From NCBI GenBank assembly GCA_964391185.1, contig CAYMIX010000004.1, positions 48,088 through 112,087 on the forward strand: 64,000 bases of DNA, written 5' to 3'. Shown piece by piece: positions 1 through 64,000 of this stretch. The position numbers and the translations under genes were made by a program. The notes beneath the pieces are model-generated. The model had not been told where the DNA came from and did no database searches. It saw only the letters and a list, made by a program, of their open reading frames with translations. Position 1 is the first letter of the stretch. Each line of letters opens with the position of its first letter. Origin of the DNA: an uncultured Candidatus Peribacteria bacterium (GTDB lineage Bacteria > Patescibacteriota > Gracilibacteria > Peribacterales > Peribacteraceae).

Positions 1-493
1 CAGCGAGCAATACATCTGGTCGTGGAGCAACTTCGGCGTCCCAGATTCGGAGCTTGTGGAAGATCACGGAGAGATAGAATCGTTTCAATGGTCCGAATAG
101 TCCTCGTCCTGCTTGGTTCTGAACGTCGTGTGTGCGATCCCAGAGGTAACGGGCTGGGGAATGGATGAAGCTGATGTGTTTTGGTTTGCCGTTCGTGATA
201 ATCCCGTGGGCGAATGCAGAGGAACTGCTGATAACGAGATCGTACTCAGAAAGGTCAAAGGCTTCGATAGCTTTGGGGAACTGCCTGAGATACCGATGAT
301 GATTGAACGACGTCGCGCTTTCTTGAAGAATGCTTGGTCGCACTCTTGCTTTAGGAAACCAGTCGCCGAGTTTCTGTTCGTCGTAGAGAAGTGTGTAGAT
401 AGGTGCATCAGGAAACATGTCTGCGAGTACGCGCAGCGTGCCTTCGGCGCCGCCTTTCATTGTGAGGAGTTCGTGGACAAGTGCGACCTTCAT
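1..493 (-). CDS. Glycosyltransferase family 4 (GT-B), N-terminal part; gene runs off window start
   Basis: Own translation of minus strand from ATG 493..491: MKVALVHELLTMKGGAEGTLRVLADMFPDAPIYTLLYDEQKLGDW...LVISSSSAFAHGII...IHSPARYLWD. Open to position 1, so absent from ORF track. The + ORF 113..550 is its antisense shadow. Confidence 0.7.
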   Translation of the reverse strand, partial: MKVALVHELLTMKGGAEGTLRVLADMFPDAPIYTLLYDEQKLGDWFPKARVRPSILQESATSFNHHRYLRQFPKAIEAFDLSEYDLVISSSSAFAHGIITNGKPKHISFIHSPARYLWDRTHDVQNQAGRGLFGPLKRFYLSVIFHKLRIWDAEVAPRPDVLLA

Positions 494-515
494 ATCTTCT
501 CTAGGGTAGCGCAAG

Positions 516-935
516 GTGACTCTGTCCGCGCAGACATTTTCTGCTCGTAAAAAATCAGCATTTTTGCTACACTACGCACACACATTTACATACATATCCA
601 TTCCCTCACACATGATAAGTTCTTCCGCAAGTTTTGGCTCTGCAGCGATGTTGAGATTAGCGAGGAAGAAGGGGAATACGTGCAGAATGAATGCGCATGC
701 GTCATGGGATCAGCTTTGTACTGCGCTTGAGCATGGGCCCGTTCTTATTCGTTGTGTTGGTGATGATGGTCGTAGGATGTCTCGTATTGTGATTGGTATT
801 CATGCGCATGTTGTATTAGTGAAAGAATGTGAGAATGGTTTGATCACGCGCATTACACCGGAAGCTTTTGTTCAGTCGTGGTCTGGTTGTACAGATACGA
901 TTGATGCTCACGGTTGGATGATGTCGGTGGAATGA
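516..935 (+). CDS. Hypothetical protein (start uncertain, internal Met candidates)
   Basis: ORF from track, no recognisable motif; followed by a perfect hairpin at 944-970. Confidence 0.25.
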   Translation: MTLSAQTFSARKKSAFLLHYAHTFTYISIPSHMISSSASFGSAAMLRLARKKGNTCRMNAHASWDQLCTALEHGPVLIRCVGDDGRRMSRIVIGIHAHVVLVKECENGLITRITPEAFVQSWSGCTDTIDAHGWMMSVE

Positions 936-943
936 TCTTCTTT

Positions 944-970
944 TCCACCTTTGTCCGCGACAAAGGTGGA
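944..970. other. Perfect 12-bp stem / 3-nt loop hairpin (tccacctttgtc-cgc-gacaaaggtgga)
   Basis: Read directly; lies between ORF 516..935 and the 3' end of the SDR gene; no clean T-run on either side. Confidence 0.4.
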
Positions 971-1117
971 GCCAAAGCGCCTGCGCGCCAGTGCTCCTCC
1001 GCCTGGCCCCGCGTCTCCTCAGCGACGTCGACTCGGTTACGACATCGCTTCGTCGACATAACGATCGGGGCCTCCCGCAACACCCCCCGTGGCGCGCAAC
1101 CCCTCCGGTGGAAGTTT

Positions 1118-1894
1118 TTATATTTCTTGCTGATTCCTTCGCGCAATAGATGCAGCCATCGGTCTGGAGATTAATCGTGTTCCGAAAATAAGGAATTTGT
1201 TTCTGAATCCTGGAACAATGATTGTTTTTCCTCGGAGACACGCTTTATATCCAATACGTGCAACATCGTCAGCTTGCATGAGAAGTCCGCGGAAGAGACG
1301 AGATTTTTTGAGTCCGGCGTGCATTGCGAATCCTGTGTTGGTTGGCCCAGGGCACAAGCACGTCGCGGTCACGCCTGTTCCTTTGAGTTCATTACTGAGC
1401 GCAACGGAAAAGCTCAGTACATACGCTTTGCTTGCGTAGTACACAGCCATCAATGGTCCTGGTGGGAATGCAGCAGTAGACGCAACGTTCAGGATGCGAC
1501 CGTGTTTGCGTTTGATCATCTCTGGAAGTAACGCGCGCGTAAGCATCGTGAGAGCTTTTATATTGAGGTCCATCATGGATGCCAAACTCTCTGCATCTGA
1601 CTGTGCGAAAAGCCCGTACTGACCGAAGCCAGCGTTATTGATGAGCATCGTTATAGAAAGCTTCTTCTTCGTGAGTTCTTTCGTGATGCGTTCGATGCTT
1701 TCAGGATCAGAAAGGTCTGCAGCAATGACTATCGCATGAATGCCATGTGCTTTGGTGAGCTCTTTTGCGAGAGCACTCAGTGCATCAGCGGACCTTGCGA
1801 CGAGCACGAGATCAGATTTGTCTGCAGCGCAGAGCCGAGCGAATTCTTCTCCCAACCCGCCCGATGCCCCTGTGATCAATGTGATCTCTTTCAT
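1118..1894 (-). CDS. Short-chain dehydrogenase/reductase (SDR family oxidoreductase)
   Basis: TGASGGLG Rossmann motif, NNAG, catalytic YASKA (YxxxK). Confidence 0.9.
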   Translation of the reverse strand: MKEITLITGASGGLGEEFARLCAADKSDLVLVARSADALSALAKELTKAHGIHAIVIAADLSDPESIERITKELTKKKLSITMLINNAGFGQYGLFAQSDAESLASMMDLNIKALTMLTRALLPEMIKRKHGRILNVASTAAFPPGPLMAVYYASKAYVLSFSVALSNELKGTGVTATCLCPGPTNTGFAMHAGLKKSRLFRGLLMQADDVARIGYKACLRGKTIIVPGFRNKFLIFGTRLISRPMAASIARRNQQEI

Positions 1895-1936
1895 AAGAAA
1901 GATTGTAGGGGCACGGGTGGCAAAAGCCGATGTACA

Positions 1937-2017
1937 TCAGCTGAGGATGAAGTATAAGAATCCCCAGCCGCCGCCGAAGATGGCTGCGATTACTAAAGCT
2001 ATAAGTAGTTTGCGCAT
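1937..2017 (-). CDS. Possible 26-aa hydrophobic micropeptide (MRKLLIALVIAAIFGGGWGFLYFILS)
   Basis: Own translation, ATG 2017..2015 to TGA 1939..1937; sits between two co-oriented genes; below ORF-track size cutoff. Confidence 0.25.
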   Translation of the reverse strand: MRKLLIALVIAAIFGGGWGFLYFILS

Positions 2018-2051
2018 ATGCCCTATAAGACGACGGAGCTTGGTAAAGCTG

Positions 2052-2720
2052 TCACGGCACATTCTTGTTCACTTCATCAATCACTTTCTCGAGCATGTGT
2101 TTAAGTTGCTTTCGACGTTTTTCTTGAAAGTGATAAATAACGAGTGCAGCAACGATAGCGCCGATCATGTTTGCGATGAGGTCCCAGCCTGTGTTTGTGT
2201 AACCGCCGACGTTTGTATTGGGAATAAGTAGTGTTGCGACGAATTCAATGATTTCATTGAGTGCGCCCAGACCCATACCTGCGAGTAAGCAGAGTGTAAG
2301 AACTCCTGCAGTTGGGAGAGATTTCGGGAGTAGAGCGTGCAATGTCTGCCAGGAAACCCATGTGGCAATGCCGAATCCGTACGAGTGCACAAATTGATCG
2401 TATTTAAAGTAATTGGGGATAATCCACCAGCTATAGAGAACGTGTTTGTCGCCGCTGACGAGCCAGTCATCAGGAACGGGAACAAGCCCGCCCATCATAT
2501 GAAGAAGCCCCCAGATACTCAGGCACCACAGTGCACCTTTGCTGAGATTCACGCGACGATGCAGGCTTGCGACGAGCAACGCCAACACCAACATCACGAT
2601 GATGTAAAAGACAAACTCCCAGTTTTGCGTGCGGAAGGCAAAAACGGTGGCAAGGCCGATATACCCAAGCGTGAATGCTGCGACCGGCCGTATGGAGTTG
2701 TGCATGGCCAGGAGTATCAC
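2052..2720 (-). CDS. Polytopic membrane protein (YjdF/DUF2238-like by impression)
   Basis: About 6 hydrophobic helices. GTG start at 2720 or ATG at 2705. Family assignment is a weak recollection only. Confidence 0.6.
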   Translation of the reverse strand: MILLAMHNSIRPVAAFTLGYIGLATVFAFRTQNWEFVFYIIVMLVLALLVASLHRRVNLSKGALWCLSIWGLLHMMGGLVPVPDDWLVSGDKHVLYSWWIIPNYFKYDQFVHSYGFGIATWVSWQTLHALLPKSLPTAGVLTLCLLAGMGLGALNEIIEFVATLLIPNTNVGGYTNTGWDLIANMIGAIVAALVIYHFQEKRRKQLKHMLEKVIDEVNKNVP

Positions 2721-2824
2721 GTGATGACCGGTTTATCGCAAATGCTTGCTGTATACCTTGCTTGTGCAACGCTGTAATATGTGGCGCTGATATTCGTCCT
2801 CATACCTGTCTACCCCTCCTTTGT

Positions 2825-3709
2825 ATGAAGATCCCTTTGCCTTCCCATGTCGGCATGTTTGCCCTCACAGGTGTTCTCGTCGTAGCGCCAGTACTCGCGG
2901 TGACGACGATGTTCGCACAGCCGTTTTATTGTGATCCATACACGCAGAATTGTGGAACGGTGAATAATCAGAATACGTACAATCCATATCTGACGAACCC
3001 AAACTTGGGTGCCCAGCAACATGCGTACAACGAAGCGTTTAATAATTTCTACACGCAGTATCGCAATCAACCCGTCCGAATGGACATCGGTCCGGGCGGA
3101 CCGAATGGGAATAATCAAAACCATGGTCAGGTGAATCAGCCGGTAGACCAGAGTTGGTTGCAGCGATCTTCTGCACGTTCGAGGAGTTTGATCAATTATC
3201 AAGATCCGATCTATCCACCATATGGTGAGAATGGAACGTCGTTTGGTTACCCGTATCAGGGATATAACCCAAATTATTATGGATCAACGAGTTCGGCTCG
3301 TTCATCTGTGTACTACGCACAGTCAACGAATATGAATATGTGGGTGCAGTACCTGAGCCAGGAGCGTTATATGGAGTGTATGCAGGATGTGGTGGAGCGT
3401 CGTGAACAGGATGTGCAAGATGTGTATGGTGATTATCATCGTCAGTATGAACAATTGCTGCTCGAACGATCACAGGGTCGCATAACAACATGGCAGATAA
3501 CCGATAGCAGGCGTCGTCGTGATAGAGAACGTCAGGTGGATCGCGATTTCCGCGAACGTTTCCGCGACCTGGAACGTTGGCTCGATGATCGCGAAGATGA
3601 CATCGAAGACGCGTACCGCAACGATAGCCGTGAGTGTGATCGCGTGCGCAAAGAAATGGAGCGACAGGAGCGTGACCAGGAACGCGAATTGCAACGTGCG
3701 AGTAGATAA
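2825..3709 (+). CDS. Secreted low-complexity protein: signal/TM, Q/N/Y/P-rich middle, R/D/E-rich C-terminus
   Basis: Start moved to ATG 2825 (MKIPLPSHVGMFALTGVLVVAPVLAV). Composition is read from the track translation. Confidence 0.6.
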   Translation: MKIPLPSHVGMFALTGVLVVAPVLAVTTMFAQPFYCDPYTQNCGTVNNQNTYNPYLTNPNLGAQQHAYNEAFNNFYTQYRNQPVRMDIGPGGPNGNNQNHGQVNQPVDQSWLQRSSARSRSLINYQDPIYPPYGENGTSFGYPYQGYNPNYYGSTSSARSSVYYAQSTNMNMWVQYLSQERYMECMQDVVERREQDVQDVYGDYHRQYEQLLLERSQGRITTWQITDSRRRRDRERQVDRDFRERFRDLERWLDDREDDIEDAYRNDSRECDRVRKEMERQERDQERELQRASR

Positions 3710-3761
3710 TGCGAAAGTTTCTTGTGCACTTTAAGCGCGACATTCGTCAGTTCTGGCACTT

Positions 3762-3790
3762 TGCTTTAGTGCACTAAAGAGCTACATCTT
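3762..3790 (+). promoter_or_regulatory. Copy 1 of a conserved ~28-nt palindromic upstream motif (TGCTTTAGTGCACTAAAGAGCTA-CATCTT)
   Basis: Shares about 26/29 nt with 10370-10402 and most of 9125-9152. Ends about 38 nt before the ATG at 3825. Confidence 0.45.
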
Positions 3791-3824
3791 GTCAGGTGGT
3801 TTGTGAGGGTTATCTTGGGTGCAT

Positions 3825-4592
3825 ATGCGTACCTCCCCCCTCATTATCTTAGGTTTTATCATTTTACCGTTGGCTGCCAACGCGGCCACTATTGATCGCT
3901 CCACCGTTGTGAAACCGACGCGCGGTGTGTATCAGCAATCCACTAACACGCCATTAAAATATAAAAGCCCAAAGGACTCACTTCCTGCTGTCACACAGAA
4001 GCCGTACACATCTATCAACAACCCCTATAAGTTTTCCTATCCGAGCAATTGGAAGACATATGACTTTGTGAAAAACCGCGGCGTTTCAGTATTTCCGATT
4101 GATGACAAAATGAGCGTCAGCGGCAAGCGCTTGAGTGTGATTAAATTAGGTATCATCCCGATTGCTGACAAAAAGGATTATTCGCTTGAGGAAATCGAAA
4201 CGTACTTTTTGACACACGCAACATTGTCTACAGAGACGAAGCTTGCAGACTGGTATATCCCATCATTCGGTTTCATTAGTTCTGAAGATTCAACATTGTT
4301 GGGACACACAGCGAAGAAATACATGTACACGGGTGAATGGCAGAGCAAGAAATATAAAGCTATCGAATATATAACCTCGTTCAATAAGAATTTGTATGTA
4401 GTGACATATCAGGTTGAACCAACATATTTTGATACTGATTTGCCTGTATTCGAAAGCCTTTTCAAGACTATAAAATTAAAGTCTGCAAAAGCTACAAGTG
4501 CTTCATCTACTACTAAGAGTAATGCAGTCAGGAAAACGACGGTGAAATCTTTAGCAAAATCTTCATCAACGTCTTCTGTACAATTCAAGTAA
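3825..4592 (+). CDS. Secreted protein, paralog A of tandem pair (PsbP/DcrB-like fold suspected), Ser/Thr-rich tail
   Basis: Signal peptide. VTQKPYTSINNPYKFSYPSNWKTYDFVKNRGV is shared almost verbatim with the next gene. Confidence 0.7.
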   Translation: MRTSPLIILGFIILPLAANAATIDRSTVVKPTRGVYQQSTNTPLKYKSPKDSLPAVTQKPYTSINNPYKFSYPSNWKTYDFVKNRGVSVFPIDDKMSVSGKRLSVIKLGIIPIADKKDYSLEEIETYFLTHATLSTETKLADWYIPSFGFISSEDSTLLGHTAKKYMYTGEWQSKKYKAIEYITSFNKNLYVVTYQVEPTYFDTDLPVFESLFKTIKLKSAKATSASSTTKSNAVRKTTVKSLAKSSSTSSVQFK

Positions 4593-4652
4593 GAAAGTAG
4601 ATGTAAAGAACCTCCGTCTTGTAATGAATGGCGTGCGCATTATCCTAAGGGG

Positions 4653-5441
4653 GTGCGTACGCTTTCTCTGAGTCTTTTGGTTCTGATCATGCTGCCGCTT
4701 GCTGCAGATGCAGCGTATTTCAAGCTTCCATCGGTCACGAAGCCCACACGCAACCAGTATCAGATCACGTCAAAACAGCTGGTGAAAAAGAGCAGGTCTT
4801 CTTCGTTGTCGGTTACGCAGAAGCCATACACATCGATCAATAATCCATTCATATTTTCATACCCAAGTGATTGGGAAACGTATGACTTGGTGAAGAATAG
4901 GGGAGTGACAATTTCGCCGAAAGATGATGGCGTGACCCTGAAAAGTCAGCGCCCGAGCCAAGTCGCGTTCACGGTCGATACTGGCGCAAAGAAGAAAGAA
5001 TATTCTGTGACAGAACTCGATCAGTATTTTATGAATAAGGCGACACTTGCCGGTGAAAGCAAGCTGATCGATTGGTATATTCCCTCCTTCAAACTCATAT
5101 CGTCGGACGACGACACATTATTTGAGAAACCCGCGAAGCGATACGTGTATGAAGCAGAAATCGAAAGCAAAAAATTTAAAGTTCTTACATTTTTCTCCGT
5201 ATTCGACGGTAAATTCTATCGCGTGTCGTTCCGTGCAGAACCAGAAAATTATGATGCTGATAGTGCCGTCTTCTTCCAGAAGATATTCCCATCTCTTCGC
5301 TTGAGTGACGCGGTGTTTAGTAGTTCATCTTCCAAAATAAGTAGGACGCTCTTGCGCGTGCAAAAGCGAACGTCATCTGCGAAGTCACATTCGAGCTATT
5401 CGTCGGTGAGTTCCGGGAGCCGTTATTCGTCTGATTCGTAG
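4653..5441 (+). CDS. Secreted protein, paralog B of tandem pair, Ser-rich tail
   Basis: GTG start, signal peptide, VTQKPYTSINNPFIFSYPSDWETYDLVKNRGV, WYIPSF shared with paralog A. Confidence 0.7.
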   Translation: MRTLSLSLLVLIMLPLAADAAYFKLPSVTKPTRNQYQITSKQLVKKSRSSSLSVTQKPYTSINNPFIFSYPSDWETYDLVKNRGVTISPKDDGVTLKSQRPSQVAFTVDTGAKKKEYSVTELDQYFMNKATLAGESKLIDWYIPSFKLISSDDDTLFEKPAKRYVYEAEIESKKFKVLTFFSVFDGKFYRVSFRAEPENYDADSAVFFQKIFPSLRLSDAVFSSSSSKISRTLLRVQKRTSSAKSHSSYSSVSSGSRYSSDS

Positions 5442-5538
5442 AGGACAAAACGCCAAAGGAATTTGGGTGAGTTTGATTCCTGCATTCGTGATGGTGGTGT
5501 TTTGGTTGTGGCTGAGCCAACAGCCGTTTAGTTGATGA

Positions 5539-5901
5539 CTACATTTTAAATCCTGGCACCAAACGCATCTCCCGATGTATCAATTGCATTTGATCTTCAA
5601 GACTTTTCCATTTATCAGAGCTTTCGTTATATTCCAATTGCTTCTCGGCCAAAATTTGGATTTCATTTTTAGCTTCTTCAGAAATAGCGCTTTGTATAGC
5701 GAGCAGTTGCGCAGTCACATTTTCAGGAAGCATACCTCTGAATTCTTTCTGCAGAACTACGGCTTGAGTTCTTGCAGCAGTTGCAGCTGCATTAATTTCT
5801 GATCCTGGCAATTTGGTCATTTCGTCCATGTGACCGATGAATTCGGTTATTTGCTGTCCAAGGACTTCGTATTCTTCATTGTGTTCGGATGATTCAGGCA
5901 T
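5539..5901 (-). CDS. Hypothetical helical protein
   Basis: ORF only; no motif recognised. Confidence 0.45.
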   Translation of the reverse strand: MPESSEHNEEYEVLGQQITEFIGHMDEMTKLPGSEINAAATAARTQAVVLQKEFRGMLPENVTAQLLAIQSAISEEAKNEIQILAEKQLEYNESSDKWKSLEDQMQLIHREMRLVPGFKM

Positions 5902-5991
5902 AGGTTGACCATACTCTCCATCAGAGGCACAAGGAAATGAGCATGGGCGAGGGTCGACAGAGGCTTGAAAATGGCTATAGTACGTGCACTT

Positions 5992-6067
5992 GGGTCGGTA
6001 GCTCAGCTGGTAGAGCAGTGCCCTTTTAAGGCATTGGCCGCGGGTTCGAATCCCGCCCGACCCACCA
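5992..6067 (+). tRNA. tRNA-Lys (anticodon UUU), CCA encoded
   Basis: Cloverleaf read by eye: gggtcgg/ccgaccc acceptor, anticodon loop cTTTTaa, T-arm gcggg-ttcgaat-cccgc. Confidence 0.9.
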
Positions 6068-6383
6068 TGACACCCTTTTTCAAGGGGTCATTTCCATGTT
6101 TTCCGCTTTCCGATGGGATCACATCGGTTCGACCCACTGGAATTGCTCCGGTAATAGCCATCGGATCGAATCGGAAGAACACCTTTGCGCGACGTTCCTG
6201 CTCGTTATCGGTGACTTCGATGCGATCCACAAGGACATCAACGACTCTCTGTTTATCGGAATAACTGAGCCTCCGAACTTTCTTGAACTGCTTCGCGAAC
6301 ACGCGGACCTGATCCTTTGCGATCTGATACTGACCGAGCTGTGTGATTCTTCCTTCGAGCTCAGTCTTTTGCGCAACGCCCTC
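6056..6383 (-). pseudogene. Remnant of large serine recombinase C-terminus (coiled-coil/terminal segment only)
   Basis: Own minus-strand translation: EGVAQKTELEGRITQLGQYQIAKDQVRVFAKQFKKVRRLSYSDKQRVVDVLVDRIEVTDNEQERRAKVFFRFDP... This parallels the C-terminus of the 55259..56929 recombinase (QKKIMCQLLIERVEMSRRKVHGRWKTHGQVVFHFN). The frame reads into the tRNA 3' end, and the catalytic domain is missing. Confidence 0.55.
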
Positions 6384-6389
6384 CTACAC

Positions 6390-6878
6390 ATGCTCCTCGG
6401 TATTATCTCCGATACCCACGAACATATTGAGAATATTGAGAAGGCAAAACGTCTCTTTGCCTCAAAGGGAGTGTCTCCCATTATTCACCTAGGAGATTAT
6501 TGTGCTGGACCCTCTGTTCGTGCATTCGCTGGTGCAAAGATCATCGGTATTCTCGGGAACAACGATGGCGATCACCTGCGTCTCGAACAGAACTTCAAGC
6601 AAATAGGAGGAGATTTCCGATGGGAATTCTGTGTGCTGGAGTTCGATGGCCTCAAGATTGCCTGTTACCACGGTACTGTCCCTGAAATCACAGAGGCCCT
6701 CATCAGGTGCAAGAAGTACGATGTCGTGCTGTCCGGGCACACGCACGAATCTTCTCTCGATACGAGAGACGGGGTACTCGCATTGAATCCGGGGAGTGCG
6801 CATGGTTTCGAGAGGGCAGCAACAGTTGCGATCCTTGATACAAAAACAAAACAGGCAGAGATCATCACGTTGTCATAG
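6390..6878 (+). CDS. YfcE/MJ0936-family metallophosphoesterase
   Basis: Start moved to ATG 6390. Motifs GIISDTHEH, HLGDY, GNNDGD, SGHTHES. Confidence 0.85.
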   Translation: MLLGIISDTHEHIENIEKAKRLFASKGVSPIIHLGDYCAGPSVRAFAGAKIIGILGNNDGDHLRLEQNFKQIGGDFRWEFCVLEFDGLKIACYHGTVPEITEALIRCKKYDVVLSGHTHESSLDTRDGVLALNPGSAHGFERAATVAILDTKTKQAEIITLS

Positions 6879-6892
6879 TAGAATAGGATTCG

Positions 6893-7507
6893 ATGAGCAC
6901 CGATCCCACACAACAATTCTACGAATCTCATGTTCGTGAATACGAAGAGCAGACTCTCAATTTGCTGCCCCAGAGCTTTCTTCAAAAGTTCATGGAGACC
7001 CTGCCACGCAATTGCAGAATTCTCGATGTGGGATGCGCCTTCGGCCGGGATTCGGCAGTACTTGCCGAACATGGCTTCAGAGTGACTGGAGTTGATTATG
7101 CTGCGGCTTTGATTGAACGGGCAAAGCAGCGAGTTCTGAACGTCGAGTTCCTTGTTGCTGATATGCGTGAGCTTCCATTCCATTCCGGATCCTTCGATGG
7201 CATCTGGGCGTACATGAGCCTTCTCCATCTGCAAAAGAGTGAAGTCCCTGCGGTTCTTCAAGAATTCGCTCATGTTCTTGCCCCGAAGGGCCTCCTAGCG
7301 CTCGGCATGAAGGTAGGACAAGGAGAAGGATATATCAGCGATCAACGGTACGGCGGGGCGCAGAAATACTTCGCGAACTTCGAGGTGGATGAAATGCACG
7401 AACTCCTGCAACGGGCAGGATTCGAGGTACTGGAGAGTGCTGTGCGGGAGCGCCAACTCCCGTATCAGGATCTTCCTGTGATGGAGATCCTGTCTCGAAG
7501 GGGCTGA
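6893..7507 (+). CDS. Class I SAM-dependent methyltransferase
   Basis: Motif I ILDVGCAFGRDS, acidic post-I VTGVDY. Confidence 0.85.
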   Translation: MSTDPTQQFYESHVREYEEQTLNLLPQSFLQKFMETLPRNCRILDVGCAFGRDSAVLAEHGFRVTGVDYAAALIERAKQRVLNVEFLVADMRELPFHSGSFDGIWAYMSLLHLQKSEVPAVLQEFAHVLAPKGLLALGMKVGQGEGYISDQRYGGAQKYFANFEVDEMHELLQRAGFEVLESAVRERQLPYQDLPVMEILSRRG

Positions 7508-7607
7508 TCTGCCTCACACTCGTGAACCGGGGCATGTTATTCTGCCGCACGGCAAGGGGGGTAACGAACATCCAGAGAAAATGGACCTTCTCCTCCCGAC
7601 CCACCAC

Positions 7608-7635
7608 TGGACAAGGTAATATGAATTGATATAAT
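7608..7635 (+). promoter_or_regulatory. Sigma70-like promoter (tggaca - 16 nt - TGaTATAAT extended -10)
   Basis: Read directly upstream of ORF 7645. Confidence 0.45.
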
Positions 7636-7644
7636 AAATTTCTT

Positions 7645-7893
7645 ATGACGGAATGGCAAGATGACAGAGACGGCCTATTGGTAGACAACATCATGGCTAC
7701 TCTTCGCGAGGGCAAGGAAGTCAGACTGGCATATCAAAATAGTGATCCGAATACTGTGAATGAAGTTAAAGAAGCTCTGGGGGATTTGTATCGGAGTACA
7801 TACGGTGAAGATATTCAGATTACTTCAATGGTCAGAGATATCAGTGGCGATCTGCATGTTGTTTTTCAGTGTAAAAGAGAAGAGAACGAATAA
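7645..7893 (+). CDS. Small hypothetical protein
   Basis: ORF with a plausible promoter upstream and a REP hairpin downstream. Confidence 0.5.
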   Translation: MTEWQDDRDGLLVDNIMATLREGKEVRLAYQNSDPNTVNEVKEALGDLYRSTYGEDIQITSMVRDISGDLHVVFQCKREENE

Positions 7894-7910
7894 TTGAGGA
7901 TCGATCCTAT

Positions 7911-7941
7911 TGTCACCCTTCGACTACGCTCAGGGTGACAC
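7911..7941 (-). repeat. REP-like hairpin, CCCT/AGGG variant (tgtcaccct-tcgactacgctc-agggtgaca)
   Basis: Perfect 9-bp inverted repeat; member of the GTGTCA-stem-GAGC..CGAA-stem family. Confidence 0.7.
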
Positions 7942-7949
7942 TGTAAGGT

Positions 7950-8720
7950 ATGCCTATGATCGACTCTCACTGCCACCTCGCGGACACACAATTCTCTGAA
8001 GACCTTTCTGATGTTCTCAAGCGTGCGAAGGCTGCAGGTATCCACACCATGGTAACGATTGCCGATTCGATTCCTGAAGCAGAAGATTGTGTGAAGCTCG
8101 CAGGGAAACATAAGAATATTTTCTGCACAGTTGGCGTACATCCGCACAATGCAAAAGAGTGGAAAAGAGGGGATAGCGACCTACTGAAAGACATGGTCAG
8201 TGGTTCCAAGAAAGTCCGTGCGATCGGAGAGATTGGGTTGGATTACCACTATGATCATTCACCACGCGATACGCAGCGCGGAGTGTTCCTCGAACAGCTC
8301 ACACTCTCACGTGAATTAGGATTACCTGCAGTCGTACATTCCAGAGAGGCGATCAAGGATGTGGAGACGATCATCCGTGAAGTAGAGCCTCTGCAAGTGG
8401 TTATCCATTGCTGCACGGAGAAATGGGACGATGTCGCGTGGCTCGTAGAGCTCGGGCATTTCCTTTCGTTCACGGGCATCGCGACGTATGCGAAATCGAA
8501 AGATATTCATGAGACAATCAAAAACTGTCCTCTCGAACAAATGATGATCGAAACGGATAGCCCGTACCTCGCACCAGAACCACATCGTGGAAAAAGAAAT
8601 GAACCAGCGTATGTGGTAGAAGTCGCAAAACACGTCGCGAAGCTCAAAGATGTTTCCGTGGAAGAAGTAGAGAAGGCTACAACAAAGAATGCGATGGAGT
8701 TTTTTGGCTTACCCAACTAA
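7950..8720 (+). CDS. tatD: TatD-family metal-dependent hydrolase/DNase
   Basis: [31 protein letters not shown]. Confidence 0.9.
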
Positions 8721-8833
8721 CATTCGTGCTCATCGCCCTTGTAGGTTATCGGCCTTCGTCTATGGACTACGGCCGACAGGCCTCCTAGACCGCTGGCCTC
8801 CGACCTGCCCACCGAAGCCATAAGGAATATTTT

Positions 8834-8910
8834 GTGCCTGTAGTTCAATTGGATAGAGCGTCGCCCTCCGAAGGCGAAGGTTGTGGGTTCAAATCCCGCC
8901 AGGCACACCA
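8834..8910 (+). tRNA. tRNA-Arg (anticodon CCG), CCA encoded
   Basis: gtgcctg/caggcac acceptor, anticodon arm tcgcc-CTCCGAA-ggcga. Confidence 0.9.
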
Positions 8911-9124
8911 TTATTAGTCATGGCGAAGGTGGAAGCCGGAAATACAGGTTCAATTCCTGCCTGCCCGTCCGTAGTCCCGCAGGACGAAGGAGGGTCGAGG
9001 GCATCACGAAGTACACATTCACTTCGTTCATGCGACTTCATGGCAGGCCACTTTGTATAATCGTAATTGCGTACTTCGTGTCCTGTAGTCGTGCGAAGCA
9101 TGTACTACGGGGCATGATTCAACA

Positions 9125-9152
9125 TGCTTCAGTGCTTTACAGAGCTAAAGCA
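9125..9152 (+). promoter_or_regulatory. Copy 2 of the ~28-nt upstream motif (TGCTTCAGTGCTTTACAGAGCTAAAGCA)
   Basis: Two mismatches to copy 3. Ends 37 nt before the ATG at 9190, with a tagaat -10-like box between. Confidence 0.45.
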
Positions 9153-9189
9153 GACAATAAGATCGATATCTCATAGAATTTATTATTCT

Positions 9190-9477
9190 ATGTTTACCGT
9201 ATACGTTCTTCGCAGTTTTAGAGACAATTCTCTCTATGTTGGTTATACGACCAATATGAGTCAGCGTCTTGATACACACAATAAGGGGAGTGTTACTTCG
9301 ACTAGGAATAAAAGGCCATGGAGACTTATTTTTGCCGAAAGTTACCTTTCACAAGACGATGCTTTGAGGCGTGAGAAATACTTGAAGACTACACAAGGTA
9401 AGAACGCTCTGAAGCACATGTTACGTGAGACGTTGAAATCATCACTCATTTCCCATTCTTCCAATCCCGCGCCATAA
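9190..9477 (+). CDS. GIY-YIG nuclease-family protein (UPF0213-like, stand-alone)
   Basis: Start moved to ATG 9190. MFTVYVLRS..SLYVGYTTNMSQRLDTHNKG....T....PWRLIF.E......A.RREKYLK matches the GIY-YIG signature. Confidence 0.8.
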   Translation: MFTVYVLRSFRDNSLYVGYTTNMSQRLDTHNKGSVTSTRNKRPWRLIFAESYLSQDDALRREKYLKTTQGKNALKHMLRETLKSSLISHSSNPAP

Positions 9478-9665
9478 ATCTTCCGGGTTTGCCAGTGAGA
9501 ACGTGGAGAGCTTTTGCGAGATTACGATCTGAGCGGTGAATTGCACGGTATTAAGTGTACCGCACCTGGGGGTTGCACTAACACCCGATATCCGTAAAAT
9601 AGGAGTTGCTCTTGCGGATGGCATCTAAGGACCGCAAGGCACGTTCTTTATGTAGAAGAAGAAAT

Positions 9666-9742
9666 GCGGATGTAGCTCAATTGGCTAGAGCGACGCCTTG
9701 CCATGGCGTAGGTTGCGAGTTCGAGTCTCGTCATCCGCTCCA
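9666..9742 (+). tRNA. tRNA-Gly (anticodon GCC), CCA encoded
   Basis: gcggatg/catccgc acceptor, anticodon arm acgcc-TTGCCAT-ggcgt. Confidence 0.9.
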
Positions 9743-9900
9743 TCCTTCGCGTTGCGAAGGATGCCGTCCATAGTTCCTGAGATCGATCACATCAAAACAT
9801 CATCAAACCCGCGTCGCTACGGATGGCTGGCCGATAAGGAACGAAGGAGGGCAATCTTCATTTCAACGAACGTGTACGCTATCGTAACCGGCGTTTTCAG

Positions 9901-9974
9901 CGCGGGATTAGTACAGTGGTAGTACGTTGGCTTCCCAAGCCAAAGATGCGGGTTCGATTCCCGTATCCCGCTCC
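9901..9974 (+). tRNA. tRNA-Gly (anticodon CCC), CCA encoded
   Basis: gcgggat/atcccgc acceptor, anticodon arm ttggc-TTCCCAA-gccaa. Confidence 0.9.
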
Positions 9975-10010
9975 AATTGACAAGAAATTATATAATATTA
10001 ATATATAGAT

Positions 10011-10256
10011 ATGGAAATATTACGAGCTTATGACGATGAGGCAGGCGACGTTTCGAGGGAAACCTCAGAATTGATTGGCCTACCAATCAACGAATTCAGA
10101 CAGAGATTAATTGAGAGGTTTGCATTTGATGTTTTCAGCCCAATAGAAGAATCGGAAGTTCCATTCTGGAGCACGAGACCGAGGGTGGTTTTAGTAAAAG
10201 TAGAAGGTGGAAAAGTTGAAAGATTCACTCCATCAGTTCCGAATAAGCTCCCATAA
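10011..10256 (+). CDS. Small hypothetical protein
   Basis: ORF only. Confidence 0.4.
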   Translation: MEILRAYDDEAGDVSRETSELIGLPINEFRQRLIERFAFDVFSPIEESEVPFWSTRPRVVLVKVEGGKVERFTPSVPNKLP

Positions 10257-10369
10257 GGAGCTCCATCCGGCTTCGCCCATTCGGGCTACGCCGCGATTTC
10301 GCTCATAAGATGTTTTTTAGCAGATAAAGCCGGATGCCGCGGCGAAGTTCGCAAACGAAGCCGGGCAGC

Positions 10370-10402
10370 TGCTTTAGTGCTTTAAAGAGCTAAAGCATCT
10401 TT
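10370..10402 (+). promoter_or_regulatory. Copy 3 of the ~28-nt upstream motif (TGCTTTAGTGCTTTAAAGAGCTAAAGCATCTT), followed by TATAAT
   Basis: Contains the inverted repeat gctttag...ctaaagc. TATAAT lies at 10406-10411 and the ATG at 10431. Confidence 0.5.
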
Positions 10403-10430
10403 TCTTATAATGATGAGGCAATATGTATGA

Positions 10431-10688
10431 ATGCATTTTGTTTATATCCTTGAATCTGCTGATTCCTGTCATTCGTATATAGGCCACAGTGTTCACACTG
10501 ATAAATTTTCCGGATGGGAATTAAAGATGTACGTTGCTTTTAGGAACAAAGAAAAAGCTGAAGCATTTGAACGCTATCTCAAATCCCATTCCGGGCTGGG
10601 AATGGACAGGAGAACCCCTGCCGCCGTAGTCTATGAATGCCTTACCAAGGAGAGTGTTACCTTAATGCTGCAACCGAACAAATATTGA
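10431..10688 (+). CDS. Degenerate GIY-YIG-like protein (core of domain deleted)
   Basis: MHFVYILES...SYIGHS keeps the GIY and YIG strands. The segment corresponding to RL..HN.G....T....PW of the intact copy is absent. The tail AFRNKEKAEAFERYLKSHSG is retained. Confidence 0.4.
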   Translation: MHFVYILESADSCHSYIGHSVHTDKFSGWELKMYVAFRNKEKAEAFERYLKSHSGLGMDRRTPAAVVYECLTKESVTLMLQPNKY

Positions 10689-10719
10689 CAATATCATTTT
10701 AAAATAATTTAATGTCATT

Positions 10720-11499
10720 ATGAATACCAATTATATTTCCAGTCTTCCAAATCCCGGGCTTCATGTAACCCCAGAAATTCATCATAATCTCGACATAACA
10801 ACACTGTTCAATCAACGAAGACTCACAAGGGACGCATTTGAAAAAGTAGGATTTCTCTTATTTCATGAGTATCATCCTGCAGGAGATGACTCACGCAGTG
10901 AGCGTCCAATACCGGACACTCGTATAATTGATGGTGTGGTGCGAGATATTAGTGGGACTCAATTAATGCACAAAGACGGCGATGGGGGCAGGCATGTTTT
11001 GCAGCTTCGTTATGATGGACAAAGTGGCAAAAGAAATTGCGATACGATCGTGGCAACCGACCAGGAAAAATTGTTTGAACTGTTCATCGCCTTTTTCCGA
11101 GATAACTACGAAAATCTTCTTTGCCATTCAATGGTGCCAAAGCCTGTTGAAGATTTAATCGAAATTATCCAACAAAAAGGAGTTCAAGCAGTAGCGGAAC
11201 ACCCTGCCCGTGAGTCATTCGATGGAAAGAACTGGCGCTCCTATCTATTCCATGGATTTGGTATTTCAGTGATCAGCAATCCCATTCTGGAAGTGTTTTA
11301 CAAGGATGCGGCTGCAAGAGGATTGATCTATGCGCATCGTTGGCAAAAAGGACAAACACTCATCATCAATAACAACAACATGCTTCACGCACGGCTGATG
11401 CGAGATCCATCCGATGGCCCATTTGATCCCGCACTTGCCCAGCGCACATTCTATGCTTGGGACGATGAAGAATTGCGAGTTTTGCCTCCTAAAGTATAA
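10720..11499 (+). CDS. Hypothetical; possible TauD/TfdA-like Fe(II)/2-oxoglutarate oxygenase
   Basis: The C-terminal HRWQKGQTLIINNNNMLHAR resembles the W..GD...WDN....H.R motif. A candidate HxD lies at MHKD about 147 residues upstream. Confidence 0.35.
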   Translation: MNTNYISSLPNPGLHVTPEIHHNLDITTLFNQRRLTRDAFEKVGFLLFHEYHPAGDDSRSERPIPDTRIIDGVVRDISGTQLMHKDGDGGRHVLQLRYDGQSGKRNCDTIVATDQEKLFELFIAFFRDNYENLLCHSMVPKPVEDLIEIIQQKGVQAVAEHPARESFDGKNWRSYLFHGFGISVISNPILEVFYKDAAARGLIYAHRWQKGQTLIINNNNMLHARLMRDPSDGPFDPALAQRTFYAWDDEELRVLPPKV

Positions 11500-11597
11500 A
11501 TCCCTCAGTATTTCATATATTTATAACATATAATTCTATTTATCATAGTAGCCCAATCTCGCTCTTTGGGCTTGTTTCTGCTATAATAAAGGGATTT

Positions 11598-12041
11598 ATG
11601 CATACACACTTCATCACTTCAAAAGGCATTATAAATGTGATGTTGAGCGTCACCTTCCTCGTGAGTACGACCAACGCATATGCGCAGAATCCACCCCCGG
11701 GTAACCCGGCAGATGAAAATCCTTTTATCTACACCAATACTCCCATACGCCTGCTTCAACCTCCGGATGACGCGACGTATACATTGGAAGCTGAGCCGGG
11801 ATTGGGGACATTCTTCACATATTTTAATCTTATTTGGCCGTGGATCATTGGATGTGCAGCGGGCATCGCGGTATTGCAGTGCCTTATTGGCGGCATGCAA
11901 ATGATGATGTCCGGTGGTGACTCTGGTAAACGTGAAGAAGGAAAAACAAAACTGATGTGGGCGATTGCTGGGCTTTTGCTCATCGGTCTTTCAGGTGTGA
12001 TTTTGGAAACGATTAATCCGCTCTTCTACACGCAAGTCTAA
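11598..12041 (+). CDS. TrbC/VirB2-like (T4SS-type) pilin paralog 1
   Basis: Signal peptide, then two TM helices flanking a charged loop (GGMQMMMSGGDSGKREEGKTKLMWAIAGLLLIGL). Confidence 0.7.
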   Translation: MHTHFITSKGIINVMLSVTFLVSTTNAYAQNPPPGNPADENPFIYTNTPIRLLQPPDDATYTLEAEPGLGTFFTYFNLIWPWIIGCAAGIAVLQCLIGGMQMMMSGGDSGKREEGKTKLMWAIAGLLLIGLSGVILETINPLFYTQV

Positions 12042-12637
12042 TGTTTACTACGTTGTACTACATTGGCACTTTGCTCTGCAGCTCACTCGTTGAGCTCTCA
12101 CATGCAGCAGTGCCAGATACTCCATGCGGAGATCTTCCTGGTTGTGGTGCTGGACCAAGTAATATTATTTTGAATAATGCTCCGAAAGTTGCAGGGCTTG
12201 GTATCGCGATTGCAGCAGGAGGTGCCGTGCTATTTATCGCGTGGGCTGGCTTCCAAATGGTTCTTGCAGCCGGTGATGAAGGAAAAATTGGGGAGCAGAA
12301 AAAGGCGATTCTCCATGCGCTTATAGGATTGGGTATCGCAATTCTAGCCCAGGGAATTGTGTCGATTGTTGGTACGCAGAACTATGGTCAGGAACAGGGC
12401 CCGAGTGGTCTACCTGCGAACATTATCGCTTCCGCAATCGGTATTATTCTCACTGTTTTCAATGTCGTCTTTATCGTGGTTGTTATCTACGCTGGTATGC
12501 GGATGGTGTATGCCCAAGGTAAAAGTGATGAATTCAGCAATGGTCGTAAGATGATCACGTGGTGCATCGTTGGTGCGATCGTGACCAACCTAGCGAATGC
12601 GCTTGTACAAGCGTTCGTTGCTATCTTTGGCGTGTAA
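12041..12637 (+). CDS. TrbC/VirB2-like pilin paralog 2 with internally duplicated pilin module
   Basis: Two consecutive TM-loop-TM modules: FQMVLAAGDEGKIGEQKKAILHALIGLG and GMRMVYAQGKSDEFSNGRKMITWCIVGA. The start overlaps the previous stop by 1 nt. Confidence 0.7.
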   Translation: MFTTLYYIGTLLCSSLVELSHAAVPDTPCGDLPGCGAGPSNIILNNAPKVAGLGIAIAAGGAVLFIAWAGFQMVLAAGDEGKIGEQKKAILHALIGLGIAILAQGIVSIVGTQNYGQEQGPSGLPANIIASAIGIILTVFNVVFIVVVIYAGMRMVYAQGKSDEFSNGRKMITWCIVGAIVTNLANALVQAFVAIFGV

Positions 12638-12649
12638 CAAACAAATTGT

Positions 12650-13030
12650 ATGATGAACCTTTTCTCAACAATCCTCGGCGCACTCACGACAACCGCTCAT
12701 GCAGCTCAGCTTGATAGCTGGGGTACTCAAAACAGTGGCGTGCAGCAGATGTGGGCAAAGGTTCGTGAAACGCTTTACACACGTGAGGAACCTGTACAGG
12801 CACTTCTTGGTGCGACCATATCGTTTATCTTTCCATTGATCGGTGTTGCTGCTGTCATCATCATCATTTACGCAGGTATTCGTATCGTGAGCTCACAGGG
12901 TAAAGAAGATGTTGTGTCTGAAGCCAAGAACATGATCTTTTACGCTAGTATCGGTGTGATCCTGAGCATTATGGGATCGACGATTGTGGCGTACTTTGCG
13001 ACGGTGTTCTTCCCGACGTTGTACCAGTAA
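12650..13030 (+). CDS. TrbC/VirB2-like pilin paralog 3
   Basis: Signal peptide plus YAGIRIVSSQGKEDVVSEAKNMIFYASIGVIL module. Confidence 0.7.
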   Translation: MMNLFSTILGALTTTAHAAQLDSWGTQNSGVQQMWAKVRETLYTREEPVQALLGATISFIFPLIGVAAVIIIIYAGIRIVSSQGKEDVVSEAKNMIFYASIGVILSIMGSTIVAYFATVFFPTLYQ

Positions 13031-13135
13031 GAGGGTAACGGGAGTAATTGGGGTAGGGAGGGTATAGGGGGTAATTTGCTGAACCTCAAACTCCCCATAC
13101 ACCCAAGACCCTCCTTACCCCCCATACTCAATTGG
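13031..13135. repeat. G-run/C-run imperfect palindromic element (ggggtagggagggtataggggg ... ccccatac..accctccttacccccc)
   Basis: Read directly in the pilin-metG spacer; same flavour as the in-CDS element at 42326-42387. Confidence 0.5.
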
Positions 13136-13150
13136 GCTACAATCTCCGCC

Positions 13151-14713
13151 ATGTCCAAGCGCCAGTACATCACCACAGCTATCGACTACCCAAATGCCGC
13201 TCCGCACATGGGGCACGTATTGGAGAAAGTATTGGCAGATGTGATGGCTCGTTGGTTTCGGTTGCGTGGCGATGATGTTCGGTTTCAAATTGGTACGGAT
13301 GAGCACGGTATCAAGATTCAGCAGACGGCGAAAAAGCAGGGGATGACAGCGTCTGCATTGGTCGATAACAATGTACCACTCTTTGAAGATTTGTATGCCA
13401 AACTAAATGTCTCCGCAGACATCTTTATTCGCACATCCGATCATCCAGTTACATGGCCAAATGTTGATGCCATCAAGCACCGTCCAACGGTTGAGGCACT
13501 GTGGAATAAGCTGAAGGATGCTGGCATGCTCGAGAAGCGTTCATACACGGGATTGTATTGTCCCGGCTGCGAGCGGTTTGTGACGAAGAAAGATTTGGTC
13601 GATGGTAAATGTCCTGACCACGATCGTATTCCCGATGAAGTGGTGGAAGAGAACTATTTCTTTTTACTTTCGAAGGAATCTGATTGGCTGAAGAAACTGC
13701 TGAAATCTGATTATAAAATCGTCCCTGACTATCGCAGTGAAGAAACTCTCGCGCTGCTTGAACGCGGTCTTGAAGACGTATCGTTCTCACGCCCTAAGTC
13801 GAGCTTGGCGTGGGGCATTCCAGTTCCGGGCGACCCAGACCAAACTATGTATGTATGGTGTGATGCGCTGACGAACTATGTCTCAGGATTGGGATTGCTG
13901 ACGGATCATGCCAAGAATGAATACTGGGATGATGCCGAAGTGATGCACGTGATCGGCAAAGACATCGCGCGTTTCCATGCGCTCATCTGGCCGGCGATGC
14001 TCAAACATGCGGGAATCCGCACACCAGATCGTCTCCTGATGCACGGATTTGTGACGAGCGAAGGGCAAAAAATGAGTAAGAGCTTGGGCAACGTTGTTGA
14101 TCCTGTCGACGCACTCGCAAAATTCAGCGGTAACCCAGACCCTATTCGCTTTTTCCTCTGTCACGAAATTCCTGTCGGACGAGATGGAGATTTCAGCTGG
14201 AAGCGCTTAGAAGAAATCTATGATAGTAAACTGCGCAATCAGCTTGGTAACATGCTGAACCGTGTGCTTGTGATGCTCAAGAAAGAAAACGCAGATCTGA
14301 CAATTCCTGTGTCTGCGGATGATCAAGAAGGAACGAAGGCGCTTTGGAAAACATACAGCGACGCCCTCGATGCATTTGATATTCACGCAGCTATCCAGAT
14401 GATTACAACGGGAATCGATAAAATGAACGCGAACTTCAACGAAGCTCAGCCATGGAAAAAAGAAGGAGCAGACCGTCTCACGACACTTTCAACGTTTGCA
14501 GAATTGCTACGCCTGACAGCGTTGATGCTTTTGCCATTCGTGCCAGATGCTGCCTATAGAATGTCGAAGCAGTTAAATGTGCCGTATGCAGAGTTGATGC
14601 TCGAGAAAACCTTTGTGCTGACAGATGAACTCAAAGCCTGGGGCGGAGCGAAGGATTGGAAGAGAGTAGGCGAGCCATCGATACTGTTTGCACCGCTTGA
14701 ACCGAAGGAGTAA
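13151..14713 (+). CDS. metG: Methionine--tRNA ligase
   Basis: Start moved to ATG 13151. AIDYPNAAPHMGHV (HIGH-type), KMSKSLGN, Cys knuckles CPGC...CPDH. Confidence 0.9.
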   Translation: MSKRQYITTAIDYPNAAPHMGHVLEKVLADVMARWFRLRGDDVRFQIGTDEHGIKIQQTAKKQGMTASALVDNNVPLFEDLYAKLNVSADIFIRTSDHPVTWPNVDAIKHRPTVEALWNKLKDAGMLEKRSYTGLYCPGCERFVTKKDLVDGKCPDHDRIPDEVVEENYFFLLSKESDWLKKLLKSDYKIVPDYRSEETLALLERGLEDVSFSRPKSSLAWGIPVPGDPDQTMYVWCDALTNYVSGLGLLTDHAKNEYWDDAEVMHVIGKDIARFHALIWPAMLKHAGIRTPDRLLMHGFVTSEGQKMSKSLGNVVDPVDALAKFSGNPDPIRFFLCHEIPVGRDGDFSWKRLEEIYDSKLRNQLGNMLNRVLVMLKKENADLTIPVSADDQEGTKALWKTYSDALDAFDIHAAIQMITTGIDKMNANFNEAQPWKKEGADRLTTLSTFAELLRLTALMLLPFVPDAAYRMSKQLNVPYAELMLEKTFVLTDELKAWGGAKDWKRVGEPSILFAPLEPKE

Positions 14714-14723
14714 ACATCGAGAT

Positions 14724-15668
14724 ATGCCGATCGACATCCAAGTACAGCCAGAATCGTTGCCGAAGCAGGATGAAGCAGTTCGCGATGCACATATTCGTTT
14801 TTTAGAGTGGCGTAGAGAAGTAACGGCAAAAAAAGTACAAACGTTGTTGGATGCGCCAGCTGAAGATACGTGTGACCAGAAGATTTTGATGGGTTGGCGC
14901 AATACTGATCCGCAATGGAAAACAGCAATACATCTTCTGATGACAGAGCGTATTGGCCATATGCCAAATGAGAGGAAAGAATCCTTATTGAATGCCCTAG
15001 AAAGAATTATCCTCGAGGGTGGCGCGTCCGATTTATGTGAGCTTGCTACGGTCAGTAATGAGTATTTTGAGGTGGGTGATGATTCTTCGGAGACTGAAAA
15101 AGAATTGGTTAGGTTGGCAACAGAGTATATGCGAACAGCTATATCCTCTGAGGATCCAGCTGCTTCTGCTGAATATGCAGGAAAAGCGTGGCTTGCCATG
15201 CGAGCCCTACGTGGAGGGTCATTGTTACCTCGGGGCCGGACCGATCTCAGTGCATTGAATCGTTTTCCCAATGATGAGCTTTTGGAGCGATGTCGCGATC
15301 TGCTGATCGCACCTCCGAACAATGAGGTATTGTGTGAACTTTTGGCGTTTGTTGGTGAATGCGGCGATGAGACGTTTGTGCCCGTGCTCGGGAATATTCT
15401 CAGCACTGTTCCCGATGAGGGAGTTCTATCTTATACGATAAGAGCCCTTGGATATATTGGTGGTACTGAATCGTCGAGAGTGCTCATTCGTTTTATCAAA
15501 AAGCCCGGAACCTTAGTGAAACTCCAGCAATCGGCCTGGGAAGCTATCAATGCATTACGAACAGGGGGTTCAACAGATTGGTCTACGGGCGAAGATTTAA
15601 AAGATTGGGAACCTGCTGATCAATTAAGCCGATGGAAGACGCACAATCGGAGGATTGTCATAGTTTAA
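14724..15668 (+). CDS. Hypothetical protein with HEAT/PBS-lyase-like repeats
   Basis: Start moved to ATG 14724. Repeat-like segments ..LLAFVGECGDETFVPVL.. and ..IRALGYIGGTESSRVLIRF.. Confidence 0.5.
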   Translation: MPIDIQVQPESLPKQDEAVRDAHIRFLEWRREVTAKKVQTLLDAPAEDTCDQKILMGWRNTDPQWKTAIHLLMTERIGHMPNERKESLLNALERIILEGGASDLCELATVSNEYFEVGDDSSETEKELVRLATEYMRTAISSEDPAASAEYAGKAWLAMRALRGGSLLPRGRTDLSALNRFPNDELLERCRDLLIAPPNNEVLCELLAFVGECGDETFVPVLGNILSTVPDEGVLSYTIRALGYIGGTESSRVLIRFIKKPGTLVKLQQSAWEAINALRTGGSTDWSTGEDLKDWEPADQLSRWKTHNRRIVIV

Positions 15669-15716
15669 GGATTGGCATTCTGGACCACTTCGCCGCTGAC
15701 AATCGTTACGGGACAT

Positions 15717-15745
15717 TTGACAATTTATGCAAATAAATGTATAAC
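15717..15745 (+). promoter_or_regulatory. Sigma70-type promoter TTGACA - 17 nt - TATAAC
   Basis: Exact -35 hexamer and canonical spacing, read directly. Confidence 0.55.
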
Positions 15746-15751
15746 TTATAG

Positions 15752-15858
15752 GAAGGAATATGTCCTTTGCGGACTTAAGCCAACCGGGCGTTCCTTCGTT
15801 TCTCCTCTTGGATCGCCCACCGCTTTCAGAGCACCGGGCCCCAAGAGGAGATTTTTTT
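15752..15858 (+). ncRNA. Candidate ~105-nt small RNA / leader, with its own promoter and a hairpin plus U-run terminator. It also contains a possible 41-codon sORF (15760-15885).
   Basis: Stem gaaggaa/ttccttc. Long stem tctcctcttgg...ccaagaggaga (15801-15851) followed by ttttttt. AGGAAGG lies 4 nt before ATG 15760. Confidence 0.35.
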
Positions 15859-16003
15859 GTTGTCCAATATCTGCTCATATCATAGAGTACACTCGTTCCG
15901 GGATTGCGAGCTCGTTGAGGACGACTCAGGAGACGCCACCAGAGGAGCATGGTTACACTGCACACCAACTACAACGTGCAGATATTTATTCCCCAATTTA
16001 TCT

Positions 16004-16315
16004 ATGTTTGATCCAATGTCCGAACTTGCTGGCAGCGGTATGCCACAGGAAGATCGCCCTGCGATGCCTCCTCAGCAGCAGTTCAATAACAATGCAGCCG
16101 GAGGACGTAGTTTTGCGCAGGATGTTCACTCTGTGACAATCCACGCTCGCCAGCGCACCTTCTATATCGACTTGAAGCAGTCCGGCAACGGCCGCTTCTT
16201 CAAGGTTTCCGAGAAGTCCCGCGGCGGTCAGAAGACAACAATCATGTTCGATTCTGAAGATCTTGATAAGTTCATCGCAGCTTTCCAGGAAATGAAGACG
16301 AAGCTTGAGGCGTAA
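16004..16315 (+). CDS. PUR-alpha-like (DUF3276-type) nucleic-acid-binding protein
   Basis: Start moved to ATG 16004. RTFYIDLKQSGNGRFFKVSEKSRGGQKTTIMFDSEDLDKFIAAF matches the PUR repeat pattern. Confidence 0.6.
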   Translation: MFDPMSELAGSGMPQEDRPAMPPQQQFNNNAAGGRSFAQDVHSVTIHARQRTFYIDLKQSGNGRFFKVSEKSRGGQKTTIMFDSEDLDKFIAAFQEMKTKLEA

Positions 16316-16331
16316 GCTATTTGCATATCAA

Positions 16332-16372
16332 AGCGTGTCGCCCTTCGTCGTGCTCAGGGTGACACGCTTTTT
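16332..16372 (+). terminator. Rho-independent terminator built from a REP-family hairpin
   Basis: 13-bp stem agcgtgtcgccct/agggtgacacgct (one G-U) followed by ttttt. Confidence 0.7.
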
Positions 16373-16382
16373 ATATAGCTCG

Positions 16383-16410
16383 GTGTCATGGTGAGCCCGA
16401 CGAACCATAC
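16383..16410 (+). repeat. REP-like element, TGGT/ACCA variant (gtgtcatggtgagcccgacgaaccatac)
   Basis: Read directly; lies between convergent genes. Confidence 0.6.
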
Positions 16411-16413
16411 TGC

Positions 16414-17292
16414 TTACCGTCGTCCCCGTCTCCACTCCTCCGCAAACATTTCCTTCTTTCCTGGTGGTTGGAGTTTTATTACATGCAGTGTTGTTTCGTT
16501 CCCGCATCCAACAGGAATGGAATGTTGTTCCTGTGTCAGTGATGTTTCGATGAGCTTCACTGTCACGCCCATGACATCACACGTAACACCTGGCCATGGA
16601 TTGAGTGCACGCACGCGTCTGTCTATATCGATAGCAGTTGTCTTCTCACGATCAGCGATGCCATCTTCTTTTTCAAGTTTGCGACAAAAGGTCACACCTT
16701 CGGTTGGTTGAGGCTTCGGATCAAGTGGTTGTTTGAGCGTTTCTACAAGGAGGTTTGCACCAAGAGCGCTCAATGTTTTTCGTAACTCCGTCGCAGTGTC
16801 TCGCAATCCAATCGGCAAACGTGCGACAGAAAGAATTGGTCCCGCATCAAGCTCTTGCACCATCACCTGAACGGTTACGCCTGTTTCGGTATCACCACTG
16901 AGAACTGCATGTTCAACAGGGGATGCACCTCGCCAGCGAGGGAGAATACTTCCGTGCACATTCACTGCGGCGATCGCAGGAACTTCGAGAACTGTTTGGG
17001 ATAAAATTTTTCCGTACGCAACGACGACGAGGAAGTCGGGTTGCAATTCAGGATGTGCATTGATGTAGGGCAAAAGTTCCTCATTCACATTCCCTGGCTG
17101 CAGTACAGGAATGCCCAATTGTTCCGCAGCAACTTTTACAGCTGGAGGTGTGATTTCTTTTTTTCGTCCCACAGGTTTATCCGGTTGGGTGACCACAAGC
17201 TTCACGCTGAATGCGGGATCGGCAACGAGTGCTTGCAATGCAGGGACTGCGAAGTCTGGGGTTCCACAGAAAATAATTGTTGACGGTTGCAT
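16414..17292 (-). CDS. fmt: Methionyl-tRNA formyltransferase
   Basis: IIFCGTPDFAVP, HGSILPRWRGASPVEHAVL; start taken at Met 11 of the track ORF. Confidence 0.9.
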   Translation of the reverse strand: MQPSTIIFCGTPDFAVPALQALVADPAFSVKLVVTQPDKPVGRKKEITPPAVKVAAEQLGIPVLQPGNVNEELLPYINAHPELQPDFLVVVAYGKILSQTVLEVPAIAAVNVHGSILPRWRGASPVEHAVLSGDTETGVTVQVMVQELDAGPILSVARLPIGLRDTATELRKTLSALGANLLVETLKQPLDPKPQPTEGVTFCRKLEKEDGIADREKTTAIDIDRRVRALNPWPGVTCDVMGVTVKLIETSLTQEQHSIPVGCGNETTLHVIKLQPPGKKEMFAEEWRRGRR

Positions 17293-17470
17293 GCGACGAT
17301 ATTGAAGCTTCGCGACGCGCACTGCAAGTCTGAGCGATATTCAATTGCAAACGTCGAAAAAATTTTTCGTTAACTACATGTCACAAACATGTATCGCATT
17401 CCGAGTGTGTATTAGTCGCAATGTCAGTTCTTTGTTGTTTGAGCGTCTTCGCCATAGGATAAATCCCTTT

Positions 17471-18475
17471 ATGGTTCAGCATTCAGATGCTCAGGCTTTC
17501 AGTGACATGCTCCGTAGTGCTGAACGTGTAGTGTGCGTGTGTCATCGCGGTCCTGATGGAGATGCTATTGGTTCTCTTATAGGAATTGCGCTACTCATAG
17601 AGCAAAATATGAAAGGGAAATCCGTGCAGTTATGGTGTGTCGACGATGTTCCAGAGTCATTCTTATTTTTGCCAAATGTTGGACGCATTCAAGAGCCGAG
17701 TGAACTCAAGAAAGGAGATGTGATCGTGACAGTCGACAGTGCAGAACCAAAACTGACAGACATGCACGTGTCCCATCCACACATGTTTGATGGTACATAT
17801 CCACTCATAAAAATTGATCATCATCCCAATAGTCCAGGCTTTGGAAAGCTCAATATTGTTTTACCGGAAGCTGCATCAACATGCGAAATCATTGTGCAGA
17901 TTGCTGATGAATTAAGCTGGAAGATAGAACCTGATGTTGCGACGGTTCTTCTCACGGGAGTATTTACCGATACCGGCGGATTACTCCATAGCAACACAAC
18001 ATCACAAGTGTATCGCACCGTTGCGCGCTTACTTCGTGCGGGTGCGCGTCAGCAGCAAATAGTTGGTGCAGTATTCCGTACGGCGAAGCTCAGTACGCTG
18101 AAGCTCTGGGGACGCGTGCTCGAAAAAATTTCTGTGACCGAAGAAGGTGGAGCAGTGTCTGCGGTGACAGAAGGGGACTTCCGCGCGACAGGTGCAGAAT
18201 ATTCTGAGCTTGCTGGAGCGATCGATTACGTGAATGCGATTCCGGGCATGCGCTTCTCGATGATTCTCTCCGAACGTGATGGTAAAGTAAAAGGCAGCCT
18301 GCGCACACTCCGTGATGATGTCGATGTCGCGGCTATGGCAGGGAAGTTCCACGGCGGTGGACACAAGAAAGCTGCAGGCTTTGCGGTATCGGGAAAGCTC
18401 CGACCAGAAATGAGATGGAAAGTCATTGAAGAACAACAACCTCCGTCGAAGAACGAGAAAACGAAGAACGAATGA
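17471..18475 (+). CDS. nrnA: DHH/DHHA1 phosphoesterase (NrnA-like oligoribonuclease/pAp phosphatase)
   Basis: Start moved to ATG 17471; motifs HRGPDGDAIGS, DHHPN, GGGHKKAAG. Confidence 0.8.
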   Translation: MVQHSDAQAFSDMLRSAERVVCVCHRGPDGDAIGSLIGIALLIEQNMKGKSVQLWCVDDVPESFLFLPNVGRIQEPSELKKGDVIVTVDSAEPKLTDMHVSHPHMFDGTYPLIKIDHHPNSPGFGKLNIVLPEAASTCEIIVQIADELSWKIEPDVATVLLTGVFTDTGGLLHSNTTSQVYRTVARLLRAGARQQQIVGAVFRTAKLSTLKLWGRVLEKISVTEEGGAVSAVTEGDFRATGAEYSELAGAIDYVNAIPGMRFSMILSERDGKVKGSLRTLRDDVDVAAMAGKFHGGGHKKAAGFAVSGKLRPEMRWKVIEEQQPPSKNEKTKNE

Positions 18476-18478
18476 TCG

Positions 18479-20458
18479 TTACTCGTTCTTTGTTGATTCG
18501 TTATTCGTCAATGTATCTGCAGCATCATCTTTCACCTTATTCGCAGCCAACACTTCAGATGGCTTTGTCGTGATGAGCGCAGACTCCTCCGGACTTGCGA
18601 CCACTTCCATCGCCACGTGTTTGTACCCTGCGAAGAGAATTCCTTGTCCGACATCGGAGTTTAGAAGTACGTACTTTTCTCCATCAGTGAGGTAGAAGAG
18701 TTTCTGCAAGTTATCGACAGTTGTCGGTGATTGCTTGAGAAGTACTTGCAGTGCGGAGTTTGTGATGATCGGCTTGCCGAACGGAGATTCAACGAAGTCA
18801 TCGATGTCCTGCGTGATGGTTGTGACACCAAGGTAATACTTGCGTGCGCGCTTTACGATGCCATAGAGGAAGCGTGCAGAGTCTTCGTGTTGCATCAGGT
18901 TCCATGCTTCGTCGATGACGAGCAGGCGCTTCTTGAGGTTGGCTCGAATGCGGTTCCATAGGAAGTTCAACACGATATAAATCGCGATTGGGCGGAGCTG
19001 TTCTTCAAGGTCACGAATCTGGAACACGATCATTTGAGCGTCGAGCTCAACGTTCGTCTTCTGGTCGAAGAGTCCGGCGAAGCTTCCTGTTGTGTACTTC
19101 TGAAGAATCTGTGCCATGTTTTCACCACCCTCAGTCGTCATAAGAACGTCGACCAATTGCTGCAAGGTCGGTGGGTCCATGTCGCCGGGATTCGGTGTTG
19201 TCAGTGTGATCCCATTGAGTGCATATGTATCGATAATTGCTTTATCGAGCACGCCGTCTTCGCTTGGAGTTATAGGGCCAAGCATAAGGCGAAGGAGGCC
19301 GTGCAAGTTAATAACAGCAGCGCGCAATACTTCACCGACTGCGGCATCGTCTCCGCGAACAGCTTTAGGGAGATCAAATGGATTGATGCGGAAGTTGCTC
19401 TGAATCGAGAGGGGAATGAAGCTTCCTCCAACTGCCTGGCACAGGTTTGTGTATTCATTTTCTGGGTCGATGACGAGCACTTCTGTTCCGAGCATCATGT
19501 AGCGCAAAAGTTCGAGCTTTGCCGTGAAAGATTTACCAGCTCCAGATGTAGCGAAGATGTTGCTGTTCGCGTTTGGTAAATCAAAACGATCGAAGATAAT
19601 CAGCGAATCGTTGTGACGGTTGATGCCATAAAGAATTCCATGATCGTCTGTGAGGTCGGAGCTGGAGAAGGGGAAGCTCGCAGCCAACGGTGACGTGTTC
19701 ATGTTACGGTTGATTTCGATTTCATCGAGACAGATTGGGAGTGTCGACGTCCATGCATGTTCCATCTGGAACATCGCAGGCTTTGTCAGCACAAGCTTTC
19801 CTCCAAGAACAGATTCGATGTCTGTCTGAACTTTCTTGAGGCGTGCTTCGTCTTCTGCATAAATCGTGATGTACATGCCGAACTGGAAGAGCTTCTCCTG
19901 GCCACGAGCGAGGAGGTCGCGCAGTTCTTCTGCATCTTGCAACGCAGCTTCAAGCGTCGGATCGCGAACGATTCCGCGCTGTTCCAACATACGAATACTT
20001 GAGCGCAATTCCGCAACTTTCTTGCGGAGCATTTTCATAATCGCCTTATTAGAACTTGGGAAAATGAAGTGCGAAATATCCATCGTCGCATCTTGGTTGA
20101 TGGTCTGTGCCATCCAGTTTGGATAGATATAGTTTGGCCAGTTGTACACATACAACGTGCGAACATACATGTCGTTAATGATGATGTCTTTGTTGCGCAC
20201 TTGTAATCCTGAAGGCGCGATCAAATCCAGCATTTTCTGCAACCCTTCCTCATAACGCTTAATAACCTGACGATCATCAGGGGAAAGTGTTTCATCGGAC
20301 TTCTTTTTCTCGAGTAATTCATCTGCACGCTTCGTAAGACCCAATAGATCATCAATAGCTTCGATCAGCGGGCTTGCTGGGTGCATATTCATGTTCGGAG
20401 CCTGCCCGACTAGGGTTTCGTTCAGGCGGGCCGGGTTTGGTGTTGGTATGTCGGACAT
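18479..20458 (-). CDS. VirB4/TrbE-like type IV secretion ATPase
   Basis: Walker A ATSGAGKSF, Walker B LLVIDEAWNL, C-terminal GVTTITQDIDDF motif. Confidence 0.8.
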   Translation of the reverse strand: MSDIPTPNPARLNETLVGQAPNMNMHPASPLIEAIDDLLGLTKRADELLEKKKSDETLSPDDRQVIKRYEEGLQKMLDLIAPSGLQVRNKDIIINDMYVRTLYVYNWPNYIYPNWMAQTINQDATMDISHFIFPSSNKAIMKMLRKKVAELRSSIRMLEQRGIVRDPTLEAALQDAEELRDLLARGQEKLFQFGMYITIYAEDEARLKKVQTDIESVLGGKLVLTKPAMFQMEHAWTSTLPICLDEIEINRNMNTSPLAASFPFSSSDLTDDHGILYGINRHNDSLIIFDRFDLPNANSNIFATSGAGKSFTAKLELLRYMMLGTEVLVIDPENEYTNLCQAVGGSFIPLSIQSNFRINPFDLPKAVRGDDAAVGEVLRAAVINLHGLLRLMLGPITPSEDGVLDKAIIDTYALNGITLTTPNPGDMDPPTLQQLVDVLMTTEGGENMAQILQKYTTGSFAGLFDQKTNVELDAQMIVFQIRDLEEQLRPIAIYIVLNFLWNRIRANLKKRLLVIDEAWNLMQHEDSARFLYGIVKRARKYYLGVTTITQDIDDFVESPFGKPIITNSALQVLLKQSPTTVDNLQKLFYLTDGEKYVLLNSDVGQGILFAGYKHVAMEVVASPEESALITTKPSEVLAANKVKDDAADTLTNNESTKNE

Positions 20459-20508
20459 GTTGAATTATCTATTAATTATAGCAGAAATACCCTTTACCCG
20501 CAATCACC

Positions 20509-21363
20509 TCAATTGGCGTTTGGGTCTATTAAACTGCGGTCAAACCCCGAATTACGCCTGTCTCGGTAGGTCCCATTCTCGATGAGCCCAAGGTCATCTA
20601 CACCCGGCACATCTATCACTTTAATGCCCGCAATGAAGGCATCGCGGTTCGTATTGAGTGCAGCGAGCCTTTCTCCGGCTACTTCGATGAGATCTTTGAA
20701 TAATCTGATGATGCTGCGCTGTTTATCTTCGCGTGCTTCTACCTCAGCAAGTGTTGTTTCGGCTTCTATCAGGCGTTCTTGCAGGCTACCTGCGGTCGAG
20801 AAGTTCTCTTCACGGATAGAAACGTTTAATGCACGCTGAATATCGCCAGCTTCCTTGCGTGCTTCACGGCGTTCATCGGAAATAGTGTCTGCTTCCTGTT
20901 CGAGTGCTTCTAAACGGATTTCGCTCACACTGCGCAATTGGGTTAATTCTCGTACGTAATCATCAAATGCGTTAGGGCGTTCGGTACTGCGATTGAGCAT
21001 ATCCATCACATCCACCTGAAGCATGCTTCCAAACTCTTCTAAAAGCGCGAATGCTTCATCTTGGATACGGTCATCATCAAAGAGATATTCCATCTGTGCA
21101 CTGATTCCTTCGAGAGCACTTTTGAACACCGACGTATGCATGATGAAATTCGACATATACACACCGAGCAACGCACTCGGGTGGAGTGGTTGTGCGAAGA
21201 GTAATTGCCGTGTCATTTCCTGCGTCCACAATGCGGCGTATGTCGCGATCGTTTGGCGAGGCGAATTGTTGCTTCCCAACCATGAGCAGTTGGAAAGTAA
21301 GAGTGACATTGCGATGAGTGCGGTGAGTCTGTGTGAACTTTTCACTACATTATTATAGCGCAT
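20509..21363 (-). CDS. Coiled-coil lipoprotein upstream of the VirB4-like gene
   Basis: LLLSNC lipobox-like cysteine after a signal helix, E/R/L-rich heptads; ATG 21363 preferred to GTG 21378. Confidence 0.55.
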   Translation of the reverse strand: MRYNNVVKSSHRLTALIAMSLLLSNCSWLGSNNSPRQTIATYAALWTQEMTRQLLFAQPLHPSALLGVYMSNFIMHTSVFKSALEGISAQMEYLFDDDRIQDEAFALLEEFGSMLQVDVMDMLNRSTERPNAFDDYVRELTQLRSVSEIRLEALEQEADTISDERREARKEAGDIQRALNVSIREENFSTAGSLQERLIEAETTLAEVEAREDKQRSIIRLFKDLIEVAGERLAALNTNRDAFIAGIKVIDVPGVDDLGLIENGTYRDRRNSGFDRSLIDPNAN

Positions 21364-21580
21364 TTTTGCGTTTGGCACAATATATGGCTTATTAATGCCA
21401 AAATCGATGATTCACATAGTGCCGAATACATGATGTCGTCAGGCATTTTTACATCCTAAAAATGTGCACAAAACGTGAGTATTTTATGTGTGCAAGATCA
21501 AATAATTATTTCAACTAGATGGGTCATTTATATCTGATACAGTTCAGCCAATTTCCGCATAGAACTTTTGTTCATGTCCC

Positions 21581-23278
21581 ATGTTTGACCACCTGACTTC
21601 AGAGGCTAAACAGATTCTCGAAACGATCGAGGGCCTTACCGACGTTGTTGTCACCTGGGAGCCACCTCGGGAAGCTGGTCATGGAGATCTTTCGACGACG
21701 GTTTGTCTGCGTGCGGGAAAAATACTTGGCAAGAAACCTCAGGACGTTGCAAAAGTTCTTGCTGATGGACTCCAGAATTCTCCATCGATCGAAAAAGTTG
21801 AAGTCGCGGGTCCGGGGTATGTAAACGTGTGGCTCAAGCCACACGTGTTGCTCGAACAATTGGATACCGTGAGGAAGCATGTGTCACCAAAGAAAACGCG
21901 CAAAGAAGATCCAGTGATCGTCGAATATTCACAACCAAACATTGCAAAGCCACTCGGCATCCACCACCTCATAGGGACGGTGATTGGCCAATCGGTTGCA
22001 AATATGTACGAGCACACAGGCTTTCCTGTCATTAAATGGAACTACATCGGCGATTGGGGTACACAGTTTGGCAAGCTCTCTGTCGCATTTGAAAAATGGG
22101 GAACGAAGCCAGCGTCCAAGTGTACGATCGATGAATTGCTCGCGCTCTACGTAAAATTCCATCAGGAAGTAGAAAAGGATGAGACGCTGGAAGCACAAGG
22201 ACGTGAAGCATCGCGCAAGCTTGAACAAGGCGATAAAGAGCTTCGAAAGTTTTGGAAAGATGTCGTCACCGTGACAAAAGCTTCGTTATCAGATGTATAC
22301 CGTCGCTTGCACGCGTCGTTTGATTTGGATCTCGGCGAGAGTTTTTACGAAGATAAAATGGAGCCTATTTTGGCTGAGGGAAAGAAAAAGAAAGTATTTA
22401 CCGAAGGAAAAGAAGGAGCGCTCATTGTTGCATTCTCCGAAGAGAAGAATATGACGCCATATGTGGTGCAACGCGGTGATGGAGGAACGCTTTATTCCAC
22501 GCGCGATATCGCTCAAATGCGTTATCGCATTGACACATACCATCCACAGAAGATTTTAATTTTTACCGATATCGCTCAGAAGCTGCACTTCGAGCAGTTG
22601 GTAGAAACGTGCATCATGCTGGGATGGGATCTACCTGCCTTTGAAAACGTGCTCTTCGGACGTATGCGTTTTACCGATAGTGCGATGAGTACTCGCAAAG
22701 GAAATATTCTTAAGCTCCAAGAAGTACTGGATGAAGCGGTTAGCCGCGCAACCAAGATTCTCGAAGAGCGTGGCGATGCCATACAGACCGATGATCCTGC
22801 GGACCTCGCAGAGATGATGGGCGTGGGGGCGCTCGTGTATGGCATCGTCAGCCAGAATAGAAAGATGGACATCGTGTTCGATTGGGACAAGATGCTCAGT
22901 TTCGATGGAAACAGTGCCCCATATTTGCAGTACACACACGCGCGTGCGAAGTCTGTCTTGCGCAAAGCGGGTATCGAAGAAGGCGAGATTGGAGTGGGAG
23001 ACATCGCAGAGCTTTCAGCACACGAGCGCAATCTACTCACCAAACTTTTGCAATTTCCCACAGTGATCGAAAACGCACGTCATGAACATTTGCCGCATAA
23101 GCTCGCGAATTATTTGTTTGAGCTCAGCCAAATATTCAATGCGTTTTACAACGTCGAGAATATTCTTCAATCAGAAGAGCCACAGCGCAGTTTGCGTCTT
23201 TCACTTACGTCTCACACTGCTGCCGTTCTGAAGAGCGGCGCCTCCCTCTTGACGATTCGTGTTCCGGATCGCATGTAA
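21581..23278 (+). CDS. argS: Arginine--tRNA ligase
   Basis: N-terminal Arg_tRNA_synt_N-like segment, AKPLGIHHLIGT class I motif, C-terminal DALR-type helices ending ..VPDRM. Confidence 0.9.
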   Translation: MFDHLTSEAKQILETIEGLTDVVVTWEPPREAGHGDLSTTVCLRAGKILGKKPQDVAKVLADGLQNSPSIEKVEVAGPGYVNVWLKPHVLLEQLDTVRKHVSPKKTRKEDPVIVEYSQPNIAKPLGIHHLIGTVIGQSVANMYEHTGFPVIKWNYIGDWGTQFGKLSVAFEKWGTKPASKCTIDELLALYVKFHQEVEKDETLEAQGREASRKLEQGDKELRKFWKDVVTVTKASLSDVYRRLHASFDLDLGESFYEDKMEPILAEGKKKKVFTEGKEGALIVAFSEEKNMTPYVVQRGDGGTLYSTRDIAQMRYRIDTYHPQKILIFTDIAQKLHFEQLVETCIMLGWDLPAFENVLFGRMRFTDSAMSTRKGNILKLQEVLDEAVSRATKILEERGDAIQTDDPADLAEMMGVGALVYGIVSQNRKMDIVFDWDKMLSFDGNSAPYLQYTHARAKSVLRKAGIEEGEIGVGDIAELSAHERNLLTKLLQFPTVIENARHEHLPHKLANYLFELSQIFNAFYNVENILQSEEPQRSLRLSLTSHTAAVLKSGASLLTIRVPDRM

Positions 23279-23308
23279 CATCCTTCCTCCTTTTTCCATT
23301 TTTTGTGT

Positions 23309-24766
23309 ATGTCCCGCAGTCATTATCTATCACGTTCTTATCCATCTCGTCGTCCTTCGTCACGCTCAGGACAGACGCAAAAAGCTCCTTTAGTGGGTTT
23401 CATCTTAATCGCATCATTCGGCATTTTGTTTGCCGGTTGTAGCGGGCCTGAGTCTGTCGAAGACGAAGAGCTCGTCTTCACACAAGATGACCTCGCTCGT
23501 TACCGTGAGCTCGCAGCAGAATCTGGTAGTGGTTCTACAGACGACATTCCGGAGATTGATATTTCTGCGTCTGGTAGTGGTGCGACTAATGCAGATGCTG
23601 TGGAGCTCGATCTCTCGCAAGTGGATACCTACAATGGTTTGCGCGCGAGCATGGCTGGAGGCGATGGTTATCAAGTAAACAATGAATTCTTGAATGTGCG
23701 CGAAACGCCTTCAACTGCAGCAAAATCAATCGTCCAACTGAAGTTCGGTGATGCAGTGAATGTGACAGAATTCTTGGATTCCCAATGGGCAAAGATCACA
23801 ATTGCTGGCGGCCAGACAGGATACGTGTCCCACAAATATCTCTCAAAAGTTACGAGTGATGACAAGTTAGAAGCGGAGAAGAAGCAATTCGAAAACATGT
23901 ACTACGTGAGCTTTGGGTTTGTGAACATGCGCAAGGAAGCGGACCAGAGTTCGGAAAAAATTGGAGAAATCCCTGGAGGCAAAATCATAAAGCCAATCAG
24001 CATCGATAAAGGATGGGCGAAGGTTTCCTACGATGGAAAAGATGGATATGTTTCCACGTCGTACCTCGCAGCATTCTTGCCAAACTTCATTGTACGTCAG
24101 GATACATACACGTTGCCAGTGCTTCGCTACAGCGTGGTGAAAGAACAGGAAAAAGAAGTGCTTCAAGCGCTTGGTCAGCATGTAAACGACCTGAAAGGAA
24201 AAGGTTACACTTTTATGACCATGGCTCAGTTCCGCGATCAGTTGCTTGCTCAGCAGCAGCGTGATGTGCGTCTCGAAGGAAAGAATGTCATCGTTGCGGT
24301 GACAGGAATCACGCCAGGCAACATCAAAGCAATTTCCGATGCGCTTACGACGGCAAACGTCAAGGCTACACTCTTCATCGAAACACAAAATGTAGGTGTC
24401 TCTGGTATCACAGAAAAAACCCTCCTCACGATGATGGCGAATGGATTTGATATCCAGTCAGCGACGCACACAGGTGACGACCTCCGTGCACTGACGGATT
24501 CACGCGTAGAGCTTGAGCTCAAGCAAAGCCGCAAACTCCTTGAGGACTACACGAACAAGCCAGTGTTTGCTGTCGCATATCCACAGGGTGGCGTGAATGA
24601 CCGCGTTGCAAAAATTGCAGGTGAAGCGGGTTACTTACTCGGTCTCGGTGACGATGCTGATGCGAGCTTCTCGCGTGGTCAGCTCTTGCGCTTGCCGGCG
24701 ATGACGGTGTTCCCAAGCATGTCTCCAGAAGAGGTCACGAAATTTGTGACTGGAGGTGAGCAATAA
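23309..24766 (+). CDS. Secreted 2x SH3b-domain protein with C-terminal polysaccharide deacetylase (NodB-like) domain
   Basis: Signal/TM, WAKITIAGGQTGYVSHKYLS and WAKVSYDGKDGYVSTSYLA SH3b repeats, deacetylase-like C-terminal half (..TLFIETQNV.., ..SATHTGDDL..). Confidence 0.7.
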   Translation: MSRSHYLSRSYPSRRPSSRSGQTQKAPLVGFILIASFGILFAGCSGPESVEDEELVFTQDDLARYRELAAESGSGSTDDIPEIDISASGSGATNADAVELDLSQVDTYNGLRASMAGGDGYQVNNEFLNVRETPSTAAKSIVQLKFGDAVNVTEFLDSQWAKITIAGGQTGYVSHKYLSKVTSDDKLEAEKKQFENMYYVSFGFVNMRKEADQSSEKIGEIPGGKIIKPISIDKGWAKVSYDGKDGYVSTSYLAAFLPNFIVRQDTYTLPVLRYSVVKEQEKEVLQALGQHVNDLKGKGYTFMTMAQFRDQLLAQQQRDVRLEGKNVIVAVTGITPGNIKAISDALTTANVKATLFIETQNVGVSGITEKTLLTMMANGFDIQSATHTGDDLRALTDSRVELELKQSRKLLEDYTNKPVFAVAYPQGGVNDRVAKIAGEAGYLLGLGDDADASFSRGQLLRLPAMTVFPSMSPEEVTKFVTGGEQ

Positions 24767-24791
24767 GACACCACAAATACACAGACAAACG

Positions 24792-24818
24792 AAAAGGTGC
24801 TCGCAGGGCACCTTTTTT
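24792..24818. terminator. Bidirectional intrinsic terminator (aaaaggtgc-tcgcagg-gcacctttttt)
   Basis: A-run, GC stem and T-run read directly between convergent genes. Confidence 0.7.
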
Positions 24819-24819
24819 A

Positions 24820-24927
24820 AGTTCGAAATCCGAAACTCGAAACAAGTCTGAATAGAAAATTGTTTAACCGTTCTAAATTCAAAACATTTAGATTTGTTTC
24901 GGATTTCGAACTTCGTGCTTCGGATTT
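24820..24927. repeat. MITE-like palindromic element, CGAAATCCGAA family, copy A
   Basis: Arms gttcgaaatccgaaactcgaaacaagtctgaat / atttagatttgtttcggatttcgaacttcgtgcttcggattt. Confidence 0.75.
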
Positions 24928-25297
24928 ACTGCTGTATGTACTGCTCCAGCTGATCCATCAGACTTTCTTGTGAGTACTCAGCGGATTGCTTTACTGCTTC
25001 TTTGGTGATCTGTTCCATTACTTCTGCACCGTGCTTATAGAAGTACCACGTGCTCCACACGACGATAATGATTGGAATGAAACCAATGAGCGTCTTGAAG
25101 AATCCGCCAACCGTTCGTAAGCGATCGCGACTATTCATCTGATGAAGATAATGCACGATCAAATCGAGCTTTTCCTCATGTGTGAGGCCAACTGGCGGCG
25201 CATCATGCGCATCGTTGTCATGTTGATGAAGATGACTGTGATCGTGGAGATCAAGATCGATTGTTGGCTCCTCTGAGGAAGCTGCTTTGCGTGGCAT
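24926..25297 (-). CDS. His/Asp-rich N-terminus, single-TM hypothetical membrane protein
   Basis: Start at ATG 25297 (MPRKAASS..); TM helix LIGFIPIIIVVWSTWYF. Confidence 0.5.
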   Translation of the reverse strand: MPRKAASSEEPTIDLDLHDHSHLHQHDNDAHDAPPVGLTHEEKLDLIVHYLHQMNSRDRLRTVGGFFKTLIGFIPIIIVVWSTWYFYKHGAEVMEQITKEAVKQSAEYSQESLMDQLEQYIQQ

Positions 25298-25313
25298 GGG
25301 CCGAGTATAGAGA

Positions 25314-26408
25314 TCAGAAGCCCCTGCGCCACTTGCGGACAAACTCAAACGCACGTGTCACGTAATACGAGTTCTTCAGAGGAATATCGACGCAGTGCAT
25401 GAGGGGTAATGGCTTTCCGCCGAATCCCGTCTTAAATGTCGTCACACCTGCGAACGGATGATGCTTATCGATAATTACTTCGTCACCGTTTTCCAATGAC
25501 TTCCTCGGAGCGATTCCCCAGAAGTTATAGATATCATCACCACGACCGAGAGCTTCTTTAATAGCTGTCCACTGCAGTAAATAACTCGCTGGAATCTTCG
25601 CATACTTATGCGTACTCGCACCGTGGTGATAGCTGGTAATCCCACCAAAGCTCATATGCACAGAAGCTGCGACCGCTTCTCCTTGGTATCGCGCGACATA
25701 GACGATCGCCTGATTCTTTGGGGCGAAGTGTTTCACTTGTGCGCGAATATAGGAATCGCGATAGGGGACAAAGTGATGACGCTTGAAGGTTTCTTTCTGG
25801 AGCTCGAAGTAGATCTCCAGATCCTTAAGAGGATCTTTCGAAGCTTCTACGGTCACGCCTTCACGTTGTGCCCTTCCAACTAAGTTTCTTGTCGTCTTTC
25901 TCATATCTGCAAGAATGCTCTCTTCAGAGCGTTTCGAGTTTCGGATTTCGTGCTTCGAGTTTCCCGCATTCCATCTATCACCTTCATTTAGCGGGATGTA
26001 CCACGTGTATTCAGATAAAAGATGCAGCGGAGAATCTTTCGCTCCAGCCTGATGCAGCTGTTCGATGCGAGGATCTTGTGCAGTCCAGAACGGACTCATC
26101 CGAATAAACGAACACTGATGATCGCGCGCGGCGTTCTTGAGAGCTTCAAGAATCTGTTGTAATTGATCTGGTGATGAGAGCAGTGGTCCGTACTGCACCA
26201 TCAGGTGGCGTCCACGGCGCGCAGGAACGACGATCGCCTGAGCAACGCCAGTTATGACGTTATCCTCTCGTACTTCGATCCTGATGGGTTCCTGACCGAT
26301 ATCCCGATACACCTCGCCCATCGTCCAGCTCTGGAGAAAGAGTGGAAACTGTTGAGCACTCACGAATGCATCCCATTGAGCCGAATCTGTAGCTGACTGA
26401 ACGTGCAT
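25314..26408 (-). CDS. FemAB-family peptidoglycan interpeptide-bridge peptidyltransferase (FemX/MurM-like)
   Basis: FLQSW.WGEV-type N-terminus, YHHGAS.HKY...PASYLLQW, FKTGFGG. Confidence 0.8.
   Translation of the reverse strand: MHVQSATDSAQWDAFVSAQQFPLFLQSWTMGEVYRDIGQEPIRIEVREDNVITGVAQAIVVPARRGRHLMVQYGPLLSSPDQLQQILEALKNAARDHQCSFIRMSPFWTAQDPRIEQLHQAGAKDSPLHLLSEYTWYIPLNEGDRWNAGNSKHEIRNSKRSEESILADMRKTTRNLVGRAQREGVTVEASKDPLKDLEIYFELQKETFKRHHFVPYRDSYIRAQVKHFAPKNQAIVYVARYQGEAVAASVHMSFGGITSYHHGASTHKYAKIPASYLLQWTAIKEALGRGDDIYNFWGIAPRKSLENGDEVIIDKHHPFAGVTTFKTGFGGKPLPLMHCVDIPLKNSYYVTRAFEFVRKWRRGF
25931..25964. repeat. Solo arm of the CGAAATCCGAA MITE family, in frame inside the FemAB-like CDS
   Basis: gtttcgagtttcggatttcgtgcttcgagtttcc encodes NSKHEIRNSKRS on the minus strand. 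It is nearly identical to the arm of copy A. Confidence 0.7.
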
Positions 26409-26413
26409 AGAAG

Positions 26414-26440
26414 GTATGGTTCGTCTCCGCTCACCATGAC
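26414..26440 (-). repeat. REP-like element, TGGT/ACCA variant (reverse orientation)
   Basis: Reverse complement reads gtcatggtgagcggagacgaaccatac. Confidence 0.6.
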
Positions 26441-26474
26441 ATTTAGTTGTCGCGCATCACCGTGACGCCTAGAC

Positions 26475-26504
26475 GTGTCACCCCGAGCGGAGACGAGGGG
26501 CGAC
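26475..26504 (+). repeat. REP-like hairpin, CCCC/GGGG variant (gtgtcaccccgagcggagacgaggggcgac)
   Basis: Read directly; followed by tcttttt. Confidence 0.6.
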
Positions 26505-26517
26505 TCTTTTTACAATG

Positions 26518-26922
26518 CTATCTATCTTTGAGACGGTACACGAATTTTAAACCCGACCAGGCATCATCGACAGCGCACACTTTCACATCGACGAGCCCAT
26601 TCCTCTGACCAATGTCGCGAATAATATTTTCAGTCAGGTCCGAAGGAATGCCAGAAATTCTTCGTGGCCACGAAACCCACAGTGCGTGCGGCTTACCGAG
26701 AATTTTCTTGAGCTTCGGGAATGAAGTTTCCAAGTCAGATTTCTGCTGCACGAACACGTGGATGATATCAGCGTTTTCTTCGATACCTTGGACAAGACGT
26801 GCCTGCGTAATCAGCGCGCCAAGAGCTTCGATGTATCCCGCAGGTGCATTGATGATGCACGCAGTAAAACCGGGCTTGATGCCGAGCTTCTGCGGTAACG
26901 GCGTGAGTGAATAGCCAGTCAT
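26518..26922 (-). CDS. DUF3052-family protein
   Basis: MTGYS.TPL.QKLGIKPG...LWVSWPRR.SGIPSDLTE...VDVKVCAVDD.WSGLKFV pattern recalled for DUF3052. Confidence 0.6.
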   Translation of the reverse strand: MTGYSLTPLPQKLGIKPGFTACIINAPAGYIEALGALITQARLVQGIEENADIIHVFVQQKSDLETSFPKLKKILGKPHALWVSWPRRISGIPSDLTENIIRDIGQRNGLVDVKVCAVDDAWSGLKFVYRLKDR

Positions 26923-26926
26923 AGAA

Positions 26927-28204
26927 TTATTTAGAAAGAAGGGGATTGAGAGTCTGCACTAATTCCTTGGCTTGGGTAAGCGTCGTTGTTGGGTGAGTTG
27001 GGAGACTCAAGATTTGTTCTCCAGCCATTTCTGCATCAGGGTCTTGACCATCTTTGTAGCCAACAGCCTCACCATCAGCGGCAGCTGGGCAGATCACGCA
27101 ACCTGTCCAACCATCATGCAGGTGAATGTTGTGTTTCTTGAGTTGCTGACGAATGCGTTCTGCTTTATCTACAAATAGCGGGAACTTCTGAAGGGGGAGA
27201 TCGGGCGTAACTCCCAATAACATTGGCCAATTATGTTTCGTGCCTTCATCAAAATAGAACTTCGTCAGCATCCGGCGATGGTCATTTATTTCTTTGAGAC
27301 GATGCAGTTGATCAAGGGCCAACGCCGCGCACGCATTGGGAATGCGATGAAGTTGCGCCTGCATTTTTCCAGCCTTCTCACTGCGCGTGAGAATAGGTAC
27401 GAGCATCTTCAGTTTAGATGCAATGACAAGTAAGGCTTTGCCAATTCCCAAGCCATAGATCGGCTTTGCGAGTGCATAGAGAATGGGATACAGCACGAAC
27501 ATCTTGATGCGAATCAGACCAAGATCCTGCGCATCGTTATATAACTTAGAGAGTTCTTCGCAGATATCTTTTCGTGTACAAATAACAGCTCCACCGGCGA
27601 CACCAGAAATCGCTTTGTCCCTGCCAAAACTACAGAACATCACATCGCCAAGATGTCCTATTTCTTTTGGTCCCGACGCATCGGGCATGATGTGTGCGCA
27701 GTCTTCGATAAGCGCGAGCGAATGGCGATCGCACATATCGCGGAGTCTTTTGGTGAAAGCGGGAATTCCAAATGTGTGCTGGCAAATAATCGCACGTGTC
27801 TTCGGTGTGATTTTGGCTTCGAGGTCATCCAAATCTATGTTCAATGTATCGCGTTCTATGTCTGCATACACCGGAACCATTCCTGCAGCGATGATCGCAT
27901 TGGGAACTACGACACATGTGTAACCTTGGACAATTACTTCTTCGTCACGCTGATAGTGAAGAGCTTTGAGAATGGCGAGCAGTGATTCGCGACCTGAAGA
28001 AAACGTGAATGCTTCCCTGCCCGAACGACCGGCGTCTGGTCGGGCGGGGCCACCGAATTGGTTGCTCAGTGCATCTTCCAGTTTTTTCACATCGCTACCC
28101 TTCTTCCAGCGTCCTGGCTGAAAAAGAATGTTCCACGCGAGACGAACCTGACGGCTGTCAGCCATCGGCGCGAATGTGTGATGAATAGGGGAAAACAAGC
28201 TCAT
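26927..28204 (-). CDS. DegT/DnrJ/EryC1/StrS-family PLP-dependent aminotransferase
   Basis: Start at ATG 28204 (ATGA overlap with the murF-like stop). SSGRESL, FGRDKAIS with the PLP lysine. Confidence 0.8.
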   Translation of the reverse strand: MSLFSPIHHTFAPMADSRQVRLAWNILFQPGRWKKGSDVKKLEDALSNQFGGPARPDAGRSGREAFTFSSGRESLLAILKALHYQRDEEVIVQGYTCVVVPNAIIAAGMVPVYADIERDTLNIDLDDLEAKITPKTRAIICQHTFGIPAFTKRLRDMCDRHSLALIEDCAHIMPDASGPKEIGHLGDVMFCSFGRDKAISGVAGGAVICTRKDICEELSKLYNDAQDLGLIRIKMFVLYPILYALAKPIYGLGIGKALLVIASKLKMLVPILTRSEKAGKMQAQLHRIPNACAALALDQLHRLKEINDHRRMLTKFYFDEGTKHNWPMLLGVTPDLPLQKFPLFVDKAERIRQQLKKHNIHLHDGWTGCVICPAAADGEAVGYKDGQDPDAEMAGEQILSLPTHPTTTLTQAKELVQTLNPLLSK

Positions 28205-29793
28205 GGGAGGAGGCGAGTGACGGTGGAAAGTGGCATACGACCAACACAAACTAAGACGGAACTAGCATCTACTTTTTTCGTGGTAGATGACAATATTTCG
28301 ACATCTTTTCCGAATGCTGTTGCGAATATGTCAGCACCATGTTTATTGGTGAATACCACACGCTCAACAGAATCTTTTGCCTGCGCCCCTAGTTCCTTGA
28401 GGAAGTGATGTTCTTCAGGTCCAGTTTCCTGTAGACCACTGGTGAGAAGTACACGAGGACGTTGTTTCTGCTCTGCAGCCCAATGGAGAGCGGCTTTAAA
28501 GCTCAATGGACTGATGTTGTAGGTGTCATCGAGAACTAATACTCCAGATTCAGTTTTTACATCGAATGTATGTGCGGTTTGCTTGAAGCTCTTAAGCAAT
28601 TCCGAGATTCTTTTATCTGCGATGCCGAGATGTTTAGCGACAGCGATCGCCAGTAAAATATTATGAATATTATGAGAGCCGTGCAGTGCAATCTCATAGC
28701 CCATAGCCTGGAGCTCAAAGCGCAATCCGTTCTTCGTTTCTTCGTTCTTCGTGAGTTTGAGATCAGTTGTCAGTGTCACATCACAGTGAGCTTTTTTTGC
28801 GAGATCTGTGCATCCGTCGTTTTCTCCATAGAAGAATGCGTGACCATCTTTTGGAAGTGCTTCGATAAGTTCACCATTCGCTTCGATAATTGCTTGTTCA
28901 GATCCAAAGAGCGCCAGGTGATCGGAGCCAAGTGCCGTCATCACGCCGATGGTTGGCTGGGCGATGTCGCACAGAAGTTTGATTTCACCTTTGCGGTAGG
29001 CACCCATTTCTACGATGACAACACGTTGATTCGTTAATTCGTTAATTCGTGAGCTGCTTCTCGATAGCCATTGAGCGACTCCCATTTCTGTATTTACATG
29101 TGCCGGAGTCGTCATCGGTTTTAAATCTTGCAGCAGGTGATTGATCAGTTCCTTCGTTGTTGTTTTTCCGACACTTCCTGCAATGCCGATGACTGTTGCA
29201 TCTTTCCATGACGCACGAAGATCACGCGCGCTGTTCATTACTTTTGTTTTCATCCTTGAATCAATTGGTTTTAGAAGCGCCCATACGAGCAATACAAACA
29301 TCGGCTGAAGAGCTATTACAAATGGAATCAGCAATGGCGAAAGAAACATCGCCGCTAGAGAAAGAACTGCTGCTCCGGAAAAAATCAGCAGGGCTTTAGA
29401 TGTCCACACTGGCTTTCGTTGTTTGCGCAAAGCAATTTGCACAATTGATAACAACGCGAAAAGTCCGATAAATCCAAACATGACCATTGTTCGGATAATG
29501 TGCTGTGCCGCAACGGCGTCATACGTTGCTGTAGATTTCAAAGACGGAAGTGGATTCAAGATCGCATATAGTTCCCATGCAATGAATGCAGCGAGCAAAA
29601 ATGGTCTTACTCTCCCGAAAGCTTGGTTCAAAAAACCGCGTTGTCGGAAATGTTCATTCAAACGATCCCATCGCCATTCTTTCTGCTGGAAAAGCGTCGT
29701 AAACGTAAGGAGTGGCGAGCTTAAAGAGAAGAACAATATAAGGCCCCATAGGCCTATTATGATCTCGCCTGCGAAAACTGGAGGATTACCCAT
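28201..29793 (-). CDS. murF: Mur ligase (MurF-like D-Ala-D-Ala adding enzyme) with ~190-aa polytopic membrane N-terminal domain
   Basis: Central GIAGSVGKTTTKEL P-loop and Mur central/C-terminal layout. Residues 1-190 are 5-6 hydrophobic helices instead of the usual soluble domain 1. Confidence 0.7.
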   Translation of the reverse strand: MGNPPVFAGEIIIGLWGLILFFSLSSPLLTFTTLFQQKEWRWDRLNEHFRQRGFLNQAFGRVRPFLLAAFIAWELYAILNPLPSLKSTATYDAVAAQHIIRTMVMFGFIGLFALLSIVQIALRKQRKPVWTSKALLIFSGAAVLSLAAMFLSPLLIPFVIALQPMFVLLVWALLKPIDSRMKTKVMNSARDLRASWKDATVIGIAGSVGKTTTKELINHLLQDLKPMTTPAHVNTEMGVAQWLSRSSSRINELTNQRVVIVEMGAYRKGEIKLLCDIAQPTIGVMTALGSDHLALFGSEQAIIEANGELIEALPKDGHAFFYGENDGCTDLAKKAHCDVTLTTDLKLTKNEETKNGLRFELQAMGYEIALHGSHNIHNILLAIAVAKHLGIADKRISELLKSFKQTAHTFDVKTESGVLVLDDTYNISPLSFKAALHWAAEQKQRPRVLLTSGLQETGPEEHHFLKELGAQAKDSVERVVFTNKHGADIFATAFGKDVEILSSTTKKVDASSVLVCVGRMPLSTVTRLLP

Positions 29794-29963
29794 ATAAATG
29801 TGCGGTGGATTGTACCTGAACCGGTTATTGCAAATATATGTAAAATGTTATATAATATATACATGGAAAATAAACACAGTACAGTGGTTCATGTGGCATC
29901 AGGATTCGTCTTGGCATCGATGTACTTCGTGTACATGTTTGTCCTTCTGCCCAATTTTTGATT

Positions 29964-30083
29964 GGGAAATCCGAAGCACGAAGTTCGAAATCCGGAACAA
30001 ATCTGAGTGTTTGAATTTAGAATGTTTTTAAACATTCACGATTCAGATTTGTCTCGAGTTTCGAGTTTCGGATTTCGAGTTTG
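29964..30083. repeat. MITE-like palindromic element, CGAAATCCGAA family, copy C
   Basis: Arms gggaaatccgaagcacgaagttcgaaatccggaacaaatctgagt / attcagatttgtctcgagtttcgagtttcggatttcgagtttg. Confidence 0.75.
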
Positions 30084-30818
30084 TTCAAGAATGACTTTTG
30101 CAATCTCTGCGGCTTTGTCCCTATGCACTCTGTGTCGCACTCCTTGGAATAAGTGGAGCTTGCTCTCGCGGATTCCTTTTTTCATGAGGTATGCATCGCT
30201 TACAGGAGTCATCTGGTCATCGGTTCCCCAGAAAATATCGGTTGGCACTTCGATAAATGGCAGCAGTGGACGCAAGTCTTCAGCAGTGACGCGAACGAGT
30301 GTATCGCGCATGACAGGTGTCGCTTGTTCATAATCATGCACACGAACCAATCGATAGAGGAACTTTTTGCCGAATGGTTGCAGATGTTTGAACCCAGGAA
30401 TCGACAGGAAAATTTTACCGGTCTTTGCGAGCATCAAGCCAATAATGCGTTTGATGTGACGCGGATGTCGAATGCCCGCTGCAGCGCACAAGTACAAGTG
30501 ATCGATTGGAACTGTTCCACGAACTGCGAGCTTGATGGCGATGCGTCCGCCGTGAGAGTGACCTAACACGCTGATTCGGGTTTCGAGTGTAGCCTGTCCT
30601 GAGCTCTGGCGAAGGGGGTTTCGGGTTTGGAGCCACTGCTCGACCCAATCTGCATAGTCATCGATCGTCCATGGCTTCTTCGGTTCAGGTTCATCACCAA
30701 AACCCGGAAGGTCCGGTGTCAGAATTTCAATGCCAGATTCCTTTAGTGTTTCACGGAGTTCCGTGAAAGATTCCTTCGAGCCGCCCCAACCATGAAGACA
30801 TACCAAGGTCGATTTCAT
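30036..30818 (-). CDS. Alpha/beta hydrolase
   Basis: LVCLHGWGGS, nucleophile elbow GHSHGG. The last 16 codons lie inside MITE copy C. Confidence 0.8.
   Translation of the reverse strand: MKSTLVCLHGWGGSKESFTELRETLKESGIEILTPDLPGFGDEPEPKKPWTIDDYADWVEQWLQTRNPLRQSSGQATLETRISVLGHSHGGRIAIKLAVRGTVPIDHLYLCAAAGIRHPRHIKRIIGLMLAKTGKIFLSIPGFKHLQPFGKKFLYRLVRVHDYEQATPVMRDTLVRVTAEDLRPLLPFIEVPTDIFWGTDDQMTPVSDAYLMKKGIRESKLHLFQGVRHRVHRDKAAEIAKVILEQTRNPKLETRDKSES
30572..30630. repeat. Composite REP/MITE-like insertion, in frame inside the alpha/beta hydrolase
   Basis: ctgattcgggtttcgagtgtagcctgtcctgagctctggcgaagggggtttcgggtttgg encodes QTRNPLRQSSGQATLETRIS just before GHSHGG. Confidence 0.55.
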
Positions 30819-30924
30819 GTATGACCAGTGTAGCGGCTTTGACTATCCATCGCGACCGTCGTAGAGTGCGTTCCTTTGATTTTTCACATCATCTGTTCCT
30901 CCATCCACCTTCTCTTTTGAGGAA

Positions 30925-31515
30925 GTGTTTCCTCAGTATACCATTCGGGTAAGAGAAGATGCCGTGGAGGAAAGGAGTGTGTACGTGGCTATCTCTGTGT
31001 ACCCCCTTAAGATTGAATGGTTGACCCCATTGGTGCAGCTGCAGGATGCTTGTTTAAATCAAAATCATTGGCGATATTTGGATCCGCGGATTCTTGCTTT
31101 GTTCCTTTGCCAGCCACACAATGGTGGACTGGTTGTCGTCGAGTATGACGAAGAGATTGTTCGTCAGGCCGCCCATCAAATCGGGGAGAAAGGCAACAAT
31201 AGGGACGCGGAAACCAACTGGCACAAGGCAGTGCTGACCACTGGGACCTGGCAGTCGTTTCTGTTGTACAAAAACGAGCTCGGGTCCCAAGTCGACATTC
31301 AGAGTATTGGTACCCGGGCTGGGATGCGACGCAAGCAGCTTGCGACATCGCTTGTCAACACTCTGAAAAGCAAGATGCCCGAACTCGATGTCCGGCGGAT
31401 GCGCGCCATCGTTAATCAGAATAGCAATGCGGATGTTAAGAATTTCTTTCATTCATGCATGACATGCGTCACGCATGAACATCCGCACGGGATGATTTTC
31501 GAATACAAAAACTGA
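30925..31515 (+). CDS. Hypothetical, possible GNAT-type acetyltransferase
   Basis: GTG start; IGTRAGMRRKQLATSLV resembles GNAT motif A; otherwise unrecognised. Confidence 0.35.
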   Translation: MFPQYTIRVREDAVEERSVYVAISVYPLKIEWLTPLVQLQDACLNQNHWRYLDPRILALFLCQPHNGGLVVVEYDEEIVRQAAHQIGEKGNNRDAETNWHKAVLTTGTWQSFLLYKNELGSQVDIQSIGTRAGMRRKQLATSLVNTLKSKMPELDVRRMRAIVNQNSNADVKNFFHSCMTCVTHEHPHGMIFEYKN

Positions 31516-31581
31516 GAAGAGTCTTTCATGCTCTCACGGCACGCGGCCACCTCGTTCATCGGGGTGGTCGCTTTTCTATAT

Positions 31582-32544
31582 TTATTCGATGTATCCCTTC
31601 TGCATATCAAGTTTTTGCGTGGAACGTACTTTTCCATTCGATCCAATGACAGTTGCTTCCCATGTGAGGCGCACCCCGGTTTCGAAGCGAGTGTCCGATG
31701 TCAGTACTGCCTTGAGTGCTTCACCTTTTTGAATATCAACCGATGTATGAAGCGGCAAATAAATCTGTTCCCAGTGCGTTGGCTTTTCCCATGGGCTCGT
31801 TGATAACGTCACACCAGGAACGAGGCCTGATTCCCAAAACACGCAGAAGCCGTTCACGGTTGCTGGCTTATCGAATATCCACGATACCTCGCCACGGCGC
31901 TGGCTTTTTTCGTGTTTGGTGAAGTTCAGTGTGTCCCATGTTTTTACTGCATCTTTCGAGAGGAGATCTTTCGGGTCCACCGTCTTCACATACATATTAT
32001 TGATGCTGATATCCCGCGCTTCATCCCATGCGAGATCAAACCCAATGTCGTGCCAAATATCGACATTCTTTTTTAGTCGACCACCAGTCACAGGAACGAT
32101 TTTATGAACGAGGGTTTGTGGAATCATCACGCCGCCTGGCTTAAGGAATCGCTTCGCATCTTCCATATTTTCTATCAGGTGTTCTTCCAGTGCATAGTTA
32201 CCCAGAGTCTCCGAAATAACGATGTCTGTTTGCACGGGCTTTTTCATCATGTGCGCGTGCGCGTGGATAAACTCACAGCCGTGGATCTTATTGCGTTTTG
32301 CGAGCTGTTTGCTGATGCCAATCAAATCACTCGAAAGCTCGTACAAGTAACACTTCTTCGCACCGAGTTGCATCGCGAGGAAGCTCAGGAAGCCTGTGCC
32401 AGAACCGATATCCGATACAGTCATTCCTGGCTTGATGACCTTCTTCAGCGCTTCGTAAAACGCTTGATTGCGGACATCATCACCCATTAATTTGCGCTGG
32501 AGTTCGATCATGGGAGGATTGTAGCAGGTGCGAATGTAATCCAC
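31582..32544 (-). CDS. Protein arginine N-methyltransferase (PRMT)-like class I methyltransferase with beta-barrel domain
   Basis: L.GDDVRN.AFYEAL; motif I VSDIGSGTGFLS; post-I LYELS; double-E-type SETLGNYALEEHL; THW loop PTHWEQ. Start is GTG 32544 or ATG 32511. Confidence 0.7.
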   Translation of the reverse strand: MDYIRTCYNPPMIELQRKLMGDDVRNQAFYEALKKVIKPGMTVSDIGSGTGFLSFLAMQLGAKKCYLYELSSDLIGISKQLAKRNKIHGCEFIHAHAHMMKKPVQTDIVISETLGNYALEEHLIENMEDAKRFLKPGGVMIPQTLVHKIVPVTGGRLKKNVDIWHDIGFDLAWDEARDISINNMYVKTVDPKDLLSKDAVKTWDTLNFTKHEKSQRRGEVSWIFDKPATVNGFCVFWESGLVPGVTLSTSPWEKPTHWEQIYLPLHTSVDIQKGEALKAVLTSDTRFETGVRLTWEATVIGSNGKVRSTQKLDMQKGYIE

Positions 32545-32553
32545 TGGCTCTGA

Positions 32554-33090
32554 TTAAGATTCTGGACCTAACACTCCTTCCTTTGTAACAAATCTCTTAA
32601 ACAAGGCGTCCATTTTTATGATTTCATATTCAATTTGCCCGATGAAGTATACTTCTGCCTGACGTGATTGACTTTGTTCCCACGTATCTGCTGCCCATGC
32701 TTCACAAGAAAGTATCGAACCCCATCCTGTAGCAACGAGTAATTCAAATGCTTGTTTCGTATCACGTGTATTATCAATGATATTGATACGGTTCTGGTGG
32801 AGGGCAATTCTTGCTTCTGCCGCCGTCCGTTCTGCTTTTATATGGGCGCCAATAAGCGGGCCAATTTTAGCCGCGATGGGTGAACGCAGACGGTCGAGAA
32901 GTTCTTTTACTAAAGTGCCACAACCTTCCATCATCATGGTGCCGGAATTTGGATCACGCGCGTTCATCAGGCGAACAAGCTCTGCAACGCGGAGGAGAGC
33001 TTCTCCAGCAATGCGATTTGTCGGCTGATCGTACACACGCACAAGGCCCGTCAACGTATCCATCGGCGATGGTGATGATGTTTCAACCAT
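32554..33090 (-). CDS. Hypothetical protein directly upstream of the PRMT-like gene
   Basis: ORF only; 7-nt gap to the downstream gene. Confidence 0.5.
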   Translation of the reverse strand: MVETSSPSPMDTLTGLVRVYDQPTNRIAGEALLRVAELVRLMNARDPNSGTMMMEGCGTLVKELLDRLRSPIAAKIGPLIGAHIKAERTAAEARIALHQNRINIIDNTRDTKQAFELLVATGWGSILSCEAWAADTWEQSQSRQAEVYFIGQIEYEIIKMDALFKRFVTKEGVLGPES

Positions 33091-33210
33091 GGTCGGGCAG
33101 TCTGCCAGATTCCTTAGAGGAGTCTAGTGTTCAATAGACCGAACAATCATTCATGAATGCTGGAGGTTGATTATGGGAGAGATTGATACGCAAAGACTGG
33201 ATATGGACAT

Positions 33211-34839
33211 CTACGCCCCCAACGGAAACCCAACCGATTTCAATGCGTCGCGTGTGTTCTCGAAGACCGTTCCATCTTTTTCTTTTTGGCGGAACCAGGA
33301 AGTCTTCTCAAGCATTGGCTTGATACATTCGCTCGCGCCGGTAATCAAAATTGCTCTGCCAGATTTCTCCTGATCTTTGATAATTTCATGCAATGTTTCG
33401 AGTCCATCAAGGTCGATGTAGAACAGGTTACGCAGGCTGAGCACAACTGTGCCAGCGGTAATTTCTTTGATTGCATCTTCATGAGATTTACCATTGAAAT
33501 ACGTGAGCTCTCCCGCAAACCGATAGACCGTCACATCACTTTGATCTTTATATTCACCCAGTCGGTGATGGGGGATGCGAGCAAACATCTTTTTATCTTT
33601 ATGCAGTGTTAGTTCGCTCTGGCCGCGGGAGAGGTGATGGACGAATTCCAAGAGTGAAATTGTTGCACCTACAAGAATGCCGACCATCGGGTCGATACCA
33701 AAAGAAAGCCCAGCGACAAGCATTGCGAGCCAGAAGGAGCTTTGATCGAATCGGAAAAGTTGCTTGAAATGTTCTGGTCCCACCATGCGGATAGCAGCGA
33801 ATACAAGAATGCTTGCGACAGCGGCGAGTGGCATGTACTGGAAGCCTTGGAAAAGAAGCAACGCAATAAGCATAACAAAGATTGCATTGATGCCTGATGC
33901 ATAGCGCGACGTTGCGCCACTCTTTGCATTGAGTGCTGTACGAGCAAGTACACCAGTGGCAGGGAGACCCCCCGCAAGACCAGATAGAATGTTTGCGATA
34001 GCAAGTCCGAATGTTTCGCGTTTTTGGTTAAAACGTGTGTTTGTCATATTATCGGCGATTTTTGCGGAGAGCAGCGTTTCGAGGACGGCCACAATCGTGA
34101 CGGTGAATACCACTTTCAGGAAGTCGATGTTCAATGTCGAAATATCGAATGATGGCATCTGGATAAGTGTTGCCTTAAATGTGCCGTATTTAGAGAACAG
34201 TGTTTGTACGGTGAAAGGCAGCATTTGTATTTCTGATAGGTACCCGATCGTAATACCGATAACTGCAACGACAACAGCGCCTGGCACGCGTGGGAGCCAA
34301 CGGACGAGGGTAAAGAGCAGTGTGAGCATCAGCACAAAGAGAATCAACGAAGGCATTTCTGTTTGTCCCAGATGGGAGAATGATTCGCCAAGGTTTGCTA
34401 TGACAGATTCATGCACTGGTAATCCTTTGAGTCCGAGAGCCGCGTTCATTTGACCAAGAGCGATGGTGAGTCCGACGCCGAGCGTGAAGCCGTGCATCAC
34501 ACTCGAAGGAATAAACACGAGGTATTTGTCCCAGCGGAAAATATAAAAAACGAAGATGAGAACACCTGTGCAAATCGCGAGCATTGGGAGCATCTCCGCG
34601 CCGCTTGTGAGAGCGAACGCTGCGAGGATTCCGGAGAGCGCTCCTGCTGGCCCGACAACGTTGTAGTTACTTCCTCCGAAGATCGCTGCAGCAAGACCTG
34701 CCCACACCGCCGTGATAATACCCATGATCGGCGTTGCGCCGGATGCGATGGCGAGCGAAAGCGAGAGTGGGACCGAGACAAGCGCAACGGTGAGTCCTGC
34801 TTTCCAGTTCTGTGAAATTTGGCGGAGGATGTTATTCAT
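33211..34839 (-). CDS. SulP-family anion permease with C-terminal STAS domain
   Basis: N-terminal W....LTVALVS.PLSLSLAIASGA, many TM helices, cytoplasmic STAS-like tail. Confidence 0.85.
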   Translation of the reverse strand: MNNILRQISQNWKAGLTVALVSVPLSLSLAIASGATPIMGIITAVWAGLAAAIFGGSNYNVVGPAGALSGILAAFALTSGAEMLPMLAICTGVLIFVFYIFRWDKYLVFIPSSVMHGFTLGVGLTIALGQMNAALGLKGLPVHESVIANLGESFSHLGQTEMPSLILFVLMLTLLFTLVRWLPRVPGAVVVAVIGITIGYLSEIQMLPFTVQTLFSKYGTFKATLIQMPSFDISTLNIDFLKVVFTVTIVAVLETLLSAKIADNMTNTRFNQKRETFGLAIANILSGLAGGLPATGVLARTALNAKSGATSRYASGINAIFVMLIALLLFQGFQYMPLAAVASILVFAAIRMVGPEHFKQLFRFDQSSFWLAMLVAGLSFGIDPMVGILVGATISLLEFVHHLSRGQSELTLHKDKKMFARIPHHRLGEYKDQSDVTVYRFAGELTYFNGKSHEDAIKEITAGTVVLSLRNLFYIDLDGLETLHEIIKDQEKSGRAILITGASECIKPMLEKTSWFRQKEKDGTVFENTRDALKSVGFPLGA

Positions 34840-35017
34840 GATAGGAGGTATTAGGTGTCAGATGTACTACTCGCACGTGAAAAGTGAGTCAATAATAATG
34901 GTTACACCGGTGTAAAGCTCATGAAGGAGGTTTAGGTTTTTTCTAAAAAAGCGAGAGGCGCTGAGGCCTCCCGCGGTGCCTGGTCTGTGACCAGGCGTTG
35001 TCTGCTTAAAACTCTAG

Positions 35018-35242
35018 CTACTCGAGCGGGTGCACGATATAGCACCCATGGTACCCGACGCATGAGATCTGCCATCCCACTGCGACCAGGATGCCCCCGA
35101 TAATCATGCTGGCCAAACGCAGCACGTACCAGGGGATGGTCAACTTCTTTTCCATCCAGTCGCAGATCTTTTCGCCGGTGACCATGCCGCCGCTCACAAG
35201 CAGCGCTCCGGCCAAAACCATCCAGAAACCCAACGTCTCCAT
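35018..35242 (-). CDS. Small two-TM membrane protein
   Basis: METLGFWMVLAGALLVSGG... and LASMIIGGILVAVGW helices. Confidence 0.4.
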   Translation of the reverse strand: METLGFWMVLAGALLVSGGMVTGEKICDWMEKKLTIPWYVLRLASMIIGGILVAVGWQISCVGYHGCYIVHPLE

Positions 35243-35436
35243 TGCGTTCTCCTTAGCTATAGGTGGTGTCAAAAAACAGACAAGCGCATTATCGTCATAA
35301 TATTATTCCAAACAATGGTTTTAGAGACTTGTATACTATTCCGAAGGACTGTATAATGTCCGGTTTTGTCTAAACAGGGCGAGAATGGTGCGATAATCAC
35401 ATGGACTACAAGTGTCGTAACGGGGTCATCATTATT

Positions 35437-36039
35437 TTAACAACCAAATTGCCCCTCATTGCAGGGGGAAATGACCGAAGTGCCCTTGAATGATCCTGGC
35501 TCAGTCCCGCTCACCACGTAATCTTTGACATTCGTCTTTCCCCATTCCCCTTCGTGGTTCCACAGGTTCCAGAAATATCGCCACTCATTCCAACCAATGC
35601 CGAGATGTTGCACGTAGATCCCATGCTTCGTCAGCATCTGACCGATTTTGCGGCCCGTCATGCACGGCATGGAATAGCAGTAGACGATAATCTTCTTATT
35701 TGCTGGCAGCTCCTTGAAGGAGGTGACAATGCGCTCGACATCATCATATGCGGAATGATCTGGGTCGCTGTATGCGGGGATGCTCACTGCTCCCACAATA
35801 TGTTCCTTCTCGTATTCCTGCGAGCTTCGCAGATCGACAAGGATGAAATCTTGCGTAGTCTCACTCATTTTTTTGCGGAGGGAGTGAGGGCTGACATGCA
35901 CGGCGTTCTCTGTATCGTAGAAATCCCGAATAAGTGCCGCATCACTACGAACATAGGGTTCCAATACTGTGGAGGAGGCTACACCTCCAGCTAGTCCGGC
36001 TATCAATCCGACAATGATGACGAGGATATAGTTACGCAT
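35437..36039 (-). CDS. Membrane-anchored rhodanese-domain sulfurtransferase-like protein
   Basis: N-terminal TM, FILVDLRS..EY...HI.GA..IP, active-site loop VYCYSMPCMTGR. Confidence 0.75.
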   Translation of the reverse strand: MRNYILVIIVGLIAGLAGGVASSTVLEPYVRSDAALIRDFYDTENAVHVSPHSLRKKMSETTQDFILVDLRSSQEYEKEHIVGAVSIPAYSDPDHSAYDDVERIVTSFKELPANKKIIVYCYSMPCMTGRKIGQMLTKHGIYVQHLGIGWNEWRYFWNLWNHEGEWGKTNVKDYVVSGTEPGSFKGTSVISPCNEGQFGC

Positions 36040-36222
36040 GAGCGGATAGTATCAGATCGATTTGGTGGTTTGAATTGCTAGTGGTCACACAGGTTCCAAA
36101 ACATCATACTTGGTTGTGATGGAGGTGAACATGGCTTCAGCAAGAGCCATGAAATATGTCGACGTCGCTAAGCCCGCTATCACATTTCTGTGACAGCGGG
36201 CTCAGGTTTCCGGTGGTTCGGA

Positions 36223-36432
36223 TCAGATGCGGAGCGGCGGCAGACCCGCCACGGCCTCTTCCTTGATCTGTCGGTCGAATGACCACATGTTCAGAGGGAA
36301 GAACCATGCCATGTTCGCAACGCGCATGATCATCTTCGCGTCGTTGCCGAAGGCTTCCGAGATCAACATGATCCCGGCGAACAAGGCGATCTGACTCAAT
36401 CCGAACACACACCACTTTTGGTAGGCTTTCAT
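36223..36432 (-). CDS. Small membrane protein
   Basis: Strong AGGAGG 5 nt upstream of ATG 36432; one or two hydrophobic helices. Confidence 0.45.
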   Translation of the reverse strand: MKAYQKWCVFGLSQIALFAGIMLISEAFGNDAKMIMRVANMAWFFPLNMWSFDRQIKEEAVAGLPPLRI

Positions 36433-36507
36433 ACCCACCTCCTTTCTTTGGGTGAATGACCAAAAACCTAATTAGCAATATAATTTATTTTACTAAGTCT
36501 GTCAAGA

Positions 36508-36583
36508 TGGTGTCACGGGCCGGGATTGAACCGGCGACCCCGGGCTTATGAGTCCCGTGCTCTACCGACTGAGCTACCGTGAC
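36508..36583 (-). tRNA. tRNA with CAU anticodon (elongator Met or Ile2), CCA encoded
   Basis: Reverse complement folds: gtcacgg/ccgtgac acceptor (a G1-C72 pair argues against initiator), loop CTCATAA, T-arm gccgg-ttcaatc-ccggc. Confidence 0.85.
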
Positions 36584-36665
36584 ATGGGTCGATTACTCCA
36601 ATGGTTTGATATTATCACCGAGCACTGTTCTCTTATTTACGCCTCGGGCAAGCCCTCGGCGGTCA

Positions 36666-36688
36666 ACTGAGCTACCGTGACATGGGTC
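36666..36688 (-). repeat. 23-bp perfect direct repeat of the tRNA-CAU 5' end plus 7 upstream nt (partner at 36568-36590)
   Basis: actgagctaccgtgacatgggtc occurs twice, 98 nt apart. Confidence 0.8.
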
Positions 36689-36802
36689 TGTTTGCTGCAC
36701 AATGATGAGTTAAACGATCAAACATGCTCTTTAAGAGCCCGGAAAGAGTAGCCAAAGCCAAAGGCTTCGACAAGCGTAAATCGGACCTTAGAACCTCTTT
36801 CC

Positions 36803-37564
36803 TTACGATTTGGAACCCCAAGAAAACATTGATGTCATTCTTCTAAATAACCCCTTTGGCTTTTCTGGTGCAGAAGGAGGTGTAACAGTGACTGGCTGTG
36901 CAATCGGAGATGGAGTCTTTGGTTTCGACACACCTCCGGCATGTATCCACGCCCGCTTGGCAGCCTCGTTGGCAGCGTTCACCGAGAGTGTCGCTCGGAA
37001 TTCTTTCTTGAGATCATAAATAGCCTTCAGCGTTGCTTCAGATATATGTTCGTCGAGGCGCAGTTTCACTGTTTTGTTGTTCTCAAGCTGTGCGCGAACG
37101 GCCGCAAGATTAATGCCCGATGAGCGGATGCCTTCTTCAACAATGTTCGTTCTACGATCAAACGGATCGATTGAATCAGTTGGCTTTCCGTGTACAACGA
37201 ACGCTTCTTTGGCTCCCACAGTCTGGGTTCTATTTTCTCCGCGTAGCTGTGCGGCAATATCTTTATTCGTCGTTCTTGCTCGCACCTTGATTCCCTGTGC
37301 TTTTAATGTAGGCATAACGACGTTTCGCAGCTCATCGAGCTGTGCTCTCGTGTGGATCTGATATGTTGCAATTCCATTACTAACATTCTTTGCATACAGG
37401 CCCACGTTGAGAGGGTGTGCTTCAAAGGTTGTTTCTCCAACTGCATCAGGGATGACTCCATCAATTGCAGTCGTGCTGCCTGCAGCATCAACCGTGTCCG
37501 TTGTGAATGGTCGGCTGTATTCGATTCGTTCATTCAGAAGTATCTGAAGGGATAATTCGCGCAT
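36803..37564 (-). CDS. Hypothetical protein
   Basis: ORF only. Confidence 0.5.
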   Translation of the reverse strand: MRELSLQILLNERIEYSRPFTTDTVDAAGSTTAIDGVIPDAVGETTFEAHPLNVGLYAKNVSNGIATYQIHTRAQLDELRNVVMPTLKAQGIKVRARTTNKDIAAQLRGENRTQTVGAKEAFVVHGKPTDSIDPFDRRTNIVEEGIRSSGINLAAVRAQLENNKTVKLRLDEHISEATLKAIYDLKKEFRATLSVNAANEAAKRAWIHAGGVSKPKTPSPIAQPVTVTPPSAPEKPKGLFRRMTSMFSWGSKS

Positions 37565-37630
37565 GAATGAGGGGAAAAATAGCGGCGTATCCTACATTTT
37601 CAACATGGTCTGTCAAAGACGTTTCACTTT

Positions 37631-37987
37631 CTACAGCATCAAAAACAACGCCACGCTGCTCAGCAACAATCCAATATCGCGAATGGCGATGTCGTTCCAG
37701 CCTGTTTGCGTGAGGATTGCGAGGAGGTGCAAAGCAACGAGAATTGATCCTGCTTGTTGTACGCGGCGATGGGGAATCAAAAGGAGGATCGCGAAGAACA
37801 TTTCCGTTGCACCAGTAATCATCAGCCATTGTTCACGCGTGAAACCCATTAATTCTTCCAGCCACATTGGCATCCATCCGATCCAGATATCCGGATTCAT
37901 GAATTTATCCAGACCAAAATATCCGAAGACAAATGCGAGGCTGGCAACAAGAATCCATTTTGCAGAGTTTTGTCGTTGCATAGCCAT
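37631..37987 (-). CDS. DoxX-family membrane protein
   Basis: Four helices, FGYFGLDKF and HLLAIL segments typical of DoxX. Confidence 0.55.
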   Translation of the reverse strand: MAMQRQNSAKWILVASLAFVFGYFGLDKFMNPDIWIGWMPMWLEELMGFTREQWLMITGATEMFFAILLLIPHRRVQQAGSILVALHLLAILTQTGWNDIAIRDIGLLLSSVALFLML

Positions 37988-38038
37988 GAAGGTTACCTTA
38001 GCATGAGATCTCTGTCATTTTTTCCCCCATTGATTTCT

Positions 38039-38560
38039 ATGTACAAAACTCGATTGATGATTGTACTTTCATGCGTATCACTTTTGGGTGCATGTAATGC
38101 ATCTACAACAACAGAAGATTCCGATTCTTCATCGTCATCGATGATGATGGAAGATGCCAGCTCTTCGTTCGATCCAAATGCTCCATTCCTCGATGACGAT
38201 GCATCTTCGTCCGATGGAGTAGAACTCAATGTGCATTCGAGCGAGTCCGCATCAGCAATGACGACTTCTGCACCATCGGCAGCAGTACCACGTGTCATCA
38301 CCGTCTCCGTGACTGATTGGTCTTTTTCTCCAACAATGATCAATGTAAAGAAAGGTGAAAAAGTTCAGCTCAAACTCGTTGGTGGTACAGGTATTCACAG
38401 CTTTGCTGTTCCAGGACTCGACATGAATGTTCGTATCGAAGCTGGTCAGACAGTGATTGTCGACTTGCCAACAGATATTGCTGGATCATTTGATGCTTCC
38501 TGCCGCATCCCATGTGGACCTGGGCACAAGGATATGAAGGCGACGGTTGTGATTGCGTAA
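38039..38560 (+). CDS. Lipoprotein with cupredoxin domain carrying a CuA-type motif
   Basis: LLGAC lipobox, acidic/Ser linker, GIHSFAVP and CRIPCGPGHKDM (C-x3-C-G-x2-H-x2-M). Confidence 0.65.
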   Translation: MYKTRLMIVLSCVSLLGACNASTTTEDSDSSSSSMMMEDASSSFDPNAPFLDDDASSSDGVELNVHSSESASAMTTSAPSAAVPRVITVSVTDWSFSPTMINVKKGEKVQLKLVGGTGIHSFAVPGLDMNVRIEAGQTVIVDLPTDIAGSFDASCRIPCGPGHKDMKATVVIA

Positions 38561-38612
38561 TATTTCTATTTTGTAGAGACGTGCGAATCGCACGTCTCTA
38601 CAATTGGTTTAT

Positions 38613-39251
38613 ATGAAACGTTTCATTCCTGCATTAATCGCCTTAATCATTTTCGCCTGCACGGCGATTTATTCACGTCAGCCTCGTGCGAACCCAGACC
38701 CTAACCACACGCATGCTGACTTCGCGATTTGGATCAACGGACAGATGGCGGATTTCACTGATCAAAAATATCAGAGTGAAGCGTATGACCCTGAAAGTGG
38801 TAACCAAGTTCGTGTGGACCCAATGCGTAAGTACCTACATTTACATGATGGGAATGGTCACGTGCTACATCGTCACAAGCCAGGGCTGACATTTGGAGAG
38901 TTCTTGGAATCCCTCGGTATAGTTATCAGCAAGAGTGGACTAAACCTTTGCATGGAAATTCCTGGGAAACAAAATGAATGTGAGAATGAAGCATTGCACA
39001 TCAATTGGGTGATGATTGTGAATGGTGAACGCAAGCCGTTCTTTGATATCGCATATGATTTCAATGATGGCGACAAGATTCTCATCGAGCTTCCACAGAC
39101 TGATGCAGAAGATATTCCCATGGTGTGGGAGCACTGGGGACTGATGACGGATGACGCATGTATGTTCTCCAAAACGTGTCCATGGCGCGGTGCACCTCCA
39201 ACGGAAAACTGTCTCGCAGATGCTTCTATTCCATGTGTCATTCCCGACTAA
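38613..39251 (+). CDS. Secreted/anchored His-rich protein of unknown function
   Basis: HTHADFAIWINGQ ... LHLHDGNGHVLHRH ... LTFGEFLESLG conserved-looking metal-ligand pattern; Cys-rich C-terminus. Confidence 0.55.
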   Translation: MKRFIPALIALIIFACTAIYSRQPRANPDPNHTHADFAIWINGQMADFTDQKYQSEAYDPESGNQVRVDPMRKYLHLHDGNGHVLHRHKPGLTFGEFLESLGIVISKSGLNLCMEIPGKQNECENEALHINWVMIVNGERKPFFDIAYDFNDGDKILIELPQTDAEDIPMVWEHWGLMTDDACMFSKTCPWRGAPPTENCLADASIPCVIPD

Positions 39252-39263
39252 TGACTAAATTGA

Positions 39264-39298
39264 GCGTGTCATCCTGAGCCCGACGAAGGAGACGCGCG
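39264..39298 (+). repeat. REP-like element, TCCT/AGGA variant
   Basis: gcgtgtcatcctgagcccgacgaaggagacgcgc. Confidence 0.6.
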
Positions 39299-39300
39299 AA

Positions 39301-39330
39301 TGTGATGGTTCGTCGAGCTCACCATGACAC
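39301..39330 (-). repeat. REP-like element, TGGT/ACCA variant (reverse)
   Basis: Reverse complement reads gtgtcatggtgagctcgacgaaccatcaca. Confidence 0.6.
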
Positions 39331-39355
39331 ATTCGATTCCTGATAGACTACTCAT

Positions 39356-39859
39356 ATGACCGACCCCCAAGATTCCACCGCCGGCCAACCTGTAAATGAT
39401 GCAGCAGTGCAAATAGCTGCACTACAAGCAGAACTCGCGAAGCTCAAAGACATCGCAGCTCGCGCTCAGGCAGATCTTCAAAATGCAAAGGCTCGCGTAG
39501 AGCGTGATGGTGAAGAATTGCGTAGGTTCGCATCAGAAACGGTTATCCGTCGCATGCTCCCAACACTCGATAACTTCCAGCGCGCATTCGTGCATATACC
39601 AGAAGAATTGCAGAATCATGAATGGGTGAAGGGTGTTTCTGCTATTGAATCCGACCTGATGAAACAGATGTCTGATGTTGGGCTCAAGAAAATTAAATCT
39701 CTCGGAGAAGTATCCGATCCTAACCGTCATGAAGTAATCAATATTGGTCCAGGCGCAGAGGGTGTTGTGACGGAAGTCTTCGAAGATGGTTATGAGCTGC
39801 ACGGCAAAGTCTTGCGTCCGGCAAAGGTGAAAGTAGGCGATGGGAGCGTGTCATCCTGA
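39356..39859 (+). CDS. grpE: Nucleotide exchange factor GrpE
   Basis: Coiled-coil N-terminus, LLPTLDNFQRA, DPNRHEVI, beta C-domain. The last 4 codons and stop lie in a REP copy. Confidence 0.85.
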   Translation: MTDPQDSTAGQPVNDAAVQIAALQAELAKLKDIAARAQADLQNAKARVERDGEELRRFASETVIRRMLPTLDNFQRAFVHIPEELQNHEWVKGVSAIESDLMKQMSDVGLKKIKSLGEVSDPNRHEVINIGPGAEGVVTEVFEDGYELHGKVLRPAKVKVGDGSVSS

Positions 39860-39876
39860 GCCCGGACGAAGGACAT
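39848..39876 (+). repeat. REP-like element, TCCT/AGGA variant, overlapping the grpE stop
   Basis: gtgtcatcctgagcccggacgaaggacat. Confidence 0.6.
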
Positions 39877-39884
39877 GCCTTAAC

Positions 39885-39914
39885 GTGTCATGGTGAGCGG
39901 AGACGAATCCATAC
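39885..39914 (+). repeat. REP-like element, TGGT/ACCA variant
   Basis: gtgtcatggtgagcggagacgaatccatac. Confidence 0.6.
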
Positions 39915-39923
39915 ACATTCAGG

Positions 39924-40574
39924 TTAGCTCAATGATTGTGTCGTAATCAGAATGAGGAAAATTCCGATCGTATTGAAGAAGAAGCAGGTGAAGGCAAATG
40001 TTCTTTCTTTGATCTCACTCATACCACCTAAGAGCGTCACGCCAATTTCATCCGGAAGAGGGGATGCAATGATAATGCCGGCGAAGGTCCAGAGAATGTA
40101 TTCGCGAATACGTTCAGGAACACTTTCATGATGCAGCTTTTCACCGACCCAACGGAATACTGCTGTCGTGCGAAGCTTGTGGAGCTCATCAGCAAATGAG
40201 AAGCGAATCCATTCGAAGATGCACATATCCGAAAGAACCGCGCCGATACCGGCAACAAGCGCGCCGAGCCCTGGGTGCACTTCGTCTGCCATCGCGATGA
40301 AAATGGCGATTGCAAAAGGCGTTGTAAATCCGAAGGAAAAGAGTGCGCCGCCGAGGAACATGGAGATGTAGCCGTGACCGTGAAGGTATACTGGCAATGC
40401 ATTAAAAAGGCCTATTTGATACAGCACGTAGGCAAGAATAAACGTGCAGCAGAGCAGAAGAAGTTTTGGATACTGTATGTATGTTTTCACATATTTATTA
40501 TACCAAAAAATGGGTATTTTGGCTATAGGCGCCACGTCATCCTGAGGTGCCCGCACGATGGATTCGAGGCTCAT
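39924..40574 (-). CDS. Polytopic membrane protein, unknown function (start uncertain)
   Basis: Hydrophobic helices throughout. The annotated N-terminus MSLESIVRAPQDDVAP is encoded by REP-like sequence; an alternative GTG lies near 40490. Confidence 0.55.
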   Translation of the reverse strand: MSLESIVRAPQDDVAPIAKIPIFWYNKYVKTYIQYPKLLLLCCTFILAYVLYQIGLFNALPVYLHGHGYISMFLGGALFSFGFTTPFAIAIFIAMADEVHPGLGALVAGIGAVLSDMCIFEWIRFSFADELHKLRTTAVFRWVGEKLHHESVPERIREYILWTFAGIIIASPLPDEIGVTLLGGMSEIKERTFAFTCFFFNTIGIFLILITTQSLS

Positions 40575-40637
40575 CTTCGCTACGCTCAGATTCGCACCTC
40601 ACCATGACGTGCGGTGCCTCGAAGGACCGTGGCGCCA

Positions 40638-41951
40638 CTATGCTTTTATCAGTTCTTGAAACTGCCCTCCTTTGTCTTCAAAGTTCTTAAACATGCCGTA
40701 GCTTGGCGATGCGGTTGAAAGGAGGGTGATTGGATTTAGGACATCGGACTTAGGACATCGGATGGCTGTATCGACAGCTTCTTTCATTGATGCTGCTTCG
40801 TGGAATTCCACCTGTGCATTCGCTGCCTGAATTGCTGCTTTAATCTTGGGTCCGGAACCTGGGAAGAGGATAACGTTTTTTACCGATGACAATGCGATGC
40901 GCTCGCCAAGTGTACCGAAGTCATAGCCGCGGTCTTGGCCACCCAAAATAATCGTCTGCACGCGGCCCGCCAGACCGTTGTCGGGCTGGTCACCGAGTGC
41001 ATCAAGCGCAGCAATTGTACTTTCTGGTGTGGTGGAAATGGCATCATCCACCCAATCGATTCCGTGATAGTTTCCGACGAATTCAAGGCGATGTGGGAGT
41101 CCTTTAAAGTTTTTGATTACATCGATTATTGTTGTATCGCTGATGCCCAATTCCTGTGCGACACGCGTTGCAGCACCAATGTTACTCAAGTTATGTGCGC
41201 CGAGTAATTTTGTTTCTTCTATCGCAACTGGAGCATCTTCAGCGGAGAAGGGGAGTTTGCGAGCTGCTCCTTCTTTTGCGATTTCGATCGCTCCATGGGA
41301 AGACTGATTGAAGAACAACATGTCATCAGCCTTCTGGAAACGTGCGATGTGTTTCTTGGCTTCCAAATATGCATCGATACTTCCATGGTAATCCAAATGT
41401 TCCGGGAAAAAGCTCGTGACCACGGCTATGTGCGGGCTCGTTGTAAGAAGCATGAGTTGATAGCTGCTCATTTCCAATACAACGTACGTTCCTTTTTTGA
41501 CATCAGCTAGATGTGCAATCGCGGGGTCTCCGATATTTCCCAAGAGTAGTACATCTTTTTTTGCAGCCGAAAGAATCGCCGCGATCAGACTCGAAGTCGT
41601 ACTTTTTCCTTTGGATCCTGTGACGCCGATGATGGTTGCTCCATGGTCGGCGATGGTATCGAGGAAGACTTGTGTGCTCGTGGTAAGTGGTAAGTGGGAT
41701 GTGTCAGGCAATTCCTTTGGAGGGATGCCTGGGGATGTAACAATCACATCGAATTTATTCAGATTATGTAACCAACCTGAACCAACTTGTAACCAATGTT
41801 TTGCGTTCTCCGACTTCACAGATTCATCTTTATCAGCAATCGTTATTTCGCATGTAGGAGCGAATTTCTCGAGAGCGCTTACAACAGCTTTTCCTTCGCG
41901 ACCGTAGCCGAGGACGCATATATTTTTGCCGGCAAAGTCTGCGATCTTCAT
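40638..41951 (-). CDS. murD: UDP-N-acetylmuramoyl-L-alanine--glutamate ligase (MurD or MurD2-type)
   Basis: VLGYGREGKA Rossmann N-domain, GVTGSKGKSTTSS P-loop, Mur C-domain; ATGA overlap with the upstream gene. Confidence 0.85.
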   Translation of the reverse strand: MKIADFAGKNICVLGYGREGKAVVSALEKFAPTCEITIADKDESVKSENAKHWLQVGSGWLHNLNKFDVIVTSPGIPPKELPDTSHLPLTTSTQVFLDTIADHGATIIGVTGSKGKSTTSSLIAAILSAAKKDVLLLGNIGDPAIAHLADVKKGTYVVLEMSSYQLMLLTTSPHIAVVTSFFPEHLDYHGSIDAYLEAKKHIARFQKADDMLFFNQSSHGAIEIAKEGAARKLPFSAEDAPVAIEETKLLGAHNLSNIGAATRVAQELGISDTTIIDVIKNFKGLPHRLEFVGNYHGIDWVDDAISTTPESTIAALDALGDQPDNGLAGRVQTIILGGQDRGYDFGTLGERIALSSVKNVILFPGSGPKIKAAIQAANAQVEFHEAASMKEAVDTAIRCPKSDVLNPITLLSTASPSYGMFKNFEDKGGQFQELIKA

Positions 41952-43360
41952 AGGTTCTCGATCAATGGCTTGAATGGTGCAGGAAGGCTTTCGAGTGAAG
42001 CGCTGGAAATACTTTCTTCAATCACTTCTTTCGGGTCCTTAATATGTGGTAACGCTTCAGCAATAAACATTTTCATCGCAGCAGTGTCATCGTATTGCTT
42101 TGTCTTATGTGCAAGCAAGAACGCCGCCGCTACCTCACGCGCAGTTCCGACGCATTCAAATGGCTTGTGGCCTTCGATGCCCAAGAGTTCGCGATAGAGC
42201 GGAAGCAATGCTTCATCTTCAAACAAACTGTGATTGAAGATCTGCTTCATTTCGTCTGGCTCCAAAAATGGTGCAAAAATTGCAAAGCTAAACGCGCACT
42301 TAGGACACTCGGTACACCAACGCGGCCCCACCCCACTCGTTACACGAGTGTTCCTCCCCCCTTGGGGGAGGGATTTATGGTGGGGGCGGATGTGCCAGTT
42401 GCGGTTGCAGCTGGTGAAAAGTGGCAAGTAGCGCTCGTACTGAACCAATTCATGTGCGATCTGCAATTCGCTGAGTGGTCGCAACATGCTGAAGACCGTT
42501 ACATTCGGAGAAATATTCGTATGGATGTACTCATTCAATAAGTTTTCAAATTGCAGGCTCTTACTCCACTGATGATTCACATCGCGGTCGCCGTGTTTGA
42601 AGTTTCCTTCATCTGCACTGCGTTCATTGCTGAATGCGACGTATGGATGATCTGTAAGTAACGCGATGATGACTGTGAGACAGCTCAAATATGCCGTGAT
42701 AGGAATGTGTCCGTTGAGTGCACCTTCTGCATTGAGGTCGAAAAGCGCTCCGGAAAGTTTTCGTTCGATGGTAATCATCGGGAGTCCTGCAGTGCGCGCC
42801 ATCTCTACAATGTATGGATGATGACCCAAGCGAAGAAGTGTGAGTTGGAAACCAGATTTCTTGAGGAGTTCGATTGTTACTAATGAATCTTTTCCGCCAC
42901 CGATGGGAACTAAGACCTTAGTGTCATGGTGAGGTGTCATGGTGAGCTCCGACGAACCACGAACCATACCCTCTTTATGTCGCACTTCGCCGAGCTCAGT
43001 GTGACACGGAAAGTTCACGATGCCCGTTGGATCAATATTATTTCTGAAGAAGAATTCTCCGAGTCCATTTTCATACACCGTTTTCCAAAACGTAGATTCT
43101 GGTTCAGAAAGTTTCTGGTTCCTCAGTTCAATTTTTTTTGGCAAACATGTTTTGTAGTAACTGATGCCACCGATCACATGGAGTGCCTGGAGTGCGCGCA
43201 GAACTTCCGGGTCTTTGCAACGGTTAAAGGGAACGTTCGCTGGCAGAACCAATCGCTCAACGAACTCGATTTCGTTATCAAGCCAATAGCGCAGTTCTAT
43301 CGAGTGCGTAGGTTCATCAAAGGCAGCCGATTCAAAAACGAATGATTGATACTGTTTCAT
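41948..43360 (-). CDS. PP-loop (SGGKDS-type) ATP pyrophosphatase-family protein; candidate MurL-like UDP-MurNAc-L-Ala-L-Glu epimerase
   Basis: VPIGGGKDS PP-loop and CNRNW...WCTECPKC Cys cluster; translationally coupled to murD; carries two in-frame repeat insertions. Confidence 0.45.
   Translation of the reverse strand: MKQYQSFVFESAAFDEPTHSIELRYWLDNEIEFVERLVLPANVPFNRCKDPEVLRALQALHVIGGISYYKTCLPKKIELRNQKLSEPESTFWKTVYENGLGEFFFRNNIDPTGIVNFPCHTELGEVRHKEGMVRGSSELTMTPHHDTKVLVPIGGGKDSLVTIELLKKSGFQLTLLRLGHHPYIVEMARTAGLPMITIERKLSGALFDLNAEGALNGHIPITAYLSCLTVIIALLTDHPYVAFSNERSADEGNFKHGDRDVNHQWSKSLQFENLLNEYIHTNISPNVTVFSMLRPLSELQIAHELVQYERYLPLFTSCNRNWHIRPHHKSLPQGGRNTRVTSGVGPRWCTECPKCAFSFAIFAPFLEPDEMKQIFNHSLFEDEALLPLYRELLGIEGHKPFECVGTAREVAAAFLLAHKTKQYDDTAAMKMFIAEALPHIKDPKEVIEESISSASLESLPAPFKPLIENL
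42326..42387. repeat. G-run/C-run structured element, in frame inside the PP-loop gene
   Basis: ccccacc...cactcgttacacgagtg...cctccccccttgggggagg...ggtgggg encodes PHHKSLPQGGRNTRVTSGVG. Confidence 0.55.
42921..42968 (+). repeat. REP-like element (TGGT/ACCA variant, head duplicated), in frame inside the PP-loop gene
   Basis: gtgtcatggtgag gtgtcatggtgagctccgacgaaccacgaaccatac encodes MVRGSSELTMTPHHDT just before the PP-loop. Confidence 0.65.
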
Positions 43361-43445
43361 ACGTAGGGGAAGGATAGCACGGATTGCCTTATGATTCTGC
43401 GGTTTTCTCTAAGCTCAGACTGCGCTAATATGACCCAGCTTTCGT

Positions 43446-43530
43446 GCCATGGTGGCGGAATTGGTATACGCGCGCGACTCAAAATCGCGTTCCGCAAGGA
43501 TTGAGGGTTCGAGTCCCTCCCATGGCACCA
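43446..43530 (+). tRNA. tRNA-Leu (anticodon CAA), long variable arm, CCA encoded
   Basis: gccatgg/ccatggc acceptor, cgcga-CTCAAAA-tcgcg, 14-nt variable arm. Confidence 0.9.
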
Positions 43531-43628
43531 TTCGCAGTGGCGAACTCCTCATGGCAGTCCTTAAAGGGAGCTTCTTTTACATCCAAGCATGATCTTGATT
43601 TCCTGTTCGCCGGGAATATTCTCGGAGC

Positions 43629-44096
43629 ATGACGAGCATTGAATCACCACAACATGTAGATGTTGTTTCAGCCACAGAGATTCCACAGGGGCAAAAACCC
43701 GCAATTACTTTTACACAGGAACAACTTGTAGCTGCTTATCAGCAAATTGTTGCCGAAAGAACGGCAGAAAAAGATGCAGCGGATGCAGTTGCTGCTCATC
43801 TTTCAGCTGAGACAGGTTTCAAATTTGAAGTGCCAATGATTGATTCTCGATCAGGGGATCAAAAAATGATGACGCCCGACAGGCACGTGCACTCCTTGGT
43901 CATGCGACTGACCGAACATGATGATTGGGCAGGTGCACTGCGCATTCTTGCACAACATGGTGTGCACATGCGGCCTTGGTCAGGAAACTTGAGTCATGAG
44001 CCGACCGGTACATATGCACCACCAGCTGATTTGCATCCTGCAGCCCAGGAGAGTTATTCATTGATTATCAAAGAATTGCTCCTGGTGGATTGTTAA
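43629..44096 (+). CDS. Hypothetical protein
   Basis: ORF only. Confidence 0.45.
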   Translation: MTSIESPQHVDVVSATEIPQGQKPAITFTQEQLVAAYQQIVAERTAEKDAADAVAAHLSAETGFKFEVPMIDSRSGDQKMMTPDRHVHSLVMRLTEHDDWAGALRILAQHGVHMRPWSGNLSHEPTGTYAPPADLHPAAQESYSLIIKELLLVDC

Positions 44097-44180
44097 CAGA
44101 ATGAAAAAGTGGAACCGTTCGCTTCTTCACCGAGGTTCCGATTTGTCTCTTGTATCTCGTCTCTTGTATCTTAGATACAT

Positions 44181-45101
44181 ATGTACGACGTTTTAATCAT
44201 CGGTCTCGGTTGCGCCGGATACACAGCAGCTATTTACAGTGCGCGTTACAAACTTAAAACCTATCTCGTGGGCAATGTGCAGGGTGGGCTTGGTATCACC
44301 GCTGCAGAAGTAGGGAACTGGCCTGGTGATATGGAAATCACCGGACCAGACTTGATGGAAAAGTTTCACAAGCACGCAGCAAGTTTCGAAGAAGTCACCG
44401 TGAAGCTCGCACGTATCGATAAAATAGAAAAGATCGAAAGTGGTTTTCGTTTACATCAAGATGATGGCTGCACGGTCGATGGAAAAACAATTATCTTCGC
44501 GATGGGCAGTAACAAGCGTCATTTGGGCGTGCCAGGGGAAGAGCGTTTATCAGGAAAAGGTGTCACGTACTGTGCGACATGCGATGCGTTCTTCTATCGT
44601 GGAAAAGATGTCGCTGTGATAGGTGGTGGAGATAGTGCCGTCGAAGGTGCTGCGATTGCCGCTCAGGTTGCGCGTCGTGTGTACCTGATCCACCGTCGCG
44701 ATAGCTTCCGCGCAGAGCCATACTGGGTTGATCGTGTGAAATCCAAAGATAACGTGACGATGGTTCTCAATACGAACATCACAGAAATCTTGGGTGATCA
44801 GAAGGTATCCGGTATCAAGATCGATACGCCATTCGAGGGGTCCAACGAGATTAAAGTTGATGGTGTGTTTATCGAGATTGGTGCTGACCCAGCGACAAGC
44901 TTGGCACAGTCGATCGGTTGTACAGTGGATGCCAAAGGGTACTTAATTGTTGATAATGCGATGAAAACGCCGGTTCCAGGAGTCTATGGCGCGGGTGATA
45001 TCACCAATGGAAACAATTACTTCGCCCAATTCGTCACGGCAGCAGGAGAAGGTGCTGTGGCTGCAAATAGCGCTTTTGCGTACCTGCAGGCGTCCCATTA
45101 A
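44181..45101 (+). CDS. trxB: Thioredoxin-disulfide reductase
   Basis: IIGLGCAGYTAA FAD motif, redox CATCDA, GGGDSAVEGA NADPH motif. Confidence 0.9.
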   Translation: MYDVLIIGLGCAGYTAAIYSARYKLKTYLVGNVQGGLGITAAEVGNWPGDMEITGPDLMEKFHKHAASFEEVTVKLARIDKIEKIESGFRLHQDDGCTVDGKTIIFAMGSNKRHLGVPGEERLSGKGVTYCATCDAFFYRGKDVAVIGGGDSAVEGAAIAAQVARRVYLIHRRDSFRAEPYWVDRVKSKDNVTMVLNTNITEILGDQKVSGIKIDTPFEGSNEIKVDGVFIEIGADPATSLAQSIGCTVDAKGYLIVDNAMKTPVPGVYGAGDITNGNNYFAQFVTAAGEGAVAANSAFAYLQASH

Positions 45102-45225
45102 ATTACAGTATTAAGGGGTATGTAGTAAGGAGTACGGGATGCCCATAATACGTAATACATGACCCGTATCCCTGTTTTAGGTAAATACTTGCACTCGGAA
45201 CGAAATTGTATAGAATCTCCCCATT

Positions 45226-45420
45226 ATGCCACGCGGTAAGCGAACTGTTTTTGCCGGCTTCTGTGCTGAATGTGGTGCTCGTATTGCGACGATGCGCTTC
45301 CACAAACAGGACAAACAAGGTGTTTCTTGGAAGGAACACGTTGAAGGTATGCAGAAGTTCTGTGCAGACGATCGCAAGCTCGTTGCAGTGAAGTTTAAGG
45401 AAGAGAAGCATTCCAGCTAA
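45226..45420 (+). CDS. Small zinc-ribbon protein, possibly divergent ribosomal protein L33
   Basis: CAEC knuckle near the N-terminus and ..KFCADDRKLVAVKFKEEK tail reminiscent of L33 (..YC..C.KHT.HKE.K). Longer than typical and lacks the second CxxC. Confidence 0.35.
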   Translation: MPRGKRTVFAGFCAECGARIATMRFHKQDKQGVSWKEHVEGMQKFCADDRKLVAVKFKEEKHSS

Positions 45421-45440
45421 AAAGAAGTTATACTCGAACC

Positions 45441-45908
45441 GTGACCGATATGTATCGTCAGGCGGCATCGATGCTTTTGCTGAAACCCGAGAACGGGGGA
45501 GGCTATTCGATTCTGCTTTTGCATAAGCCACGAAAGAAAGATGCATGGCAGCTCCCACAAGGAGGTGTAGAAGGAAATGAAACGCCAGAAGAGTGTGCAG
45601 TTCGCGAGCTCCAGGAGGAAGCCGGCTTATCCGATGCGCGCGTTTTGGGACGGAGCGACACCATATACCAGTACGATTTCCCGACCTCGTATAGGAGATT
45701 TCGTCCGGACAACATCTGCGGACAGAAGATCTACTTTGTATTCGGTCTCGCGCCGCTTGGGAGTGATGTGCAGGTGGATAACAAAGAAGTCGATCAATTC
45801 CGTTGGTTGCCAGTCGAACAACTACCAAAGTTTCTCAAACGTAAAGAGTACTTAGATTTGGTGAAGCATTTGTACGACGAAGCACTGAAACTCGTAGAGA
45901 TGCAGTAA
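45441..45908 (+). CDS. NUDIX hydrolase (RppH-like)
   Basis: Nudix box GGVEGNETPEECAVRELQEEAGL. Confidence 0.85.
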   Translation: MTDMYRQAASMLLLKPENGGGYSILLLHKPRKKDAWQLPQGGVEGNETPEECAVRELQEEAGLSDARVLGRSDTIYQYDFPTSYRRFRPDNICGQKIYFVFGLAPLGSDVQVDNKEVDQFRWLPVEQLPKFLKRKEYLDLVKHLYDEALKLVEMQ

Positions 45909-45938
45909 CTGCTTACTGCTTATAGTCTGGAATGAGCT

Positions 45939-46847
45939 TTATTTTGCTATGACACCAGCCAAGACAACCGCTACTAAGCCGAAAATATATGCAGGCAAAA
46001 GAGGCTCCTGAAAAAACAAAGCTATAAGAAGTGCGGCGATCACTGGAGTAAGGAAGACAAAAGGTGCAACAAAAGAAGCTTTTCCATGTTTGAGTGCTTG
46101 AAGCCATAACACATAAGAAAGTCCGTTGATGAGCGCACCGTTAACAAGTATTGGAAGCCATGCCATGCCCTGAGGAATGGCAAAATGTGATGTCAGCAAC
46201 ATCGTGAATGCTGAGAATACAGTAGCTGAGATGAAAAAGTAGACTGTTGCGCTATATGCTTCATTGTTAGATTTTTTGCTCAAGACGGAAAAGAGGCCGA
46301 AGACGCTGGCCGCAATTAAGACAATGAAATCGGCGCCGAGGTTGCTGAATTCTAATGTTTTAATCCGTCCTTTGGTAAGAACGATAAGAACTCCCAAAAA
46401 TCCTAAAATGAGAGCAACAATAGTTCGTGCATTTGGGCGTTCTTTGAGGAATACAACTGAGAACAGTACAATGAATATTGGCCACGTATACTGCAAAGCA
46501 AGAACCTCGAGCCCCTGAGCATGGGCATAGCCGTGATAGAGCAAAAGGTAATAGAGAAACGTACCCAAGAATCCCAAGAAAAGGGCGTGCAGTATTCGTT
46601 TCGGTGAGTATGCTTTCATTGAAGAAATCTTCCCTGCAAAGACTGCGGCTAAAAACACAATCACTAATGAAAGTGCACTCGACCAAAAAAGAAATTGCAC
46701 ATTATCCAACGTGCTCTGTCCGAATTTTGAGACAACGGGAATAAACGCCCATAGTAAGATGCAACTAAGTGTGTAGCAGATCGCTTTCATCTTCGAATTT
46801 TTAGCCTCCATAAAGTTAGAATACCATGTTATGACACAAAGATTCAT
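45939..46847 (-). CDS. EamA/DMT-family transporter
   Basis: 10 TM helices in two EamA-like halves; start uncertain (Met at 46811 or 46790 possible). Confidence 0.75.
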   Translation of the reverse strand: MNLCVITWYSNFMEAKNSKMKAICYTLSCILLWAFIPVVSKFGQSTLDNVQFLFWSSALSLVIVFLAAVFAGKISSMKAYSPKRILHALFLGFLGTFLYYLLLYHGYAHAQGLEVLALQYTWPIFIVLFSVVFLKERPNARTIVALILGFLGVLIVLTKGRIKTLEFSNLGADFIVLIAASVFGLFSVLSKKSNNEAYSATVYFFISATVFSAFTMLLTSHFAIPQGMAWLPILVNGALINGLSYVLWLQALKHGKASFVAPFVFLTPVIAALLIALFFQEPLLPAYIFGLVAVVLAGVIAK

Positions 46848-46934
46848 GTCAGTTATAGGATCAATGGTGAGCCAGATGTTTTATGCTGGGGGCTTGCCTG
46901 TCCGTAGACAGGCTTTGAGCTATACTCTTTTTCT

Positions 46935-48050
46935 GTGCGAATCATTTCATTTTCCCTCGAGCAATTCCGCAACTATTCCGTACAAGCGGTTCATTTAACG
47001 GATGAAGATATCCAGTTGTTTGTCGGACGGAACGGAAGCGGCAAAACGAACTTACTCGAAGCGTTATCGATCCTTTCGATTACGCGTTCATGCCGCGGCA
47101 AAGACGATACTGATATGGTGCAGTGGGAAAAGGGTCACTACCGCATTCGTGCAGTTGTCCGGTCGGATAGTGGCGACGAGCATCGTCTCGAGGCGGTATG
47201 TGAGCTAAATCCTCGCAAGCGCAAAGCATTCTTTATCAATGACGTTCGCACACAACTTCCAGGATTCGTTGGGTTCCTTCCAAGCGTTGCGTTTTTGCCG
47301 CAGGATCTCGAACTCTTTAGTGGAGCACCTGCGGAACGTCGCAGATTTTTAGATCAACTACTGAGCCAGTTAAATGCAGATTATTTGGTGTACCTCTCGC
47401 ATTATCAAAAAATTCTGCACCAACGTAATGCGTTACTGAAGCGCATCAATGCCGGGGCAGATTCCCCAGATTCGTTAGACTTGTGGGATCGCGAACTTGC
47501 GATGCGTGCGTCGCATATCACACTCGCACGTCTTGAATTGATCGAAACATTGAATCTTTCGTTCCTGGAAGAACTGCAAAGTCTTGGAGAAACATGGACT
47601 GATGTACGTCTTCAATACGATCGCAAAACACAGAGTCGCATCGCTCCAGAGCTTGAAGCGGAACTGATGGCATTACTCAAGACGAATCGTGAACGTGATG
47701 TGATTGTGCAGTCGACAACAGTCGGTCCGCATCGTGATGATTGGCAGGTATTCCGCAATGGGCGAGCACTCCCAAGCTTTGCTTCACGCGGCCAAGAACG
47801 AGTCGCAGTGCTTGCGTTGCTACTCCTCGAAGTTTCCTATTTAGAATTGCGAAGAGGGGAGAAACCGGTGATCTTACTCGACGATGCGTTCTCTGAGCTC
47901 GATGATGAACATCAAGAAGCATTGCTCGATGGATTCCGTGGATATCAAGTGTTGATGACTGCTACGCGCGTGCCTCCCAATGCAAAGAATGCAACAGTGT
48001 TTCCGGTTACACCTGGAGTGGTCGGAGCTGTGGATTTAGTGACGCATTGA
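46935..48050 (+). CDS. recF: DNA replication/repair protein RecF
   Basis: GTG start, F.GRNGSGKTNLLEA Walker A, LLDD Walker B-like ILLDDAFSELD. Confidence 0.85.
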   Translation: MRIISFSLEQFRNYSVQAVHLTDEDIQLFVGRNGSGKTNLLEALSILSITRSCRGKDDTDMVQWEKGHYRIRAVVRSDSGDEHRLEAVCELNPRKRKAFFINDVRTQLPGFVGFLPSVAFLPQDLELFSGAPAERRRFLDQLLSQLNADYLVYLSHYQKILHQRNALLKRINAGADSPDSLDLWDRELAMRASHITLARLELIETLNLSFLEELQSLGETWTDVRLQYDRKTQSRIAPELEAELMALLKTNRERDVIVQSTTVGPHRDDWQVFRNGRALPSFASRGQERVAVLALLLLEVSYLELRRGEKPVILLDDAFSELDDEHQEALLDGFRGYQVLMTATRVPPNAKNATVFPVTPGVVGAVDLVTH

Positions 48051-48510
48051 GCGCTCCATACACTGCAAGCGCCAGTGCATCCGCAGCATCATCAGGTTTA
48101 GGTATTTGATCAAGCTTTAGCAAATGCACAAGCATTGTCTGCACCTGCAATTTATCTGCTGAACCATCACCGGTAATTCCTAGTTTCATTTGCAATGGCG
48201 TTGGTTCGATCATTGGGATCCCACGCTGTGCAACAGTGAGGACAATCACTCCGCGTGCGTGTGCGACATCGAGCGCAGTCTTTTCGTTTGTTGCGAAGAA
48301 GAGCTTTTCTATCACGACTAGCTCAGGTTTAAAATCATCGATAAATTCCGCGAGATCTTTTTGGATTTCCATCAGTCTATCCGAAAGGGGGAGTCCTGCT
48401 TTTGTCTGAATGGTCAGCCAATCAGGGTTTTTCATATCATGCGGACCATTCGCATCGATTGTTCCAATGCCGACGGTGGCCAAGCCTGGGTCTATTCCAA
48501 GGATGCGCAT
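48007..48510 (-). CDS. ruvC: Crossover junction endodeoxyribonuclease RuvC
   Basis: MRILGIDPGL, E at VIEKLFF, DAADALALA. Confidence 0.85.
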   Translation of the reverse strand: MRILGIDPGLATVGIGTIDANGPHDMKNPDWLTIQTKAGLPLSDRLMEIQKDLAEFIDDFKPELVVIEKLFFATNEKTALDVAHARGVIVLTVAQRGIPMIEPTPLQMKLGITGDGSADKLQVQTMLVHLLKLDQIPKPDDAADALALAVYGALNASLNPQLRPLQV

Positions 48511-48546
48511 AGATGGATTGTACTCGCCGTTGCCATCCTTCGCGAC

Positions 48547-48610
48547 GGCCGCAGTGTGTCATGGTGAGGGATTTTGCGCACAAAATTGTCGCAAGTCATC
48601 ACACTGCGGC
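48547..48610. repeat. 12-bp perfect inverted repeat ggccgcagtgtg ... cacactgcggcc enclosing a partial REP head
   Basis: Read directly in the ruvC upstream spacer. Confidence 0.5.
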
Positions 48611-48701
48611 CTCCTCAGGACGACACGGCTGGTAGTAGTCTATTGACATTCTACTAAATAGGTATGTATTACCGTACTCAAAACAGTGATTTTGGGCTAT
48701 A

Positions 48702-50153
48702 ATGAGAGGAAACATGCACAACAAGACACACATATCAAAAAGGCACCGTTGGACCATCGGAATTCCAGTGTTTTTGGCGTGTTTGGCGCTCAGTATGAGC
48801 GACGTTCTACTTCCAGCATCTGTGCTCACGCAGCCACCGTCCGTCATTCTTGAAGGAAGCGTCGTGCAGTCTGGTTCAGTTGTGACCATGCAAAAGGGAA
48901 CGGCTTCAATTACTGCACGTGACTTGGTAACTATTCACGCTGAAGATGTAACTATTTCTGCATGGCACGGAGCATTTGATATTTCTGCTGATGCACAAAA
49001 GCTCACGATTGCAGCTCTGACGACTCCGGTACTTCTCACTAAAGGTACACGGCAATGGATAATCCCAGCGTCGATGCAGGGAATTTTCCATATAGATCAG
49101 GAAATAACAGATGAACCATATACGTGGATAGATGATGTGCAGCTGTACCCAATGCCTGCGCATTATATGGAGGAACGTTTGCCTGTTGCACGGCGCATCA
49201 TGAGTGCGTTCAAGGGTGTATCTCTCAGTGAAACATCGCCATTGTTTGAGCTTCATAAAGCTCTAGTAGATGGTCACTTGGAACAAGCTCGCACATTGCT
49301 GATGCAGCCAGGAATGGAAATGAATTTGCGTACAGCCGATGAATCATTGCGTTCAGACATGTACGTGAATGCTCGTGCACTTGGACTAGAGAATGTCTTC
49401 CTCGCATTCTTGGCAGGGGATTCCAAAGACTTACAGATGCTCACACTCGCTCATCCGCTCACGCGCGCAGATGCGTGGGTTCTTCCACATGAGAATAATC
49501 TCACGGAGGTTCTGATGTTGATCCCGAGTGATCGCTTGGAAGATGCAGTCCCACAATTGGTTATTGACCAATGGGCTGCAGAACTCGCCCAGGCAATGGA
49601 CAATGCCGAAGACATGAATGTGTTCGCATCCGCAACGTTCCCGGCTTTCCACGAGATGATCGCAGCTCTTCGCGATGCTGGTTACCCACACAGGTCTAAG
49701 CAATATGCACAGGCGATTGTGAACGCATTGCACAAAGACATTCGCTCGCTCAATGACGATGCTCGTGCATCATTTGCATCCATCGAAACACTCGCTCACG
49801 GCGATGTGCCGGTTGCGGAAGAAGTCGTTCTTCCTGTTACTGAAACAGGTTCTGTATCAGCGAGCGAAACTGTCGATGTTGTCTCCATCAATATAAACGA
49901 AGCTGTTGCTACTCTCCGTGCAAACTTAGCCGGCTACGGCGCGATGTTTACGAGTAAGACACTTATCGCCCCAAACACCTCCGGACGCATCCAGGTCGAT
50001 GGCTTGGTCATTGCGACGGCTCATGGCGATACATTGCTGCGCTTCACATATAACCCAGCCTCCGACGAAGTTGAAAACATCGAACACGACGGCAAAATCC
50101 TTCCGTACAGTCTCAGCTTGGAGAAGTACGTGGAGTGGGTGAAGGGGAAATAA
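48702..50153 (+). CDS. Large secreted/anchored hypothetical protein
   Basis: N-terminal TM/signal IGIPVFLACLALS; no motif recognised. Confidence 0.55.
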   Translation: MRGNMHNKTHISKRHRWTIGIPVFLACLALSMSDVLLPASVLTQPPSVILEGSVVQSGSVVTMQKGTASITARDLVTIHAEDVTISAWHGAFDISADAQKLTIAALTTPVLLTKGTRQWIIPASMQGIFHIDQEITDEPYTWIDDVQLYPMPAHYMEERLPVARRIMSAFKGVSLSETSPLFELHKALVDGHLEQARTLLMQPGMEMNLRTADESLRSDMYVNARALGLENVFLAFLAGDSKDLQMLTLAHPLTRADAWVLPHENNLTEVLMLIPSDRLEDAVPQLVIDQWAAELAQAMDNAEDMNVFASATFPAFHEMIAALRDAGYPHRSKQYAQAIVNALHKDIRSLNDDARASFASIETLAHGDVPVAEEVVLPVTETGSVSASETVDVVSININEAVATLRANLAGYGAMFTSKTLIAPNTSGRIQVDGLVIATAHGDTLLRFTYNPASDEVENIEHDGKILPYSLSLEKYVEWVKGK

Positions 50154-50167
50154 GATATCATGCGCTC

Positions 50168-50947
50168 ATGTACTACGAGCAATCGCTTTCCGTTGAGTAC
50201 AAAGGCCAAACGTTTGATATTTCCTATGCTGAAGTGAAGCGCGGTGGAACGACCGTGATTTGTTTGCACGGGCTACAATCGAATAAAGAGATGTTTGCAC
50301 CGATGCAGGATTTGTTTGAGCGGAAGAAGTTTTCCACGATTGCCATCGACTTTATTGGCTTTGGGAAATCATCGAAGCCTTTGGACTTCTCGTATGACGT
50401 AGAAGATCAGGCGGGGATTATCGATAAAGTTTTTGAAAAACTACGTCTGCAGAAGTTCTGCATCTTGGGCCACAGCATGGGTGGAATGGTTGGCACCATG
50501 CTGCTGAAATCGTGGCGGAGTAGTCTGCTGGAATTTGTGAATATGGAAGGGAATTTTGTGCTGGAAGATTGTGGTGCGAGTTTGCCAGTATCGCAAATGT
50601 CCTTCGAAGAATTCTCGCAGAAGTGGTATCCAGAATTTCTCGCATCACTAGAAACATCTGCGGAGCCAGGTGCAAAAGATCGCAGGAAATGGCTTCGCTC
50701 TACGCCGGATTACGTGTTCTACAAAACGTCCAAGTCTATCGTCGATTGGTCACGCAGTGAGAAGTTACTTCCGATGTTTACCGAATCTCCCGTACAAAAA
50801 TCATTCTTCTACGGAGAGAAAAATGCGCGGAAGAGAGAAGTGCTCCCAGCATCCATTCCTACATCCAAAATTCCCAACGCAGGGCACTTTATGTTTGCGG
50901 ATAACCCAGAAGAGACATTGAGGGCAATTGATGATTTCCTGCTGTGA
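50168..50947 (+). CDS. Alpha/beta hydrolase
   Basis: Start moved to ATG 50168; VICLHGLQSN, GHSMGG. Confidence 0.8.
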   Translation: MYYEQSLSVEYKGQTFDISYAEVKRGGTTVICLHGLQSNKEMFAPMQDLFERKKFSTIAIDFIGFGKSSKPLDFSYDVEDQAGIIDKVFEKLRLQKFCILGHSMGGMVGTMLLKSWRSSLLEFVNMEGNFVLEDCGASLPVSQMSFEEFSQKWYPEFLASLETSAEPGAKDRRKWLRSTPDYVFYKTSKSIVDWSRSEKLLPMFTESPVQKSFFYGEKNARKREVLPASIPTSKIPNAGHFMFADNPEETLRAIDDFLL

Positions 50948-51173
50948 TAATGGTGGTGGGCGACTGCCGAGTAGATACTTACTGTTCCATATTCCTATAG
51001 TCCTAGAGAAAAAGATACATTTCGTGGATAACGGGCAGTTCAGGAAGGGCTATGAGAAAGTGGTGGTGAGGGAATTGGATGTGAGGTCGGACCAATGGAA
51101 GAACTCGGATGCAGAGGTATTAGCGCGATAGAGGAGATAGCAATATAAGCACGGAAGCCTATAATTGCATGTA

Positions 51174-53225
51174 ATGAAATATGTGAGAATATTCAAGGAA
51201 ATAGATAAACACCATGTTTTAGAAGCAGGGGGAAAGGGCGCGTCTCTTGGTGAGCTTTTGAAAGCTGGTATTCCAGTTCCAAAAGGATTTGTCATTACTT
51301 CAAGAGCCTTCGACATATTTATCAAAGAGTCTGCTTTAGACACAGAGATTGAAGCTGCTCTCGATAAAGTTGATACAAGAGAAATGCACACGGTGGAGAA
51401 TGCTTCGGAGAGGATTCACGCTCTCATTGAGAAAGAAGATTTGCCTGAAAACCTCAAGAAAGAGATTGCAGAGTCATTCAGAAAGCTTGGTACAAAGTAC
51501 GTTGCAGTTCGTTCGAGTGCGACGGCAGAAGACAGTGATATTGCTGCATGGGCAGGACAACTTGAAACATATCTGAATACGACGGAAAAAACGCTGATTG
51601 AGAAGGTAAAGAAGTGCTGGGCTTCACTATTCTCGCCAAGGGCCATCTTTTACCGCTTTGAGAAGGGATTTCATAAACAGAAAGTCTCAGTTGCCGTAGT
51701 CGTGCAGGCCATGATCGAAAGTGAAAAGTCTGGCATCGCTTTCTCGGTGCATCCTGTGACTCAAGATAAAAACCAACTCATCATCGAAGCAGGATTTGGT
51801 TTGGGTGAAGCAATCGTTTCAGGGTCCATTACGCCAGACAGTTATGTTATACGGAAAGATAACTGGAAGATCATTGATAGACAGATTCAGACACAAGCAC
51901 GCGGTCTCTATAGGGCTAAAAATGGCGGCAATGGATGGATAGCACTGCCTGTATCCAAAGGCAGAAAGCCCACGCTGTCAGATAGTGAAGCCATTACTCT
52001 TGCAAAGCTTGTTACAAAAATAGAAAAGCATCATGGCTTTCCTGTTGATGTTGAATGGGCAATGGCCGAAAAGAAGTTTTCCATTTTGCAGTCGAGGCCA
52101 ATCACAACATTGAATGAAAAAGTCCCTGTTGATATTTTCGATTCCTCAAGGAAGTGGGTTCCCTATCTGACACGTCCTTTCAATCTCTTCGGTGCTTCGC
52201 TATGGCAGTCATGGTATGACTCTGATCTCATCAAGAAGCTCCTCGGTATCTATTTTCCTTCTGCGTTATTCATTGAAGAGCATTTTAATGTTGTAAAGCT
52301 GTACCGTGAAGCTAACGATCTGTCTGCATTCAAATCTTCTATCAAAAATATTGTCACAAAGAAAGCATCGTATCTCCAATCAATCTTTGAGCATGGGTTT
52401 GAGCTTAACAATACAGCCTTAGCCTATATAAACGGCAAAAAGAAATGCGCTGATCTCAATGAGGCCGTGAGTTTTATGGTTGAACTCGCTCTCCATGCCA
52501 CGGTTATTCCGAACTTCGCATTACCTCTCATTGTGGAGATGAAGAAAGAATCAAAGCTGCAAAAGCTCGGCGAGGAACTACGGGGAAAATCTCATTATCC
52601 CAAGTTCATATCGCATATTCTTATGCCTTTAGCACAGAAAAAACTACGACAGCTAAAGTTTGCAGATGGAAAACGTGCAATCGAGTTAATCACGCTCCAA
52701 GAGTTACTTGCAGGAAATGTTCAGGAGCTTCCAAAGCGCATGAAGGCACGTTACAAGTTGGGACAACGATTCGTGTATCAGAAAACGGATAAGAGCGAGA
52801 TAGTGAGCTGGGTAGCAGACCCACTGTCACTCATTGCCGAATTAGAAGGCATTGATCTGGGAAGCAGCAAGGGTTTGAAGCAGTTGAAAGGACAGATTGC
52901 CTTCAAAGGAAAGGTGAAAGGTATCGCCAGAGTTATTCTGAGCGACAATACAAAGGGCGTCCGATTCGATATGGGTGATATTCTGGTTTCGATTCATTCC
53001 AGTCCTACCCTCATGCCATTGATTTTGCGCTGTGCGGCTATTGTCACTGATGAAGGTGGTATTTCCTGTCACGCAGCAATTGTTTCGCGTGAATTGAAGA
53101 AGCCATGTGTAATGAGTACCAAAATCGCAACATCGGTCATCAAAGACGGAGATTTGATTGAGGTGGATGCTGAACGAGGGATTGTTAGCATTCTAAAACC
53201 AAGGAGAAGCCATGCCGCTCGCTGA
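51174..53225 (+). CDS. PEP-utilizing-enzyme family phosphotransferase: PPDK_N ATP-grasp domain + unknown middle + C-terminal swivel phosphohistidine domain (no PEP/pyruvate TIM barrel)
   Basis: GGKGASLGEL, VAVRSSATAEDS, AAWAGQLETYLN, VEWA...ILQSRPIT; C-terminal VTDEGGISCHAAIVSRELKKPCV. Confidence 0.8.
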   Translation: MKYVRIFKEIDKHHVLEAGGKGASLGELLKAGIPVPKGFVITSRAFDIFIKESALDTEIEAALDKVDTREMHTVENASERIHALIEKEDLPENLKKEIAESFRKLGTKYVAVRSSATAEDSDIAAWAGQLETYLNTTEKTLIEKVKKCWASLFSPRAIFYRFEKGFHKQKVSVAVVVQAMIESEKSGIAFSVHPVTQDKNQLIIEAGFGLGEAIVSGSITPDSYVIRKDNWKIIDRQIQTQARGLYRAKNGGNGWIALPVSKGRKPTLSDSEAITLAKLVTKIEKHHGFPVDVEWAMAEKKFSILQSRPITTLNEKVPVDIFDSSRKWVPYLTRPFNLFGASLWQSWYDSDLIKKLLGIYFPSALFIEEHFNVVKLYREANDLSAFKSSIKNIVTKKASYLQSIFEHGFELNNTALAYINGKKKCADLNEAVSFMVELALHATVIPNFALPLIVEMKKESKLQKLGEELRGKSHYPKFISHILMPLAQKKLRQLKFADGKRAIELITLQELLAGNVQELPKRMKARYKLGQRFVYQKTDKSEIVSWVADPLSLIAELEGIDLGSSKGLKQLKGQIAFKGKVKGIARVILSDNTKGVRFDMGDILVSIHSSPTLMPLILRCAAIVTDEGGISCHAAIVSRELKKPCVMSTKIATSVIKDGDLIEVDAERGIVSILKPRRSHAAR

Positions 53226-54483
53226 AACATTCACGCCCGGCTTTCTCGCTTCTGTAGGCATTTCTCCTAAGCGTTTGGAATCAGCCATTGCAACGATTCG
53301 CTCAGTTTTCTCAGAGGAGTACTTAGAAAATTTGAAGAAGCTCTATAAAGGCGAAAAGGCGTATCAGGTTTTCAAGCACCCAATCTATAACGGAATGCTT
53401 ATGGGGGAAGTCAGTCTTGATACGCCAATCGTAATTGAGCTTGCAGCATGCTTGGAGAAACTAAAGGGCAAACCCAACCTCGCTGGCATTATTCAAAGAT
53501 TGAAGGACCTCGATGACTTCGACGATTATTTCTATCAGCTATCTACGGCATACAGATTGAGTTTTCTTGACCCAAATATCCAAATGGAACCTCTCATTAA
53601 ACAGAAGACGCCCGATAATGTGATCGAGTTTGGTGGAAAGAAATGTGCAATCGAATGCACTGTGATGTCGGGTTCTCATACATATGGAAAATTGGAAGAT
53701 GCAATGCACCGCGTGAAGTCAGTTGTCTTTTCACAAGCCGAAAAAAGCAACTATCCATGCAACATCCACCTTACTGCAACTCAGTTATCCATCGTCACTC
53801 CTGAGAATGTTGAAGCAATGAAGAATGCAATACGGGAGATGATTGAGAAGAAAAGCGCACCACAGGAAAGGGATTTAGGATTCTGCAAAATTGCGATCCT
53901 TCCACCACATCAGAGACCAGAAAAAGCGGAGATGGGAATGATGCAAACATGGACACCTCTAGCTGGTGCGCAGGAATTGCATTTAAGAGGAATTACCAAT
54001 GAAGAACAGAAATACACGGCAGGCTTTTTTGTGAGCATTAGCCCGATTCGCTCTTTGTTGATTAAAGAAGCTGAAGATAGAGTTTATGAGAAGATAGAGA
54101 GTAAAAGAGCACAGGTTAAAGTCTTGAAAGACGACCATGAAATCTTCTTATTCATTGATACAGATATAAGTGACAGGCAACTCGCTGAACGGGAAAAAGA
54201 GATAAGTCACGAGATCATTTCAAATTTTCTCGCTAAAGATGATCCTCTCTTTTCTCTCATCGTTCTGACAAACAGACCAAGAGGCAATCACAGTTTATTT
54301 GCGATTAATCGAATGATCTATGGTGAGAAAGGCATTGATCAGCAGTGGCTTGAGAAATTTTGGAAGGGCTATATGCAGCCCTCTGTAGACCACAATTTTT
54401 TTCTAAAAACTGTAGGTAGGAATGACCTTTGTCCCTGTGGAAGTGGAATGAAATTCAAGCGATGCCACGGGTATCATATTTAA
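53212..54483 (+). CDS. Unknown-function protein with C-terminal SEC-C metal-binding motif
   Basis: Terminal GRNDLCPCGSGMKFKRCHG; overlaps the upstream gene by 14 nt. Confidence 0.6.
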   Translation: MPLAETFTPGFLASVGISPKRLESAIATIRSVFSEEYLENLKKLYKGEKAYQVFKHPIYNGMLMGEVSLDTPIVIELAACLEKLKGKPNLAGIIQRLKDLDDFDDYFYQLSTAYRLSFLDPNIQMEPLIKQKTPDNVIEFGGKKCAIECTVMSGSHTYGKLEDAMHRVKSVVFSQAEKSNYPCNIHLTATQLSIVTPENVEAMKNAIREMIEKKSAPQERDLGFCKIAILPPHQRPEKAEMGMMQTWTPLAGAQELHLRGITNEEQKYTAGFFVSISPIRSLLIKEAEDRVYEKIESKRAQVKVLKDDHEIFLFIDTDISDRQLAEREKEISHEIISNFLAKDDPLFSLIVLTNRPRGNHSLFAINRMIYGEKGIDQQWLEKFWKGYMQPSVDHNFFLKTVGRNDLCPCGSGMKFKRCHGYHI

Positions 54484-54552
54484 TCGAACTCAAGCATTGT
54501 TGTGCAGAGTTGCACGTATTTCATTTCTAGTACGTGCTGTACAATGTTCCTT

Positions 54553-55014
54553 ATGCCAACAGGTAGAAACTCGAAGTACAGCACGCAGATACAAGCTGCG
54601 CTCTGTAAATGGCTCAAAAAGGGTTGTAGCTACAAAGATGCATGCGCCATGGAGGGAATCAGCTACGAAACCTTCCGCACGTGGGAGAAGGAGAAATCTG
54701 CGTTTTCTGTGGCCTTAAAAAAAGCGGAGGCCGAATGTAAGGCTGCACGTATTGCAACGATCCTCAAAGCCTCAGAGAAGAGCTGGCAGGCGGCCGCGTG
54801 GTGGCTAGAGAGGCGGTGCCCTGATGAGTATGGGCGCATGGTAAAGGAAGAGAAGCCAACAAACATCGTAACGATTGAAGAATTTGAAGAGGCGGCTCGT
54901 CAACAGGATGCAATGCGGTGCAAGACGATAGAGGAGGCACGAGCACGAAAATTGGAGAGAGAAGACAGGAGTGCTGTGATAAACTGTTCGTACATCATTC
55001 AACTTTCCTATTGA
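54553..55014 (+). CDS. Phage-type HTH DNA-binding protein (terminase-small-subunit-like / possible directionality factor)
   Basis: ..GCSYKDACAMEGISYETFRTWEKE.. HTH and WQAAAWWLERRCPDEYGR signature. Confidence 0.5.
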   Translation: MPTGRNSKYSTQIQAALCKWLKKGCSYKDACAMEGISYETFRTWEKEKSAFSVALKKAEAECKAARIATILKASEKSWQAAAWWLERRCPDEYGRMVKEEKPTNIVTIEEFEEAARQQDAMRCKTIEEARARKLEREDRSAVINCSYIIQLSY

Positions 55015-55258
55015 AGCCACACGTCCCTCGGGACGCGCGGGCGCGCTTTGCGATGTCCTCAGAAACCAGTCACAAACGGCAGAAGAGAAAGCGATGTCCT
55101 ACGGACCTCACGCTCTCCGTGCGTTACCCTGAAGAGAATCCACCGAATGCCCTTGAAGACATCACAAACGTGCTGGCATACACAGGCTTCTTTGATGGTA
55201 TAAAGCAACAATGACTACCTTTGTTTGAGTTCGATCTAAAAAGGGATAGAATCTCGGC

Positions 55259-56929
55259 ATGTCGGGTCTCGCACATAATGGAGAGAAGAGGCGTTTAGCG
55301 ATCTATATACGTGTTTCTACGCAGGAACAGAAGATGGATGGATATGGATTGGAAGCACAGGAAAAGCGTCTGACTGACTATGTAGAGAAGAATGAGGGTC
55401 TAGGGTTACAAACCAAGAAACAATGGCTCTACACGGACGTACATACGGGCAGTGACCTTAGCCGTGATGGACTCAATCGCTTACGAGAAGACGTGCGTGC
55501 TGGGAAGTACGATGCTGTGCTTGTGTGGAAGATTGACCGCCTTTCACGCAGCCTCAAGCACCTTCTCACGATCTTTGAAGAGTTTCAGAAGCATGATGTG
55601 AGCTTTATCTCCATTCAGGAGAACATTGATTTTCGTGGACCTATAGGAAACCTCATTTTTCAGATATTCGGTGCAATCGCACAGTTCGAGCGCGAACTTA
55701 TCAAAGGCCGCACACAGATGGGACGTATTGCCTCTGCGGAAATGGGGAACTTTACGGGTACGAACATTCCCTACGGGTACAACAAAGTGCCGAACGAACG
55801 AGGTAAGGGCAGCAAGCTTGTTCTCATCCCAGCAGAGAAGAAATGGGTCGAACAAATCTACAAATGGTACATCTATGAAGATATGGGTGATGGACAAATA
55901 GCAACGAGGCTCAATGAACTCAAAGTGCAGAAAACCAATCACAAGCGTACGAGCAGAGCGAGTATGGAATGGACGCACATCATGGTGCGTACCATCGTCA
56001 CAAACCCTCTCTATCGGGGCGAGTTCGTTGCCAATAGAACCGATGAAATGAATACGATTCTTCCTGAAGATCAGTGGACCCTCGTAGCCATTCCAGCATG
56101 TGTTTCAGAGTTCACCTTTCTGCAAGCGCAGGAAGCGCGCAAACAGCGTGTAAGCAATATTGCTGGTACAGAGTACCTTCTGAGCGGAAAGCTGGTGGAT
56201 ATGGACCTAGAAAGGCCTAAGCGATTCGTGGGAGCTAAGCGGTACAAGGGAGGGTTCAGCTATCGCCGCAAACAATTCGACAAAGGCGGTAAGCACTATC
56301 CCGTGTTCGAGATCGCAGGGCAGCAGATGGAAGATTTTGTGTGGGATAAGATTGTTGAGGCTTTGAATGACCCTCAAGCATTCATCAAGCACTACCTGAG
56401 CCGTGAACATGCAGACCCAAGCCGCATTGATATGTTGCAGCAGCAACTTTCAACGCTGCGTGAACGCAAAATGAATAATGATCTCGCTATTGCTCGAATC
56501 GAGAATGCATACGAAGAGGGCAGGTACTCACAAGAAAAGATGGAAGAGAAGGTAGTTGAGCGAAACAAGGAAAATGTGGAGATCGAAATGAAGGTGCAGG
56601 AAACAGAGGATCAACTCGCCATTATCAGTAGCCATGAAATCCAAATCGAAAAGCTCGAAGAAATTTCAAAGCAGACGAAAGAAAACCTCAAAAACTATGA
56701 TAGGAGGCAGAAGAAAATCATGTGCCAGCTACTTATTGAGCGCGTCGAAATGAGCAGGCGCAAGGTTCACGGACGCTGGAAAACCCACGGACAGGTGGTC
56801 TTCCATTTCAACCTCAACAAGTTTGAGAGGGAGGTAGATATGGGTAGAACCGTGAAAAAGCTTGTGCAAAACGTAAAGTCGAGATCAAGACCGAAAATTG
56901 ATGTAGATGGTGGGCGACGGCAGACTTGA
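55259..56929 (+). CDS. Large serine recombinase (resolvase/invertase catalytic domain + recombinase domain + coiled coil)
   Basis: LAIYIRVSTQEQ (catalytic Ser), VWKIDRLSRS, FGAIAQFERELI. The last 7 codons and TGA lie inside the tRNA-Ile gene (antisense). Confidence 0.9.
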   Translation: MSGLAHNGEKRRLAIYIRVSTQEQKMDGYGLEAQEKRLTDYVEKNEGLGLQTKKQWLYTDVHTGSDLSRDGLNRLREDVRAGKYDAVLVWKIDRLSRSLKHLLTIFEEFQKHDVSFISIQENIDFRGPIGNLIFQIFGAIAQFERELIKGRTQMGRIASAEMGNFTGTNIPYGYNKVPNERGKGSKLVLIPAEKKWVEQIYKWYIYEDMGDGQIATRLNELKVQKTNHKRTSRASMEWTHIMVRTIVTNPLYRGEFVANRTDEMNTILPEDQWTLVAIPACVSEFTFLQAQEARKQRVSNIAGTEYLLSGKLVDMDLERPKRFVGAKRYKGGFSYRRKQFDKGGKHYPVFEIAGQQMEDFVWDKIVEALNDPQAFIKHYLSREHADPSRIDMLQQQLSTLRERKMNNDLAIARIENAYEEGRYSQEKMEEKVVERNKENVEIEMKVQETEDQLAIISSHEIQIEKLEEISKQTKENLKNYDRRQKKIMCQLLIERVEMSRRKVHGRWKTHGQVVFHFNLNKFEREVDMGRTVKKLVQNVKSRSRPKIDVDGGRRQT

Positions 56930-56984
56930 ACTGCCGACCTCGACATTATCAGTGTCGCGCTCTAACCAGCTGAGCTAGCCGCCC
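56908..56984 (-). tRNA. tRNA-Ile (anticodon GAU), CCA encoded
   Basis: Reverse complement: gggcggc/gtcgccc acceptor, cgaca-CTGATAA-tgtcg, ggcag-ttcaagt-ctgcc. Confidence 0.9.
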
Positions 56985-57109
56985 ATTGTTTTCTTCATGG
57001 GCTCTCGCCCATACAAAACGCTCCTTTTAGGAGTAGGGAGAGAGTAGGCAGAAATGCCCCATAGGTCAAGGTAACGAGGCATCAGGGTGGGGATACGCCG
57101 GAGAACCAA

Positions 57110-57134
57110 AAAAAGCGCCTTTCGGCGCCTTTTA
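57110..57134 (-). terminator. Intrinsic terminator (aaaaggcgccgaaaggcgcttttttt on the minus strand)
   Basis: GC stem and T-run just downstream of the Ser-rich gene. Confidence 0.65.
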
Positions 57135-57156
57135 CGTTTCAAGATGATAGTCAGGC

Positions 57157-57720
57157 TTAGTTCGAGCTAGAAGAGCTGCTCATGGAGGAGCTCATGGAGC
57201 TGGACATAGCGCTGCCGGAGCTAACGGAAGAAGACTTCGAAGAACGGCTAGAAAGACCGTGCCGGTTTGCTTTCATAGGTTCTAGGTGGCGGCGGATAAG
57301 CTTTTTGATGACCTTCTTTTCTACGTGCTCCATTTTCTTCTCTACTTTCTGCTTAACGATTGCTGTGCGGAGGCAGACAGCTTTTTCTGTGCCTGTCTTG
57401 TCCTTGCACGCCGCAATGCGCTCGTGAGCAGCGGCGCTCATGCGTGGAGTTTCCTTCTTTTCTTCTTTTTTACCCTTGAGCTCTTTGACCATGCACATCA
57501 CTTTGTCCAAGCCTTTCACATCGGCACATGGGCCCGTCATATAGTTTGGTGTCGACTTCCAGCTGCTTGCAGCAGAGGACATCATGGAAGATGATGACGT
57601 AGAAGTGGAGGATACGGACATTGCTGATGACGATGACATGCTGCTTGCGCTCTGGGCCATTGCTGGCATTGCAGACATCAGCATGGAGAGCCCGACCATG
57701 AGAGAAACTGATTTATTCAT
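57157..57720 (-). CDS. Secreted protein with poly-Ser/Met low-complexity ends and a Lys/Glu/Cys core
   Basis: Signal peptide ..SAMPAMAQS, runs of S at both ends, four Cys in the core. Confidence 0.6.
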   Translation of the reverse strand: MNKSVSLMVGLSMLMSAMPAMAQSASSMSSSSAMSVSSTSTSSSSMMSSAASSWKSTPNYMTGPCADVKGLDKVMCMVKELKGKKEEKKETPRMSAAAHERIAACKDKTGTEKAVCLRTAIVKQKVEKKMEHVEKKVIKKLIRRHLEPMKANRHGLSSRSSKSSSVSSGSAMSSSMSSSMSSSSSSN

Positions 57721-57796
57721 AGGAAAAAATGGGGAAAGAGACAACCCGTGAACTCTACCATAAAGGAAGCTGTCCAGAACTTGCTTTTTTATAGAA

Positions 57797-58723
57797 TTAT
57801 TTCTTTTTATACATATCAGTCACACTCTCTCTGTTTTCAATGTGGCGAATAACCTCTGCAAGTAATGGGGCAATGGGAAGGACGGTCAGCCCTGGGAAGG
57901 TGTGGCGAGGTGGAATGGTGTCCGTGACAACTACTTCGGCAAATTTTGCCGCAGTTAAGCGTTCTATCGCTGGCCCAGCAAACACAGCGTGCGTGGCAGC
58001 AACATAAATCTCTGGGTTTGCTCCGCGCTTGAGGAGGTTGTCCTTGGCAGTGACCAACGTTCCCGCAGTATCAATCATGTCATCAAACAAGATGCACGTG
58101 CGACCTTCTACGTGTCCGACTACCTCGGTTACTTCAGCCTGATGATGACCACTGCGAGTTTTGTGCATGATCGCAAGGTCAGCACCCATTTGGTCGGCGA
58201 ACTTCTTCGCCTGCTTAGCTCCGCCAATATCAGGGGAGACGACGACAGGTTTGTCGAGTTTATTTGCGAAGTATTTGGCAAAAATAGGTCGTGCGTCGAG
58301 CACATCGACGGGAACAGAGAAGAATCCCTGAATCTGGTCGGAGTGAAGGTTCATCGTAATAATGTGGTCTGCTCCAGCTTTTTCGAGGAGCATTGCCATC
58401 AATTTTGCAGATATTGGTTCGCGGGGTTCACTCACACGATCCTGACGTGCGTAGGGGAAATATGGGAGAATCACGTGTACACGAGAAGCAAAGCTCAACT
58501 TGGCCGCCTGACACATAAGGAAGAGCTCAAAAAGGTCATCGTGTGGGTTTACGCCTGTTGCCTGGAGGAGGTACACGTCCTTTCCACGAACAGACTCTTC
58601 GTAACGCACATAGCACTCCCCAGAGGCGAAACGCTTGAGGGTAATCTTGCCCAAATCGATGCCTAACTCCTTACCAAGGCTAGTGCTGAGGGCCGGATGG
58701 GATGTTCCTGCAAAGATGTGCAT
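57797..58723 (-). CDS. prs: Ribose-phosphate pyrophosphokinase
   Basis: NLHSDQIQGFF, VVSPDIGG, DDMIDTAGT PRPP loop. Confidence 0.9.
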   Translation of the reverse strand: MHIFAGTSHPALSTSLGKELGIDLGKITLKRFASGECYVRYEESVRGKDVYLLQATGVNPHDDLFELFLMCQAAKLSFASRVHVILPYFPYARQDRVSEPREPISAKLMAMLLEKAGADHIITMNLHSDQIQGFFSVPVDVLDARPIFAKYFANKLDKPVVVSPDIGGAKQAKKFADQMGADLAIMHKTRSGHHQAEVTEVVGHVEGRTCILFDDMIDTAGTLVTAKDNLLKRGANPEIYVAATHAVFAGPAIERLTAAKFAEVVVTDTIPPRHTFPGLTVLPIAPLLAEVIRHIENRESVTDMYKKK

Positions 58724-58744
58724 TTGTCTGTACTATTATAGCAG

Positions 58745-59299
58745 ATGCACGTCCGTTTCTCCACCGTCGCTGGGTTGCCCATTGTCGAAGAAGAACGTGA
58801 GCAACATGTGGCTTCTATGAGCGGAATACTCATACATCCCGATATGGGCAAAATTGAGGGTTTTTTCGTGACAGTTCCGGCATTTTTACACACAACAGAA
58901 CTCTTCCTTCCTACCGTCGATATCCAACATTGGGGTAGTAGGGTGCGTATTCGGGATGCAGACACGCTTTCGCCATTGGACGATTTAGTACGTTTACAAA
59001 CATTGGCTGAAGAACGTCGCACTGTTATCGGTCAGCGCATTATTACTGAAGGCGGAGCGGTGTTGGGTGTGTGTCGAGATGTGCAGTTTGATACGAAGAC
59101 CTTCATGCTTGAGTGGTTATTTCCCAAAAAATGGTTCCGTTGGCAGCGGCCGATCCCTATTTCGTCTGTGGTTCTTGTTCGCACAGATGCGATAGTTGTA
59201 CGAGACGCAGTAACTATCCCAGAAGTAGTAACGGGTCCATCGGTACTAGAAACATTGGATCCACTGGGAACGACGACGGCATCGAGATCTGCTGAGTAG
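58745..59299 (+). CDS. Hypothetical protein with two PRC-barrel-like segments
   Basis: GLPIV..E....G.I.G..I and G.R.ITE.G..LG.C.DV.FD patterns; weak. Confidence 0.4.
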   Translation: MHVRFSTVAGLPIVEEEREQHVASMSGILIHPDMGKIEGFFVTVPAFLHTTELFLPTVDIQHWGSRVRIRDADTLSPLDDLVRLQTLAEERRTVIGQRIITEGGAVLGVCRDVQFDTKTFMLEWLFPKKWFRWQRPIPISSVVLVRTDAIVVRDAVTIPEVVTGPSVLETLDPLGTTTASRSAE

Positions 59300-59302
59300 T
59301 TT

Positions 59303-59367
59303 GTGTGTCACCCTGCCTGCCGGGCGTAGCTCGCAAGCGGAGACTGGAGCCCGACGAAGGACGACAC
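59303..59367 (+). repeat. Extended REP-like element (gtgtgtcaccctgcc...gagcccgacgaaggacgacac)
   Basis: Read directly between convergent genes. Confidence 0.55.
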
Positions 59368-59393
59368 AAAAAAGCGGAGCCGAAGCCCCGCTT
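59368..59393 (-). terminator. Intrinsic terminator of the pilin gene (aagcgggg-cttcgg-ctccgctt + tttttt on the minus strand)
   Basis: Stem, cttcgg loop and T-run read directly. Confidence 0.7.
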
Positions 59394-59416
59394 AGTAGCA
59401 TCGATACATTCAGTAC

Positions 59417-59809
59417 TTATGCGCTCACCTCGCCTGCGAGGTACACCGTGACCAAGCTCACGATGACGCGAGCAAAGAGAACAACAACGAGACCGACGAT
59501 AGCGTAGAGAATCGTCTTCTTTGCTTTGTCCTTCTGTTCATCTTCACCCTGGGAAACAATAAGGCGGATACCAGCGATGATGATAATAATAACGGCAATA
59601 AGTGCGAGGAAGTTCAAGATCGCAGCGAGAATATCGACGATCACTTGGCGAACATCATCCGGGCTGCTTGCGTCTGGAAGACCTCCGATATCTGGAGATT
59701 CACCAGCGAAGTCGTTCGTACCCTGTGCGAATACAGTGGAAACGTAAGCTGCAGACATCATGCTTGCGACTGCGAGCGAGCGTCCTGCTTTTTTCAAATT
59801 TTGGATCAT
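59417..59809 (-). CDS. TrbC/VirB2-like pilin paralog 4
   Basis: Start moved to ATG 59809 (MIQNLKKAGRSLAVASMMSAAYVSTVFAQG signal); AGIRLIVSQGEDEQKDKAKKTILYAIVGLVVV module. Confidence 0.7.
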   Translation of the reverse strand: MIQNLKKAGRSLAVASMMSAAYVSTVFAQGTNDFAGESPDIGGLPDASSPDDVRQVIVDILAAILNFLALIAVIIIIIAGIRLIVSQGEDEQKDKAKKTILYAIVGLVVVLFARVIVSLVTVYLAGEVSA

Positions 59810-59957
59810 AGAGGGAAAGGAAGGAAGCCGTGAGCCACTCGTCCTTCGGACTTGGGTACACGGTGCGGACTCAGTGTCATCTAAGCGTGCACATGGTGCA
59901 AGATCTTTGGGGGACATCGCGTTGACGGAACGTCTATGTTTGTATCCGGTGACTAAT

Positions 59958-60074
59958 GAAATCCGAATTTCGAAACTCGAAATCCGAGACAATCACGAAT
60001 TGTTTAAAGTTTCAGAGTTAAAAATTCTTCATTCATATTTGTTTCGAGGTTCGGATTTCGTGTTTCGGGTTTCG
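59958..60074. repeat. MITE-like palindromic element, CGAAATCCGAA family, copy D
   Basis: gaaatccgaatttcgaaactcgaaatccgagacaa ... ttgtttcgaggttcggatttcgtgtttcgggtttcg. Confidence 0.75.
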
Positions 60075-60635
60075 TCAATCTTTTTCTGTATTTAAGAATC
60101 CAACAACCAGCAAAAGAATTGCTGGCAAACAAAACCACACATTTTGATAATCGACCATCGCATGTACGAGTGTGCTGTTTTGTAAGAGTGGTTGCAGCAA
60201 CGGCGCTTGCGCAAGCGTGCTATCGAGTAATGGCTTCGCTGCAATGTATGTAAGGAGTCCACACAGTAACAGACCAGATGTCACAAATCCGAGTGCTCCG
60301 GTGACAATTGGTTCCCATACACCATTGAGATCCTTCGCGTATTCCATTTCAAATCCACCTTTTATTGCGATAAAGATAATCATTGCGGTGAACAGCACGA
60401 GTTTGATGATGGAGATTACGTCCATGCTGAGGCCAAAGCCGAGCATATCGAGCATTGATGCTGATTGTCCGTTGAGCATCTCCAATAAATTGCCGATCGC
60501 CTGTACAGAAACTATCGAGATATAGGACGCAATGATGATTTTTACGGATTCATCTTTTCCAACAATAAAACTGTACGCGACGACTATCGCAAAGAAAATA
60601 ATAACTATTAAGTCCCAAGTGAGTGAAATCTCCAT
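60075..60635 (-). CDS. Polytopic membrane protein (CvpA-like by impression)
   Basis: N-terminal W.DLIVIIFFAIVVAYSFIVG pattern and 4-5 helices. Confidence 0.45.
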   Translation of the reverse strand: MEISLTWDLIVIIFFAIVVAYSFIVGKDESVKIIIASYISIVSVQAIGNLLEMLNGQSASMLDMLGFGLSMDVISIIKLVLFTAMIIFIAIKGGFEMEYAKDLNGVWEPIVTGALGFVTSGLLLCGLLTYIAAKPLLDSTLAQAPLLQPLLQNSTLVHAMVDYQNVWFCLPAILLLVVGFLNTEKD

Positions 60636-60656
60636 TGGAATGTATCGTACCGAAAA

Positions 60657-60774
60657 AAAATCTAAATTCTAAGCACTAATTCTCTAATTAAGCACTAATA
60701 ACATAATTTCAAAAAGTTCTTCCAAATTAGAACTTAGGATTTATTTAGAGAATTAGAAATTAGAACTTAGGATT
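60657..60774. repeat. AT-rich palindromic MITE-like element of a second sequence type
   Basis: aaatctaaattctaagcactaattctctaattaagcactaat ... attagaacttaggatttatttagagaattagaaattagaacttaggattt; internal duplications; overlaps the tsaD stop. Confidence 0.65.
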
Positions 60775-61795
60775 TAATAGCATCTGTAAGTGGAACTGAC
60801 GCTGCAGTTTCGAAAGAAGAATAAGCGTCATCACCAAGTTCTTCTGTCATGAAGTACGCAGCTGCTCCAATCATCGCTGCATTATCAGTGCAGTAGCCAA
60901 GGGTATGTGGCACACGCATCACACGATCGGGCAACGCGTCTTTGAGCATCGCACGCAGTCGTGTGTTTGCAGAAACTCCTCCGACGACGTGTACCTCGCG
61001 GATCTCTGGATACTTTTCAATCGCCTTAAGAACACGATCAATAAGGTGACGCGCGATGGCATACTCGAATGAAGCCGCGAGATTCGAGAGATGAGTTTCG
61101 AGTGGAGCATTGAGATCTCTGACTGTGTAACGCAGCGACGTCTTGAGTCCGGAGAAGCTGTAATCCAGCGTGTCTTCTTTTGTGAGTGGCAGTGGGAATT
61201 CAAACGCTCTCGCATCACCATCTTTTCCTGCAGCGGAAATTGCTGGTCCACCAGGGTAAGGGAGCCCGAGCATCGAGGCACCTTTATCGAATGCTTCGCC
61301 CGCGGCGTCATCGCGCGTGCGCCCAATCAGCTTTCCCTTGGTGTGACTCGTGCGAAGCCACAAGTCCGTGTGTCCACCGGATGCCGAGAGCGTGAGGATT
61401 GGAAACATCGGCAGATCTTCTTCTGTGGTCCCTAACCATGTGGAGCTCAAGTGTCCAAGGGTGTGATGCACGCCTATGAGTGGCTTGTTCCAGATGTGTG
61501 CTACCGCGCGCGCCGTCACAGTTCCTACTAAGAGTGACCCGAGCAGTCCCGGTCCACGTGTAACGGCGACTGCATCAAGTTCATCATGGCCAGCAATCAC
61601 GCCATCCATAGCTTGGTGCAGCACAGGCAAAATGCATTCCACTTGTCTGCGAGCAGCATCTTCGGGGATAACGCCCCCAGTCGATTCGAAAAACTTACGC
61701 GAGGTGGCAATCACATTGCTGCGCACATGCACGCCATTTTCAACGATCGCAATGCTCGTTTCGTCGCACGATGATTCGATAGCGAGGATCTTCAT
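60767..61795 (-). CDS. tsaD: tRNA N6-adenosine threonylcarbamoyltransferase TsaD
   Basis: ILAIESSCDETS, GVHHTLGH metal site, GGVSAN. Confidence 0.9.
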   Translation of the reverse strand: MKILAIESSCDETSIAIVENGVHVRSNVIATSRKFFESTGGVIPEDAARRQVECILPVLHQAMDGVIAGHDELDAVAVTRGPGLLGSLLVGTVTARAVAHIWNKPLIGVHHTLGHLSSTWLGTTEEDLPMFPILTLSASGGHTDLWLRTSHTKGKLIGRTRDDAAGEAFDKGASMLGLPYPGGPAISAAGKDGDARAFEFPLPLTKEDTLDYSFSGLKTSLRYTVRDLNAPLETHLSNLAASFEYAIARHLIDRVLKAIEKYPEIREVHVVGGVSANTRLRAMLKDALPDRVMRVPHTLGYCTDNAAMIGAAAYFMTEELGDDAYSSFETAASVPLTDAIKS

Positions 61796-61833
61796 TTGGT
61801 TGCGGCATGATACAGAACCTTTATATTCCTCGC

Positions 61834-62787
61834 ATGAGGAAGACGAATATCTTGTTTCTGACCCGGAAATGGTCAGGCTTTGGCGGAATGCAGCGTTTGA
61901 GCCGAGATTTGTCGTATCAGATCAAGAAGCACTACGGTCAACGTCCCTTCTTTACATTGCCTACACACATTCATATTGGTGATGCTTCACTGATCGTTCC
62001 AGGACTCATTCTTCGATTCTTTCTTAGGGCAAAGCTCAGTGTTACCGCATGTGGTCTCGATGTTATTTATCCAGCAGGTTGGTATCAGTGGATGATTCGT
62101 TGTTATCTTAAGAAAGCGGATCGCATTGTGTGTATTAGCGAAGCTACTGCTGAAGAAGTTCGACGTCGAGGCGTATCGAATGATCGCATCGTTGTTATCC
62201 CGTGCGGTATTGATGATGAATTGCCCATGAAGATGGCCCCTGCGGATCCAAACCTACTCGTCACCGTTGCTCGGCTGGTTCCTCGCAAGGGCATCGCATG
62301 GTTTATCGAAAACGTATTGCCGATTGTTCGTCAGTCGCATCCAGATGTTCGGTACATCGTTATTGGTTCGGGTCCAGAAGAATCGAATATTCGCGAAGTC
62401 ATTAAACGTACGGGGCAAGCATCATGTGTTGAGATAAAAACTGACTGTGATGACCATGAACGTGATGAGATTGTTTCGCGTGCTGCGATTTTTGTTGTGC
62501 CAAATATTCCCATCAAGAATGACATGGAAGGGTTTGGTATCGTGTGCCTCGAAGCGTCATCACATGGGATCCCAATTATTGTTTCGCGATTGGAAGGATT
62601 GAAAGATGCAGTACTCGAAGGCGAGACAGGATTATTTTTCGAACCACTGAATGCGAAAGATTGTGCAGAAAAAATGAATGAAGTGTTTGGTCGTGCAGAT
62701 GATTGCACTCTTGTAATCAATCGTATTCGCAGTCACTTCGGATGGAGTAAGATTTTCCCGCGCTATCAGGAACATGTCTTCATCTGA
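61834..62787 (+). CDS. Glycosyltransferase family 4
   Basis: Start at ATG 61834; EGFGIVCLEASSHGIPII (E-x7-E region). Confidence 0.8.
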   Translation: MRKTNILFLTRKWSGFGGMQRLSRDLSYQIKKHYGQRPFFTLPTHIHIGDASLIVPGLILRFFLRAKLSVTACGLDVIYPAGWYQWMIRCYLKKADRIVCISEATAEEVRRRGVSNDRIVVIPCGIDDELPMKMAPADPNLLVTVARLVPRKGIAWFIENVLPIVRQSHPDVRYIVIGSGPEESNIREVIKRTGQASCVEIKTDCDDHERDEIVSRAAIFVVPNIPIKNDMEGFGIVCLEASSHGIPIIVSRLEGLKDAVLEGETGLFFEPLNAKDCAEKMNEVFGRADDCTLVINRIRSHFGWSKIFPRYQEHVFI

Positions 62788-63820
62788 AAAAAAGATTGGC
62801 CTCGTTGCATGGGATTATTTTTCGCCGAAAGGTGGAATGGGACGATCGCTCAAATGGATTGTAAAAACTCTTGAGCTGTCAGGTTTCAGCTGTCAGGTTT
62901 CAGCGCCATCAAGAAAAATTCAGGGAGGTCAGATTCTATTTTCATTTCTGCTGCCATTCACTCTTGATAAATGGATTCGCCAGAACTCTATCGGTCGACT
63001 GGTGTTGCCTGTCGGCCCAGGTGGAGTTTTCCTTTTAAGAAAGACATCAATTCCAGTCGTATCAATTGTGTATCACACGTACCTTCAGCAATCACAATTA
63101 GTTCCAGGACAATGGTGGAAAAAAATATTTATTCCATTCGAACGTCGTACATTGAAGATGTCGCAGAAAATTTTGTGTTTTGCAGCGGATACAAAACGAG
63201 TGCTGATTCATGATCACAACATTCTAGAAGATCGTATTGAATTACTTCCACACGCGATTGATATTGATGCGTGGAATTATTCTGGTGAAAAAGATAATCG
63301 ATTGTGTGTGTGCGTTGCGCGATTGGAAAAAAGAAAAGGTGTCGATGTATTAATGCATGCATGGCCGTTGGTTATACAGAAAATTCCTGATGCAACATTA
63401 ATAATTGTTGGCAGGGGAGTGATGGCGAAGAAGATCGACTCAATGAAAATTTCATCCGTCACACGTCATGACTCGATGGATCAAAAAGAATTGCAGTCTC
63501 TCGTTGGGCGCGCAGCGATTGCACTGTGTCCTGCGTACCTCGAAGGCTTTGGTCTCGCCGCCGCAGAAGCGATGGCCGCAGGAACACCAGTGATAGCATC
63601 GGACACTGATGGCTTGAGAAATCTCGTCGATGAACATGCAGGGGTACTTGTTCCTGCTGGCGATGCTGAGAAATTGGCCGAAGCGATCGTTGAACTATTA
63701 AAAGATGATCAATCGCGAAAGAATAAAGGTGTGTATGCGAAGGCAATTTTCAAAAAGAAGTGTGATCCCATTACTTCAGCAGACCAGCTTGTGGTGGCGA
63801 TGCAAGACATCACAGCATGA
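62774..63820 (+). CDS. Glycosyltransferase family 4
   Basis: EGFGLAAAEAMAAGTPVIASD; overlaps the previous gene by 14 nt. Confidence 0.8.
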   Translation: MSSSEKKIGLVAWDYFSPKGGMGRSLKWIVKTLELSGFSCQVSAPSRKIQGGQILFSFLLPFTLDKWIRQNSIGRLVLPVGPGGVFLLRKTSIPVVSIVYHTYLQQSQLVPGQWWKKIFIPFERRTLKMSQKILCFAADTKRVLIHDHNILEDRIELLPHAIDIDAWNYSGEKDNRLCVCVARLEKRKGVDVLMHAWPLVIQKIPDATLIIVGRGVMAKKIDSMKISSVTRHDSMDQKELQSLVGRAAIALCPAYLEGFGLAAAEAMAAGTPVIASDTDGLRNLVDEHAGVLVPAGDAEKLAEAIVELLKDDQSRKNKGVYAKAIFKKKCDPITSADQLVVAMQDITA

Positions 63821-63851
63821 CGGAGATCTCAGGACGTCGTACACTGTTCTC

Positions 63852-64000
63852 ATGGCAAAGCGTGCGAAGCGGTTATCACAGAATCAGAAACTTCTTCTCG
63901 GAGGGGTATTGCTTTTGCTTCTCGTAAAATTCTTCCTCCCATTTTTCCTCTACGACACGCCACTTGGGTACGATGCGGGAATTTACAGATATCTCTTCGT
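63852..64000 (+). CDS. N-terminus of a membrane protein (runs off window end)
   Basis: Own translation MAKRAKRLSQNQKLLLGGVLLLLLVKFFLPFFLYDTPLGYDAGIYRYLF... Confidence 0.45.
   Translation, partial: MAKRAKRLSQNQKLLLGGVLLLLLVKFFLPFFLYDTPLGYDAGIYRYLF

Follow-up and report, generated by a model that had tools for sequence, protein, structure and literature searches.

What becomes of a recombinase when its gene ends inside the very tRNA gene that its element has entered? This question is raised by a locus of the 64,000-nucleotide stretch of DNA analysed here (the window), where the gene of a large serine recombinase (LSR) runs into tRNA-Ile(GAT). Taken as a whole, the locus is very probably best explained as an island whose LSR gene is split by the integration of the island itself, with a C-terminal hairpin that would be joined to the enzyme in one state of the element and detached from it in the other.

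Boundaries and gene content of the island

The features of the locus, with their positions in the window, are as follows:
50135..50947, + strand: alpha/beta-hydrolase, a host gene marking the left chromosomal flank, outside the island (Pfam, synteny with the relative L087)
50954..50964, + strand: attL core, repeating the 3' end of tRNA-Ile; antisense of GTCGCCCACCA (exact 11-mer)
50965..51131, + strand: Crem, the detached 3' part of the LSR gene, 55 codons and a stop, LPSRYLLFHIPIVLEKKIHFVDNGQFRKGYEKVVVRELDV...LAR-stop (frame continuity)
51174..53225, + strand: cargo gene 1, PPDK_N (ATP-grasp) and PEP-utilizers swivel domain, 683-686 aa (Pfam, NCBIfam, Logan contig gene calls)
53212..54483, + strand: cargo gene 2, 423 aa, C-terminal SEC-C metal-binding motif (Pfam SEC-C, 1.4e-9)
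54544..55014, + strand: small HTH protein, 156 aa, terminase-small-subunit-like, directly upstream of the LSR gene (PHROG 4102)
55259..56929, + strand: LSR gene in its integrated (truncated) form, 556 aa (Pfam Resolvase and Recombinase)
56908..56918, + strand: attR core, same as the attL core, tRNA 3' end with CCA (exact 11-mer)
56908..56984, - strand: tRNA-Ile(GAT), the intact target gene (ARAGORN)

The original prediction was that of an integrative island flanked by an 11-nt antisense copy of the tRNA-Ile 3' end. ARAGORN and an exact string search confirm that the 11-mer, TGGTGGGCGAC, is this antisense and is present at both positions. The two copies (50954-50964 and 56908-56918) lie 5,954 bp apart on the same strand and are the only exact ones in the whole window; allowing one mismatch adds a single match, on the other strand at 32076. 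An exact same-strand 11-mer is expected about 0.002 times within 10 kb (10,000/4^11). The left copy does follow the hydrolase stop closely: six bases (TAATGG) separate it from the end of the ORF at 50947. The suggested deviation in GC and k-mer content is also found, with a GC content of 0.450 in the island and 0.478 in the rest of the window (none of 186 equal-sized windows is as low) and a tetranucleotide distance of 0.241 compared to 0.123 ± 0.015 (maximum 0.169).

In L087, a collinear relative, the hydrolase gene is followed by 156 nt, a tRNA-Ile gene which is 91% identical to that of the window, and then PRPP synthetase. Both flanks are collinear, and L087 has no counterpart of window positions 50956-56905. 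This unoccupied site belongs to a distant relative, whose flanks share about 65% nucleotide identity with those of the window and whose spacer between hydrolase and tRNA is 156 nt long, compared to 6 nt in the window. An empty site and excised forms were the two traces of mobility to be expected from the prediction; the first has its counterpart in L087, while searches for a same-species empty site and for an excised circle or junction of the window's own island found neither.

The island, integrase included, thus lies between a complete tRNA gene and a second, displaced copy of the 3' end of this gene. Since the block is bounded by a direct repeat, carries an LSR gene adjoining the tRNA, deviates in composition and is missing from the collinear L087, it is an integrative island, as first read. 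We conclude with high confidence that window positions 50954-56918 are a 5.95-kb integrative element which its own LSR has inserted at the tRNA-Ile(GAT) 3' end.

Pfam agrees with the gene content first proposed between the repeats: the recombinase, an HTH gene and two cargo genes, which overlap by 14 nt. The product of cargo gene 1 resembles PEP synthase and rifamycin phosphotransferase and falls under every curated cutoff. For cargo gene 2, PADLOC gives motif-level matches only. Both genes are absent from the sister islands, between which the cargo varies. The HTH protein matches the terminase small subunit of PHROG 4102 (2.3e-23), and its match to Pfam Sf6_terminase is below cutoff; in the sister islands L004 and L005 it is 81% identical and is also located beside the LSR gene. 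Searches with Pfam and PHROG found no primase, replication, packaging, capsid-related or other phage gene in the island besides this one.

The recombinase gene and its detached 3' part

The window recombinase is a bona fide LSR. Its residues 14-163 match the Resolvase domain (PF00239, 2.6e-38) and residues 191-297 the Recombinase domain, or DNA-binding domain 1 (PF07508, 1.9e-16); S20, in the motif IYIRVSTxEQ, is invariant in 23 aligned homologs, and Foldseek gives a TM score of 0.84 against the catalytic domain of TP901-1. For a homolog (P0084), the AF2 model can be aligned, over about 560 columns, to structures of SPbeta-type, phiC31, Bxb1 and LI integrases, including full-length ones of the first three (E values from 1e-21 to 1e-8). 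It comprises a beta-rich region (312-354), long helices (388-473) and a hairpin (494-516), followed by a disordered segment (523-558, pLDDT below 50) and a beta-hairpin (562-591, pLDDT about 80). The window LSR shows no Pfam zinc-ribbon match and no Cys ligands.

The ORF ends as originally described, with ...VDGGRRQT-TGA, and its stop lies 22 nt inside tRNA-Ile. Codons 1-553 are derived from the element; the final three, together with their stop (RQT-TGA), come from the antisense of the tRNA. At the other end of the island, the frame past the left repeat is open for 55 codons in the register of the LSR gene, which has a probability of about 0.045 at this base composition. Counted from the core, Crem is in the frame of the LSR, and it lacks a start codon at this location. 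The core therefore lies inside an ORF whose parts stand at both ends of the element.

Several lines of comparison tie Crem to the enzyme. It is contiguous with the enzyme in long, uninterrupted homologs, and it is conserved after the core in seven sister islands. In the window and in L004, L005, L013, L016, L020, L022, L037 and L039, it lies upstream on the strand of the LSR gene, where it follows a tRNA 3'-end copy in frame. Metagenomes provided five more attL sites of the window's subfamily, and the attL and attR frames agree in all 10 clear pairs. Between the window and L005, the 36 codons of the Crem core comprise 19 identical, 13 synonymous and 4 nonsynonymous ones; synonymous and nonsynonymous differences number 62 and 13 in the catalytic domain, and 5 and 9 in the linker. 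These counts indicate that purifying selection acts on the hairpin as strongly as on the catalytic domain.

The window-type hairpin is weakly similar to the hairpins of other subfamilies. With hhalign, the window module matches the Crem profile of the other subfamilies with a probability of 88% (P=2.8e-6), and an iterative HMM built without window-type sequences retrieves the window segment with an E value of 6.6 among 19,016 segments, which corresponds to about 3.5e-4 when just the one segment specified beforehand is considered. Among 1.84 billion protein representatives, no full-length 608-aa protein with the window-type module was found, and all nine matches to this module are ORFs of 70-126 aa called at attL sites. 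Such a form could be hidden in this library, because it holds one representative per 50%-identity cluster.

The clearest case is that of two relatives, L105 and L020. L105 has a 27-nt terminal overlap which closes it into a 6,283-bp circle, and a 402-aa ORF crosses the junction; the circle has no tRNA and carries a contiguous LSR of 592 aa. In blastn alignments, L105 2360-3990 corresponds to L020 10021-11651, which reaches the 3' end of tRNA-Thr, while L105 3983-4102 corresponds to L020 389-508, at attL. The neighbouring genes are syntenic. As judged from these alignments, the same LSR gene is contiguous in the circular L105 and split in the integrated L020.

A crossover core inside the 3' end of the recombinase gene had been proposed, and the case for it is now stronger than was claimed, as the frame runs into a conserved module and L105 and L020 provide a contiguous and a split form. 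Because the 55 in-frame codons are Crem, which is contiguous in uninterrupted relatives, integration appears to split the LSR gene, giving about 608 aa in the episomal and 556 aa in the integrated state. With high confidence, attP lies within the LSR coding sequence, where a disordered, Gly-rich linker ends and about 55 codons are left up to the natural stop, and recombination with the tRNA 3' end cuts the gene in two. Codons 1-553 stay on the tRNA side and are extended by three codons of tRNA antisense up to the TGA of the T-loop, giving 556 aa. The last 55 codons, which encode the beta-hairpin module, are separated from them by 5.95 kb and stand at attL, where they are still in frame with the repeated core. 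Both parts would be rejoined by excision into a protein of about 608 aa. The C-terminus is thus not rebuilt by integration, as had been suggested: instead, the 55-aa module is exchanged for three tRNA-encoded residues and the T-loop TGA. The hexamer tgccga is indeed present both after the left repeat and after the T-loop, and its reading as tRNA-derived has to be abandoned: it encodes Leu-Pro-Ser of the detached module. Since the sister islands L004 and L115, whose target is tRNA-Leu, have conserved it as well, it belongs to the P' arm of the element.

In LSRs generally, attP and attB recombine through a 2-bp crossover, and excision calls for a directionality factor. The intersection of the attL/attR identity blocks of 10 islands corresponds to tRNA antisense positions 1-4. 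As this identity always includes TGGN (CCA and the discriminator, antisense), the crossover most probably lies within TGGN, at 56908-56911 (TGGT) in the window, the observation itself being one of the position of shared identity. A scan of the reconstructed attP and attB for dyad symmetry gave no clear axis.

The same arrangement recurs across the family. The LSR stop is located inside an antisense tRNA in 23 of 35 related loci, and at least 10 of these 23 have a detached Crem at attL, in the frame of the enzyme. The stop is offset within the tRNA by 12, 15, 21, 51 or 84 nt, each a multiple of 3, with +21 in 18 of 24 loci, counting the window; the codon register is the same in all 24 tRNA-adjacent loci, and all 24 tRNA-adjacent copies examined have an intact ORF of about 555 aa. 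The targets comprise 13 tRNA species (Ile-GAT, Ile-TAT, four Leu, Met, Phe, three Thr, Ala and Val), and an enzyme 78% identical to that of the window is located in tRNA-Leu rather than tRNA-Ile. The repeat measures 4-17 bp across the family, compared to 11 bp in the window. Comparison across loci shows that hundreds of LSRs from Peregrinibacteria/Peribacteria-type genomes are split likewise, at 13 tRNA species or more and in one codon register.

Some loci of the family are less regular. In L114 the sole LSR-like ORF is truncated at its N-terminus, and L115 has an LSR remnant devoid of the catalytic domain. Repeated hairpin-coding ends bracket segments without an integrase in L020, L022, L039, L028 and L030.

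Possible consequences of the split

The reading that we favour, to which we give about an even chance, is a state-dependent control of the activity or directionality of the LSR by its isoforms. Different isoforms would be made in the free and in the integrated element, and the hairpin, held by a flexible linker of roughly 35 residues, would modulate activity or directionality. The full-length enzyme would integrate; the truncated one would be restrained or altered, which would stabilise the inserted state.

It is possible, if doubtful, that the split is suicidal: the hairpin would be essential for any recombination, and integration would inactivate the enzyme and lock the island until a related full-length LSR is supplied in trans. 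Such a logic has been described for the SSV, pTN3 and pT26-2 integrases (PMC8371274). It would fit the physical split of the gene, a hairpin core as constrained as the catalytic domain, and the existence of decayed copies (L114, L115). However, unlike what is seen in SSV, the NTD, the RD, the putative ZD-like region and the coiled coil are all kept in the 556-aa product, and the ORF of about 555 aa has stayed intact in each of the 24 copies.

The island could also be a phage satellite or a prophage remnant, transferred by a helper phage whose packaging the TerS-like gene would redirect. We consider this unlikely. PICI-like satellites combine a small-terminase homolog, which diverts the packaging of the helper phage, with genes for replication and interference, and their excision is induced by the helper. 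The similarity of the HTH protein to terminase small-subunit PHROGs and its persistence beside the LSR gene in L004 and L005 point in this direction, but the protein could equally be an excisionase or a directionality factor, the 5.95 kb hold no other phage, replication or packaging gene, the cargo is not constant between sister islands, and close relatives of the LSR family are absent from IMG/VR viral contigs. This reading is compatible with the proposed mechanism of integration and bears only on movement between cells.

That attP overlaps the 3' end of the gene by chance, the hairpin being dispensable, the isoforms alike and the regulatory consequences nil, seems improbable. The split point does lie in a disordered linker, past all recognised LSR domains, and, going also by the lengths of the structure targets, canonical LSRs such as Bxb1 are not known to have a tail of this kind. 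A neutral overlap is nevertheless hard to reconcile with a detached fragment which is open, in frame and under purifying selection across different genomes and tRNAs, and with a codon register that never varies. Finally, the idea that the repeat is a coincidence and the block ordinary, non-mobile chromosome, to which the shortness of the repeat (11 bp) and the failure to find a same-species empty site might lend some colour, can be dismissed in view of the rarity expected of such a repeat, the deviant composition, the block's absence from L087, the recurrence of the architecture at 13 tRNA species and the circular relative L105.

As of 2014, serine integrases were not known to target tRNA genes (PMC4383910). 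The present LSR family adds tRNA genes to their targets. It is also a record of small, active mobile elements carrying variable cargo in bacteria of the candidate phyla radiation, about whose mobile DNA little is known.

Serine integrases are among the leading tools for inserting large DNA into genomes, and their choice of target and one-way behaviour are active research questions. Because close relatives use different tRNAs, the family offers a natural series of enzymes and att sites for studying shifts in specificity, and the 608-aa and 556-aa isoforms are a simple basis for asking whether a tethered C-terminal hairpin controls directionality. Tentatively, three elements may be combined: a crossover at the CCA end, a hairpin acting in cis on directionality and, possibly, an integron-like capture of cassettes. 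If so, the crossover would let LSRs hop between tRNA species with few changes, because it uses the universal, genomically encoded CCA end; the hairpin, removed by integration and restored by excision, would be an in-cis stand-in for separate directionality factors; and the internal att site could capture gene cassettes, such as the integrase-less segments mentioned above.

Comparison with known systems

Like Islander islands, the present one has the complete tRNA gene at one end, with the integrase beside it, and a displaced 3' piece of the tRNA gene at the other. All Islander islands have tyrosine-family integrases and usually longer repeats, whereas here the integrase is a serine recombinase and the repeat is 11 bp.

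The enzyme shares with those of phiC31, Bxb1, A118/LI, SPbeta and TP901-1 the order of resolvase, recombinase and what is probably a ZD-like region with a long coiled coil, and with canonical phage LSRs att sites which have only a short common core. Unlike this family, canonical phage LSRs have an attP separate from the int gene and mostly insert into protein-coding genes. The window family further differs from them by the absence of a Pfam zinc-ribbon match and by an extra linker and hairpin.

In engineered phiC31 Int-gp3 fusions, a small hairpin-containing module on a C-terminal linker of about 32 residues alters directionality; the hairpins of gp3 hold the tip of the ZD and the hinge of the coiled coil (bioRxiv 10.1101/2025.05.02.651858; PMC5737554). 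By analogy, the window module would resemble these fusions as a small beta-hairpin on a flexible linker at the integrase C-terminus. The fusions are artificial, and the fused RDF promotes excision, whereas the module of about 35 aa is natural and belongs to the episomal state only. Any control of direction by the hairpin must then consist in favouring integration or in blocking excision.

The literature search brought up no account of a serine or tRNA-targeting counterpart of this splitting by an attP located inside the gene; the closest precedents are tyrosine recombinases. In SSV1, pTN3 and pT26-2 of archaea, the recombination site is part of the integrase ORF; when these elements enter a tRNA gene, the integrase gene is divided, and excision makes it whole again (PMC8371274). 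As in these elements, the integrase gene is here found in two fragments at the ends of the element. The SSV-type split separates an N-terminal region from the catalytic domain and destroys the enzyme, while the window LSR loses about 9% of the protein, after all known functional domains.

The other precedent is the phage Mx8. Its attP lies inside the integrase gene, and integration into tRNA-Asp gives this gene a new 3' end, converting IntP into IntX; the different C-termini of the free and integrated forms have been read as a regulation of integrase activity (PMC6070905, PMC4383910). The window island has the same three traits: an attP in the integrase coding sequence, a tRNA target, and free and integrated forms with different C-termini. 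Mx8 Int, however, is a tyrosine recombinase from a 50-kb myxobacterium phage, and the window enzyme an LSR of different fold and chemistry; moreover, unlike in Mx8, what is detached here is a small hairpin on a tether, and the targets are many tRNAs of candidate-phyla bacteria. The enzyme does not have the tyrosine recombinase fold of the Mx8 and SSV types, its domains and fold being those of a serine recombinase. The likeness to these systems lies in mechanism, not in family.

The island at tRNA-Ile and its divided recombinase gene

The 11-nt string TGGTGGGCGAC, the antisense of the last 11 nucleotides of tRNA-Ile including CCA, occurs at 50954 and 56908 in exactly two copies, as the original prediction had stated, and the tRNA gene called by ARAGORN agrees with this placement. 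The 64-kb window holds no other exact copy, and a single further match, on the opposite strand, appears when one mismatch is allowed. The left copy is separated by six bases from the stop codon of an alpha/beta-hydrolase gene. The island and its target are organized as follows.

Features of the window locus
50954: left copy of TGGTGGGCGAC (attL)
50965-51131: Crem, the detached C-terminal module of the recombinase
between the repeat copies, upstream of the recombinase gene: PPDK_N/PEP-utilizers protein (family search)
after the PPDK_N/PEP-utilizers gene, with a 14-nt overlap: SEC-C-motif protein (family search)
54544-55014, upstream of the recombinase gene: HTH protein, 156 aa, matching terminase small-subunit families
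55259-56929: large serine recombinase (LSR), 556 aa, Pfam domains Resolvase and Recombinase
56908: tRNA-side copy of TGGTGGGCGAC (attR)
56908-56984, minus strand: tRNA-Ile(GAT)

The LSR ends in ...VDGGRRQT followed by a TGA which lies 22 nt within tRNA-Ile, and the claim that its frame terminates in tRNA antisense sequence is therefore correct. The GC and k-mer comparison proposed along with that claim sets the island apart: its GC content is 0.450 versus 0.478, a value as low as this being found in none of 186 equal-sized windows, and its tetranucleotide distance, roughly double the mean of the window, exceeds the maximum of all other windows.

Past the left repeat copy, the frame stays open for 55 further codons in the same register relative to the core (GGR/LPSRYLLFHIPIVLEKKIHFVDNGQFRKGYEKVVVRELDV...LAR-stop). 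If the element's ends were joined so as to leave a single core, the LSR would thus reach about 608 aa. The predicted attP junction of the excised island would read ...GAAAATTGATGTAGA-TGGTGGGCGAC-TGCCGAGTAGATAC... and the repaired attB ...CTGCTGTGATAATGG-TGGTGGGCGAC-GGCAGACTTGAAC.... From its sequence and the comparisons below, the locus is established as an LSR-borne element inserted at a tRNA 3' end, with the att core within the LSR reading frame. The original interpretation of an island whose core lies in the 3' end of the recombinase gene is supported, except that integration replaces the C-terminus rather than rebuilding it. The hexamer tgccga after the left copy, which had been taken as tRNA-derived, is coding sequence of the element.

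The detached module in related islands

A Crem HMM seeded only with the tails of contiguous long homologs detected further copies in integrated islands, lying upstream of the LSR on its own strand. After iteration, Crem was detected 5–11 kb upstream of the LSR in the related loci L006, L007, L013, L016, L020, L022 and L037, and then in L039, L040 and the subfamily of the window once those sequences served as seeds. In every clear case Crem comes right after the repeated tRNA 3' end, and attL and attR share one frame (10 of 10). The attL/attR identity blocks measure 5–15 bp and all contain positions 1–4 of the tRNA antisense, TGGN. Since this is the sole stretch common to all attL/attR pairs, the crossover probably takes place within TGGN (CCA plus discriminator). 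A dyad-symmetry scan of 11 reconstructed attP and 10 attB sites gave no clear axis, so the crossover position is not obtainable in this way.

The Crem of the window is divergent. The iterated HMM built without window-type sequences scores it at E=6.6 over 19,016 six-frame segments, which amounts to about 3.5e-4 for a single pre-specified segment. A profile–profile comparison of eight window-type modules with the other Crems gives 88% probability and P=2.8e-6 over 36 columns. Crem lies in frame after the core in all of the seven sister islands (L004, L005 and L111–L115), whose left flanks differ; in L004 and L115 the core is of the tRNA-Leu type. In the 36 codons that form the core of Crem, the window and L005 differ by 13 synonymous and 4 nonsynonymous changes, compared to 62 and 13 in the catalytic domain and 5 and 9 in the linker. 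Crem is thus under purifying selection, with a ratio similar to that of the catalytic domain and far below that of the linker. Judged on the aligned sequences, it is established that integration divides the LSR gene and that the part cut off is conserved and keeps its frame.

L005 was also considered as a tandem LSR array; this was rejected, since its 612-aa ORF is a host gene whose frame carries on into Crem. At L005 (2355-4193) and L111 (3-986), the host gene of the left flank has no stop and continues in frame into Crem. The host proteins would thereby be extended by about 55 foreign residues, possibly by chance.

Free forms and unoccupied sites

The two ends of L105 (a Logan contig of 6,310 nt, from a sister subfamily) overlap by 27 nt, and the contig closes into a 6,283-bp circle, whose junction is crossed by a 402-aa ORF. 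It carries no tRNA and encodes a contiguous LSR of 592 aa, P0084. L020 is an integrated island at tRNA-Thr which matches L105 in two blastn segments, and the flanking genes are syntenic on both sides.

Segments shared by L105 and L020 (blastn)
L105 2360-3990 = L020 10021-11651: LSR as far as the tRNA 3' end
L105 3983-4102 = L020 389-508: Crem at attL

The relationship is that of attP to attL and attR, in two related elements. L105 is the sole circular case, and no terminal overlap was found in the first 18 whole-contig loci tested. A second contiguous LSR, P0065 (612 aa), belongs to an element (L106, 5829-8282) that has no tRNA and carries a Prim-Pol/AAA_25 replication protein, which suggests that some members of the family ride self-replicating elements. 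A scan for hairpin-coding DNA, aimed at a free attP of the window's subfamily, returned five more sites, all attL, and the 58-aa continuation, searched against 1.84 billion representatives, matched only short ORFs called at attL.

The contig L087 carries a 63%-identical homolog of the window hydrolase and agrees with the window in gene order to either side: a thioredoxin-reductase-like gene, NUDIX, SMC_N, RuvC, an unknown gene and then the hydrolase in one direction, and PRPP synthetase, a 185-aa ORF and a T4SS pilin in the other. Here tRNA-Ile(GAT) comes 156 nt past the hydrolase stop; window positions 50956-56905 have no counterpart, and no Crem is detectable. By its gene order, L087 is an unoccupied site in a relative. 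The search for an empty site, suggested with the original prediction, thus succeeds in a relative and not in the same species: the exact predicted attB, TGATAATGGTGGTGGGCGACGGCAGA, has no match in JGI metagenome contigs, and every Logan contig with an identical hydrolase or LSR contains the island.

Two independent Logan assemblies of the window island end 6 nt (L001) and 34 nt (L002) past the LSR stop. These breaks, in or near the tRNA-Ile overlap, would fit an assembly-graph branch point caused by mixed occupied and empty sites or by a second tRNA copy, and prove nothing. In another relative, L088 (7768-7965) and L089 (2014-2211) contain, a short way upstream of the hydrolase homolog, a segment with faint resemblance to the hairpin (SGGRCSDSYTVFQIPIEI..., E=0.16); it may be a very old remnant or noise.

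The recombinase family, its cargo and its precedents

A search with the 556-aa LSR retrieved 468 proteins at E<=1e-20, mostly of 552–565 aa; those with a labelled source come from Peregrinibacteria or Peribacteria. Many of their C-termini resemble translated tRNA antisense (...GGRWRT, ...GATCRI, ...GATYRSRTDDPLFTRQLLYQLS), and a minority of 580–615 aa close with a conserved motif of the type GYTFFTCKFYIKK...KVIYRTFLEE. Viral contigs gave only distant catalytic-domain matches, and the family is therefore not a recognised phage group. Scanning one genome per species yielded 35 related loci (LSR identity 44–78%), in 23 of which the LSR stop lies within an antisense tRNA gene, as in the window. 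From the tRNA 3' end to the stop the distance is 12, 15, 21, 51 or 84 nt; all these offsets are divisible by three, so the T of TGG is always at codon position 3. The TGA of the T-loop serves as the stop in 18 of 24 loci, window included. The targets comprise tRNA-Ile (GAT, TAT), Leu (TAG, CAA, GAG, CAG), Met, Phe, Thr (TGT, GGT, CGT), Ala (GGC) and Val (GAC). The LSR of L004 is 78% identical to that of the window, yet it sits in tRNA-Leu(TAG), not in tRNA-Ile. Judging by where its genes end, the family clearly uses many tRNA targets. In L024 (12537-12948) and L026 (17820-18254), a tmRNA gene lies 0.7–6 kb downstream of the LSR on the opposite strand; these two LSRs do not end in a tRNA and their C-termini have no match to the hairpin HMM.

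The AF2 model of P0084 has a mean pLDDT of 80 and comprises the following regions.

Regions of the P0084 model
catalytic domain with long helix E; recombinase domain
312-354: beta-rich region
388-473: long coiled coil
494-516: hairpin
523-558: disordered stretch, pLDDT below 50
562-591: long beta-hairpin, pLDDT about 80

Over about 560 columns (E 1e-21 to 1e-15), Foldseek aligned the model with full-length integrases of the SPbeta type and with those of phiC31 and Bxb1; a PDB sequence search detected the catalytic domain alone, the whole architecture being visible only by fold search. By domain content and fold, the enzyme is a large serine recombinase, with doubtful zinc binding. The att core falls in the codons for the last part of the disordered linker, and the split therefore takes away the hairpin only.

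The HTH gene adjoining the LSR matches terminase small subunits (PHROG 4102, 2.3e-23), and the island has no other phage gene. Its product could be a satellite-type packaging protein or a DNA-binding excision factor. In the cargo pair (51174-54483), the likeness of the first protein to PEP synthase and rifamycin phosphotransferase is confined to its ATP-grasp and swivel domains, and its scores stay under every curated cutoff; the second is recognised by its SEC-C motif only. Both genes are absent from the sister islands, which have different cargo. A defence system was considered and rejected, the PADLOC matches being at the level of the SEC-C motif only.

Two copies of the core and hairpin module occur upstream of the LSR in L020 (297-530 and 1453-1584), L022 (4661-4825 and 5310-5483) and L039 (3152-3373 and 5823-6020), 0.65–2.7 kb apart with no LSR between them. 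Such copies could represent cassettes without an integrase or what remains of earlier insertions. L028 (9974-11782 and 15321-15470) and L030 (9986-11809 and 16006-16167) combine a contiguous full-length LSR with a second, diverged hairpin module 3.5–4.3 kb downstream, with no tRNA within 21 kb, a layout such as an excised two-module element would have. In L028, a terminator-like hairpin precedes the second module, and the two intervening genes, by eye, are OLD-type ATPase-like and UvrD-like helicase. The sole LSR-like ORF (329 aa) of the 3.3-kb island L114 (2463-3452; tRNA-Ile 3431-3507) ends in ...FDVSNGGRWLT inside tRNA-Ile and has no tblastn match to the window LSR at E<=1e-5. In L115 (442-1488), an LSR remnant (residues 202-551) directly follows the attL module. 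Both look like decayed relatives.

The hairpin is strongly constrained yet missing from the protein of the integrated state, from which we infer a function for the split. The favoured one is state-dependent control of either activity or directionality, and three precedents lend it plausibility. The C-terminus of Mx8 integrase is altered upon integration, and so is its activity (PMC6070905); SSV-type integrases are split upon integration (PMC8371274); and the beta-hairpins of the phiC31 directionality factor act on the ZD and the coiled-coil hinge. Joined to the C-terminus of the integrase through a linker of 32 residues, this factor remains functional (PMC5737554).

According to the Islander paper, serine integrases were not known to target tRNA genes (PMC4383910), and an archaeal review describes recombinases that interrupt the gene encoding them as exclusively archaeal (PMC8371274). 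The literature searched, which covers subscription journals only in small part, gave, for these bacteria, no account of serine integrases whose own gene is divided by integration or whose targets are tRNA genes; large island databases may hold such cases uncommented. No description of the combination of a serine integrase island, integration in a tRNA gene and an attP inside the integrase gene turned up in the literature searched. The gene of the window LSR is divided in the same manner as those of Mx8 IntP/IntX and of the SSV-type integrases, but both of these are tyrosine recombinases, and the LSR belongs to neither family.
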